64,000 nt of DNA from Glaucostegus cemiculus (lineage: Eukaryota). Positions 1-64,000 of this stretch are shown here, in pieces. Where the stretch lies: positions 124,001 to 188,000 of the forward strand of contig CDPCPM010000479.1 of the NCBI GenBank assembly GCA_976551045.1. The letters are read 5' to 3'. The position numbers and the translations under genes were made by a program. The notes under the pieces were generated by a model. It searched no databases and had not been told where the DNA came from. It saw only the letters and a list, made by a program, of their open reading frames with translations. The first letter of the stretch is position 1; each line of letters opens with the position of its first letter.

Positions 1-120
1 GACAGTGCAGATGCTGCAAGTCTGAAATTAAAACAGAAATGCTGGAAGTACATACCGGGACAAGCATCAGCTGTGGAAAGAAACACGTTAATGTTTCGGA
101 TCAATGATCGTTCATCAGAA
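1..120 (-). mobile_element. Penelope pseudo-LTR-derived fragment
   Basis: tgcagatgctg...ctgaaattaaaacagaaatgctgga...ctgtggaaagaaacacgttaatgtttc matches the termini of the Penelope copies at 30770-32623 and 45820-47180. Confidence 0.6.
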
Positions 121-829
121 TTCATTTAATGCTGCTGACAATGGCACTTGAAAAATCCTTGATCGTGTAAAGAATTAATAAAACGTACAGGACACAAACA
201 GCCCTATCATCTCAATTGTTTTTTGTTGGAGTTTATGTTTAATGCAGGCCTCCTCTATATTTTGCCAGAAATCCTTATTGAATTTATTATTCATATATAT
301 TTATGTTACTAATTTTAACTCCCCATGGCTAGAAACACTTTATCTACATCTACTGTATCAAACCTCTTCATAATTTAAAAGATCTCTAATGGGTTATATC
401 CCTTAATCTTCCCTTTTCATGAGAAAAATGCCCAGCCTGATGGTTATAACTGATTTATAATTGACCAATAATACGTGAAACAGTTGACAAAGAGTTTTAC
501 AGCTTAGAATGCTTGAAGAACCAGAACAGTGAGGCAACTTTTATCTTTCAGTTGCTGGTATTTCTTTTTCTTAATTTTGCAAATCTCTGGAAACTCTGAA
601 TAACTATAATCTCCGAAGCACAGAAGTGTCATTCTCCTGTCTCCAACATTTAGTTTGGAATTCCAATGAATCCATGATTATAATAAGTGTAAGAAAGCTA
701 GAAGTTTCCATCCACCCTTGACAATTCAAGGAATTCAGAAACTATCCATGAGAATATTGACAAGAGTTTAGAAAACTTTAGATCTTCATTGCTAAAACTG
801 TGGAATTTGTATTTTTATCCTTGCAAGTT

Positions 830-1010
830 TAAAAACCCTTGTCACATTTAAAAATACATGGCTAGGCACATGAAGTGTTGCAGTCAACAGGATACAGACC
901 AACAGCTGGAAAGTAGGATAAGTTTGTAGTCCATCAGAGTCTATGGTTGATATGGAAAAGATGGAATAAATAGCCATCTTCCATGTGGTAAATTTCCAAA
1001 TTTTATGAAA
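830..1010 (+). mobile_element. Degraded CR1-type LINE 3' end
   Basis: catttaaaaatacatggctaggcacatgaag...ggatacagaccaacagctggaaagtaggata resembles the CR1 3' ends at 38180-38260 and 44990-45150. Confidence 0.5.
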
Positions 1011-1198
1011 AGGAAATTATATCAAATGTTCCACCATTTGTAATAAACAGTAAAGAACATGGGGAAGAAAGGTTAAGTTAGTCTCAGTAGAATTTTCACA
1101 AATAAGTGTTGTCAGTGGATGATTAAAAATAAAAGCATCCAATGTGAATATTCAGAATTGGGAGAAAGAAAGAATACACAGTGAAATTTTTAAAAATG

Positions 1199-1405
1199 TA
1201 ATGCAAAAATTTGCAGCTGTTGGATATCTGAAATAAAATAGAAAATGCTTGAAATACACAGCAGTTAATATTTCAGGTTGAAGACCTGCATTCAGATCCC
1301 TTTCTTTCCCTGTTCTGACAAAGGGTCTTTAACCTGCAATATTACGTCTCTTTCCACAGACGCTGCCTGACCTGCTGAGTGTTTCCAGCGATTTTCTGCA
1401 TTTAT
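1199..1405. mobile_element. Penelope pLTR-derived hairpin insertion
   Basis: Inverted arms: gaaaatgcttgaaatacacagcag...aatatttcaggttgaagacc versus gggtctttaacctgcaatatt...ctgctgagtgtttccagcgattttct. Confidence 0.65.
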
Positions 1406-2329
1406 ATAATGCTGTACAATCTCTGGATACTCTAAGGTGCTTTATAGCCAAATAGAGTTCTTTTTAACTGAAGTCATTGTTGCAGTGTTGGAGTTAATTT
1501 CGAATTGAATGAGGAAACTTATCTGAAATATAAAGTATCCAGTAAAATTTGGACCCAGTTACTGAGATACTCCAAACTGGCTCTTACTCATTTTCCGGTC
1601 CTTTTGTGACATCGTCCAAATGATGCTGCTAGAACAATTGTCCTCGGCTATTCAGGTTGCAGCAGTAACAGGACTGACAGATTGAATAGCCAGCGAGAAG
1701 ACATTACACCTTGTTTGCAATCACTAATTGCATTCTTCTGTTGTGTTCCCACCACCCACCCACCAAAGGCAGAAGGAGTTCAGTCACAGACCGCTGATAA
1801 TCCAGCATGGTCCATCATACAGAAAAACAAACAAAAGGAAAAATTATCAACAATTCTCAAGAGCTGCTGACAACTTGTTAAAAATAATCACACCCACAAA
1901 ACCTATTATAGTTACAGTCTTGTTCAGCAAGTGGTCCAGATTTGTGTCAGAAAACGTCACAAACACAGAGCCACTCTTATCACCAGTATTCCCTGCTGTG
2001 TACACCATCTGCCACTATGTGTTGTTAGTTTTATAATATATCCATGAAAAACTAAAACTATAAGTTCCATTTCTAGGTGGACTATAGCACGGATATATTT
2101 GTTTCTTTTACTTCACTCTTCTCCACCCTTGCATGAAAAAGCAGCTTTCGGACAAGCACTTCTTAAAAAAAAAACTGATGGAGAGACTGCAACAGTTACT
2201 TTTTTGATATAGAAATGCTCTGCAAAAATATGCACAAGGAGCCTGGATGCAAATTACTTAGAAACACATCACTCTGCTACTTGACAGAATATAATGAGAA
2301 TCACTAAATCTTTTATAAGGTCAACACTC

Positions 2330-2860
2330 CTCTTCCCAAGCAGCTGTCAAACAAAGAAATTCAGCAAAACCAAACTTCCATCGCCTCATTAAACTCAGCA
2401 GCCACGGACGACATGTTCCGCCATCAATACAAGTTGTTTTGTGTCAGTAATTTGCAGTAAAAGTCTGATCGAGGGCCTGTGGAGACTGGGGAATCGTTAG
2501 CGCTCCAGGAGCGGCTCTGCTCCTAATTGGAAGCATTGGGCATTATCAACTGAGGATTTTCCTGGATCCCTGACAGCTACCGGTGCTGGAATGATTGCCC
2601 ACTTGTCAGTGTAAAAGACCATTAAAAACAAACAATTTTTCTTTAATTGGAGGCTTGCGCTCGGAGCCCAGGTGAGAAGCCTCATCACTTTCTTTGGGCC
2701 TATTGATGATTATGGCTTACTTCAAAATCTGTCTAACAAAATTGAAAGGTTTTTCTTCTCACACTGGAAAGTGTTTTCAATATGACTACAAAAAGCTTGG
2801 CAGGTGATTTATATTTTTTTCCTACAGCCTGCAAGGCCTTGATTAACTATCTGTATGTTC
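2330..2860. promoter_or_regulatory. Candidate conserved non-coding element (enhancer)
   Basis: Repeat-free, complex sequence retaining CpGs, with clustered CAGCTG/TGTCA, ACAAAG/AACAAT (Sox), CATCAAT/ATTGATG (TCF-like) and TAATT sites. Conservation is inferred, not measured. Confidence 0.45.
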
Positions 2861-3741
2861 ATACCTCGACTAGAATTGTTAGGCTTCAAAACCGATCAGT
2901 GTTATTGAGGTGTGCACACCAAACTGAGCCAGTTTGATTCCATAGCTGGTTTCAGGAGCCAAATGGAGGATTACTGAATTGACCCTAAGTATAAAACAGG
3001 GCCCTTGGGTAGATGGTCTCTTCAGTTGGCTTGTGCTCCTTGACACCTATTGCCTTCCTGGTGAGTCAAACAAGTGAAGAATGCATCGTTCTGACCGACG
3101 TGCTGAATTTCCTAACCTCAATCATTCCGGTGAAATTACTAGGAGGGAACCAAAAACTTGGGGTGAAAATTAAATGAATGCTGGCTCCAAATTGACAGAG
3201 ACGTGGAGGGCGCTTGTTTACATCCAACCGGACTCGGTTCCCTGCAGCTGATTTTTTTTGGACCAACACTGGTCACCGTAGAAAATAAATTAGCGGTTTT
3301 GGTGCCAAGGTGCAAAGGTATGTAAAAATGCTATCACTTTGAGAAAATTATGCAAAAGGCAGTTAAACAGATTTACTGTCACCAAAAAGAGATTGACACC
3401 AAAAATTAGATGCCTAAGACACCAGCTGCTATTGCTAGAGTGTGCTTTGTAAATTCCATAATTGGAAAACTAACAAGTAACAGGCAGTATCAGTTAAGTG
3501 GTGTACAAGCATGAATGTTTATGACTGGGGTAAAGATGCTGGTTTTACAATTCATGATTATAACCCCTTTTAAGCACAATGAAAGTGCTGCTGGATCAGT
3601 GCAGAACCACATTAGTGGCGCATACATTCTGGTTGTCTTATTTCAAGCTGACAATTGGCACCTCATTCCAAGTGCAAGCTTGTTAGCAGCATGCAAAGAA
3701 AATCAAGGTTTTCGATGAAATTGGAAAGTGCCACTTTCGAT

Positions 3742-3930
3742 CAGAAAATGCGAGAGACAATCAGCAGGTCAGGCAGTATTTGTGTAGAGAGAAGCAGGGA
3801 ATCAGCAGAGTTTCAGGTCATTAGTTCTTATATGTCTATCCCTGGATGCTGCAGGATCTGCCAAGTACCTCCAGCATTTTCTGTTTTTATTTCAGATTCC
3901 CAGCATCTGCAGTGTTTTGCTTTTTGCCAT
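3742..3930. mobile_element. Penelope pLTR-derived hairpin insertion
   Basis: cagaaaatgc...cagcaggtcaggcag is inverted against gatgctgc...ccagcattttctg, followed by the tail tttttatttcagattcccagcatctgcag. Confidence 0.65.
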
Positions 3931-4186
3931 TTTTGATTGATTATTTACAGGGCAGGGATGAAAGTTTGAACCAATTAGATCAGCAGGGGCTATATCAGCA
4001 ACCAATCAGATTTACTGACAGCTATCATCTATCATTGTTTGTTGGACGAGAAGTTGAGAAATAAAGCTCTAAGTTAAATTTATAATTTCTAAATGTTATT
4101 TGTTGGTATCTTTACTATTTCCGAGAACTAAAACTGCAACTTTAGTAGATTTCCTTTATTTTATAGAAGTGCCCTTGTGCAAGATT

Positions 4187-4500
4187 GGCACCGTTGCACA
4201 GACAATAGAGTCGCTAACTCACAGTGCGAGAGACCCGGGTTCAGTCCTGACCCCGGGTGCTGTCTGTGTGGAGTTTGTATGCTCTTCCATATGGCATTCC
4301 TCTGGGTGCTCCAGTTTCCTCCCAAATCGCAAGGATATGCAGGTTGGTAACTGGCTGCTGTGAAGCGTGTAAATGAGTGGTAGAATCTGGGGTGAATTGA
4401 TGAGAGTGTGGGGAGAGTAACAAAAGGGATTAGAGTAGGATTCGTGTATATCAGTGGTCGGTGATCGGCATGGACTCGGTGGGCTGTATCCCTCTATGAC
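4187..4500 (+). mobile_element. tRNA-derived V-SINE (HE1-like)
   Basis: tRNA-like head with B-box gggttcagtcc, V-domain ctgtgtggagtttgtatg...gggtgctccagtttcctcccaa, and a CR1-like tail. Confidence 0.8.
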
Positions 4501-5879
4501 TCAATGCCCAAGTGAAGAAGAAATGAGATAGAAACCTGTTGCATTAAACAGCCAACTTTGGAATTTAAAGATCTTAAGATCAGAAGTAGTAGATCTACAT
4601 CTGAAATAGATTAGGGTCCAGCACATCCACCTCAGATAGTGAAGGGTAGGAGGGTGAATTCTTAACTGGCTTCGAACTTTCCTCTGACTTTTTCTGTGTG
4701 GCATTGATGTGAAGGAATGCTTCAATAAAAGCTAATGGCAAGTGTGTGTCAGAAACTTTTGCAGACCACAGAGTTTGTGCAGATCCCAGATATACCTGGG
4801 AGATCATAGTACCAGAGGACTACAAAATGTTAGAAATATTTCCATCTTCCCTCCTTACCCCCAGTGGACCCTAAGGTCTTCTCAGGCTACTTCTGGTGGG
4901 GAGAACTGCAGTGCTTTCCACTGAAGTGCACTTTTATACTCTTGTTTCTGTTCTCCACCCCTTTAAAAAGCTCCTGGTGGAAAACAGGATGGTGGCAGTA
5001 ACATATTGTGGTCTTGAATCAAGAAATTCCAGCAAACAATGCTGCTTGCAAGCACAATACAAACCCACGTACATTATACTTGAAGACCTCCCTAGCATCA
5101 ATGTCAAGGTTAATTTTCTTCCCTTTGTGGGAGGAAGATGATGCTTCTTGCCATGAAGGTGTCAATTACCTTTTACCTGAGTACTCTCAATTCTGCATTT
5201 GTGGAATCACTGTAGTTTAGGAATAAGGAAAGTAAAGTGATGAGTTGAGTGGTGGTAAATTTAACTTAATTTATTAGAAATCACATTAGGATTTTGGTTT
5301 GTAGGGTTTCATCATTTAATGTGAACCGGAGACCACTAGACTCTTTGTGAGGTTATTGTAGAATTTAGTAATCTTCTGCAATCTGTTCTTAGCTTGTTTA
5401 CATACTCATGATGGAGGTCATATTGTATTTTTATCATATTATAACTGGGAAGATAGATCATATATATTTTATTAGAATGACCTATGCCCATGCTGAAGTG
5501 TGAACACCAAATGGTAAAAATGATAATTAATAAGGATATAATAGATTGCAAACATCATATTGGTGACAGGTAGTTAGGTCCAGATGCTACCATAAATTTT
5601 AGCTCCTTACCAACCATGTTTTGAGCACTTTAATATTTTAATGATTTCTGTTGCTATTTCCAGTATAATAGAGGCCAGACTTTACTGCTGGTAATAATAG
5701 AAGATGAACATTTAATGCATTTGCATGATATTCTGTCCATTATTTTAAAGACCAATTTATTTTAAATGTGATTAGCAAGCATTTAAATGTCCCTTTGCTG
5801 TTTAAGAGGGAATGTCACCATTCGGGTATCCTCTTCTAAAAGCATCTTTATTTTAATCTTAGAAATATTTTAAAGTGCC

Positions 5880-6165
5880 ACACATACAAGGACTTCTTTT
5901 GAAGTGCAGTGATTATGGTGTGCAGGTAAATGCAGTTTATCAGATACAGTAACATTACATAAACAGCCATTGGTGAAGTCTTTAAGGAAGGAATGTTGAT
6001 CAAACACAACCACTCTGTTTTCAACTAGGCAATTCATTTTCTTATTACTCATTTTCTTATTATTATAGGCAAGAGTTTAATTTAACATCTTTCTTGAAAG
6101 ATAGTACCTTAACACTGCACCAGATGAGCTTATAGATTATATGCTGAGATTCCTTTGTAGGTAAC
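5880..6165 (-). mobile_element. Old Deu-domain SINE remnant
   Basis: Reverse complement resembles 49545-49920 (ttttgaagtgcagtgattatg...; ...tagattatatgctgagattcc). Confidence 0.45.
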
Positions 6166-6329
6166 ATTCTGATTCACAGACAACGATATTCTGGACCAGG
6201 GCAAATAGATATTGACTTCCTTATGGTTTGTTCCGTCGACACTGATGCATTTTCTATGTAACTAATTAAAAATTTTAAGGGCACAAAATTCTCTAACACT
6301 TTGAAAGGCAAGTTGAAGTGGTGTGCATA

Positions 6330-6530
6330 GGTAGCCTTGCCAGTTTTGTGTGAGGCCCCAACTTTATGCTGCCTTGCACAGGAATCCAGCCCCCTCCCAC
6401 CTATCTCCCTCACATGCCTTTCAACTCCTGATTTTCCTGCCACACAAAAACACGGGGGGGGGGGGGGGGTGTAATTTAAAGTAGCCAATTAACCTACCAA
6501 ACAACGTCTTTCAGATGAAAGGGAAACTGG
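6330..6530 (-). mobile_element. V-SINE 3' remnant containing a G16 run (6454-6469)
   Basis: gtagccaattaacctaccaa...cgtctttcagatgaaagggaaactgga matches the minus-strand V-SINE copies at 12186-12526 and 30202-30457. Confidence 0.5.
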
Positions 6531-7399
6531 ACGGATGACTTCAATTCAGCATTAGAGACTCCAAGTATTATTTTGAACTTCATGAAGATTTAAGTGTAAA
6601 ATTGTATAAATGTGGTGGCTGCTTTTAATCACAGTACAGTTTCAACATTTCCATGTCTAACTTTGTTCCTGAGAAGAACAATCAAAGGTAGGTGGTGGCC
6701 TGAAAAGCACGGAGAGAATCCTTTGGTAACTTCTATTTGTTACTGAAGTTTCATCCCCGCCAAACATGAATTTAAAATATGCAGTCTCAAGGTTTAGAAA
6801 CAGGAGCAAGTTACCAGGAAAGACCAAACTCCTCACCATACCTGGGTAAATTAGCATGATTTTGACTCCTTTTGATTCCCTTCATGACAAAAATAGAATG
6901 TAGTTCCTTGAAATGATGTTACCTTTGAATGAAAGATAACCATCCCCAATCTCCTACAAATGGTCTGCGTGCTAAATCAAGTCACCTGGGGTGACGCTGT
7001 CTTTCCAATAACTCCTTCAAGTTCCTTGGCTACATATCGATAGTGGTTTTGGATGTATTTTCATGAGCATAATCGTCATAATAATTGATAGAAAAAACAA
7101 TGTTGTTTAATTTAACAGTCATTTTACAAGTTAGAAAGAAGGTGGAGAAGGAGGAACAACAATGAGGTACAAACTCATCACTTGAAGGAAGCTTCAGTGA
7201 TGCAAAGAGTGATTTCCTTTGATGTAGCTAATTTAATTGTATCTAATTGATTTTAAGTATTTCAAGTGATTTTAAGAATATTATTTCCAATATATATTTA
7301 ATTTTAATTCTTCTTGACGTTTTTTGAATGCTTGTGAATGATGGCATTCAGAATTCTGGTTAGATCATGTATGGATTGCTGTGTACAGTTCTGAGAAAT

Positions 7400-7745
7400 G
7401 GACTGAAAGAAAGAATTTATTGGCCTCAGTAGGAGTGCAGTATGGATTCGCCAAACTCTTACAAGTGTGCCTTTTGTTTGATTCTGAAGAGAGATAAACT
7501 AAGCTTGTATTCCCTGGAATATAAAAGGTTATAGTTTCAGTTTTCAGGATTTTGAAAGGAATTGATGGAGTAGGTAGAGAGAAACATCTACTACTGGTGG
7601 AATATTCCAAGGCAATGAGACATGACCTTAAAAACAGAGCAAGGACTTTTAAGTGAGAAATTATAAAACAATTTTTCAGGCTTATGTTGGAAGTATGTAA
7701 ATATCTCCCACAAAAAGCAGCACAATTAATAATTTTAAATCAAAG
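7400..7745 (+). mobile_element. Degraded CR1 LINE ORF2 C-terminal fragment
   Basis: ttggcctcagtaggagtgcagtatggattcgcc...ttttcaggattttgaaaggaattgatggagtagg...catgaccttaaaaacagagc are typical CR1 3' coding motifs. Confidence 0.55.
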
Positions 7746-8949
7746 AGTAGCTTTGTGAGATGTCATTCACAAACAATCAAGTTGTTTGACAACTTTGAGT
7801 GCTATTTCAGTTTGGGGGTGTGATTTCACCTCGTGCTAAAACATTCTTTTGGGATTTATGATCAGAAGGTTGTGTGTTGCGTGGGATCTTGCTGATCCAA
7901 GAGCTAGCTTTGCTGAGAATGTTTTCTCCCCAGTATCTCTGGCTTAAAGCCGTTTGCTGCTCTGAGGAAATCCCAGGCCATTCTAATTTCAACAATCACT
8001 TTTGAAAAGAAACCACCTTTGAAAACAGATAAAGGCCATTCGACCCCCTGGCTCTGTGCTGTCATTCTGTGGGAACGTGGCCAATCTGTTTTAATTCCAT
8101 CCTCCACCTCTGCACAATATCCTTTACCGAAACACCTGAACAGCAAAAATCTCCCACCCAAATCTGAAATTATTAATTGCGCTAACAGCTAGTATTGAGG
8201 GAAAGAGTCAGATATTTCCAAGTTACACCTGAAAAATTGTTTTCCAGCTTCTCTCCTTACTGTCCTGGCTGTGATCTCAAGGTTACATCCTATTGTCCAG
8301 GACACCTCCACCAGCAGGAAACATTTCTCTGGATCTGTTCCTTCAATTCCTTTCAAACACCAGTTGTAACCTTTTATATCCTAGGAATAGAAACTTAGTT
8401 TATCTCTCCTTGCAACTTAGCTTTGGTAAGGCCAATATATCCACTTATAAGGATCATTTCCCAGAACCATGTGCATTATAACCAGAGCCTTATATAGCTA
8501 TAGTTTGTCACTGGAGGGCTAAAGGCTAGGGGAATCAGTCTGCTCCTGGACTTGGAATACATGAAGATTTACACAAGCTTCATACTTGGGCCCACATCTA
8601 TGTATTTTGCATTTGGTATATCAAAGCAGCTTTGGTCACAGAACCAAGAATCACCTGTTGAAGCCAATTTGCTTGGTATAACCAGTTTTGGTCATTGATA
8701 CTTCTGGCTGTTTTTACTTGACACCCTTGGGAAATACCTTGTTTTTTTTTATGTTAAAAACATTAACACAAGTTGCAATTACCAACAATTACAGCAAAAA
8801 TACAACAGCCCTCCAATTAACTGGCTGCTGTGTTCTGAGTTCCTAACCATTCCTGCATAACATTATCCCTTTTCCTTGAGCTACCCATCTTAATCTCGTG
8901 TTGACATGCTCCCTGCTACAACTCTCTAAGTAAATCCTTCTAATCTTTG

Positions 8950-9356
8950 TGTCATGATTCTGAGTACTGGCCCTTGATTTGGTTCCTTGGATGCCTCGTT
9001 GTACAGCACATGGATTCCATGCTGGACCGATTGCATAATGACACACACCTGAGCCCCATCAGGGGCCTAGCATAAGTACCTGGGTTTCTCTAGCACTAGT
9101 TGCCAGGGGATTGGTCAACCTTTGGGTATACTTTGACTCCTAGCTGCTTAGAGTGGTCTACTCTAGAGCAGTCCTGCATTCTCTAGTCCTGCTTGAAGAT
9201 TCAGTTTGGGTTGGGATTACTACTCAGATTGCTGAGGCAAGATTCCTTCCAGTGTTGCCTGTGTCTGGTCCTGAGGAAGTATCCTGACTCCAGTCTTGTA
9301 CCAGTGTGCTGCATTTGGGTTCTCTGTGAGCTTGCTCTTCAATCAACATTGTGACA
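8950..9356 (+). mobile_element. Solo LTR (Gypsy-like), copy 1
   Basis: 407 bp with TGTCA...TGACA termini and a 5-bp TSD CTTTG (8945-8949 / 9357-9361). A close copy lies at 28303-28709. It has a TATA-like cataagta and a polyA-signal-like aatcaa near the 3' end. Confidence 0.88.
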
Positions 9357-10751
9357 CTTTGTTCTAATACTTCTTGGATGATTTAATCTTGTATCTCTGT
9401 CCTCTTGTTCTAGACTCTACACTTATTGAAAACATTCTTGTCAGAAATTCACCCTTGTTCAGTGTGCTCTACTTTTGAAGTCACAATCATTGACCTGTTG
9501 TTATGTAGAATATTTAACAAGTGAGGATCAAGTTCTAGGCATCCATTTCTATCCAACCTGTTTAGTTTTAAACATCTCCATCAAGTCATCTGTAACAGCT
9601 TCTATTCCAGGGAAAAGAGTGCCAATTTTGCAATTCTTCATACTAAATAGCAAGCTGATTAATGTTGTGTAATGATTGCATTAGTAATCTTCATACTAAT
9701 GCAAGCTGATGTTTTCTCTATTGCCTCAATGTGCTGCTGTGAAGCTCAAAAGTCCACACAGTGCCTCATGATTTTCCTGTTTGTGAATTTTGACACCACT
9801 CCCTTTAACACCATATTCATGTCATTGACCTTCCATATGAATTGTGCTTCTGTAACAGAATCTTGTGAAACACTGCTATCCATTTCCAAAGGCACTGAAA
9901 AGCTATCTGTAACTATCACTATATTCTTCCATACCCCCAATTTGATTTTTCAACTCTTCTGTATGTGCACTCCCTTTAATGTTAATTGTTGTTGCTGTTT
10001 AGACATGGCAATCAACATCAATTATGTCCCTACTGTTGTTTTGCAGCAGATTAGTACAGTTTATTACACCCTAATGTGACTAATTAGTGATGTTGTCTCA
10101 TGTAGACTTTTATTGATAATCACAGGCATTTCAAGTGGTTTCATTCTTTAAAGGGACAAGTTAAATCTTCAACAAAATATTTTGTCTCTAAGATAGTAAT
10201 GGGATTAAGTCATCAGAAAATCATAATCATATCTCAATGGGAATTTTAGTGATCATCTACTGATGCAAATTTTAATTTTAACTAAGCTACCACTAAGAAG
10301 TTCTAGTCTAATGAAAAAGGCAATTGTCTTCTCTTATTGAATCTACTTGTTTCAGTAAAAAAATATTTAATTTCTGGTTGTTAAACATTAAAATAATCCT
10401 GTAAAAATACTTAGTCAGGAAAAGGATGTATATAAAATGCATAGCTCTCAGCATATTTATGGGTAAGCTGGTAGTAATTGACCTGCTAAATTGTGCGTGT
10501 AAGCGTGGAACAGAAATCTATCTGGCTTTGTTTAACAGTGTCACCATTAATTAACTCGGGCTAATTACATCAATATGGAGTCAGCAATGCCTTGCAGGTA
10601 TGGAAAAGGATCAGTTCTGTGATGATCTTGTCTTATACTCAAGATGAATGAGAAGTACAATAACAAGTACATCCATTATTGTAGGAGCTTTAACAACTGC
10701 TTACAGGTCACCAACTGGAGTTTTCCTTCAAGAAAGCCACAAAAATAAATT

Positions 10752-10890
10752 CATTCTGACGAAGGGTCTGGACCTGAAACATTAGTTCTGTTCCTCTTCC
10801 CACAGGTGCGGCCTGGCCTGACCTGACCTACGGAGCATTTCCAGAATTTTCTCTTTTTATTTTAGATTTCCAGCACCTACTGTTTTTGTT
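10752..10890 (+). mobile_element. Penelope pLTR fragment with hammerhead-like core
   Basis: CTGACGA-A-GGGTC-TG-GACCT-GAAAC at 10756-10780, followed by the pLTR body and tail (ttttatttttagatttccagcacctac). Confidence 0.65.
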
Positions 10891-10947
10891 GAATTTTCAC
10901 ATTTATTTCTTTTAATGATGCAAGAAACTGTAATAATTATTGGCTTC

Positions 10948-11838
10948 TGTTACAAAGTAACTTACTACCGGCAAATGTCCCTTTAAAACGGACATTTTGT
11001 GTGTGTGTGCCTATAAGAACGTATTACATCAACAGAAGATAAGATGAACGTGATGAGGTCAGTAAGAGAAAAAAGAAAAAAAGAGAAGAGAGAGACAAAC
11101 AGATGGGAGACAGACGGCAGTCTATTTTGTTATGAAACCAGCAACAAAAGAAACACACCAAGTCATAATTCAGTGTTAAAACTACTTTATTAATAACTAC
11201 TTCCAATAATATGTAAAATAAGAACAAAAAGTTAGTATATTAGTACAAAAAAAAGTTAGAATCCTGAACTCTAACCCCAAAAATTACTCGTCGTGTGTGT
11301 GTGGCAAATTCCTAAACTCCAAGTCCAGGAATTAGTTCTTATAGTTCAGTTCAGTAAGCCGTAAGATGAAACATGAGTAAAGGCTTCTTCACAAGCACCG
11401 TCCACCGAAGACAAAACATACAGAGAGCTTAGAGAGGAATCACAAAATCCGAATGTTCCACTCAGAGTTCAAATGACACTTCAGGGCTTACTCGGTAGTG
11501 ACTTTCTCACCCTGAAAACTCCTGGATCATGACTGTCCACGCAAACACCTGTGTTCTTCTACAGGTTACCGACGAAGTGGACTCCACTGGACTACTCCAG
11601 AAATCCATCCGTGGATTGTAGTGACAAACACAGTTAGTGTCCTTCATCCATCGACAGAAACAAAACAGGCTGCCGTCTCTCTCCTGTCTGTTTGTCTCTT
11701 CTCTTTTTCTCTTTTTTCTCTTAATGACCTCATCACGTTCATCTTATGTTCTGTTGACGTAATACGCTCTTATAGGCGCGCACACACAAAATGTCTGTCT
11801 TAAAGGGACATTTGCCAGTAGTAAGTTAATTTGTAACA
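10948..11838. mobile_element. 891-bp non-autonomous element with ~180-bp terminal inverted repeats (LTR plus inverted 5' copy, or Ginger-like MITE)
   Basis: TGTTACA...TGTAACA termini. Arms 10948-11131 and 11659-11838 are about 90% reverse-complementary by manual alignment. 4-bp TSD CTTC (10944-10947 / 11839-11842). No coding capacity. Confidence 0.88.
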
Positions 11839-12185
11839 CTTCCAGTTAGAAATCTTTGAAAATCTATCTGATTTTTATTGTTTAATTTGTAAGCATAAAT
11901 TTATTTTTTTTAGACTGAGAGGTGATCTCACAACCCCTCAAAGTGCTCTACAAAACAATGTCAAGAAAACTGATGCAGAGACACAATATTGGGGTACATG
12001 GTCAGAAGTTTGGTCAGAGGGGATTAAAAAACATTTTAAGGGAGGAAGGAAACACAGATGTAGAAGTTTAGGGAGTTAATTCCACAGTTTAGGATCTGAA
12101 TGACGGCATTTATGGTTGCAAGTGGCGTGCAGATGCAACTCAGGGGTGAAACCAGAATTAGAGGAGTGGAGATATCTCAGAAGGT

Positions 12186-12526
12186 CATAGAGGAAAATAG
12201 CACAAAACAGGCCCGTTTCCTCCCAAGTCTGTGCCGACCATTAACCACCCATATTACACCAGACCTACACTAGTCCCACTTTTTTCTGCTCAGCAACTCC
12301 TCCCAGAATCTACCACTCATCTACACACCAGAAGCAACTTAGAGTGGCCAATCAACCTACAATCCCGCACATCTTTGGAATTGGGAGGAATCTAGAGCAC
12401 CCAGAGGAAACCCATGTGGCCACAGGGAGAATGTGCAAACTTCATGCAGACAGCACCCAAGCTCAGGATTGAACCTAGTTCTCCGGCACTGTGTGTCAGC
12501 AGCACTACTACCTGCACCACCATGCC
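12186..12526 (-). mobile_element. tRNA-derived V-SINE (HE1-like)
   Basis: Reverse-complement V-domain (gggaggaatctagagcacccagaggaaacccatg...gggagaatgtgcaaacttcatgcagacagc) and B-box (ggattgaacc). Confidence 0.8.
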
Positions 12527-12767
12527 AGTGATTTGGTTGGAAGAGGTTACAGAGGAGCAAAACTATGGAGGGATTTGAGAACAAGAAAGTGAATCAGAAA
12601 AGTGAGGTGCTGTTTATCCAAAAGCCAATTTTGTTCAGCAAGCAATGGGCTGATAGGTGTGTGTGTGTGTTAGGAAATGACCTCAGATTTACAAAGAGTA
12701 GAATGAGGAAGCCTGGGCAGGAACATGCTGGAAGAGTCCAGTCCTGAGCTAGCAAGGGCATTGATGA

Positions 12768-13476
12768 CGAGGCAGTAGAGAAAGTTACAAGCTTCAAATT
12801 CCTGGGGACTCACATCACTGAAGACCTCTCCTGGGGAACTCACTCTACATTAAGCATCAGGAAGGCGCAACAGCGTCTGTACTTCCTACGGCAGCTGAAG
12901 AGTGCAAACTTGTCAACAGGCATCCTGGTCAATTTCTATAGGTGTGCGATAGAGAGCATCCTGACATATGGCATCACTGCCTGGTATGCCAGCTGTACCA
13001 ACAAAGAGAGGAAAGGCCTACAGCGGGTGATTGACACGGCACAGAAGATCACAGGGGTGCGCCTACCCGCATTGGTGGACATTTATGAGTCCCGGTGTCT
13101 GAACAAGGCTACAAACATCATTAAGGACTCTTCCCACCCGGCCCATCACCTCTTCAGTCTGCTCCCCTCAAAGAAACGCTTCAGGACATTCCACACATCC
13201 ACGGCCAGATTGAGGAATAGCTTCTTCCCCAACGCCGTGAAAATCTTAAACAAGGACTTTAAATTTCACAGATTGCACTAGTTCTTTCTCGCTTCTTCTC
13301 TCTCTCCCTCTAATACGTCAAGTAACCCTACAGTGTAAACTCTAACTTAATTTATTCTCTATTTATTTAATATTTAAGTACTGTGCCTATTGTCTGACAT
13401 GGGAGTGCCAATGAAATCTCGTTGTTCTGTTGTCTCAACGGCTCAATGACAATAAAGCAATCTTGAATCTTGAGTC
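12768..13476 (+). mobile_element. 5'-truncated Rex1/Babar-like LINE
   Basis: Open frame EAVEKVTSFKFLGTHITEDLSW...KAQQRLYFLRQLK...FYRCAIESILTYGITAWY...SHPAHHLFSLLPS..R.R.....RLRNSFFP, stop at 13281. The 3' end has aataaa plus a (tcttga)n-type tail. 7-bp TSD TTGATGA (12761-12767 / 13477-13483). Confidence 0.88.
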
Positions 13477-16400
13477 TTGATGAAGGTTTCAGCAGAAGAT
13501 CAGTTGAGACCAGGGCAAAGTTTGATCTGTGGATATTGAAGTCCAGAATTCAAATCAGGCTCAGATAAGGCACTAAGATTGTAAGCAGACTGGTTCAGTT
13601 TTTAAAAAAATTGCCAGGGGGGAGCTGGAAGAAGTGGTGAGAGAAAAGGAGTTTATGAAGAGGGTTGAAGATGAAGGTTTTCAATTTCCAAATATTCAGC
13701 CAGAGGAAATTTCTGCCTCTCCATCAATGGAAGCCGGGAAAACAACAATATCTAGAAAGAGTGGTGGGTTCAAGAAGGGTCAGTAGAGATGGCGAGGGGA
13801 TAAAGCTGGGGTTTAACAGCATGCACATAGGAACTGACACCATCTTTTTGGATGAGAGCAAGCAGATGAATGATAGGAAGCTATGGTAGATCCTTGGGGT
13901 TACAGTGCAGATGTGGGAAGAGAAAACATTGGTGGTGATTCTGAAGTTTCTGACTGGATAGATAAAAACTAGAAGCAGGCAAAGCTGTTGCAGCTAACTA
14001 GCTGGTGGTGGGAAGGACATTGAAGAAGGTTGGAGTGGTCAACCTTGTCAAAGATTGCACACAGATTGAGAAGGACAAGGGAGGGCAGATAATCTTTTGT
14101 CACAATCACTCATGAATTCTTTAGTGACATTGAAAAACCTGTAATGTGGTAGGCATGGAAACCTGATTGTAGGGATTCAAACGAGTTTCAGGTAAAGTAA
14201 GAATGAATTTTGCATGGTACAACAATCCAAGGACTTTGGAAGGCGGGGGTTGTAATTAGGTCAGCAGTTTGCAGGCACAGAAATGGCAGGGGTTAGTATT
14301 TTGACGGGGGTGATGTTGGCATATTTAAACAAGAGGACAAAAGAATAGGGAGATAACATGACAAACAAAAGCTAATGCAGAGCAAGGAAGGGAGGTGAAC
14401 TATTCATCAGTTCATTGGGAATGGAATCAAGGGCACAGGATGTGTTTCTCAAGTACATAACGAGTTACCAGAGTTTGAGGGCAGATGGGAGAGAAACTAG
14501 TGAAATGCACAGGATTGGAGGTAGAGCAGGGTGGGAACATTAACACTTTGGGTAAGGAAAAGGAAGCAGCAGATGATCTCAATATTGGTGACAAAGTCTA
14601 CTGTGCTCTGCATTCTTTTTGCCAGACATAAGGGTTGAGCAGACAGAAGAAAGGAGTTTAACGTGATAGACTACAGAAGTGAAAAGAAGCCCGGGGTTAT
14701 CTCTGCAGTTCAAGGTGAGACTGGAGTTGTGAGCAGTTTTGCCAGTTGACAGCAGGGCCTTAAACAGCCTTATGTGGTCCAGCTGGATCTGGTAGTGAAT
14801 GGGTCTGTTTTATTCATTCACATCTGTGTTCCTCAGGCTTAAAAGAGCTAAGCTGAAAGCTGTACTGGGACACGGCCAAACTGAAGGTGACTAATATTTT
14901 TAACAGGGATAAGGGCATAAGAGATAAGGGTTTGGTAGAGCAGATCAGTAATTGCAGGAACGTTGTCATTTTCATTAAAACACAGTGCAGTCACACCACA
15001 TTTAAGTGTGATTCTTAAAGGCACCTAATGTATATAAATTCATTCTTCATTTGTTTATGGCTGGAATTGTTATCATCTACCTTATTTCCAGGAAAAACCT
15101 AAGATACTATCATTAAGAAAGGCAGATGGTTATATCCCAGCAGTTTGAGTTTCAGAAATGCAGGAGAAGAGATGGAGAGGGTGAGGAATTGACTACGGTA
15201 TGTAAGCTGCCCCCTTCAGATCTCCAGCGATTCACACAATCTGCTGAACACTGAAGGGTCGTGTTCTTTCCTTGACATTACCTGGTAGAACAGCCTTGGG
15301 CTGACAGGCAACTTATAAAATGATTACTGACATATGCTAATGGGACACATACTTACAGGGTGTCCTAGGAATTGAGAAATGTAATATGCAGAGAAATTTC
15401 GGATGGGGCTTGGACACAGCTTGTTTCCTTCAAAGCATATTCCAATGACAACAATTTTGAAGATCCTTTTTATTTTTGAGTTTCCCCTGTCTATTTTCTT
15501 CCCATTCTAATCCTTTAAATTTGTACAACGAATACTTGCAGCAGATTTAAACAAATTCAGCCTGTAATATACTGTGCTAGGTTCAAAACTGCTTTTGTTT
15601 TATATTATGGAGCAACACTACCAAATTAATTTAATTTTTCTACTTAAGATATAATGTTATGAATTTTGCAGTGAGGAGAATCACTGTACCAGGTGTAGCT
15701 GTTTCCATATGCAGAATTACAAGCAAGTGTTGTGCTCCTTGAATGATTAGGTGAACTATTTCGGTCCCATTTGTTCCTCTGTCTTTCTGCCCTTCCCTCC
15801 CCACCCCCATCATTTCACTCCATTAAGGACATTAAGTGTGGGCAAATGTGACTTGAATTAATAATCCAAGTATTTTCAAGTAGCAGGCACTAAGACCTTG
15901 AAAACTTAATATGGCTGGAAAACCAATTTGTACCCTCAGTCCGTCCTCCTGGTATTACCTGGGCATTGCCTGCTTCACCCTTGATTGCTCCAGAATCATT
16001 CATATTATGTGAACATCGTTTTTATTGTAAATTAAGAATAACCTAACAGTTCCTCCTTTCTACACACTGAAACATTAGACATATAGAGAACATCATGTGC
16101 TAAGGATTAATTTAAGGCTGTAATCTAGTACTGGGAATCATCATTCTAAAGCACTGCATGCTGTTTATTAGTATTATCCGATATTTGAAATTTGTATTCA
16201 CAACTTACGATTACAATGATTATTACATTATTTTAGTGGCCGTTGCAATATAATTATCAGGCACAATACTATAATAATATTTGGTCTGATGAGATGAGAT
16301 AAGAGAAAAATCTCTGTCTCTACCTTTGATTGCAACCCACCAGCAAAAAGCAAAGGCAGTAAACTGAACACACAATAAGGTAAGAACTCCCTGAACTTCC

Positions 16401-17627
16401 ATACACCGTACAGGATCAACAAACCTTTATCTTTTATTCTCCTACATGAGTTAATGCTTTGTAATATAAAGCAGAAAACTCCCCATATCATGGCATGGCT
16501 GTGTATCCATCACACTCAGTAATAATAAATGCAGAGCAGTCAGCATAAAACAAGTGAAAAACCAGGAGATGTCTTTATATTTCTTTCAAAGTTAAAGATG
16601 AAGAATATACTGTTTTTCTTAATGCTTAGTGTTAACTTAATGCATGTTGTTATAATTTTTTAAATATTTATTAAAAATAATAGCACATTCTAAGAACTTT
16701 GTCATATTGCCATTCAACCAGTGCGCGCTCACTGCATTCATGTGATGTCCCTTCACTAACCATTTCTCAGAACAACCGATGGTTATTTTTAAACTTTTGT
16801 TACTGCTAATGTTGATTAAAACCTAATATAAACCTGATAAGAAGTTAAATCAAGCAGTACTTCTGCTGTCTCAAATGGAAATTGCTGTTCCTGCCACAGT
16901 CAAAGGCACATTTAAATATGACACATGCCTTTAAAACAAAGCTGTTGGTTCTTATCCCTGATGTATAATGCAAACATATCACAATGGATATGATGGACTG
17001 AGAAATGTAAAAATGAAATATAACCAGATTAAATTTAACTTGGGAAATGTATTTAAATGCTAGGGAAATTTATATTTAAGATCTGTTGATATCACCAGAT
17101 GGCATAATTTTCTTCTGCTGCACTGTGATGTAGATTTTTAAAAAAATGTTAAACAAGATTTGTTAATTTTAAAAGTAAGCTGAGTACCTGATGGAGTGAC
17201 CTCCAGAGATTTGTAAAATCATTTCTCATCAGCTGCGTAAATAGCACCTGGACCACAATGAAACTATTTTGCCCTAGAAATGATATTGCATAATTTTCCA
17301 CAGCATTTTGTGGGAGAAAATTGACTTTACACAGATATTAATGAGCACTTTGGAATTGCTTCACATCACTCTGGAAATTTGACCAACTATGTCCTAGCAT
17401 GAATCATACTTGCACAACTGATGCCTTTCTCTATGTATTGCTCTTTTTAAGCCCTCTGATTCCCTCACCACCACACACACCCAGACTCTGTGATCCCCTG
17501 TGGTCATGACCTCTGTCAGCCATTCTTCAGATGATGCAGTCCCCTCCCACCACCCCCAAGTTATTGATCCTGATAGAGCCTAAAATCTGACGTTCAGACA
17601 CCTAACTTGGTCATCAGCTGCTATCCT

Positions 17628-17958
17628 TGGTATTGATCGGGTAGATAGTCAGAGGCTTTTCCCCAGGGCTGAAATAGTGGCCACAAGAGGACATAGGTTT
17701 AAGGTGCTGGGGGGTAGATATAGAGGAGATGTCAGGGGAAATTTTTTTTACTCAGAGTGGTGGGTGCGTGGAGTGGGCTGCCGGAAGCAGTGGTGGAGGC
17801 GGATACGATAGGGTCTTTCAAAAGACTGTTAGATAGGTACATGGAGCTAAGTAAGATAGAGGGCTATGGGAATGCCCAGTAGTTTCTAGTGTAGGGACAT
17901 GTTCGGCACAGCTTTGTGGGCCAAAGGGCCTGAATTGTGCTGTAGTTTTTCTATGTTT
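17628..17958 (+). mobile_element. 5'-truncated CR1 (HER1-like) LINE 3' end
   Basis: Encodes RGHRFKV...GDVRG.FF...VVGAWSGLP..VVEA..IGSFK..LDRYM, with tail tttctatgtttctat and TSD CTATCCT (17621-17627 / 17959-17965). Confidence 0.85.
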
Positions 17959-18427
17959 CTATCCTAGGCCCAGATCTTTGGTGAAGATCTTGGATCCAGC
18001 ACCCAACCTAGCCTTGATCCTTGCAGAGGATTCCTGACCCCTAGTGCCAGCTTTCTTCCCACTGCATTTTCCTTGCAGATCCACCCCAGGCACTGATCTA
18101 CATCTTGAAGCCCTCTTTGGCACACGTGCCTCCCCAGACCCATCCTCAATCCCAGGCCAGAGATGCTGCTGGAATTTGTAACGTGGGGACTTACAATTTG
18201 CATGCACTGCTCTTTCTAAGGTTACCTTGGCTAACTTGCTTTAATTGATTAAGACTTTTATTTTCCCTTCCTCTATGTGCATAATTCAAAAACTTGCTGT
18301 GTGTTTTGGTTTAAATTATCAAACATTTCTGTATCCATTAAGGCTCAAATGAAACTCCCTCATTAATTGAATACTGAGTAAGAGTAAACTTAATGGAATA
18401 TAATTGAAAAAGACTTAAATGAAAATT

Positions 18428-18560
18428 AAAAAGAAACTGCAGATGTTGGAAATCTGAAATGAAAACATAAAAATTTGGAAATACTCAGCACATCAGGCTG
18501 CATCTGTGGAAAACGTAACACAATTAACGTTTCAGGTTAATGATCTTTGTTGGAACTTCA
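18428..18560 (-). mobile_element. Penelope pLTR fragment
   Basis: aactgcagatgttggaaatctgaaatgaaaac...tactcagca...catctgtggaaaa...ttaacgtttcagg belongs to the same family as the other pLTR copies. Confidence 0.65.
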
Positions 18561-19496
18561 TTTGTGTTTATGTATAAGGCAACACATGTAAGCTGAGCCC
18601 AAGAGCAGCTGGGAGGTTGAGCCTGTAGTCATTAGTTTTACTAAGCTGTGATATTTTTACCCAAAGAATCATGTGTGAGTAATGTAAAATAATACAGCGA
18701 TGACTGAACTGCAGTGACACTAAGATTGCAGAGGAATCTTGATAAACATGAAAAGCCCACTTTCATAGACTGTTAAGAATGATATAAACAATATTAACAA
18801 TGACAGATTCTTTAAACTAGTTCAAAGAATCAATTTACAGCATCTTCATTTAAACATGTATAAATAAACTACTGGATATACTCAGAAGGTCAGACAGCAC
18901 CTGCAGGAAAAGAAACAGATGTAATATTCCAGATTGAAGCCTTTTGTCATCATTGGGACCTTTTCACTATAAATAAGTGGTGATTTATGGAAAACTTAAT
19001 ACTCAGGATTCAAGTACGAAAACTGGATTATTACTGAACATACTACTGGGGTCCCTATGACTGGAGTTATCACCTCATCTTTCTTGGTTGTTGTAGCAAT
19101 TAGAACAATTATTAATTCATTCTCTAGCTCACTGCTTCTACAAAGAAAAACTGAGCAACATGCATAGCAATTTTTAAAACAAATAGAAAACTCAACCATC
19201 TCACCTTTCTGTAACGTAATGGGTGCACAATCGGTGGAGGATCCACCTGTGGTACGGCTTTGCTCAAGAATGCTGCACGAGTTTGATAATTCTTTACAAA
19301 GTGGGCCTACAAACACAAAACCGAGATACATGAAACTACTAGAATTAGAAATTTCACCATCAGACCAAGACTAACAGTTGTAGGCACCATGAATGGTTTG
19401 TTCAATGTAGAACAATATGCAACCATTGATCTACAAATTCATTCTCATATAGTGAATAACTATCTTCTCATTTAACATTTCTACATGATATGTGTA

Positions 19497-19747
19497 CAGG
19501 CGACCACTGTGTTATGGCCAGTTGGGTAACAGAAATTCACCCTTACAGAATTCACAAATCACTACCCAAAAATTTGAGATACAGAGTAAAAGTCACTCTC
19601 ATGGAATTTATGCAGTAAAAGTAAATAAAGAAACACAATTTTGTTTTTCAATCCATGTTCCTTCACACATGCAGATAACGTGACTTCGCACTAAGGACCA
19701 TTTTCTAGGAATGCAAACCCACCTCCCACATAACACGGGGTCGCCTG
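19497..19747. mobile_element. Tc1/mariner-pogo (Tigger-like) MITE
   Basis: TA|CAGGCGACCACTGTGTTATG ... CATAACACGGGGTCGCCTG|TA: ~20-bp TIRs starting CAG, TA target duplication, 251 bp, non-coding. Confidence 0.85.
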
Positions 19748-20759
19748 TATTTTTATTAAAATGTTTTATCATAGTACAACAGCTGTAACCACACTTTTAC
19801 ACATACTAAATCAATGGAATTTTTTGGTTTGCAAGAATTTCTGTTTTTGACTTATAGTTACAATGAGGATCTATTGGAGCACATGTATATTAATTTGATG
19901 ATATAATGATGATATCTTATAATTATGATTTTATTGTAACTGATACAAGCAAGGGGAGAAACATTTTGGACACTACCTCACCATAATGCAATAACAATAT
20001 TCTGCCCACAAAATAACACTTACTAAATATCAGAAGTAGTTCATTGTATCAAGTTCCTTTAGATGTTTGATATGAAAGGCTTTGTAAATGCAAGCATTTA
20101 TTAATCCTTTCAGTTCTTTTGACTGTGATAAGCAAAAACAGTGTTTAAAATGCCTGTTTCTTTACAACTCTGTACCGAGCAAACCAAATATAAAATGAAC
20201 TGCTGTTAAGCTGATTTAAAAATGACTTTATAATTGAGAGTTAGAATGAGAGTTTCCCAATCAACACATTAGGCATGGCAACCAATGAAAATTATTTTAT
20301 ATGAATGGCAAAAAAAATGTGATTTAGTACTCCTAAGTTTGGCTTGCTTTAACTGTGTATTATTCCCACTCTTGATGAGAGATGTTATTTATATATGTAT
20401 TTATACTGTAAGGCTGCAAACAAACCTGATGAGTCTTTTTTTTCTTCTTCATTTCATCTATTGCTTTCTGTTCCTCTATCCACTTTTGCTGAAATTTATG
20501 TTCCAGCAGGTCAAACATAGGGGTTGAAGGCCTACGAAAAAGTTGTTAAAAATCAATTGACAAATATTCCACTGATTTTGTATAACTGTGGTAAAGATGA
20601 GGTTGGAATTTGGTTACTTCCTAGAACATAGTGAAAAGACAACTCATTAGATCTTGCACCCATTGTCCACGATTGGAAAAATTATGCGCCATCTTATGAT
20701 GCCACGCAACATTATATACAACAATCCTCTTCTCATGTAACAACAAGCAATACACACCA

Positions 20760-20945
20760 AATCACTCTTCATTTGCTGGGTCTAAATCTAAATCTTGGGA
20801 TTCCCTTCTCAAGGAAATACCTTCACCAGACAAACTGCAGCAATCCAAGAAGGCAGCTCATCACCACCTTCTCCAACAATTAGGGACTAGCAATAAATGA
20901 TGGTTTTTGCCAGTGATGCCCAGAACCAAAAGATGAATAAATTAA
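20760..20945 (+). mobile_element. CR1-type 3' tail fragment
   Basis: caagaaggcagctcatcaccaccttctc...gcaataaatg...gccagtgatgccca...gaataaa matches the tail at 26640-26740. Confidence 0.65.
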
Positions 20946-23269
20946 AACAAAGCATTTCACGAGTAATTCATTGTGTTAAGCTCTGAGATGTTTGAAGTAA
21001 GAGGTTCTATATATTTACTTATCTCTTCTGTGCTACTAACTGTATTCGATAATAACATTGCATAAAACATATGATATCTCCTTTACTCCATTAAATGTTG
21101 TTGTTGAGCTGATGTAAAATGACTTTATTATAGGTAACTGGACCTGATACAAGCCAAGGGGTTTAGATAACATAAATGATGAGACAGCAGGTTCAGCTGC
21201 CTTTGGTCCCTAAAGTCCTGAGATTAAGCCATGCCTTGGAATCACCTCCTGCGACTTTCAACTGATTTTATATTCAAACTGTTTATTTTTTACGTGTATG
21301 TAAATTAGCTGGGGGAAGGGTGGTCAAAAGATGGTGGGGTTAGGTGGGAGGGGGTACATTATACCTTTGATCTGATACTTTGACACAAAAGCATTGTTTT
21401 GTGTGGACAAATGCTTATCTTTTTCCTCCATTTCCTTACTGCATTGTACCACCAGTACAAGCAAATTTCTCAATATAATATGATTCCTGTTGGTTCACTA
21501 AGAAATAATATCACATGTATTACTGGGATGTACACAGTGTGATATGGATTGAGAATATTAGATATCTGGGAATGACTCTGAGGTGGTAATTGCACCAAGA
21601 GGCCTGGATGAAGGAAAAATTGCTGGAGCATATCTTTAATGATTTATAACTGGCAATACAACCAGAAGTGAGATTATTTGGTATAAGCTACTTAAGTCAC
21701 CCTTATGGTTCTAAAATAATAGTGATTTAATAGGGGACTGTTTCCAAGCTGAGATTGGGCTGTACGTTTGGCAGTGGTCATGTAGGTAGGAGATAGGTCT
21801 GTTGGATGATTTGGTACAAGGATATTTTATGCAGTTAAAACTTGCACACGGAAGGTGCAATGATTCTGGTATAATCATGACAGATTCACTGAGTGATAAT
21901 CTGTGGTCGATTACTAGAAATACCGGAGTATATATCACATTGGTGCTCTCAGGCATCAGCTCCTACCACTGAAACTGAACAATTAGATTTACCGTCATCA
22001 GAAACTCCACTGCATAGGAGTTACTTGGGAGATTTATTGGCTGTATTTCTCAAAAAATGTAAATACAGAGTTAAAACCTTATTATAAATGCAGGACCAAA
22101 AAAAGGAGCTAGTATATACAGAATGAACTTAAAAAGCTAATTAATGCTTTAAAAATGTTTCGTGGTTCAGTACACTTCTGTAATTGTGCTGTTTTATTCA
22201 CTAGTAAAGATTTGTAGAAAATCTTTCTTGCAGATGTATATTAGAAAAATATATGCGCATATTTTGCAAAATGTAAGGGATTCAAGGAATTAATGTGTTT
22301 TTCTTATTTGAATTGTGAGGAGTCACCATTATTGCTGCCGACATGTTCATAATATAATCACTAATAAGTATTCACCTTTAGTACCTGAATGGTGAAACTC
22401 AAAATCTATCCGTGGTCCATTCTATCTGACTCACAGCTGGGAGAGTGTGCAATGTTGTAACACTGTCCCTCTGGGGCCAGGTACACAATGCAGGTTTCCA
22501 CCTGCACACTGCACGCTTCTATTCAGTTAATTGTTCCCTCCTGGCCCAGTCTGTCTGTACTAACAAGGACAGTAGCAGGATGGTAATTGAAGTACTTAGC
22601 AATACACACATGAACAGGATACTGTGACTAATTAGGGGAAGGAGGGCCATTGGGCCTTTTAATTGTTTGTGGTTTATGGGAAAATCTTAAAATAAAGAAG
22701 GTTAAAATATTCATTAGGGGTGTGCAATAATGTATCATTCAGTTGTGTTTTCCATAAAGATCTCTGTGCACTATTAAAGCAGTTATTATGATGTAGCACA
22801 TGTACTGTGGATCTACTGATATCGACCGCTTGTGACATCAGATAGATATTCCTTTTGTCAAGAAGGAAATTTCAGACTACAGATGTTCAGTACATGAGAA
22901 TATTCTTGTTATATTAACAGCGGGAATAAAATCAAAGATGACGGTAGAGGATAGATTCTGTCTACAGTGACTTTAACAATAAAATCTAAGTTGGGACAAA
23001 GTCAAATTTTTGTTTGAAAGCATTGAAGATCTTAACACTCTTCAGAAATAATACGTTTGGTAATCATGGAGACTGGTTCTGTTAAACAATGTATTTCATG
23101 TTCCTGTTTAACATGTTCAGACAAAAACACATTTATACATACATTTGCAGTGCAAGACTAAGGCAATAATGTCTTGCCCAAGCTACTATCTTTTGCATGA
23201 GATTCTAGACCAAGATCCCATTTCCCACTGCAAGTGGACTTAAAAGTTCCCATGACAAAATTCAAAGGA

Positions 23270-23470
23270 GATCTTTCCCAGTGTGTGCATCAGCATTTAT
23301 CCCCCGTTCAATATCACCGAAAACTGACTACTTGCTCTTCTATCTTATTGGTGTTGTGGGATCTTCCTGTGTACAAATTTGCCACATTTGCTGGCATAAC
23401 ACCGTGACTGCACTAACTTAAAAGGATTGTGTAGGTTTTTTAAGACATCCTGATGATATAAGATTTGCTG
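23270..23470 (+). mobile_element. Deu-domain SINE remnant
   Basis: ttgtgggatcttcctgtgtacaaatttgcc...taacaccgtgactgcact resembles the Deu core also seen at 49810-49900. Confidence 0.55.
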
Positions 23471-23658
23471 TCGAACATGAGTCCACAATGGATGAAAAGG
23501 ATTAATGTCTGGAAATTCATCCCTGGCTGGTAGCACCAGATGAACAAACAGCAGAGTCAGTGCATAGGACTCAGAATGCAATTTCAGCAGCAGAGTGAAA
23601 TAGAATTTCGGAGGAAGAGCACAGCATGCAGATACTACCTTATAATGCACAATCAGGG

Positions 23659-24243
23659 ATCAGAATCAGAATCAGAATCAGTTTTATTGTCACAACCATA
23701 TACATACATAGTATGCATAGGAGCGAGATACCGTCCTCCTCAGGTGCTCGTCCCATAAAATAACATAACAACCAACAGAGACACACATACACACTTGACA
23801 GAATAAACATTACAAAACATTAAACATTAAAAGCTATGGAAGTTAAAATTAAATTAGTACGCAGATTAAATTGAAAATGGCCGGTAAATAAATAAATAGT
23901 TATTAAAGTGAACGGGCTGGTGTCGGGCATTTAAAGTGCTGGTGAATTTCTGTGCACCTAGCATCTCTTAGTGTTAACAAAGGAAGATGGAGGGATGAGA
24001 GAGTTTGCAGTTCTGATGGCTTGTGGAAAGAAGCTATTGTTCAGCCTGGTCGTTCTTGCCCTGATACATTTAAGCCTCCTCCCTGATGGCAAAATTGTGA
24101 AGAGGTGGTGGGAGGGGTGAGAAGGGTCGGCCATTATGCTTTTGGTCTTCCTCACACAACGGTCTTTGTATATGTCTGCGAGTGATGGAAGCGAGACACC
24201 TATGATCCACTCCGCAGCCCTATCTATCTTCTGGAGAACTTCT
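23659..24243 (-). mobile_element. 5'-truncated Rex1/Babar-like LINE
   Basis: Minus ORF ...LQKIDRAAEWIIGVSLPSLADIYKDRCVRKTKSIMADPSHPSHHLFTILPSGRRLKCIRARTTRLNNSFFPQAIR. The (gaatca)n tail at ~23659-23681 lies next to a minus-strand AATAAA. Confidence 0.88.
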
Positions 24244-24399
24244 AAGCATAAACCTTTATGTTTAGAAGACTCCATGTGTCACTTTCATTGCACACTGATA
24301 ATATGGTGATATATTACAGAGTCACATGCGTGAATGAGTCGAGTGTAGAATGTGCAACAATAATTGTAATTCACACACAACATTGCTCAAATGCATGAA

Positions 24400-25300
24400 A
24401 TGTTCATGAGGGACTTTATTACAAGGAGGGAAAGTTAGAATGCACAGCAAGCACGAAGGGAAGGAGAGAATTGGGATAAAAGAGGCTTGGTCAAAAAGGA
24501 AGATCCTCAGGTTATTTTTTATGGCAGGTTAGTGGGACAAGTAGGGAGTGGGGATGGGGGAAGGTTCTAGGTGATACGTTGCTAAGGCAGAAAGGCCCGG
24601 AAAGAGACCTTCAGAGGTCAAGACCGGAGTGGCCAAATGAACACCCATCTTTGATGAAATGGAGGGAGGAGGGATGAAGAGACATCGAATGGTAAAGGAG
24701 CAGAAGGTGTGCAAAGACTGAAGGAAGGAGAAACAAAATGACTAATACTGCATGTTGTGAAGCCATGAAATGATTTGGAAGCAAGGATTTAGGAACTAGG
24801 CACCCCAAGGTACAGCAAGCTATAATCGGGCTGATTTGGCATGGGTGAGAAGATGGGTGGCAGCAATTCAGATATATTTGGGCCTTTAGCAAGTTATAAG
24901 TGGACACTAAACGGTGACATTGGCATGGAAGGAGTTTCAATAAGAGAAATTAAAAGAAAAATGTGGTAAATACCACAGAGGCGAAGGTTGGCAGTTTTAA
25001 CAACAAAAATATTGTGGAGGATGATGCTGGGCTCAGGGCTGTGCAGTATGCGTTGGTTAGGTATTGCCTGACATGCCAGTTGCTAGGTTGGTGGAATCAA
25101 GCCCAAAGGCACAGCAAGGATGTCAGATACTAACGTGAATAGAAATAGTCTTGCCATTGTACAGCTGGAGGACATCTTAATTAATCAAGTTCTGGAAATC
25201 CATCGGGTGCTTCGATTGCTGTAATCACCTTGTGTCGAAGGATCAGGTGATGACATCAGTCTGGGTACTATCTGCATTTATGTGGAAGAGGACAGTGTAC
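24400..25300 (-). mobile_element. Highly degraded LINE (L2/CR1-like)
   Basis: Purine-rich stretch resembling the L2 at 11930-15200, with ctgggtactatctgcatttatgtggaag as a possible relic of the H.YADD motif on the minus strand. Confidence 0.4.
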
Positions 25301-25859
25301 TTCCAGATTACACCACTGACACGTTAACAAATACCTACCGTCTCTGAGATTTATCTATACCATTCCTTTAGTTGTCCATCAAGAAAGGTGTATATTTTAT
25401 GATTTAACAGAACTGATGGTCTTAGATTTGCTGCCCTGTTATAGTCTACTTGGTGATGTCAAATCAGAACCCAGCATTGCATTTCAAATCAGACAATAGG
25501 AAAGCAATAGCGGATTATGATAATTCCTGTGCTTTGCTGTAAGGTTTTCCTAAGTTTGTTTTCAATGTAATCTTTCTTAAATCAATAAAATTTTTCAAGA
25601 ACTTTGATTGCCACGCACAAGAACCTTTCTGATGATTAAAATAAAATTTTATAATATAGGAATGTTCAATATTGGGTCAAAGAAGTTTGATCTTCTCGAT
25701 AACAAAAAGGTTCTGCAGAGAGCTATTGAAATACTTAACTGTCAATGTGTGGTGTACCAGTTTTGATAATAATTTCTTATACTGAGCAATTTTACTTCTA
25801 TCTAATTACATTTGTTATCAGTGAATTAAGTGGGGGATTTTTATCTGATGGAGTGAAAA

Positions 25860-26745
25860 TAAGATGTTCCAACCATCTCTTGCTGCTCCTTGGATGACTT
25901 CCTTCTATCGTATAAGAAGTGAATGTTTGCCGATGATTGTGCAATGTTCAATTCCATTTTAAACTCCTCTGAAAACACAAAAGTCCATGTCTGCATGGAG
26001 CAAGAGCTAGACTGATAAATGGCAATGACCATCACCAACATGCAGAGGTCTAATCATGCATCCTTTAAAGGCATTTCCATCACCAAGTTCCCTTCCATCA
26101 AAATCTCAGGAGACACCATTGATCAGAAATTTCAATGGATAACCTGAATAAATTCTGTGGCTACAAGAGCAAGTCGGAATTTGAGTATTCAGTGGAAAGT
26201 TATTCACCTCCTGACTCCCACAAACCTTCAAACCTTTTCTCCTTTACAGGCACAACCAAGGAATCTGATGGAATATTCTTTACTTGACTGGATGGGCACT
26301 GCTCCAAAAACACTCCATCCTGGAGAAAACAGTCCATTGGGTTTATATTCCATTCATCATCCTACTATCACCTCCTCCACCACTGGTACACTCAGACCAT
26401 AGAGTGTATCTTTACTCACCAAGGCTAGTCCAACAGCACCTCTCAAATCTGCAGCCTAGAACGATAAAAAGGAGAAGGGCAGAAAACGCTTGAGAATACC
26501 ACTACCTGCAGGTACCCCTCCAAATTCTACACCATTCCCGATCTGGGAATATATCACTCTTCCTTTTCTCTGCTGGATCTGAATCCTGGAACTGTCTACC
26601 CAAAAGCACTGTATGAATATCTTCATTGGGAGGACTGTGGTAGTTCAAGAAAGGAGTTCAGCGCCACCTTCTCAAGGCAATTAGGAATGGGCAACAAAGG
26701 CTAGTCCTGCCAGTAACACCAACATGTCAAAAACAAATAAAATAT
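25860..26745 (+). mobile_element. Degraded CR1-type LINE 3' portion
   Basis: atgtttgccgatgattgt gives MFADDC (RT catalytic motif). Downstream it reads ...AQ.RNLMEYS.L.WM..AP.TL, then the tail gttcaagaaaggagttcagcgccaccttctcaagg...aataaa. Confidence 0.75.
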
Positions 26746-27099
26746 TTAAAAAATGAGAACGACCAAAGCTGTTGCAATTTATTTGGATGATAATTCACAT
26801 CTTATAAAGACGTGTCAAGACTCTACACTTTCAGCATTGGTAACTATTTACACCTAATGACACATACAGTGAATTGAATAATGATATGTATTTAAATATT
26901 TGTTCTTTCTACAGTAGTTATTAAGTACTTACTGAAGTGGAATTGATTGTAGTGCATTGTTAATAAGTTTATCAATGCCTATTTAAAAGCAAGGATTTGA
27001 CAGAAATAGCATTCAATGTCACATTAGACAGAATCCTCCTGTACTTACTCTTTTAAACTCTAAGTGTGAATCTATACAGCAGGGTGGAGAAATACTGCC

Positions 27100-27320
27100 A
27101 TTTCTCAGGTGTCTATGATTTAGCTGCTGTTTTCTGTCGCAATCTCTGTCGTATGCAAGCGGTTGCTTGTAAGTGCAAGCGCGTGAGTGTTGCCGGGAGC
27201 TGATTGGAAGATCCCGTGGGGCTGAGACCCTGGCTCATCCTCATTAGTGTTGACCTTGGTAAGAGAAAGAGGCGGCTGATGGATAGAGTGTGCAATGGAC
27301 AAGTCCCCTGGGAGCCACTA
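27100..27320. promoter_or_regulatory. Candidate conserved non-coding element (enhancer)
   Basis: GC- and CpG-elevated unique block in AT-rich intron with TGATTTA, TGATTGG and TGATGGAT (Pbx-Hox-like) motifs. No splice-bounded ORF. Confidence 0.45.
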
Positions 27321-28097
27321 TCTTATCTATTATTGTACTCTTCCCACCTCCCTGACCCTCCCAGTTCTGTACACCGCAGGCATCAGGGAGGGAATAAATC
27401 TGTGTCTGATCCTGAAAAAAAAGGACAGAATAAAAATGTCCTTTTTTATGAGGGTCAAAGACAAAATGTAGGAAATAGAATACCATATGCAAAAAATTAA
27501 TAACAGGTAGTCTGAAACCATTTTTAAACACCATACTATTATTTCTTAGTCAACCTATTATTTTGTTTTCGCACTTAAAAGATTCAATTTGAGAGATTTT
27601 AGAAAGCCATATGTGGTTTGTAACCATTTGGTACTGCCTAAGCTCCAAATGCAGTGACATCATCCAGATCATACTGAATATAGTAGACTACCCATCAACT
27701 TAGCTGTCATCATAACAAGGTTTGGGTTACATGAGGGGTTGCCAGTCAAAGGAAATCACCAGCATAAATGCTGCTAGTTAATGTCTTCTTTGTTTTGAGC
27801 ACAGTTACAAAGCTTCATTTTCTAAAGAGGAAACGGATGACCTCAAAATTATGTATATCAAAAGTACAAATGCTTCTTTAAAATTATATTTCCACCCTTA
27901 GCTAAATAGTTTCAAAAAACAGAATTTGAATAAAAATAAGATTATACTTCCAATAGCTCAGTGATTTAAATGTAGTTTAGCTACGTAAAACTGGAAAATC
28001 ACAGGTTGGACCTTTAGGAATATCTTAACCCATGATAATAGGCAGAGTTTGTACCAGGTGAGAGGGTTAAATCCACAAAGGAAGGTCAATTTGTTGG

Positions 28098-28745
28098 AAA
28101 ACCAAGTAACCGCAGATGTCAGAAAGCCAAAATAAAAACAGAAGATGCTAGAAATCTTCATCAAATCAGGCAGCACCTGTGGGGAGATAAACAGAGTTAA
28201 CATTTCAGATTCTTGGTCTTTCACCAGATGAAATTTAATCAGATGATCTGAACATCAGCTTTGTTTCTCTCCCCATCAATGCTGCCAACTGCTGAGAACT
28301 TCTGTCATGATTCTGAGTACTAGCCCTTGATTTGGTTCCTTAGATGCCTCGTTGTACAGCACATGGATTCCATTCTGGACTGATTGCATAATGACACACA
28401 CCTGAGCCCCATCAGGGGCCTAGCATAAGTACCTGGGTTTCTCTAGCACTAGTTGCCAGAGTATTGGTCAACCTTCAGGTTTACTTTGGCTCCTAGCTGC
28501 TTAGAGTGGTCTACTCTAGAGCAGGCCTGTGTTATCTAGTCCTGCTTGAAGATTCAGTTCGTGTTGGGATTACTACTCAGATCTCTGCGGCAAGATTCCT
28601 TCCAGTGTTACCTGTGTTCGGTCCTGAGGAAGTATCCTGACTCCAGTCTTGTACCAGTGTGCTGCATTTGGGTTCTCTGTGAGCTTGCTCTTCAATCAAC
28701 ATTGTGACAACTTCAGTGTTCCCTATTTTGATTTCACAATGTGTT
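28098..28745. mobile_element. Penelope pLTR hairpin disrupted by the solo LTR at 28303-28709
   Basis: Left arm aaaataaaaacagaagatgctag...caggcagcacctgtggggagataaacagagttaacatttcag. The right arm ...gctgccaactgctgagaacttc|LTR|agtgttccctattttgatttcac resumes after the LTR. Confidence 0.65.
28303..28709 (+). mobile_element. Solo LTR (Gypsy-like), copy 2
   Basis: 407 bp, TGTCA...TGACA, 5-bp TSD ACTTC (28298-28302 / 28710-28714), colinear with 8950-9356. Confidence 0.88.
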
Positions 28746-28993
28746 GGAAGCCCAGTGACTGTGAGATTTTACCCTCTAAAGGGGTGGTTTGGCAATTAAC
28801 AAATGTTGAATTTCACTTGGAAGCTATTTAGCAACAGCTTATGAATTTTATGCAGGAAATATATTTCAAGAACTTCCTGACGTTTCCCAGTAAATTCATG
28901 GCAACAGTGCAGGGTCCTTAATGAGGGCTAAAGAGTTGACAATAAATACTGCTGCCTCATGGCTGGTCTCTTGAATGACATTCTAAAACACTT

Positions 28994-29208
28994 GGCAATG
29001 CAAGAGCCTACAGATGTTGGAATGTGGCGCAACAAACAATCTGCCAGAGGAAGTCAGTGGGTTATGCAGTATCTGTGGGTGGAAAGGAATTGTCGACATT
29101 TTGGGTTGTCAGGTCCTGCTGCAGGGTTTTGACCCACAACGTCCACAATTCCTTTCCTCGCACAGATGCTGCATAACTTGCTGAGTTCCTCCAGCAGATT
29201 GTTTGTTG
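28994..29208. mobile_element. Penelope pLTR-derived hairpin insertion
   Basis: Arms caacaaacaatctgccagaggaagtcag...ggaaaggaattgtcgacatt and acgtccacaattcctttcc...ctgagttcctccagcagattgtttgttg, with a 14-bp TSD ATTCTAAAACACTT (28980-28993 / 29209-29222). Confidence 0.82.
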
Positions 29209-29447
29209 ATTCTAAAACACTTCCTTCACATGAGTTATCTTAGTTGTTTTTTCTTCAAGAAACTGTGGAGTAAGTTTGGATAGGATTTATGTCAACTTAG
29301 CTTTTGGTTCAAATATTTTTTTGACCTGCCCACTTGCTAAATATAGTTAGTAGTTCTCTATGGAGACATCTGTGTGTATGTTGCTCCAGCAATAAATTGG
29401 AGAACCCACAGAAGGACTGTGATGGACATCCACATCCCCAGGAACAG

Positions 29448-29630
29448 GAGACACAAGAGACTGCAGATGCTGGAACCTGGAGCATAAAACAAACTGCTGG
29501 AGGAACTCAGTGGGTCAGGTAGTTGGTAAGTGAAGTCCAGATGAAGGGTCTTGACCCAAAACTTCAACTGCCTATTTCCCTCTACTGATGCTGCCCAAAT
29601 CGCTGAGTTCCACCAGCAGTTTGTTTTTGG
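29448..29630. mobile_element. Penelope pLTR-derived hairpin insertion
   Basis: Arms aaaacaaactgctggaggaactcag and ctgagttccaccagcagtttgtttt, with a 12-bp TSD CCCCAGGAACAG (29436-29447 / 29631-29642). Confidence 0.82.
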
Positions 29631-30201
29631 CCCCAGGAACAGCCCGCAGCTATCTCCTCACAGCTGGACAAACAAAGGGAATCATGAGTGAGAAAAGATA
29701 AACTTGAACTTTCAAAGGTAAGCTATTTTACAGTTTTCATTGTACAACTCTTCGCATGCTGGTGTCCTCAAATCTAGATGAGCAATTTGTCTGGAAGATT
29801 TAGAATTCTGAAAATGTGAGATTCCCTATCTCTCCATCCTCCAGGGAATGCACTCAATCTAGATCTGTTTTCTCTGCCTGTTGATTGGCCAAGGGCTAGA
29901 GAACCACCCGCAGTTTTCAGCATCCCCCCCTGGGATTCTGCGCTCTTATAGGAAGGGAAGAAGGGATCCATTAATGAGAATCATGGCACATGTGGAGGTG
30001 GACGGAGTATATTTGTTGCTGGTGGCTTTGAGGGGGAGGCATAGCGTTGCACAAAGATTTAGGGGAAATGTCAGTCGTGATTGAACAAGTGGGGATGTAA
30101 GGAAGTGCAAAGACAGATAACAACTGAAATAACCTGAAAGGCAAGTAGGGATGAAAGAAAATACACTGGAGTTAAGAGGGATTCAAGTAACTTTTTCTAA
30201 A

Positions 30202-30457
30202 TTTTCTTTTTTTATATTTTATTTACAACATAGTAACAGGCCCTTTCGGCCCAACGAGTCCGCGCCGCCCATTTTAAACCCCCAAATTAACCTACCCGTA
30301 CGTCTTTCAGAATGTGGGAGGAAACTGGAGCACCCAGAGGAAACCCACGCAGACACAAGAGAATGTACAAACTCCTTACAGTCAGCGACAGGAATTGAAC
30401 CCCAATCGCTGGTGCTGTAACAGCATTGTGCTAACCGCTGTGCTATCGTGCTGCCCC
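30202..30457 (-). mobile_element. Young tRNA-derived V-SINE
   Basis: Reverse complement begins GGGGCAGCACGATAGCACAGCGGTTAGC (A-box), then GGTTCAATTCC (B-box), V-domain and an A-rich tail. Same subfamily as 37830-38064. Confidence 0.87.
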
Positions 30458-30769
30458 ATATATATATTGAGGTAGTGATTGTACTACTGTGCCTGCCTTT
30501 TCTAATCTAATGAGCTAATTAAATTGTTTGCAGCACTAAATCCAGGAGAAGGAGACCACATTCCTACTGTTGACTTCTGCATCAACTTCCCATTAAGTTT
30601 TCTTGGTATTAGTCTTAGGGCCTTACAGCAGAAACACCTAGCAATGTATCAAAGAACCTGGGAGTAGTCCTTGCATAGCCACTCTGCACCATCTAGTCTG
30701 CTGTGCAGGTAACTTGAAAGGTTGTCAAATATAATGCTTTCAGTGTGAAATGATGGGGCTGAAACTGAA

Positions 30770-32623
30770 AAGAAGACGGAGAATTCTGGAAAAAACTCTA
30801 CAGGTTAGACAGTATCTTGGATCGAGAAACTGGGTAGGAGTGAAAATAAAAGTTAATTTTATCCTGCAGTGAAGGTGGTAGGATGGATGGATAGAACAAA
30901 AAGAATATTTGTGACAGGTGAGAGCAAGTCAAATGGGTAAATGAGACAATTAGAGGGTGACTAAGGAGAGACAAGAGACTGCAGATGCTGGAATCTGGAG
31001 CAACAATCTGCTGGAGGAACTCAGCAGGTCGAGTAACACCTGTGGGGGGGGAAAGGAATTGTTGACGTTTCAGGTTGAAAACCTGGTGCAGAGTTTTGAC
31101 CTGAAATGTCAACAGTTCCTTTCCTTCTACGGATGCTGCTCCTACTGGGTTCCTCCAGTAGATTGTTTGTTGCTAGAGAGTGATTATGCTGCTTTTTCTA
31201 TGTTATGTGTGTGAGGCATGAACAGCAGGGTAGGCAGTGCAAATGAAGAGAGAAAACTGAGCCACAATCACAGATCATTAACTTACAACAGGAATAGCCA
31301 GTTCTGATACAGACAAGAAAATAAGTTACCTGAAGTTGGGAAATTCAGTATGTGTTGGGAAGGCTGCAATGGACCCAGATGGAAGAATAGGTGTCATGCC
31401 TCAAGTTTGCATTGTGCTTCACTGTAACAGCGCAAGAGGGCATAGTCAGCTAGATCAGAGTGAGACAGGAATGGAGAATTAAAGTGGTGGGCGATCAGAG
31501 GTTTAGGGTCATTTTTATGACTGAACACGGATGCTCCTCAAAGTGATCACCTGACCTGTGTTTAGTTTCTCCAATGCAGTGGAAGCCACATTGTGAACAC
31601 TGAAATGTGATAGACTGGATTGGAAGAAGTGCGAGTGAACCGCTGGCTCATCTGGAAAGACAATCTTGGAACTTAGATGGTGGAGCTGGTGGAAGTTGCA
31701 AAGGATATTCAACCTCCGTAAAAGATTCCAACACCAGACACAAACTTCCGACCCCTTTGCTTTCAGCATTTTCAACATGCCCCTCTATGGTCCACTCTTC
31801 TGTCCCCACCAACCACGCTCCATCTTACGGCACTTTCCAATGTAATGGCAGGAGATGCAACACCTGTCTTTTCAACTCTTCCCATCTGACTACCTGGGAC
31901 CCCAACAATTTTTTTCTGGTGAAGCAGAGATTCACTTGCCCTGCTTCCAATCTTGTACACTGTATTCGGTGTTCAGAATATGGTTTCTTCTACAACGGAG
32001 AATGGGTGATGGTTCATTCTGCAGGACTGACCCTGAGTTTCACGTTGTCTGCTACTTTAATTCTCCATCTCTGACCCATCTGCCTGTGGTCTCTTGCACT
32101 TTAGCAAAAAGGTCCAATGCGAGTTTGGCAAACAACACCTCATCTTCTGCCTGGGCATATTACCGCCCTCTGGACTCAATACTGAATTCTCCATCTTTAG
32201 GTAACTAACTTTCCCCCATCTGTTTCAGAACTGGCCATTTGCATTGGAGCTGGTCATTTTGAATGTGAGTTTTTCTCTCTCCATTAATAATTCCAAATTG
32301 GCTGTATACGTCCCACAACACCACTATCATCAGCACATCATACAGACAATGAAGCATAATTACCGTCCAACTGACCTATTAACCCACGTGAACTAGTCTC
32401 ATCCTACCATAGATGTTCCCTTTGTGCCATCCATCTTTGTCGTCAAGTTCTGTGCAAGTTAAAAATACCTTTTTTTCTCTCTTTCCCAGTTCTGACAAAG
32501 GGTCTCTGACCTGACATGTTAACTCTGCTTCTCTTTCCTCAGATGCTGCCTGACCTGCTAGGTGTTTCCATATTTGTGGGTTTTATTTCAGATTTCTAGC
32601 ACCTGTGTTAATTTTTTGATCTT
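30770..32623 (+). mobile_element. Penelope-like retroelement remnant with inverted 5' segment
   Basis: Plus ORF GTFQCNGRRCNTC...FLVKQRFTCPASNLVHCIRCSEYGFFYNGE (Cys linker plus GIY-YIG). The same region is present in reverse at ~31325-31700. The pLTR and tail are at the right end. 16-bp TSD TGGGGCTGAAACTGAA (30754-30769 / 32624-32639). Confidence 0.85.
30967..31173. mobile_element. pLTR hairpin nested in the Penelope remnant
   Basis: Arms caatctgctggaggaactcagcag...gaaaggaattgttgacgtttcagg and cctgaaatgtcaacagttcctttcc...ggttcctccagtagattg. Same subfamily as 28994-29208. Confidence 0.78.
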
Positions 32624-34204
32624 TGGGGCTGAAACTGAATTGTGCTTGTCATCATTGTTACCCAGTCAGACTAATCAGTATGGAAACATAGCAGTGATAT
32701 ATTAATGTCATAGCAGAGTTAAAAACTGCTATATCAAGAACAATGTCATCAAAATCCATCTCTCACCTGCTGGCAGGCACATTACTCCTGGTACATTGGA
32801 CAGCTAAAATTCTTTTGCTGTAGTTTTTATGCTGTAGCTCCTTTGGTTGCCAAGCAGCATTACCAATGAAGTCAAGTTGAAAATTTTCTTATTTTTTTGG
32901 AGGCTGTTGCCATCATCTGCAAAGGAAGTACTCTTCTCTATGGGTACCTAATTATTCATAATCCCATTGTTACCTGGGGATATTTGGACTTACCCTTTCA
33001 TACATGTTAGTCTGACTTTAAAGAGCTGGTTTAAAAAAAAAGGTTCTTATCCATTCTCATTCTGTGTCCACACTCATTAGGCTTGTTACTCTTCTGATTA
33101 ATTTTATGACTTTCATCTCAGTGGTACCCCCACTGCAAATGATGGATGTGGGAGGACACCACGATCATAATGAGTAGATGAGCCTTGAATACATAACTAG
33201 AGAAAGGCAATTCTTGATAGTACATCCATGGCCGATCTGACCCAGACCTCATCTCCTCTTCTGTGCCAGTTCCTGACCTTTCAAAAAGCTATCTCAGAGG
33301 GTTGTAGAGGCAGGATCATTGGGAATATTTAAAGAGAAAATAGATACATTTTTTTCTCCCATACTCCCATTTTCTTATGTTCTTATAAAAGAGTATTTAG
33401 AAATCTTTTCTCCACCATTGAGTTTTTCCTTTATTGAAACAATTTTTCCACTAAAATCAAGTATTATTGCAAGATTTTCAAACTGCATTGATAAAAATAT
33501 GGGCTGAGATGTCAACTCTGATCTAGAAAACATACAGATTAAAGCCTAAAGGAAATGTGAACATTATGCAAGCAGGAGTTTCTAGTTTAAACAAAAAATG
33601 TTAGAAGAAGTTCTGGATAAAAAGGACCATCCAACCCCCCACCACTGTAATGTTTTTGAAAATGTTTGCAGGCTCTGTACTGTCATCTATTTTAAATTAT
33701 ACAAATGGATCTCCAGTGGTGGGGCAGGGTGGGTTTAATCCTGCGGGTCCAGTACAACCTCAGGAGTAGGATCTGCAGGAACATCACTGAAAATCCGGTA
33801 GGTGAGCATAAGAACTCCTGTGAAAATCCACCTCATCATTTAGAAAGCAAAGCTCTACAAGTCTAGTGCAATGCAATTCTGATAGAGTATCCTACAAACA
33901 ATTCTTTTAACACCTATTTTTCTCAATTGTTTTTGTCATTAAGTCCAAAACAATCATATATTAGTACTTGAAGGCATTTACTGTTTAGTATAGTTCATTA
34001 TTAATTATTAAACCACAAAGGTTATGCAAAAGCGTAATGTATGTGCTCTGTGTTTATCTTTTTAATAGAGTAAGCTTGCAGCACAAATGACAGTTAATAA
34101 AAGGAATGAATAATTACAATCTGCTAAATCATTCTAGTATTTAGTCCCAGGACAGGAAAAAAAAATGCTGGTGGATGCAATTCTGCTTCTCCTGTTGCCT
34201 CTGC

Positions 34205-34352
34205 ATAGGATCAAGGAATCAAGGGATATGGGGATAATGCAGGAAAATGGAGCTGAGGTAGAAGATCAGCTATGATCTTGATGAATGAGGGAGCAGGCTC
34301 AAAGGGCCAGATGGCTTACTCTTGCTCCTAATTCTTATGTTCTTGTGTTCTT
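34205..34352 (+). mobile_element. CR1 3' tail fragment
   Basis: ggaatcaagggatatggggataatgcaggaaaatggagctgagg...ctcctaattcttatgttctt is a typical CR1 3' end. Confidence 0.7.
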
Positions 34353-37349
34353 AGGTATAGGACAAGTACATCATGTTTGCATAACTCAGAATCAACTTTC
34401 AGTGACCTTTTCGGTAGCCTTTCTTCTCACTCAGAATGCCTATCCTGGCAATGGACTTCTCAGACCAATCTTTCCACAAATCTCATGACCTAAGTGTGCC
34501 TCAAGGATTTGTTATCTTTTCACACTCTCTGAAATTGAGCATCCCACTGGCTAGTGATTCATGCCAAGTGCTAACAAATAAAAAAAACTCAGACCTTCAA
34601 AATGGCAGCCCAGCAACAACAAACACAAATTCTCATTTATGAAATACCTTCAACATGGAAAACGTTCCCAAAACAAGTCAAATTGTTAGCGGGGGGGAAA
34701 TAAATGAATGATTAATTATATTTCAAGTTCCATCAAAACTTAAATGAGAGGGTGGGGAGTTAGGAAAGGGATTCCAATGAGCACCTTATCATCAGTGTAA
34801 GGCTGCTTTGGTCACTCCTATCGATCCTTTTGCCAGCTTGAACTTTGTTTCTGCCTCAAAGTTGCCACAAATTAATTGATGACAATTGACACCAACCTAC
34901 ACTTTAGCTGAACTTTATGCAATCATTAATACATGCTCATACAGGCTGAGTAGTTGCAGAAAACATAAATTTTCTGCTCCCCCCCCCCATAAATGAAACA
35001 AATTAAACATTAGTTTTATGAATCGTCTGCATGCTCTTTACATGGCAATTCTATGTAGATGTCTTTTTATTTAACCATAATGATTTGGTTATTGCTAATA
35101 TTTAACCATATGCATTGGAATTAAAAAAATAGACCTTAGGTATAAATGAACATGTGGTAAGTAAAGTATTCAAAGATGTTGAAAAAGTGTTGTGAGATAC
35201 TGATGAATACACAAACACAACCCACTTCTATGGCTAATGAAGACTAATAAATTCCCAGGTAAGGAATAAAGGGATATTATTTTATTTTGGTACCAGGTCT
35301 TGATTCAAATGGAATGTGTGTCACTTGGGTGGCGGGGGGAGCACCTGGCAAGTACTGCACTGAAACCAGCGGCCAAGGTTCAAAGGAAGACAGCCAAGCT
35401 CAGCTTTGGCCCCAAGGCAGAAGAGTCTGCCTCGGTTAACCTTTGCTGACTGAGGAAGATCGAGCTTGATGTCAGAACTAATTATCTTTTGGCTTGCACC
35501 ATGTGCCATGTTACATGTTATGACTCATACTCCTCTCAAATATTCATTCACTATGATGACTTCCATCTACCTCCTCCTTACCAGGCATTCAGTACGATAA
35601 AAGCAAAGAGTTTCTCTATTCAGAACAAAACACGTTAAGCAACATTCTGTGTGTACAAATGCTAAAGCAATTAGGCACTAATTCCTGATCTGTTACTACA
35701 TTAAACAATACATGTGCATCTATGTGCATTTTCACAGTTATTCAAGGCTTAGTGGCAATTAGCTTGCAAAAAAAAAGCAAGTGTAAATATAACTTACCTG
35801 TATATTGGCAAGCAGTTTTTAAAGAAAATCTACTGTGCCGAGCTTGGATTACTATTTCCTTGAGAAGGTAAATCCATCTTCCACTAACTGTGAACTTAGA
35901 TTTTATTCAATATTATCCTACTCAACAGGTACAACATTGTGGAATTTTCATGTTATTTGTCTTTTTCTTGTCCCCCTAAACACTATAACCCTGGCAGGAG
36001 GTAGGTAGGCACAAATTCCAGGCCTTTGCTAATCACATTCTGTAAATGCCAACTAGGAGGTTTGAGAGCAGATTGGAATGCCTCTCTGTGGTGAACACCT
36101 GGTTTATATTTGATGCATCCCCTTCAGCATTGCTGATATCTACAGGTCCCTTTGTGGGGAGTTGCAGGAGCCAAACAAGTCGGCAAGATATTACAATGTA
36201 GCTCTGGTATTCAGTACCAGCAGGCCGCATGCTTTTCCTGTCCAGAATTTAAATTGCAATTTAAAACAATCAGATACGGTTATCAAATTATTCCCTGAAA
36301 TTTTAATAACATCACAGTTGTTATATATTCCAGTTATAATCCTCAATCATTGAAACAGCTATTCTCTCCATTCCATAGAGGAAAACCTTTCAGTTTACAC
36401 AGTCCAGGTTCGGGTGACTTTTCCAAACTTTGCTTGATCAATCTGTTTCTGAGTAAAATCCGCACTCATTTGTCTTTACAAACAACATGCAGGGATTACT
36501 ACCTAACTAAGACCACTGTAGTATACCAGTCTATTCTGATAAATATCAGTTGCTAATAAAGTCGATAATAGTCATTAAAAGTTAAAAAAACTATACACCA
36601 CAATGGGGGAAATATTCAAAACAAGTAATACAAAAATGACAATAAGATGCAATGGCATATCATAACAAGTCAGAAGGGAACCAACAGATGGGAACACTGG
36701 AGAGATGGAAAGTTGACAAAGTTGAATGAGGTGAACTTGACCTCCAAGAAGCTGATGTAGATCTCCACATACATCAGTGGTGGAGTATAGCTCCACTGCA
36801 TTACTATGCAATGAAGAAGTAAATGGTCTGTTTCTGGGGTAGCTAACAGTTCCCCCATTACTTGATCAGTGTGTTTCTCCCCCTGAACTGGAGTTGTATA
36901 GGAATGGAAAAACTAGATGGCAGGCTTGTTTGGTTGTCAGAACTATTTTCATCTTGCTGAATATTTAAATGTAGCTTTCCAGATTAATTTTAACTTGGTC
37001 CTCGACGTTCTTACCTAGTGCTGAATCATTCCCTGCTTGAGCATATGTGGCAATTTGACTGAACTGTTTGGGTATAAATTTAGCCTAACAAGCACTAGAA
37101 GTTGAGCTGGACCCAACATGTCTTGCAATACAGTTTCTCACCTGAGCTGCCAACCACTTCGGCTTCCTCTCGTGAAATATGTGAACCTTTCCCAAAGTGA
37201 GCACATGCCACACTCTACATTTGAAATACTATTATAAACTAATAAGGAGAAAAAAATATCCAAAAGTGCAAACAATCTGGCTCAGGGTGAGATGAGGTTT
37301 GGAATAGAGGATGGCTGCATGGTCAATAATGATAAATTTATTATTATTA

Positions 37350-38285
37350 CACAGTAAATGGCATGGCCCTGGAGAGAGTAGTGAAACAGAGAGACCTGGG
37401 GGTACAAGTACATAGTTCCCTGAAAGTGTCGACACAGGTGGAAAGGGTGGTGAAGAAGGGATCTGGCATGCTTGCCTTTATCAGCCAAAGCATTGTGTAC
37501 AAGAGTTGGGACGTCATGTTACAGCTATATAAGGTGTTGTTGAGACTGCACTTAAGAGTATTGTGTGCATTTCTGGTCACCTAGCTATGGGAAGGATGTC
37601 ATTAAGCTGGAAAGGGTGCAGAAAAGATTCACAAGGATGTTACCAGGGTTGAAGGGCTTGAGTTATAAGAAGACATTGGATAGACTGGGGACTTTTTTCC
37701 CTGGAGCATATGTGTATGAGGGGTGACCCTGTAGAGGTATGAAAATCATGATGGCCACAGATAAGGTGAATACTCACAGTCTTTTTCCCAGGGTAGGGGA
37801 TTCTAAGACTAGAGAGCATAGATTTAAGGCACAATAGCGTAGCGGTTAGTGCGAGGCTGTTACAGCGCCAGCGATCGGGGTTCGATTCCCGTCGCTGTCT
37901 GTAAGGAGTTTGTACGTTCTCCCGTGTCTGCGTGGGTTTCCTCCGGGTGCTCCGGTTTCCTCCCACATTCTGAGAAGACGTACGAGTAGGTTAATTTGGG
38001 GGTTGAAAATGGGTGGCGCGGGCCAAAAGGGTCTGTTACCGCACTGTAAAAATAAATAAATAAATAAGGTGAGAGGGGAAAGGTTTAAAGGGGAAATGAG
38101 GGGCAACTTTTTCACAAAGAAGGTGGTGTGTATATGGAATGAGCTGCCAGAGGAAGTGGTAATGATGGGTAAAATTATAGCACTTAAAAGACATTTAGAC
38201 AGGTACATGGATAGGAAAGGTTTAAAGGGATATGGGCCAAATGCTGGCAAATGGGACTAACTCAAGTAGTCAACTTGATTGGCGC
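37350..38285 (+). mobile_element. CR1 (HER1-like) LINE 3' fragment
   Basis: QRDLGVQVHSSLKVSTQVERVVKKGSGMLAFISQSIVYKSWDVMLQLYK... and ...RGNFFTKKVVCIWNELPEEVV...LDRYMDRKGLKGYGPNAGKWD*. Interrupted by a SINE. Confidence 0.88.
37830..38064 (+). mobile_element. Young tRNA-derived V-SINE inserted in CR1
   Basis: A-box TAGCGTAGCGG, B-box GGTTCGATTCC, V-domain and (taaa)n tail, with CpGs retained. TSD TAAGG (37825-37829 / 38065-38069). Confidence 0.9.
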
Positions 38286-38412
38286 ACTATTTATTTATTC
38301 TTGTAACTTCCAGTAATTTTTATGTCTTGCGCTGTACTGCTGCCACAAAACAACAAATTTCATGACATATGTCAGTGATAGCAAACCTGATTCTGATTTT
38401 GATTCTGATTCA
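38285..38412 (+). mobile_element. Rex1/Babar-type 3' UTR fragment
   Basis: gcactatttattt...ctgtactgctgccacaaaacaacaaatttcatgacatatgtcagtgat...(gattct)n matches 63620-63735. Confidence 0.75.
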
Positions 38413-38719
38413 GTAAAATATAGATTTAGGAATTGCTCCTTGCCGTTCCTATGGTGTTAAAACAGCATTGTGAGTTCCCCCGTTATTATTACTGGAAGTC
38501 TAACAAAGAGCCAGGGATTTGTGGGATTCTCATAACAGCATTGCCATGTTTCCTGGGGTAAAGTTGCACTGAATCTGATACAGTGAATTTCAGTGTGGCA
38601 TTTTTTATTGATGCATTGCAAGTTCTCACTTTTGTTGGCACATGGCCCAGGAGGTGCAATCTTTGCTGACAACTCAGAAGGATACACTAATAAAAGTACA
38701 GACTTTCCACGTCTGAATG

Positions 38720-38990
38720 AATGGATGCTGCAGTGGGAGGAGGAGAGTGGGAGAGTGCCTCCCAGGGGTCAGAGGGCACAGACAGGCTAGCGAAGAACAA
38801 TGTCCACAGGACGCATAATCTTTGTACAAAGGGGCTAAGGAAACTATCCAGAGCAAAAGCCATTCACTCCTGGCAGAAAGTCACCAGAGACACTTCTGTA
38901 AAGACATGGCAACAGTATTCCTGCACTTTGGGAAAGCCTACAATGCAAACAAATGTGTGTGCCTGCTTCCATGAGTTGAGGGAAAAGTAG
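38720..38990 (+). mobile_element. Possible decayed PIF/Harbinger Myb/SANT-like ORF
   Basis: VHRTHNLCTKGLRKLSRAKAIHSWQKVTRDTSVKTWQQY loosely follows the V..R...L...G.R..S......W..V......RTW.QC pattern and parallels the relic at 60330-60514. Confidence 0.35.
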
Positions 38991-41784
38991 ATAAAGTATT
39001 TTCTCCTTGAGTGTGGAGCTCAGGTGACATCCATAATGCGGCAGTGAACATGAAAATCTGAGACAAGGCAGGAATCAGCAGCAGCTGTCTGGAGTGATCC
39101 TGAGGCCAGGAGATTGGTCCTGACCCTGATGAGCAAAGCAATCAAGGCACCATATGAAGTTGTATTTTAGGTCATAGGAGGTTACTGATGTGAGTGAGAA
39201 CAAAGGACGCAGTTTGACCCTTTGGACAGCATCGTTTCAGGAGAAACATGGTTAATAAAACTTAGTTGTTCTATAAGTAAATAAAAACTGTCATTTTTCA
39301 GATCAGTGAGGTGGAAAATCTCACTGCACATGGATTTTGCTTGTTATACTATGACTGACATTGTTTAGGAGTGACTTATGCCAGAAGAAAAAATGCTAGG
39401 GAAAACAAAAGTCTTGCTGAGAAATAATTTCTTGGTGGGTGCTAAAGTACATAGATATTTGTGAAAAATTGATCGAATTTGGTTTAAGCTGATTTTCAAC
39501 AGCAAAGCACCTTTATTTTGGACATGCAAACACATTTCTAGCCCTATTTTAAAACAGTCAATACAACTTTTTTTTTCTCTCATGTATGGCAGTATATTAG
39601 TTAGCTCCAAGATATTTGAAAATGCGCTAACTTGTCAAAAATATACATTTTCCAAAACCTTCCAGGTAAATACAATCTGTCCCTTTACAGCTTGCATCTC
39701 CTTAAAGTCAACATCTATCATTAATGTAATAAATTGAATATTCATATACCTCAAGGTTAAATTTTGGTAAGACATTCACCTGGACTTTTAATTAGTTCTT
39801 TGGACATGTAAATCTGAACCCCAGGTTTTCAACCAGATTTGTGAAACTGATGATCAGTTTTTGGTAATATTCAACAGTAGCTTGTATATAAATAAATGAT
39901 TGTTAGCATGGGAAATGAGAGTCCTGGGTATGTCAATATGGGTGAAGTTTAAACTTCTACATTTTAAATTTTAACCCAATGTCATGTATGCTTTTATTTG
40001 TACAGATTCTGACTGATAGTTACGATTTGTGGTTGTTGTGAGTAGAGGTTGCTTGGAGGAATGTGGGAACACTGTGATGGGGAAGCTCAAAGGTGATCAC
40101 GAGGGGGATCAGAGAGATAAGAAGGGAAGCTAGAATCTATTAAGGGTCAAGGAAGGGCAGATCAGGAAAGGGTGCTGCAGAAGGAGATCAGAGGATTTTT
40201 GGAGTTCAGGGACAGAGATGGGGAAATCAGGTTAGTGTTGAGCTCAGGGAGGGATTGAGGTGGCAATCTTAAGGGCGGTCAGTGCTGGTGGGGGGTTGGG
40301 GATTGTGGAGACTGGTTGTGGAGGCTCAATGTTTTCAGGACAGTCACCAGTAGAGGGTTGGTGCTCATAGAGCTGGGTGGTCATGGAGCTGGTAGATTAG
40401 CAGATTAGTTTGGTCAAGGTGAGGGAATCACTCCAGCTCCTTTGTTCCATAATCAGGACACTTTAATGTCATTTTACCTTTTAGACAACATGGGTCATAA
40501 GTAGCAATCCAGCTAAACTATAGTCATCACCTCCTTAAGTGTTTCAACAATTTATCCATCTTCTGGCAGCAGATTGGCTGCCAGACCTTAACCTGCTTCT
40601 TATAATTTTAACTTCCCACTTGGCACAAACTCACTCATGTCCAGGGCTAAACTTACCATCAGATAGTTACAAAAATTAAGTGAGGTATGAATAAGTGACA
40701 AGAGACCAATAGATCTTTAAAAACAATTGGATTATACACCTTCAAAATCTAGCAAAAATACAAAGTTACAAAATAAGCAGAGTGAATAAGCAAGCTCAGA
40801 TTTGAAATCAAAAGCTCAGAATTAGAGAGCCCAAATATATGATTAAAACTTTTCCTATGTGTGAAATCACAATAGTAGGTATGGTTTCTGAATAATAAAG
40901 AATACCTGTCTAGAATGAGCCCTATGGTAGCAGGAATGGATAAAATCCAGCTGAGGCAATGTGAAAATTGAAATGAACAGTGGCCAAAATGCTGCTGGCA
41001 ATACTGACATTAGCATGTTAATATGAAATTCCACTGTTCATTGTTTTAACACAAGCAATAATCCATTTAAAAATATGAGAAATTAAAATCCATTATTTAA
41101 ATGTAATCTGGTCCCTTACCACCATTTACAAGGCGGCCACGACTCAGGTGGTCAGCATTCCTGCCAGCAACAGCCAAGAGCCTTGTGCATATATTTAAAT
41201 AGAGGTCCCATCAAATACTTAGAACTTGGATGGAATTCTGTGCGTTTACTGGGCAAGGACCTGCTACACAAATTCTGCCTCATGGAATTGAGTACAGCAG
41301 CCAAAAATCGTTATGTGCTTGTAAAAATACATTATATGGCCATTCCATGTTGTGTGAAGGAAGTTGTAACAGCTGGGGCTAGGGACAGGAATGGGAGAAG
41401 GAATAGGGAGTTGGGGATGTAGAGGGCAGAGAGGAATAAGAGGCCCAATCAGAGCCTTGGAGGCTGCGGATGCAACAATGCAGGCCTGGTAAGGGCAAGA
41501 GATTTAGTTGGCCAGAGATCAGCAATTTAAGAGTGTTGGGTGGAGACTGAGGCCTTTATCAGGGATTTTAGGGTGTCCATGCTGATTTGGGAATGGGAAG
41601 TTAGGTGACTGAAACCAGGGGGCGATCAGATAGTTTGGGCAATTGTGAAAGGTGACATTGCTGGGCGGTGGGGAGGATGGGCAGTGCAGTGGTTGGTAGT
41701 GTATTGGGGGGGCAGTGGAACTAAAGGATAAAAGGTATGCCATGGGGTTTAGCAGGGTCACAGATCAGCTTTGACAATACAAAT

Positions 41785-42095
41785 GCCACAGTAGTGCGAT
41801 AGCTTGTGTTCCCGTAATCTGGGTTCAAGCCTAGCGTTTGGTGCTGTCCGTGTGGAGTTTGCATGTTCTCTCTGTGAATCGGTTTCCTCTGGGTAGTCCA
41901 GTTTCCTCATACATTCCAAAAATCTGCTGTCTGGTCAGGTTAATTGGGAAGGGTGGTAGGAGAATTGGGGATGGGGAGTTGATGGACATGTGAGAGGGAA
42001 AATGTTAGAGGGAAATAAGTGGGGGAATGGGATTGATAGGGTTCATCTGAGAGCTAGCATAGACTCAATGAGCTGAATGGCCTCCTGCTATGCCA
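41785..42095 (+). mobile_element. Degraded V-SINE
   Basis: gggttcaagcc B-box, gctgtccgtgtggagtttgcatgttctc...gtttcctcatacattccaaa, and tail gctgaatggcctcct. Confidence 0.75.
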
Positions 42096-42289
42096 TGGAA
42101 TGTTCTGGCAGGGAGTAAAGAGTCCTTTCTTGGAACAATATGGATTTTCATCGATGGCTTTTCATCGTTTGTTTTTTGAGTTGTGTGATGTTCCACATTA
42201 ATGAGGGCACATAATTAACATCAAGGAAGGAAAAAATAGACCATGAACAATTATTAATTGAAATAGGGATATATTTTTCAATGACTTAC

Positions 42290-42509
42290 CGTGTGGGTAT
42301 TCCATAAGTTATATCAGGAAGCGCGCTGTCTTTCTTTTCTGCTTTATTTGCTATAGTTCCAATGTCATGTGTTGCCCTAAACTGGTAGATCTCTCGTGGA
42401 GTAACCAATCCAGCTTTAATTGCTGCTTTATTTAGTGCAGCAAAGTTACGCTTCAGTTTTTGCAGCTTTGCTTGGGCTTTGGGTTGGATACTACGCCAAT
42501 GACCAATAG
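42290..42509 (-). CDS. CFAP77: CFAP77 internal coding exon (220 bp; probable exon 3)
   Basis: Acceptor tctttttacactctctcag|CT ATT GGT CAT TGG and donor ACA CG|gtaagt. Translation (A)IGHWRSIQPKAQAKLQKLKRNFAALNKAAIKAGLVTPREIYQFRATHDI...LPDITYGIPTR matches the CFAP77 motifs AIGRW, [20 protein letters not shown] and LPPNMTFGIRAR. The G from the previous exon plus CT gives Ala in frame. Confidence 0.95.
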
Positions 42510-43689
42510 CTGAGAGAGTGTAAAAAGACATTGAACACTTATCTTAAGATCTTTATATGTACTAAATCATAGATTTTCTTTCCTGACCTGTCATTAACTG
42601 AATGAATTGATACCATTCCCAATTACAACATTCTTGCTTTGTTCATTTTTTCCCCTCTATTTGTCACTTCTTTCATTCTTCAGTGTTCTGCAACCAAATG
42701 AAATGTCACGTCACTCCAAAAATTCAACCAGGTGCTTCTTAATGTGAGTCATGCTTGCACTCCCGACCTGATTTCCATGCCAAAGGCACACAGAATGATG
42801 TGTGCAATGCACTGCAGGAGAACTTGAATTAGGTGGCATACGACCACCCATCATCAGGCATCCGCAGGACAAAACAGTCTTTCCAGCACAGCACAGATTA
42901 CTCACCTTTATCCTTCAGCTCCCACTTCTACACTGCGCCATTTGCTGCAGAACCACATTCTGATCTCCAGTCCACTCCCTGATTCTTTGATTGCTGCATT
43001 TAAACTACAATCCCCATTCTGATAATGCTGACTCCTGGCACTGCCTCTGTAATCCAAGCCCCAATTTCCCTGCCTAATGCCAATCCACAATCCACTCTGT
43101 AAAGCTACCTTCAATCTCCCACTGCAATGCTGATTCCCCAATTCCCTTCTTAAAGCCAGACCCTGACCCCTCTCATAAAAGAATTCCCTCTTCTGAAAGG
43201 CTAACTCTTGATTTCACTTCCTAATGTTGATTCTTAGTCTCCCTCCATAATGTCCGTTGCTCTTTGTGATGCTGTTCTCTGATTCTGCTCGGTAATGCCG
43301 ATTCCCAATACAGCATCCCTTCGCAACTGCTGATCCTGATTCATCCTTCAACTCCACTGTATGACATTCTGAAAATGTCCAAAGCCTGGTCATTATGCCC
43401 AAAGCCTTGAGTACGATGAAGATTCAGAAGTCAATCCATAGAGCAAAAAAATGGGCCTAATGTCCATTGTGTAAAGTATAGGACTAATGAGCCTTGGCCA
43501 TTCTACGGAGGGTCAACCCCAGCCCATGAATGAAGACTGCCAGTTTCTGGAGCGCTGAACTAGAGATGTTAGAGAGAAATCAGATTCAAGCAAATGTTCA
43601 TTTTGTGAAATACACAGTAGACAGTACTTTGAATAATAGATGTTTAAGCTGAATTGTTCTTTTCAATGCTCTGACACCTACTTTTTTGT

Positions 43690-45155
43690 CTTCAGAGAAC
43701 AGGGGGATTATATAATCATGGGCATGAAGGAGGAAGATTGTGCAATGGAAAAGATTAACAGAGAGAGAGAGAATATACTAAAGGTTCGATCATCTTTAAA
43801 AGTCGACAGATTGCCAGGCCATGACAAAATGTATGCCAGACTCTTAAAAGAAGAAAGAGCAGGAACACCATGAGCTATAGTTACAATTTTCCAATGCTCT
43901 TTCCCTACAGGCATGGTACTGGAGGTCTGGGGCTCTGGCTGTTGTGGTACATTTGTTTAAAAATGGTGAAGAGCGATAGACTAAATTACAGGCCACCATC
44001 TGACAATGGTGGTGAGCAAACTGCTAGGAAAATAATTATGAAAGGTGGCATAAATCAGCACTTAAAGAGGTAAAGGTTAATAAATGATAGTCGGCATGCG
44101 CTTGCTAAGGGCAGATTATGCCTGACTAACATAAATGAATATTTGAGCAGATAGCAAAGAATGTCAAAGTGTGTGGCAAATTTGATGTAGCATACGGACT
44201 TTAGCAAGGCACTTGACAGTCTTACATGATAAGTTGATCGAGAAAATAAAGGCTCATAGAATGCAAAGGAAAGCAGCAAGTGGGATTAACAAATGTCTCA
44301 ATAGCAGAAAGCAAAAGACAATGGTCAAGAGGAATTTTGCTTACAAGAGGGTATGCAATGGCGTTCTGTGGGATTCATCATTAGGTTTGTTGTCTTTTGT
44401 GGCATGAATAAATGATATAGGCAAGTGTAGGGGTGCCAAGAAAAGAGATTACTTTGCTGAGTATATGAAAGTGTGGTTAATAGTGAGTAGTAGACAAGTA
44501 CTATGTTACAGGAGGATATTGATGGACTGGTGAAGCAAGTATGAAAGTGGCAACTAAAAAACAACAGGAAAAGTGTGAGGTAATGCATTTGAAGAAGGCA
44601 AACAAAGGAACACACAACACATGAAAATTTAAAAAAAAATGCAGATGCTGAAAATCTGAAATAAAAACAGAAAATGCCAGAAATACACAGCAGGTCAGGC
44701 AACATGTGTGGAAAGAGAAACAGGAGTTCACATTATAGTTGTCAGAAGAGACAGGCTGGCTAGGGTTCTAATCTTTATAACAAATGAGACTGGGGAGATT
44801 TAATTGAACTGTATAAAATGATGAGAGGCCTTGACATGATAAGTTGTAAGGATCTATTTCCCCTCCCAGAAGGGTCAATAATCAGGGGTAGTAAGATAAG
44901 AAGTGCATTGAGAAAAAATTATTTCACTCAATGAGTTGTGGCAATTTGATACTCACTACCTGGAAGCCTGACAGAGAAAAAAAAAACTCTCACCAGATTT
45001 AAAAAGCATCTGGATGAGCATTTGAACAGCATTACATTCAGGGCTATGGACCAAAAGCTGGGAAATGGGATTAATCTCAAAATCCATTTTTGGCTTACAT
45101 GGACACAATGCTCTGAATGGCTGCTTTCAATTTGGTAATTTTCTATAATTCTATG
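43690..45155 (+). mobile_element. Degraded CR1 LINE ORF2 (RT region to 3' end), with a pLTR fragment inserted at ~44630-44735
   Basis: LKVDRLPGHDKMYARLLKE, NYRP and DFSKALD (cf. DFSKAFD) motifs, ending in the tail ttctataattctatga. Frameshifted. Confidence 0.78.
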
Positions 45156-45217
45156 ATGATACTAAAATTAGCAATAAGTCTTTTGTAGCATAAAACTCAA
45201 AAACTGTGTCTCATTAC

Positions 45218-45317
45218 CTGCAGGAACTCCGCCATCAAAGACTCTGTTGTATGCCCCGTACACATAATTCGGTCCCGGTAGCGTAATACCATTTCTTTTT
45301 GGCTTGCCAAGTTCTGA
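45218..45317 (-). CDS. CFAP77: CFAP77 internal coding exon (100 bp; probable exon 2)
   Basis: Minus strand reads ttgtctgttttag|TCAGAACTTGGC...GGAGTTCCTGCAG|gtaatg with canonical AG/GT. It translates SELGKPKRNGITLPGPNYVYGAYNRVFDGGVPA, matching the recalled CFAP77 segment AELGKPR..YSLPG..F.YG.Y.RG.DGGVPEA. It starts in phase 0 and ends in phase 1, compatible with the next exon. Confidence 0.92.
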
Positions 45318-45819
45318 CTAAAACAGACAATAAATAGCATTATCCAGTTAATAAAAAATTCCTTGAAGTCTGCATTTTATCACTCTAGTTTTCAAATATA
45401 AAAGCTGTGAAATAGGGATATAGCCTCCTGGAGAACACAAAGCTTCAACCTAGACTAAGTGGCCGCCTTGCCTTTTCTAAAGTCTTGATTGAATAATATT
45501 TACCTGGAGCCACATTGTTTATAGTTCACCAAAAAGTTAAGTGAATTGATTTAACTTTGTGAACATAAATGAGTTTATTCCATTTATAATAGCATTAAAT
45601 CCCACACCAGCCCTACTGAAGCTGAGTGACTGAAGTAACTTATTATGCATCTCCTGGGACACTGAGTTATGTGGTGACTTTTTTTGTCAGTGCAAGAGAT
45701 ATTGATATGGTTCCAATTTGTCGTGTGATTTGTTCTGCTTGGTTAATATGATAGTATTATCTCCTCCACAGCCATGCTATGCATCGTGTGTGCATATCTG
45801 AAATAGGCAGATGCTTCAG

Positions 45820-47180
45820 TCACACACAAAATGCTGGAGGAGTTCAGTAAGTCAGGCAGCATCTGTGGAGGAAAATGTCAACGTCTCGGGTCGAGACCCT
45901 TCATCTGGACTGAAAGATAGAGGGAAGATAGCCGGTATAAAATGGTAGAGGGAAGGGGTGGAGCAAGAGCTGGCAGGTAATTGGTGGATCCAGGTGAGCA
46001 GGGGGTGTTGATAGGTAGATGAGGGAGAGGAGAGTGAGAATGCTGCCAGAAGCTGGGACAAGATAGGAGGAAGAGAGGAAGGGCTGAAGATGATGCAAGC
46101 TAATAGGAGAGGAAGATGGAGCATGGAATGGAGGGAGGGAGGTGTTGTGGGGCTAGAGGGAAGTAGTAGGGGAGGGGGAACCAGTTGGAGGAGTGCGAGG
46201 GAGGATGGCAGATGGAAAGGATGGAGGGGGGGGGAAGAGGCATGCAGATGAGGGCCTGGTAGATCAGGAGGGGAGAGGAAAGGGACAGAGAGGGAGCAGC
46301 TGGAGAGTTTTCGTACCGCCAGGTTGTCGGTTGCCCAGGCGGAATATGAGGTGCTGTTCCTCTAGTTTGCATTTAGTCTCAACTTGGCACCCGAGAAGGA
46401 CTGAGGTCAGACATGTCAGTGTGGGAATAGGAGGGAGAATTAAAGTGGCTGGCAACCAGGAGATCCAGACGGCCACGGCGGACAAAGCGAAGGTGCTCAG
46501 TGAAGTGATCGCCTCATCCGCGCCCAGTCTCACCGATGTAGAGGAGGCTGCAACAGGAGCAACGGAAGCGATAAATAACGCCGGGCGATTTGCATGTGAA
46601 AGAGAGCCTCACCTGGAAAGGCTGCTTCGAGCCCTGGATGGTGGTGAGAGGAGAGGTGTAGGGGCGGGTGTTATACCTCTTTCAGTTACAGGGGAGAGTG
46701 TTTGCGGAGGGAGGGGACCGGTGGGGAGGGATGAGTGGACCAGGGAGTGATCCCTGAGAAAAGCAGAAAGGGGAGTAGAGGGGAAGATGTTGGCTAGTGG
46801 TGGAATCTCGTTGTAGATGGTGGAAGTTGCGTAGAGTGATATGCTGGATGCGTAGGCTGATGGGATGGCAGGTGAGGACCGGGGAACTCTATCCCTGTTT
46901 TTCCTGCCGGGGGCTGGGGTAAGGGCAGAAGTGTGGGAAATAGAGATGTGGGTGAGGGCTCCATAAACAACATTGGAGGGGGGGGGAAATCCCTGTTTCC
47001 TGAACAAGGAGGGCATCTCAGATGTTCTGGAGTGGAAGGCCTCATCCTGAGAACAGATGCAGCGGGACAGAGAAACTGAGAAGCAGGAAAGGTGTCCTTG
47101 CAACTGATAGAGTGGGAGGGGGTGTAACGAAGGTAGCTGTGGGAGTCAGTGGGTTTGTAGTAGATGTCAGTGGTAAATTT
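45820..47180 (-). mobile_element. 5'-truncated Penelope-like retroelement (RT C-terminus, GIY-YIG, pLTR)
   Basis: Minus-strand peptides FTTDIYYKPTDSHSYLRYTPSH..SCKDTFP.SQFL, RCICSQDEAFHSRTSEM..F..QGFP and KCKLEEQHLIFRLG..QP.G. pLTR at ~45820-45920. Frameshifted and GC-rich relative to flanks. Confidence 0.88.
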
Positions 47181-49544
47181 CATTGTGCTAATTTTGGAAA
47201 TTGCACTGCTAGCATACTGAAAAGCTAGCACAGCCTCATTAAGTATTTGAATGATTTGCGGAGTGAAGTTCATAGTAAATATTCAGTGTTAGATTTACTA
47301 TACCTTTAATACTAAATGTCCTATGAAAACATAATCTACAGGTAGAGAAAGCAATTTCAAGAACAAGTAGATATTTTTATGATGGTATTTTGCATAAAGG
47401 GCAGGTTTATATGTGAGCTTTCAATGGATTGCAATCAACACATTTTACAGATCTTGGTAAAGTTTCCTTACTAATATACATGAAAATAGAAACTCTTAAA
47501 ACATTATTGGCCAGTGCGTCATTAAATCTGCATTCCTGCTATCAGTAACTGTAAAGAAAGTACACCATTTTATTACAAGACCGTTAGATTTTGTAGAATC
47601 TAGTATCTCAAAGCTTAAATGTACATTATTTTAATATTATGCTCTTTATGAATATAAAAATACTTTTGAAAGTCTATTGGAGTTCGGATTGCAGTCTGTG
47701 GGTGCATGGGCATAATAGTGGATCATTAGTGCACCCCTATGCTATTGTCAAGGAATTGCACAAGGAAATCATTGCATGAAAGAAACTACTTACAAGTTTC
47801 AATCCCAATTATATAAACTATTTTCTGAAGCTATTCAATTTTATAATTCATTTTTAGACAGAGTTAATCTTTGATCAATGACTAGTTAATTAATTTTAAT
47901 AAAAACAAAAAAATAGACTAATAAATCAAAACATTTATACAACCAATGCATTGAATTATCATTATTCACTAGCTGTTGTAGCAAGAGAATAGCTATGTCC
48001 CTTCAAATACTGAGACATAGTTTGTAATATCAAAAGTTTCCCAAATATGCTAACTTAATATCTTCATTTTCAATTATTCCTAAAAATATTCCCTTCTCAG
48101 TTGATTTGTATGGCTGATGATAACTTGCTAATTATTTTACCTAACATTGTACACAGTTTTCCTTTACAATGTTGTAGCAGTAACCGATGCCAGAAGGTAA
48201 TTCATGATGCTTAGAGAAATATCAGTGAATTTCAGAATCAAATTTAGTATATACTTGTATTCATGTTTACTTATAATACTAAGGGATTGATTCACTTTAA
48301 TCAATGACAGCTCAGAGATTATAACATGTAGCCTTTGGACAGTGAGACAAGTTACTGCTGTTGTACAGAACTGCTGAATCAAGGAAACAAAGATCATCCT
48401 TTTTATTTAGTTTTAAAATGAATTCCCTCTGTGAACATTTTGGCTTTTCAGTATTTGAGGGATTAACTGACCTCCCGACTGCATCTATATTTCTTTAACC
48501 TGTCTCCATGGTGAAGTCATTCTGGGAATAAAGTTGCCAGAAGAAAAAGAGCCGATTGGATGTTCTTGCAGCCAATACTGCTAGTGTTCATTTGCATATC
48601 ATCTGATCTGGGTGCTCTGAAGAGCTGAGGAATGCCTAAAAGTGGAGGTTGTTCTTTTTTCATTTGAACAAAACAAGTCTCATTATCTCTCCTGTGAAAA
48701 TCTGGCCAAGAGTGCTCTTTGGAGAAGAACCCTGACAAAATACATAACAACAATGCAGCAAATCTCCACTTAACGCTTGAGTGCCAAGGTACTATTTCTG
48801 GCAATACATTTCAAAATAGTGAAGGATTAGAGTTTTCTGCTTCTTGTGTAAAGCAGCACTCTTTTAACTCAGTGATTCTATGGGAAATAGACTTAGGATA
48901 TGAAAGTGATGCTAACCATCCTTTCATTTCTCTTAAGTTGTCTAAACCCAACCTTAGCAAATAATAGTTTTGTCTCTTATCGTCCAAGCTTAATGTGATT
49001 TGTCTGAATTAACCTGCAATTCATTCAATAATCATCCAAATGCAACCTCCTCATACTTAGCTTCCCTACTCTTGTTTCCACAGATTCCTGTTTAAAAACC
49101 GATCTAATCTCCTCTGATCTAAACTGTAAATGCCACACACTACAAATGTAATTTTAATGGAGGGACTCTGGGTGGGCAACTTATGATGTAGAAGAGAGAA
49201 ACTGATCGCAACTTGATTTGAAATTAGATAAAACATCAACACTACATGCAATAGCTTCTGGTCTCCAGCAGGCTGATATCTTTTTTGCTGGGGTCCCTTG
49301 CCAGGTCCTGCACTAGTGACCTGTGAGCAGATTAGGGCAAAGGGTAACATTGCAATACACCAAACATCCCTTAGGGGGCAACTGGGAAAATGGATGTAAC
49401 CACTTGAAGGAAATAGTCTCATGGGGCAGAAAAGTGCTTTGTGGTCTTGTAATTCCTTTTTCAATGTCTTTTTTTTAAGGCTTGCCTTGAGCACAAGAAA
49501 TGATGAAAAGCTCAGCAGGTGGCAATGAACTGGTTCTCATGTTC

Positions 49545-49920
49545 CTGAATCAGTTGATTCTGGCTTTGACCCCTAGTCCAGACACGTGAGTGTAAAATCT
49601 AGGCTGACAATTCAGTGCAGTAATGGCGGCAGTTTGTCAGAGGAGCCAGTGTGAGGAGGCAGCATTAAAACTGAGGTCTCATCTACTTTTCAGATAGATG
49701 TAACAGAATTTTGATTATGAACATGGCATAATTTTGATGAAGAGAAGTATAGTTCATCCTGTGGTTTGGTCAATGTTTAATTTGCGATTGATACTACTAA
49801 GATTATCTTATTGCTATCACATTGCTGTCTGTGGAATCTTGTGTGCAAACATATCTTTCCTTTCAGTACAACACTGACCACACTTCAAAAAGTCATCATT
49901 AACTGTAAAACACTTTGGGC
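49545..49920 (+). mobile_element. Deu-domain SINE (SacSINE/AmnSINE-like) remnant
   Basis: aatctaggctgacaattcagtgcagt head and Deu-like core atcacattgctgtctgtggaatcttg...acaacactgaccacacttcaaaaagt...ctgtaaaacactttggg. Confidence 0.65.
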
Positions 49921-52267
49921 CACCATAAATATTATTAGAGTAACTTCATAGTTTCTTTATGAAGATCGTCTGAATGGAAATAGATGCAATGTTCATGAGA
50001 TAGTTGCAAGATAGCTGTCCTGTTGATATCTTCCCTGCATGGTATCAGTTCATATAGCAGAGAAAAACAAACATTAAGGAACCTGCTGATCTTAATAACT
50101 ATGCTTTTCTTTTTCAAGTGAGGTGCATTAAAATTGCTTACGCTTTTTAAAATTAAAACAAATATGATTTGTCGAGTCTAGTGTTATAGTACATTATAAA
50201 GCAAGCTGTGTTCAGTGAAAATATAGGATACAATTTTGGACTAACAATAGAAGAAGCTATGCAATTGCAGAAATACAATAAGTTTTTGACAGGGAATCCA
50301 AGCAATTTAACTTGAGCCATATGTGTGTGAAATTAGTTTGGTTTCTTTCAGTCCAATTCTCAGTGGTAGTATATCTATAACAAATGTGATTTATTTGCCA
50401 TTCAAAGAGACTACATGGCTAGACATCGAAATGGAAAAGTCTTACTGGTGATCCAAGTTGACGCAGAAGAAATTCAAGTTTGTTGTTGTTCTAAAGCTCA
50501 TTGTATAAGAAGTACCATATTTTATTCTGTTGATTGTTTCGATACACAGTGTCTATCACCAAATTCATGTTAGCTCTGCGAATGGTGTAACAGTTGGTGA
50601 AATTAGGTAAAAGAATGCCTAATCCCTACCTGGTCGATATGCCAGAATTAATACAGTATAAGTCACTTCAAAGTGGACAATGGGGATACATTGTCTGCAC
50701 TTGCAACAATATTTTTAATTGATTTCATTTTAAGCAACTTTCCAATTGTGTACCATTAGCAAACTAATTTTTTTAATCATAAGACCTAGTGATCCAAATT
50801 AAGAATTAGCCACCAATAAACTATGCATTCAGATTTTTTGAACTAGCTTTTCCATGGCCCTCTTCTGTGTAACAATTCACTTCCATTTCCTTGCAGAAAT
50901 CTCAGATTATAATTTCCTTCAGCGCTATATCTATTATGTTGAATAAGTGCTCAGTACTTCAATACTATAGGTATCTTTGTTAAAAGCTGCTAGTGCCAAA
51001 TCCAATCCAAACTAGCAAAACATAATACAGCTATTGTTACTTTCAGGTGTAAAGATGAACAGAATCATTTTGGACTCAAATCTTGTGACATGTTTTTTTA
51101 TACCCACATTGTCCGTGCCTCAACCCAGCACCATGCTTCTTGTTTTTAGAATTTTGATACCCCATTTGGTAGTTTGGATCTGAGATTGAGCTGTTTGGCT
51201 TGAGTGTAGACACCTTGCTGACAGCTGTCCCTATAGCAGACAGCTTCATTAAACCTCATTAAGTCATCATCTTTCTGCCTTGCTTCCCACCTCCCAGCTA
51301 TAAATTTTGCCCACAGTTTTCCTTGGTGTTTCTTTTTGTCTTGTTTTTACTATATTTTCATGCCTTTTGTTTAAATTATATGTAACAAATGTAGGAACTA
51401 TATACTTCACCATTTCCCCTATATTTCCGTTAAGTCAATTTTAAGGTTCTTATTTAACATTGGGTTGAAATAGCCTCTTAAATCAGGAAACGTAAAATGT
51501 ATTTCTAACCATGCTGAAATAAGTTCAAGAATGTACTTTCCAGAAAAGAAAGATTTAACTTGGATTATGGAAACATTACTTTTATATGCTTATCTTGAAT
51601 ATTAGAAGCAATGACAAATTGATTATTCTTGGCAGTGGGCAACTCAAGGGAATGTCATGACAGAGAAGGCCTGCTCTCAAGCTACAGAATATCAGTGACC
51701 ATAAGCTGTAAGCAGAATAGCATGGATAATTGACACACACTTAAAAATGTAAGTATGTCAATATTTGCAATTATAGAACAATACAGTGAATAATGTAAAT
51801 CAACTATTTTTAAAGATATTGCAAATATTGCAGTACATAGTTCCCCTGATGATCTATGGCTTTGTCAGCTTTTCTGCCTTAAAAGTGCTGTATCTACAAA
51901 CTGACTCACTGAAAATTCTAAGAAACTTCAATTTCTGCTGAGGAAGTGGAAAGAGGGGCAGTATAGCAAGTATACGAGAGTGGGCAAAAAGGAGAGTTGT
52001 AGTTCTCATGAGAAGTGGGATTTGGACTTGCAGAGTTCTGCAGGTTGTTTTATATATTATTTCCACTTTTCATCCTCCTTAACCTGACCCAAATGAACAT
52101 CATATATACTTTTAAAAGCATAGATGATGCAGCCATTTCAACCAAGCATCAAGGAATAGATTCACTGCCTTTCACTGGGAGTGAGGAAAAAATCCAGTCA
52201 TCACTACATCCCTGACAATTACAAGTCGAGCAATTGTCTACCACCCAAATGGAGAATACTATATAAG

Positions 52268-52958
52268 AATAAAAACAGAAAATGCTGGAAGATGCTGCAA
52301 AAATACTCAACTAGTCAGACAACATCTGTAGAGACAGGAGATGATTTAATATTTTAAGTTGGTGTATGTTTTTCAAAAGTAAGCAAAGTCAAGAAACTTG
52401 CAAGTTTTCAGTTGTAGAGAAGAGGGAGAGGGTTGATGAGAACAAAAAGGAATTTCTGTGATAGGGTGAAGACCAAGAAAGACATTGATGCAAGTGGCAA
52501 TACTGTCAACTGAGAGAGGGTGACAGCTTGTTGCTTGCAAATGATCTGTCTGGAGGTGATGTAAATAGAAGATGTCCTTACTTATTTCCTTCTATTACTT
52601 TTTTTTCTTATGTCCATCTCCTTCAGACAGATCATTTGTAATTAACATCAAAAATCCGCTCAGCTCACAACACCACTATTATCCCCACATTCTCTTTGTT
52701 CTCTCCACCCCTCCCCTTTTCTGTAACTGAAAGCGTGTTTGTTTTCTAACTTAGACTGATTCCAAATGGTCATCATCATAAAATATTAAATCTGTCTCTC
52801 TCTCCATAGATGCTGCCTGACATAGAACGTAACAGCACAGGAACAGACAAGCATATTACATATCTTCTTCACCACCCTATCTACTGACCTGCTGAGTAAT
52901 TCCAGTGTTTCATCATTTTTATTTCAGACTGCCTGCATCTGCAGTCATTTGCTTTTCA
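52268..52958. mobile_element. Non-coding Penelope-derived inverted-repeat element
   Basis: Long inverted arms, e.g. catctgtagagacaggagatgatttaatatttt / aaaatattaaatctgtctctctctccatagatg and gagggttgatgagaacaaaaagg / ctctttgttctctccacccctc. pLTR tail at the right end. Confidence 0.7.
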
Positions 52959-54324
52959 ATTATCATCAATAATTACTATCAAAGAGAGCAACGAAATTAT
53001 GATTTGTTTAAATCAAGATGTTATGGTGAAATCTGCCCAATGAATTGGAATTCTTTTGATCACTCATGTGTTAGAACATTCTTCTGCAACTCCACACTGG
53101 ATAGACAATATTATGGCTATTTTGTGCTTGTCTACCTTGTGTAGATAGTGAATTTGTTACTATTTTCATAAGACAGCATTGAACATAGTTCTGTTAAATC
53201 TCCAAGTGAACAAATATATGAATTTGAGGGATATAGCCAACAAGTAAATAAAGGTGATGCCTTATTTGCACCAGGCCAATTCCACTTATTTGAAAATACT
53301 TTGCATCACCTTTTGCTGATACCCAGGTTGTGCTAGACAGGGTCAAATTATTGGTCAAAATCTTACTTATTAATGTAAATACAAGTCATAGTCCAATAGC
53401 AATGCCATTAGCAACATTCTAGTAATAGGCTTCTAACTTTGGACTTAAACTGCAGAATGAAGAGTAGAAAGGGGGAAACAAAGAAGAAAAATCTATTTCA
53501 AATTGGGCATGATAACTTTACAAATTTTCAGTTGTATTTATTAAAATAGGCTTGTCTCCACAACACTTAGTAAATGTTTACTTTAGACATCAACTTCTTA
53601 AAAGATTTGGAATTGGATAGAAAGTTGCCTAACTTCATAATTGAAAAAAAGATCAAAATCTGTAAAAAGTTTTTGGATGTAATGGCAATTCTAGATTTAG
53701 AAGCCAGAAGTTCCACTAAAAAGTGCATAGTTTGTCTCTTCACGTAGAAGCAGATAAACTCAATTGTGTCAGATATCCTCAATGAGTTATATTCATTAAA
53801 TTAGTAACACAATCTTATTTTGATTTTCTTTTGGAAAACATTGCTACTTTGCAAATGTGCTGAACTTATTGAGATGTACTGTGAGAACTTTGATTCTACA
53901 TCTATTATTAGAGGGATCAGACACAGAATTTCTACAAGTGGTAATAAATTAGGAACACGGAAATGGATAGTTATGGTCTCTGCAAGATAATGGAAAAATC
54001 ATAAATGTGCCAATGATCTGAATTTCTATCCATTTTGCAGGCTAGTTCAGTTTCTTATTATTATTTGGAGTCAAAAAAACATGAGAAATTACTGAACATT
54101 TTTCAGAGGGATTTGAAGGAACATGGAAAGACACAAGTATTAGAGAGACAGTGACCATCTTATTGGACAGCATGAACTTGACATCTTCATGTCACACATC
54201 ATTCTGCAGCTTAGATCACAAGTAAAAGCCTATTACTAGGTTGTTGCCAGTGCTTTGAAGCAGATAGTGACAGTTGTAAAGGTAAACGGGGGTTTGTGTC
54301 AAGTTGCTTAGAAAATAATAAGAA

Positions 54325-55340
54325 GAATAAGCAGACTCAGCATGGACTTATGAAAGGGAAATTTGAGTTTGAGTAATGTACTAGATTTTATTGAGGATGT
54401 ACCTATTAAAGTAGATGAGTAGACCAGTGAATGCAGTGTCTTGGGATTTTCAGAAGTCCTTCACACAGGTTCCATAGAGAAAATGGGTGAATAAATTTAG
54501 AGCATATGCAACTGGGCTAATATACCAGCATAGATTAAGAGCTGGTGAACAGATAGAAAACAAAGAACAGGAATAAACAGGTCCTTTTCATGTTCACCTT
54601 GGGGTACCACAAGGATTGATGCTTCAGCCCCATCAATAATAATGATTTGGCTGAGAAGAACAAATATAACATTTCTAAGTTTGCTGATGATAGAAGCTAA
54701 GTGGGAGTGCGAGTAGTACAAGTATATCAGGTAATTAGGAACGCGAATGGTACGTTGGACTTAATTGCAAGAGCACATGAGTACAAGAGTAAAGAAGTCT
54801 TAATAAAATATTATATGGACTTGGTGAGACCACCCCAGGAGAATTGTGTATAATTTTGGACTCATGACTTGAAAAGGGATATACTTGTATAGAGGGAATG
54901 CAATGTAGATTCACCTGACTGTTTCCTGGGTTAGAGTAAGTCATTCATATAAGATAGACCTCTATTCGCAGGAGTTTAGAAGAATGAGGTGATCCCATTG
55001 AAGGAAGAGAATCCATTGTGGGTTTGATAGGGCAGATGCAGGTAGGATATTTCTCCTAACCAAGGAGTCCACAATTAGGAGGCAAAATCTCAAAATAAGA
55101 AGTAGTCTATTTAGGTCAGAAAAAGGAGAAATTTTTTCATTCATTTGGCATTGTATTTCTGGAATTCTCTGCCCAAAGGGCTCAAAAGACCCAGTCACTG
55201 ATTGCATCCAAAACAAAGACTGATAGGTTCCTGGATATTACAGAAATCAAGGAACATGGGGATAGAAGAAGAAGAGCAGCCATGGTTTGGTTGAATAGAG
55301 GAGCAGGCTCAAGGGGCCAAAATGGCCTATTCCAATTCTT
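54325..55340 (+). mobile_element. Degraded CR1 LINE
   Basis: cagcatggactttatgaaaggga (QHGF..G), gattttcagaagtccttc (DFQK.F), ggggtaccacaagga (GVPQG) and aagtttgctgatgat (KFADD), followed by a CR1 tail. Confidence 0.8.
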
Positions 55341-58229
55341 ACTTTTTACATCCTTATGCACCTTTTGTTAGGTTGTCATGAAAATAATCTGTAATGAATG
55401 TGCTCACTTTTTCAGACCGAAAAATCATAAATCCAGGGCTTTTTAATTATCGTTAAGAATTCATGTACATTTTCAGAAAATAAGTGGAATCTTTCTCCAT
55501 AAGACAATAGGCTGACTTAAATTTTCAAGTCTAAATACGACTGATTTGCCCAGAAAGTGGACCATTCTTCCTATTTTACGCAGAAAATATGCATAAAAAT
55601 ATTTTGCACATATTTTAACAGAATTGCACACATATCCTGTCGGCCCTGTCTATCAAGAAGATGCAGGGGAAGGTAGGGGAGCATGTAGTCAGACAGAATG
55701 ACGACACGCACAGTTGCTGTTGCTGCCAGGGAGGGTGTACTTCAACACTCCAATCCCTAGCAACAATGATATGGCAGCTGTGATTTCTGTGGGCAACTGA
55801 CATAAGAGTTGTGTAGGTAGTGTTTTAGTGCACCGAGACAGAGGTAAAGTACTAACTATTTTAGGATGCCAAAACCCTAACTACTTTAGCATGCCTAGTT
55901 TAGGGTGCTATTAATGGTTGAAATCCAAGTTTTGAGGCAATAGATTTTTGCTAGAAAAGGGTGTTGGGAATGTGGAGGATGGAAAATGTACTGACCTTAG
56001 GTGGATATCACCCATAATCTAACAGAATAGTGGGACAGTTTCAATGGGCTGAATAGCCAATTCCTATTATCATATAAACTGACAACGTCAGGAAATGCAG
56101 AGATTCACTATATATTAGAATGAAGTGTAATACTGTCCAATTATAACTTAATCTGTGTAGAGTTACGTGAATATCTTGGGAAAATGCTCTCAGTTCAAAT
56201 CATCATGAACCAAAATAAATGCTGTCTCTATGGAGATTTCATAAAACCTTTGTTTATTTATTGAAGTTATAGCAGTGTGCGTGGTGTTTGTTTTAAAAGA
56301 TATTCTTGGTCTCTTCTGTTAAAGAAAATTCAATATTTTGTCCTCAAAATAGTTTGCCATGAATGTCCAATAAAAGTAAAATGAATTGACATTTAGGTGA
56401 GCCATGCTAAACTATTCAGTTCCTCTGTTTCACCTCTATTTCTCCTCTTTGGATCAAGTATATAATTGTCACGATTTGTTCAGGATTTTCCAGCTGCTTC
56501 ATTTACATTCTTTCAAGTTGTAGTTACTGTATTCAGCTGTGATGATTTAGTGTGAAAAATGTTAATTCCATAACCATTTGCACAAAGAATAGAAATATCA
56601 TAACTGACTAATAATTTGACCATGTCTAACACATAACCTACAACTCAGGAAAAGGCGATGTAAAGTATTTTCAAGCAATGGAATTGGCTTAGTTTAAACA
56701 GGGTTTTACCTTTATTTATTTGTTGACTAAATCTCTATATACCAGTTTCTTCTTTTCTCCTCTTCTGAGTCACAAATTTATTCCTGTCTACAAGTCTTTC
56801 TTATTCCTCTTCCTCAGAGTATCATATACAAAGCCTAGTTTTGATTAGAAGCTTTCCTGGAAGCTGGTTCATAAAGCTTTTTCTGCAAGGCACTTTGTAT
56901 AATGTGCAGCTTTGTGCATGTTCTCAGGGCTGACGCATGGCATTGAGCAGCTGCCTGTGATCAATCCAACAATTTGCAGAGATCATTACCAAAATGTTCA
57001 AATTGTTAAGCAGTCTTATTGTCTAAAATTATTACAAAAAAAAATGTTAATTTCATACAAATGAATTTTGTTCAGGTGATATAATTGTCTTTTATTGTTT
57101 CCTATCTTCCTGGAGCTTTTTTGCTTATCCATAATGGTTCGAAATTCCCAATGTCATATTTTTCTCTTTTATCTTAACTGTATTTTGTTCATGCTATCTC
57201 ACTTCCTTCCTGTCTCCTTTTTTTTGTTTTCCTTTCACTCTCACAACCAGTTTCCTGTTCTCTGCATTGACCTCCACTGCCAGTTTTCATTATACCCTCT
57301 TGTACAGTTAAGCTGCCCATCATGCAGTTATTATTTCTGTTGATTTACTGTGCTGCCTGATGAAGTGATTGCAGTGACAAGGCCTGATTTCCCCTGGTGA
57401 CGGCTTTAAACCAGTCTCTCATTTGCATTTACATGATCTTGCTGTGCTGCTTATGAGATCTGGATATTTATTTTCCACTTAGCTGATGTTTGATTACACT
57501 TCAATAATGCACCGCGCTACAAACTGCCGAGATGCATCTCATCCAAGCGACTGGGCTCTGCGCAGGGACTTGAACACTCCCTCATATTTGGGATGATGAA
57601 AAGAGAAGCTTCACGAAAAATAAAATGTTTCTTGAATCAAAACCTGAAACGTGCAGCAGAAATTTTAACTCTTTGTCTCCTAAATTACCCAGATATTTGG
57701 CAGAATGTGAATGTTTGTGGCCATTGTCCACTAATTATAGAAATGATATGCAAAGCTTATTTAAAGTCTTTTAAAAAATGCATTAAAATGGCAATGCCAA
57801 GTACCCACAATGGCTTGCTGGGTAAATGTGCCAATACATGCCAATAATACCTTTGTTTTATCTTTGATCTCAGTTTGCTTGCATATCCATTGTGGCAATA
57901 AGCAACTATATGATTAGTTTTACCAGCCAGGCTAGAAAAGGGGAAATCTACTAATCCAAGACGCTACCAAGAAAAAGCAACTAATTAAAATGTTCCAGTT
58001 TTTGAACAATAGGTCCACATTTTGCTTAACTTAATTTCAAACTATTTTCAAAAATGCCAGGTTTTTAGACACTTGAGTTTGGAAGTTCGATCTGAACCTT
58101 ATGTTATGGAAGAATAGGCCTAAAGCAAAATGGGGGTGGTGGTGGTGGTGGGGTTTGGGGAGGGGTAATTATGTTTTGTAAAGGACGAGATCAGTAAAGA
58201 AACGAGGAATAATTTTAGGTCAGAATTCA

Positions 58230-58985
58230 AGATCTATAATTAGTTTGGGTGGAGATTAAGGGAAAGAAATCATGGTGGGAGTAGTCTATACTTAAGGATG
58301 GAGTATAAGTCAAGAAGTAAGGAGGACCTGAAGAGAAATATTATAATTTTCATGAATATGTTTAATCTACATTGATTGGACAAATGGCATTGGCAAGAGT
58401 AGCCTTGAGTATGAGTTCAGAGTGGATTTGGGGCATTTCTTAGAATAATACAGCAGAATCAACACAGGGAATGGGCTATTTTGGATCTGGAAGTGTGTAA
58501 TGAAACAAGATTAATTAATTATCTCATTGTAAAGGAACCTCTGGGGAAGAATGATCATACATGATAGAATTTCATGTTCAGTTTGAGAGTGAGAAACTTG
58601 GATCTGAAATTAGTGCCTTAAACTTAATTAAAAGGCAATTTCAAAAAAGGCTTGAAGGCAGAGCTAACTAAAATGATCTGGGAGAAAAGATTCAAATGTA
58701 AGGTAATAGATAAGCAATGGCAGGCATTTAAGGAGATATTTCATAATTCTCAACAAACATTGTCCATTGTCAAATAATGACACTACATGAAGGACAATAT
58801 ATTATCCATGATTGACTTAGGATATCAAGGATGGCATTAAATTTAGACATCAGGAAAATTTTAGAAATGAGAAAAGGATGATTAAAAACAGAGAGATCTT
58901 AAATTGAGTTAGTTAACAAAAAATATACAGATATTAAGAGCTTCTACAAGTATGTAAAAAAGTAGCTAAGGTAGACATTGGTATT
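58230..58985 (+). mobile_element. Degraded CR1 ORF2 endonuclease/linker fragment
   Basis: ttttggatctgg...tgtaatgaa (LDL...NE), gaacctctggggaagaatgatcat (EPLG.SDH) and aagagcttctacaagtatgt (KSFYKY). Confidence 0.65.
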
Positions 58986-60329
58986 TCAAAGGCTTGCATT
59001 TCATTTTCCCTAGCCACAGACCAACAAACTTAGAGAGTCTGCAAGAATTGGAGAATTCCCCATGGTGCAGGGTGCCACTGGGTATACTTGTGTCATTTTG
59101 CAAAGACTACCTGTCAATTCTGTCCTAAAGTGGAATCGAGCAGGATTACACACCTTCACCATCCAGTTGCTGCCTGTGTGCCATACTTCATTTTCTTTCT
59201 GGACAGTTTTCTTTTAAGTGGACAATGCATTTGAATTCTTTAAACAAAATTAATCTAATTATTATTACATGTTTCTATTGCTGTTTCAATGAATAGTGCA
59301 GATAGATGCCCAGTTTATAGCTGCACTTTTTTTCCTGTAGTGGTCTATTCAGCCAGTTAACCTTGAGGCATTGTAGCAAAGCAATAGGTGTCAAGGCCGA
59401 TAGCTCTGGTACGCAGGTGATGCAGGTGTGGCAGTATGCAAATGATAGAAGCCATGCTGCCTACGAAAGGTAAAAGAGCAGACTACTGGTATGTGAAACA
59501 AAGCTTCCACTGCCACTATTGCTCTGGAGGGGCACTGTGATAATCAGCAGAGTAGGTATCAAGAGTCATGTTGGTCTGCCAGGTGTTCTGCAACATCACT
59601 GTCAATCGGGCACGGCCCTTGTCACCAACTATTCAGGAAGCAAATGAAGAGCTGGAAAAGGGCAAGAAAGGGGAAGAGAAGAAATGGCTTCAGTATCCAC
59701 CTTCCTGCCTGGCCGTCTGTAAAGGCCTCATCTGAATACAATTCCAGTAACTAAAAACCTTACTCCCCAATAGTTCCACTCTTTATTTCATAACTGATTC
59801 ACAGAATCTGCTGGATTACAATGCAAAATTAAAAACTGCACAAAATAAACATTCCAAACAGAACTTCATATGAAATAATGCCATTGCCCAGCTGAACACT
59901 GGTACATTTCATAAGTCCCTGTTGTCCATGTGCTTTTGCTTGCCCTAGCATTCCAATGCAGTTGTTGCTGTTTCTGTAGTTACAACATAGCTGATCTTCA
60001 GTTAAGGAAATTCCACATAGTCTTGGAAATTTGGCTGTCTTACAGAAAACCCACAGGGGCACCAGGAGTTTCAGAGGAGTGGGCAGACAAATTCTCCGTC
60101 CCCAGTGAGGAAAGCAGGCTTTTTTTTCCATGAACCTACTGCCCCCAGGGCAGAGCCTCAGTGACCCTGGTACTGACTAGTTGTTAAATCCTGCAAGCCA
60201 CTTTGGCCCCCTCATCCACAGCCATAATGGCAACAGTCCTAAACTTCCACTGCAGAATTTTTCTGCTTGTGGGTGCCTCTTGCTCTCTTATGAAAGTTGT
60301 AATATTGGCACAGGATTCATGTGTGACCT

Positions 60330-60514
60330 CAATCTGCATCACGGTCTTGATGCTTGACACGAACATCCACAACTATCAACTACCCCTGCCTTCAGAGATT
60401 GAGTTTTAAAGCCCTCTTGCCCCCTGCAGATTTAGGATAATTCGCCTACTTTTAACCTCCTCCAGCAAGGCCTCCAGTGTATTGCCTGAAAGCTTTTCAC
60501 CTGAGTTGTGCCAT
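60330..60514 (-). pseudogene. Decayed PIF/Harbinger-type Myb/SANT-like (NAIF1-related) ORF
   Basis: Minus strand reads MAQLR*...LSGNTLEALLEEVKSRRIILNLQGARGL, then after a frameshift RQG*LIVVDV...KTVMQ. This resembles FS..ELE.L..EV..R...L......W..I...V....RT..QC. Contains stops and frameshifts. Confidence 0.5.
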
Positions 60515-63296
60515 TTTTCAGTTTTCCAGCTTGGCTTCATTTAAGCCAGCACTTGCACCTTCTCTTTAAGAAGTGCAACTTAGCCTAAGAGATAGTGGCT
60601 GTTTTTAACTGGGGCTAACCATTCATGATATTGACCCCTGCTAAGGTGTCCAGTGAATGAACAGTGTGGTTAGTGGTAGGTAGGAGCCACAATCATGAGC
60701 ATGCAAGCCAGCACAATATTCGCTTGTTGCCTGCATTACACCAAGTGGTTATAGATTAATTGTGTGTTGCATTTTCTGTTCCAATTTTTGAAGACTGTGG
60801 AATTTAGTTACCCCTCTAAGTAGACTCATTACTTCAAATAGAAAAGCAAGGTATGAAGGGGAAAATATGCCTAACCATTTGTTAAATAGAATTCAATTAT
60901 AAAAGAATTTAGCTGGATTGGGCTTGATTCAACCCTTCAGCTACTTTCATATCTTCCTCCCACCCACACGATTTTCATGCAGGCACACATACAGACTCAG
61001 CCTGCGGAGCCAATCAAGCTGGAGGCCTTGATGCTCAGCCATCCTGACCATGAACTGTGACTAGGCCTCAGGTGGCAGATTCTGAGGCACTGCTCATGGA
61101 AAAAATTGATGGCATTTTGACAGCTTACTGCTGTCATAGAACCTTGAACTTAAGAAGTTCAAATAGATTTAAATTATTACAATTATGTAATACTTTAAGA
61201 ATTTAATCTAAGAATCTAACTGCATCTTTCATAATATTACTGGCATTTACTCATTATTCTCAACTATAGATAACCAATTTTATTTATCTGCTCAGTAAGA
61301 ATGTTTCTATGTATCTCCATAACTTCTTGCTAAACAATTTTGTCTTATTCAAAATCAAACTGAGTATATTCTAATTAAGACTTTATGAATATTATGAACA
61401 GTAGTAATTGCTGAACAAATACTCCATTGAATCTTGCTGTCACAGCTATCGATTTAGTATATATATTTTAATTTTCCATTATTCAGCCAAATTACCATCT
61501 GATTTACAACAGCCTCTCGTATTCCACAACACTCTAAGCCTCTTGACTGAAACCTTTTGCAAGTTTTCTTGCTAGTCATTGTCTTCAACCACATACCATT
61601 TATTACATTCATTCATATTCTAATCAATTTATTTAAGATGCATTTACCTGAATCAATGTTTCCTTCTATTGAATCCAAAATGATACCTTTGTATTTTATT
61701 GCTCTGGCTCTCAAGATAATATTTTCTTAATTTATATGATCATTCTTTAAACACCTTTTTAACCATTATTGTAATCTTGATTCCCTAACCATAAGGAACC
61801 ACCTGTCTCGCCTTATTGAACATGCAGCAAACAAATGATGCTGTTGCAGATCTCAGTTCTGAGGTGAGTTTGTGTAGATTTAGACTGTTGATAGAATTCT
61901 TTGAAAAAACATTTTCTAATTATTTAGTGGGTAAATACAATACCCAAAACAATTCTGAATCATGCAGAGCAAAAGAGGCTTCAGGAATCACTGCTCATGG
62001 GTTAAATATGTCAGGGTAATCACTCATGTCCAACAATTGTTCTTAGAACTCTGAGCCAGAAGGAAAAAAGAGAATCAGACATGTTTCTGACTCCTGATCT
62101 TTGTTCACTGATAACTTCCATAAAATGTGTAAGCAAATATTTTTATGATATTACCTATGAAAGAATAAGTTGTTGATACTTGTTGTTAGATCCACACTAA
62201 GGACAGTCACTTGATTGAGTTAATGAATGGACGTTGATGTCTGTGGAGCTGTCCCAGCTTAAGTTAACACTGATCTGCTCTCCTGTTACCCAGCCTAACT
62301 TGTTCACTTTCAGGAGATCAGAATACAGAGACAGTATGGTACATTTCTATACTCAAGGCAGGTACTGAGTTCCTAGGTTTTGAACAGTACATTAAGTAGA
62401 CTTTGGGGGCATCTCCACATGAAGAGGGGAAACAAAAATCTAAGACTGGCCCCCTAAACCAGTTCTTATACTATCTCAGCACAGGTTCAGTGTACAACAT
62501 TGATGGGGGCATGGGATTATACACCCTAGTCAATTCCTTAGTTACAAATAGAACTTGAGATGGAAGGACTCACAAAGGTGAAAAAATTACATTTCCAAAG
62601 TAATATCATAAAAATAAAATTTCCAATGAATACAGGCTTACGTTATAGCATGTAGGCATCAAAAAATCATATTCACAAAATGTTGATATAAAAGCTTTCT
62701 TAAAATAAATAAAACAATAAACAAAATATTATAGTTACTGAAATGTAATGTTGGTTTAATATCTTTTGCTTTCAAATAATTAGTCGTTGAAGCAGTTAGT
62801 TAATTTGTAACCCACACGCCTCCAGTTCTCTCTCGAGTTGAGAATGCACACCTCAGTTATTTTAACACTTCAGCTGTTTATTTAAGCACTAACCTGCATT
62901 ATGAACCAATAATCCACAAGAGTCTGAAATAATTTATGGAGTGTTTAATTTATAGAGCAAGGGTAATTGCAAGCACACTACATGCTCTGCTAATTATTTG
63001 GCATCAACAACTTGGGGGGAAATTCCCCCTGTTTCCTTTGTCCAAGATGTAACCTATTATCACCTCAGAGGGTCTATTTTTAAAGCAGTGACACATAGCT
63101 TGAGGTTGAGCTTTACTACCATTGATTTATTTGGAGCACCACATCCTCCAGTTAATAATCTCATCTTAAATATTAACCAGTTCCCCTGCAACAATTACAA
63201 TGCCATGAATTTATGTAGAGTTCTTCACAGGGGGATCAATTCTCTTAAAAAAAAGTTTGGAGGCAAAAAGATGTATTAGGAAGGGTGACTAAGGTT

Positions 63297-63735
63297 GCAC
63301 AACAGCCTGGTATGGAGGCTCCAATATACAGGATCCCAAGAGACTGCAGAGGGTTGTAGACTCAGCCAGCTCCATCATGGGCACAACCCTCCCTACCATT
63401 GAGGACATCTTCAAAAGCCAGTGCTTCAAGACGGCATCATCCATCACTAAGGACCCACACCATCGGGTACATGCCTTCTTCTCGTTACTACCCTCAGGGA
63501 GGAGGTACAGGAGCCTGAAGACCCACAATCAATGATTCAGGAACAGCTTCTTCCCCTCCGCCATCAGATTTCTGAACAGTCCATGAACCCATGAAGTCTA
63601 TTTCATTATTCCGTATCTTTGCACTATTTATTTATTTTGTAATTTATAGTAATTTTACGTCTTTGCACCGTACTGCTGCGCAGAACAACAAATTTCATGA
63701 CATATAAGTCAGTGATAATAAATCTGATTCTGGTT
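63297..63735 (+). mobile_element. Rex1/Babar-like LINE 3' fragment
   Basis: CTTAWYGGSNIQDPKRLQRVVDSASSIMGTTLPTIEDIFKSQCFKTASSITKDPHHRVHAFFSLLPSGRRYRSLKT...FRNSFFPSAIRFLN, then aataaa and a tctgattctg tail. Confidence 0.88.
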
Positions 63736-64000
63736 CTAAAAGCTGCATCCTGTCTGGGTTTTAATTTGGATCTTACAGCGAGATGGAGGAAGGTAGGAAC
63801 AAAATCACAGAATGCAGTCAATGCATTTAAAGGCATAGAAAATAATGGTGAGGCAAAGGGAGATGCTGTTCAGGAAAGGAGAATCCAATGACTGTTTAAG
63901 CAATGGCACCAATTAAATTCACGCTTTAATCATTTAGGAAATACACAGACTTTTTATCCATATTTATAGTGCTTTAGAACTGAAACCATTTCCCACGTTC

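Follow-up and report, generated by a model that had tools for sequence, protein, structure and literature searches.

The unit at positions 10948–11838 of the window (the whole 64,000-nt stretch analysed here) belongs, as an old and dead copy, to a frequent class of by-products of reverse transcription. It is a complete LTR capped by an inverted copy of its own U3 end, inserted as a whole within a single TSD. That such inverted units with two U3 ends form a recurrent class in this genome, neither a MITE nor a one-off, is well supported. We consider it probable that they derive from PBS-less strong-stop DNA of a Gmr1-like Gypsy element, which reverse transcriptase would have extended by jumping templates and which was integrated as an LTR-only unit. 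The jump between templates is likely, as judged from the integrated fossils.

The window unit and its parent element

The window unit was 891 bp long, started with TGT, ended with ACA and had CTTC on both flanks (10944–10947 and 11839–11842). Its features were as follows.

10944..10947, plus strand: left TSD copy, CTTC (from the sequence; a single copy in the relatives' empty site)
10948..11123, plus strand: inverted cap, a second copy of U3 nt 1 to ~176 and thus the second U3 integrase end (from alignment to its own LTR, 16 substitutions)
11124..11127, minus strand: AAAT spacer between U5 and PBS, the junction point and putative uncut strong-stop end (the spacer precedes the PBS at 3,484 LTR ends)
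11124..11131, plus strand: junction homology of 7/8 bases between the LTR right end and U3 nt 173–180 (same junction at three other loci)
11128..11838, minus strand: complete 711-bp LTR of the short length type, Gmr1-like Ty3/Gypsy (40 scored copies; gag-pol in L061 and L065)
11186..11191, minus strand: AATAAA polyadenylation signal, the poly(A) site probably lying near 11171 (poly(T) junctions elsewhere run into this position)
11839..11842, plus strand: right TSD copy, CTTC (from the sequence; empty site in relatives)

In an alignment of 184 columns, the inverted arms (~180 bp) differed by 16 substitutions and a single 4-nt gap. The inner 711 bp (11838–11128) formed a complete LTR without a TSD of its own, flanked by AAAT on one side and by the TSD of the unit on the other, and the AATAAA was located at LTR nt 648 (window 11191). 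On re-reading and alignment, the initial annotation was correct in all these respects: coordinates, termini, arm length and divergence, CTTC duplication, polyadenylation signal and an inner LTR lacking its own TSD. It had also joined the two parts through a TGTT microhomology, and this did not hold. The attt at 11124–11127 reads AAAT on the LTR strand, and AAAT is the four-base spacer between the 5' LTR and the PBS throughout this LTR family. Minus-strand DNA begins directly after the tRNA primer. Linear DNA of the family should therefore end in CA-AAAT, and integrase would be expected to cut it after the CA. The join in the window lies after CA-AAAT, the putative uncut DNA end just before the PBS. 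At the join, the LTR right end (AACAAAAT) matched U3 nt 173–180 at 7 of 8 positions.

The empty site was found in assembled contigs from run X3 (organism B) and run X9 (organism C), which belong to two studies. In both, position 10943 was joined to 11839, so that 895 bases were skipped and four letters fitted on either side. With the whole unit and one CTTC missing from two related organisms, the TSD is confirmed and the unit is a single insertion. The initial annotation had suggested looking for an empty CTTC site in relatives, and here it was found; its idea of a solo LTR converted at a later time is unlikely, given this site and an inner LTR without a TSD. A contig across the window junction was not found in the source-like runs X1 and X2.

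Between the cap and its own LTR, 12 of the 16 differences were transitions, 7 of them at CpG. The window arms were among the most diverged of the units measured (7.9% over 140 nt). The cap had 7 of the 12 rare variants of the unit's own LTR, and was slightly closer to locus L006 (6.1%) than to that LTR (8.9%), as expected once both window arms have aged. The window copy appears to be old, without sign of later movement. It carried terminal inverted repeats together with a TSD, as MITEs do, and contained no host RNA.

Three other features were recognized in the window. An old inverted pair (7551–8357, 163 nt, 71%) was unmatched in the fetched loci. A 300-bp repeat (8947–9246 and 28300–28599, 93%), also found in L209, L232, L137, L189 and L022, seems to be a young dispersed short element. 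A 177-aa open frame (12748–13281) presumably resembles the C terminus of a reverse transcriptase of LINE type.

Searching the own genome with the window unit gave 10,173 candidates, of which 40 were scored. Nearly all matched the inner LTR part only, with 86–91% identity. Solo LTRs bearing a 4-bp TSD of their own were common among the family copies, while other copies flanked an internal region, with gag-pol, PBS and PPT in L061 and L065; the LTR origin proposed for the inner 711 bp is thus confirmed. The parent element had direct LTRs with TG...CA ends, a PBS after the 5' LTR, a PPT before the 3' LTR and a short TSD. In L065 the domain order was SCAN, zf-CCHC, Integrase_H2C2, rve, SH3, RVT_1 and RT_RNaseH, with the integrase upstream of RT and RNase H. 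We take this order to mark the Gmr1-like Ty3/Gypsy group, to which the window LTR is assigned by domain order. The PBS is presumably that of tRNA-Pro.

Exact patterns matched 13,106 LTR right ends in the genome, and in 3,484 of these AAAT and the PBS came next. Of 14,582 left ends matched, 3,031 had the PPT before them. There were two LTR length types (~711–740 and 820–840 bp), which differed by an internal duplication; the window LTR is of the short type. The two LTRs of a full element were 0–7% apart (7 pairs), and 13 of 14 control solo LTRs had their own TSD. A deletion of internal nt 2607–3399 (reference) recurred in L138, L232, L236, L239, L241, L264, L275 and L302, and these copies appear to form an amplified deleted subfamily.

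Inverted units across the genome

An LTR end with AAAT and then a base other than T occurred 564 times, compared with 339 for eight control 4-mers (42 each), a 13-fold excess. The search pattern required an intact AAAT, and eroded ends lie outside these counts. A further 391 LTR ends continued with AAATT and then departed from the PBS, some of them being mutated PBSs. The first 90 of the 564 loci, taken in contig order and not as a random sample, were classed by eye. Thirty-seven were inverted units with two U3 ends and one TSD; 30 joined non-element DNA without a TSD; 11 were copies of one duplicated junction; 7 were chance TSDs, nested insertions or PBS variants; and 5 were inverted but TSD-less, partial or unchecked. 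By comparison with these 37/90 loci, none of 20 control LTR ends had an inverted arm (p = 1e-4). Nine of 30 AAATT loci were also TSD-flanked inverted units. Scaled to the genome, this gives ~350 inverted units, or 3–4% of the insertions with an intact end, a rough estimate that is probably low. In a first set of junctions, chosen by similarity, all eight kept the AAAT, two with a base change nearby.

The 11 copies of one junction shared their flanks on contigs C1, C3 and C24 (L035–L040, L043, L044, L046, L047 and L270), and seem to belong to a larger duplicated unit. The main junction hotspot was observed at LTR nt ~202 of the long type (L055, L123–L125, L203, L262, L265, L266, L268, L273 and L281). 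Six of the ten solo inverted units of the last batch ended there, just before CAGT, and the hotspot may be the U3/R border.

Measurement of 53 inverted units gave an exact 4–5-bp TSD in 49, a TSD with one mismatch in two and none in two. The two arms of a unit differed by a median of 0.7%, versus ~5% to other loci, a divergence similar to that between the LTR pair of a full element. In 32 of the 53 units, no other locus came as close to an arm as its partner did, and there were 7 ties. This comparison left out L003, L070–L074, the duplicates, L053, L149, the units with a broken left LTR, the TSD-less full-length L114 and L197, and the batch L262–L281. The similarity of the arms indicates that each unit arose on its own, with both arms from one parent. 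A doubled U3 piece inside one TSD was seen in L158 (both arms) and L211 (one arm). L277 was rejected as a full element with an inverted arm, because the arm was a separate solo LTR.

Sequences joined to the spacer and competing explanations

Thirty-nine LTR ends ran on into six or more further T. We read 30 of these poly(T) ends: in 18, the next bases were CAG, the complement of the element RNA's expected end, and in 12 there were at least 7 bases complementary to the sequence right after AATAAA. A run into poly(A) after AAAT was found in 0/90 loci. In L184, the AAAT was followed by antisense 28S rRNA. L117 had ~215 bp of antisense EGF-repeat coding sequence between inverted LTR ends, with the TSD GCAC; the insert corresponded to two exons of contig C14, and the GT-AG intron of ~80 bp was absent. 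At least five paralogous EGF-repeat exons, the source of this insert, were clustered at 14.58–14.78 Mb of C14 (L252–L258), in what we take to resemble an LDL-receptor-family gene. L179 carried a host RNA end between two LTR-AAAT ends, with a poly(A) longer than that at the source locus; it was rejected as a spliced copy, the gap not being GT-AG and the two pieces joining at a short homology. L180 contained a whole tRNA-Glu, antisense to the other arm, which ended in AAAT too.

Among five loci, ARAGORN recognized a tRNA at L180 only, and Rfam gave no identification of the partial tRNA copies at L154 and L070. They may be tRNA-Ile and tRNA-Pro, with end points perhaps at stops on methylated bases. 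In L070, L205, L212, L170, L176, L181, L185, L186 and L190, more sequence lay between the 18-nt PBS and the junction, presumably more of the primer tRNA. L196 and L060 joined exactly at the PBS end.

All RNA-derived pieces read beside AAAT (poly(T), rRNA and two host RNAs) were antisense, and in at least some cases the LTR end appears to have been extended on RNA. Three of 40 junctions, including that of the window, could not be scored for overlap. In the other 37, the overlap was 0–1 nt in 21 and 3–8 nt in 3, and there were extra or unmatched bases in 13. These overlaps and the antisense inserts would fit template jumping by reverse transcriptase better than end-joining.

A PPT and an internal region before the AAAT-bearing LTR were found in one of the 37 TSD-flanked units (L278). 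The corresponding numbers were 6/20 for the controls (p = 0.006), 8/30 for the TSD-less AAAT ends (p = 0.008) and ~28% genome-wide (p = 7e-5). The window unit and the other 36 units, all of them integrated fossils, had neither PBS nor internal region on the AAAT side. This suggests that most AAAT-side LTRs never had an internal region, as later recombination should not single out the TSD-flanked class unless inverted arms speed deletion. L278 had a full element and a cap inside one TSD, and the unit L026/L066, with a one-mismatch TSD, a full element on the AAAT side. These two units indicate that the ends of full-length cDNA do the same too.

L278 also speaks for a different origin, in which host end-joining (NHEJ or polymerase theta) fused an uncut U5 end to a broken cDNA, integrase used both U3 ends, and LTR–LTR recombination later deleted the internal region. 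Patchwork junctions with extra bases exist, solo LTRs are common in this LTR family, and the inverted arms might have hastened the deletion. However, 36 of the 37 units were LTR-only, whereas the 30 TSD-less AAAT ends were full-length at the background rate. In addition, end-joining should give both directions, and the RNA-derived pieces beside AAAT were antisense. We regard this origin as unlikely, though it is the best placed of the alternatives.

The 30/90 AAAT ends that join non-element DNA without a TSD need a second route. For part of this class, the likely one is one-ended integration followed by host repair, a model described in PMC5041404. In L119 (/L152), the right end of a solo LTR continued into 83 bp duplicated from the left flank, with 98.8% identity. 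In L048 (1502–2312), a solo LTR with AAAT had been inserted with no target duplication or loss (contigs of X3 and X7). Among 26 TSD-less loci, with the upstream flank searched over 160–800 bp, a long target duplication was clear in one (L119) and a satellite in another (L130). Applied to the inverted units, the same route would have integrase insert the U3 end and a host polymerase extend the free U5 end on nearby element DNA. According to PMC5041404, an aberrant end can join more viral DNA in either orientation. A direct 4–5-bp TSD at two precise U3 ends is not expected from such events, yet 49 of the 53 units have one, which makes this a very improbable source of the class. For the window it is refuted by the exact TSD, which the empty site confirmed.

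The initial annotation had offered, as one option, a non-autonomous family bridging LTR elements and Ginger-like transposons. A MITE or Ginger-like DNA transposon family derived from an LTR would have the TG...CA ends, long inverted arms and 4-bp TSD seen here, and could account for recurrent junctions (four loci like that of the window; 12 distinct contexts near U3 nt 202). The TIRs of Ginger 1 resemble LTR ends, as stated in PMC3601003. Against this, the 53 units ranged in size from 886 to 5,704 bp, and their ends are those of an RT-encoding element. The window's junction pattern was present at only four loci, with different TSDs and in two LTR length types, and the three of these compared were 5.4–7.3% apart. 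Loci sharing a junction were 3.3–7.4% apart, and random pairs had a median of 5.9% (49 loci). Same-junction loci are thus as distant as random pairs, showing no amplified composite family. We see almost no room for a transposon family, and the copies of the junction no longer speak for a mobile composite, as had been suggested. The annotation's other option, in which an aberrant cDNA carrying two U3 ends was integrated as a whole, was supported and extends to a recurrent class. A single-copy junction had been equated with a one-off rearrangement; each event is indeed single, yet the process left hundreds of loci.

Autointegration, in which integrase would insert the U5 end, in opposite orientation, into U3 of the same element, has known inversion products (PMC7197481). 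Its products are circles without free ends, integrase joins at CA while the junctions here retain AAAT after the CA, and the poly(T), rRNA and mRNA inserts are left unexplained; we find it scarcely credible. A rearrangement after insertion, or an assembly artefact, could be suspected from window arms that are 8–9% apart, above nearly all other units measured, and from source-like runs without a spanning contig, but is highly implausible, as there is an exact agreement between the TSD and the empty site of two relatives, an artefact should show identical arms, and the differences are mostly transitions, with CpG changes as age predicts.

A proposed template jump by strong-stop DNA and its relation to known systems

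The strong-stop reading involves four steps. With the tRNA primer gone, a second PPT-primed plus strand would stop at the end of the minus strand and be displaced, as is established for Ty1 and Ty3. The 3' end of the displaced strand would then pair over 0–1, sometimes 3–8, bases with another 3' end in the particle and be extended. Possible acceptors are a U3 piece, the poly(A) tail or a fragment of the element RNA, another strong-stop DNA, a tRNA, an rRNA or a host mRNA, and several jumps could take place in succession. Copying would end at the U3 start and the other strand would be filled in, resulting in DNA with two U3 ends. The insertion of this DNA by integrase in one step, with a 4–5-bp duplication, is shown by the TSDs and the empty site.

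In the window, the strong-stop end AACAAAAT would have paired at U3 nt 173–180 and been extended back to the U3 start, giving the cap. The acceptor would be U3 near nt 176, either on other plus-sense DNA or RNA, or on the same strand by fold-back, which the near-complete match allows. A nascent plus strand jumping in the reverse sense would give an identical product.

Much of this is known in parts: Gmr1-like elements, PBS-less strong-stop DNA in Ty3, reverse transcriptase switching onto mRNA and, by title, cell-derived inserts at LTR ends. The element shares with the Gmr1-like Ty3/Gypsy group an integrase before RT, a SCAN domain in gag, TG...CA LTRs, PBS, PPT and a 4-bp TSD. It differs in that an estimated ~3–4% of its intact-end insertions are inverted two-U3 units. 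Dunn, Olsen and Swanstrom (1992) are said, by their title, to have described LTR-associated cell-derived inserts in unintegrated retroviral DNA. Such host sequence at LTR ends may come from the same jump, in that case retroviral and unintegrated, and the overlap with our findings may be larger.

For Ty1 and Ty3, a review (PMC5371799) describes how a second plus strand, the tRNA having been removed, terminates at U5 without a PBS and is then displaced. According to this review, the dead-end strong-stop DNA accumulates in particles. This is the PBS-less, U5-ending strand that we infer for the window class. In that account the surplus strands are dead ends; here they were apparently extended on other templates and integrated into the germ line with TSDs.

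The aberrant HIV-1 and ASLV integrations (PMC5041404) resemble L119 and L048: where integrase has left an end unused, that end is either extended or linked to DNA of the virus or the host. Such integrations involve a single integrase end and the short TSD is lost, whereas the inverted units have two U3 ends and a normal TSD. In LTR-mediated retroposition (Tan et al. 2016, PMC5131818, main text), reverse transcriptase switches to host mRNA at short similarities, and the product is integrated with LTR ends. There, the retrocopy lies inside a discontinuous element; here, an antisense RNA copy starts from the U5 end and lies between inverted LTR ends. Host RNA flanked by the element, the mark of that process, is present between inverted ends in L117 and L179 and absent from the window unit. 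The terms "inverted", "strong stop" and "solo" do not appear in that main text. Ginger 1 and MITEs (PMC3601003) share with our units the inverted ends starting with TGT and an integrase-type TSD. In contrast to these, no unit shows a sign of having moved again as DNA, and every unit looks newly made by reverse transcription. In the literature searched, whose coverage of subscription and older papers, repeat-database reports and supplements was incomplete, we found no account of integrated, TSD-flanked two-U3 inverted LTR units as a regular product.

If the template jump is true, lone end-repeats and captured host RNA would have an overlooked source, the RNA being taken up as antisense inserts between inverted ends. 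The usual view takes solo LTRs for products of recombination and gauges DNA loss by them, which would be partly wrong if LTR-only DNA integrates directly. Reverse-transcription intermediates, which until now have mainly been deduced from yeast particles, are recorded by these units in the germ line, with hundreds of dated events. Each unit amounts to a preformed inverted repeat from which double-stranded RNA could arise upon transcription, the window unit having a z of −23 versus shuffles, and repeat annotators could misfile it as a MITE. Yeast Ty3 would allow a direct test of the predicted jump of PBS-less strong-stop DNA between templates. More tentatively, strong-stop DNA may itself be a mobile substrate, inserted without the internal region, so that some of the thousands of solo LTRs were never full elements. 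Through jumps to RNA 3' ends it might also enclose tRNA, rRNA and spliced host mRNA within inverted integrase ends, and might be a source of TIR-like units from which Ginger-type transposons could arise.
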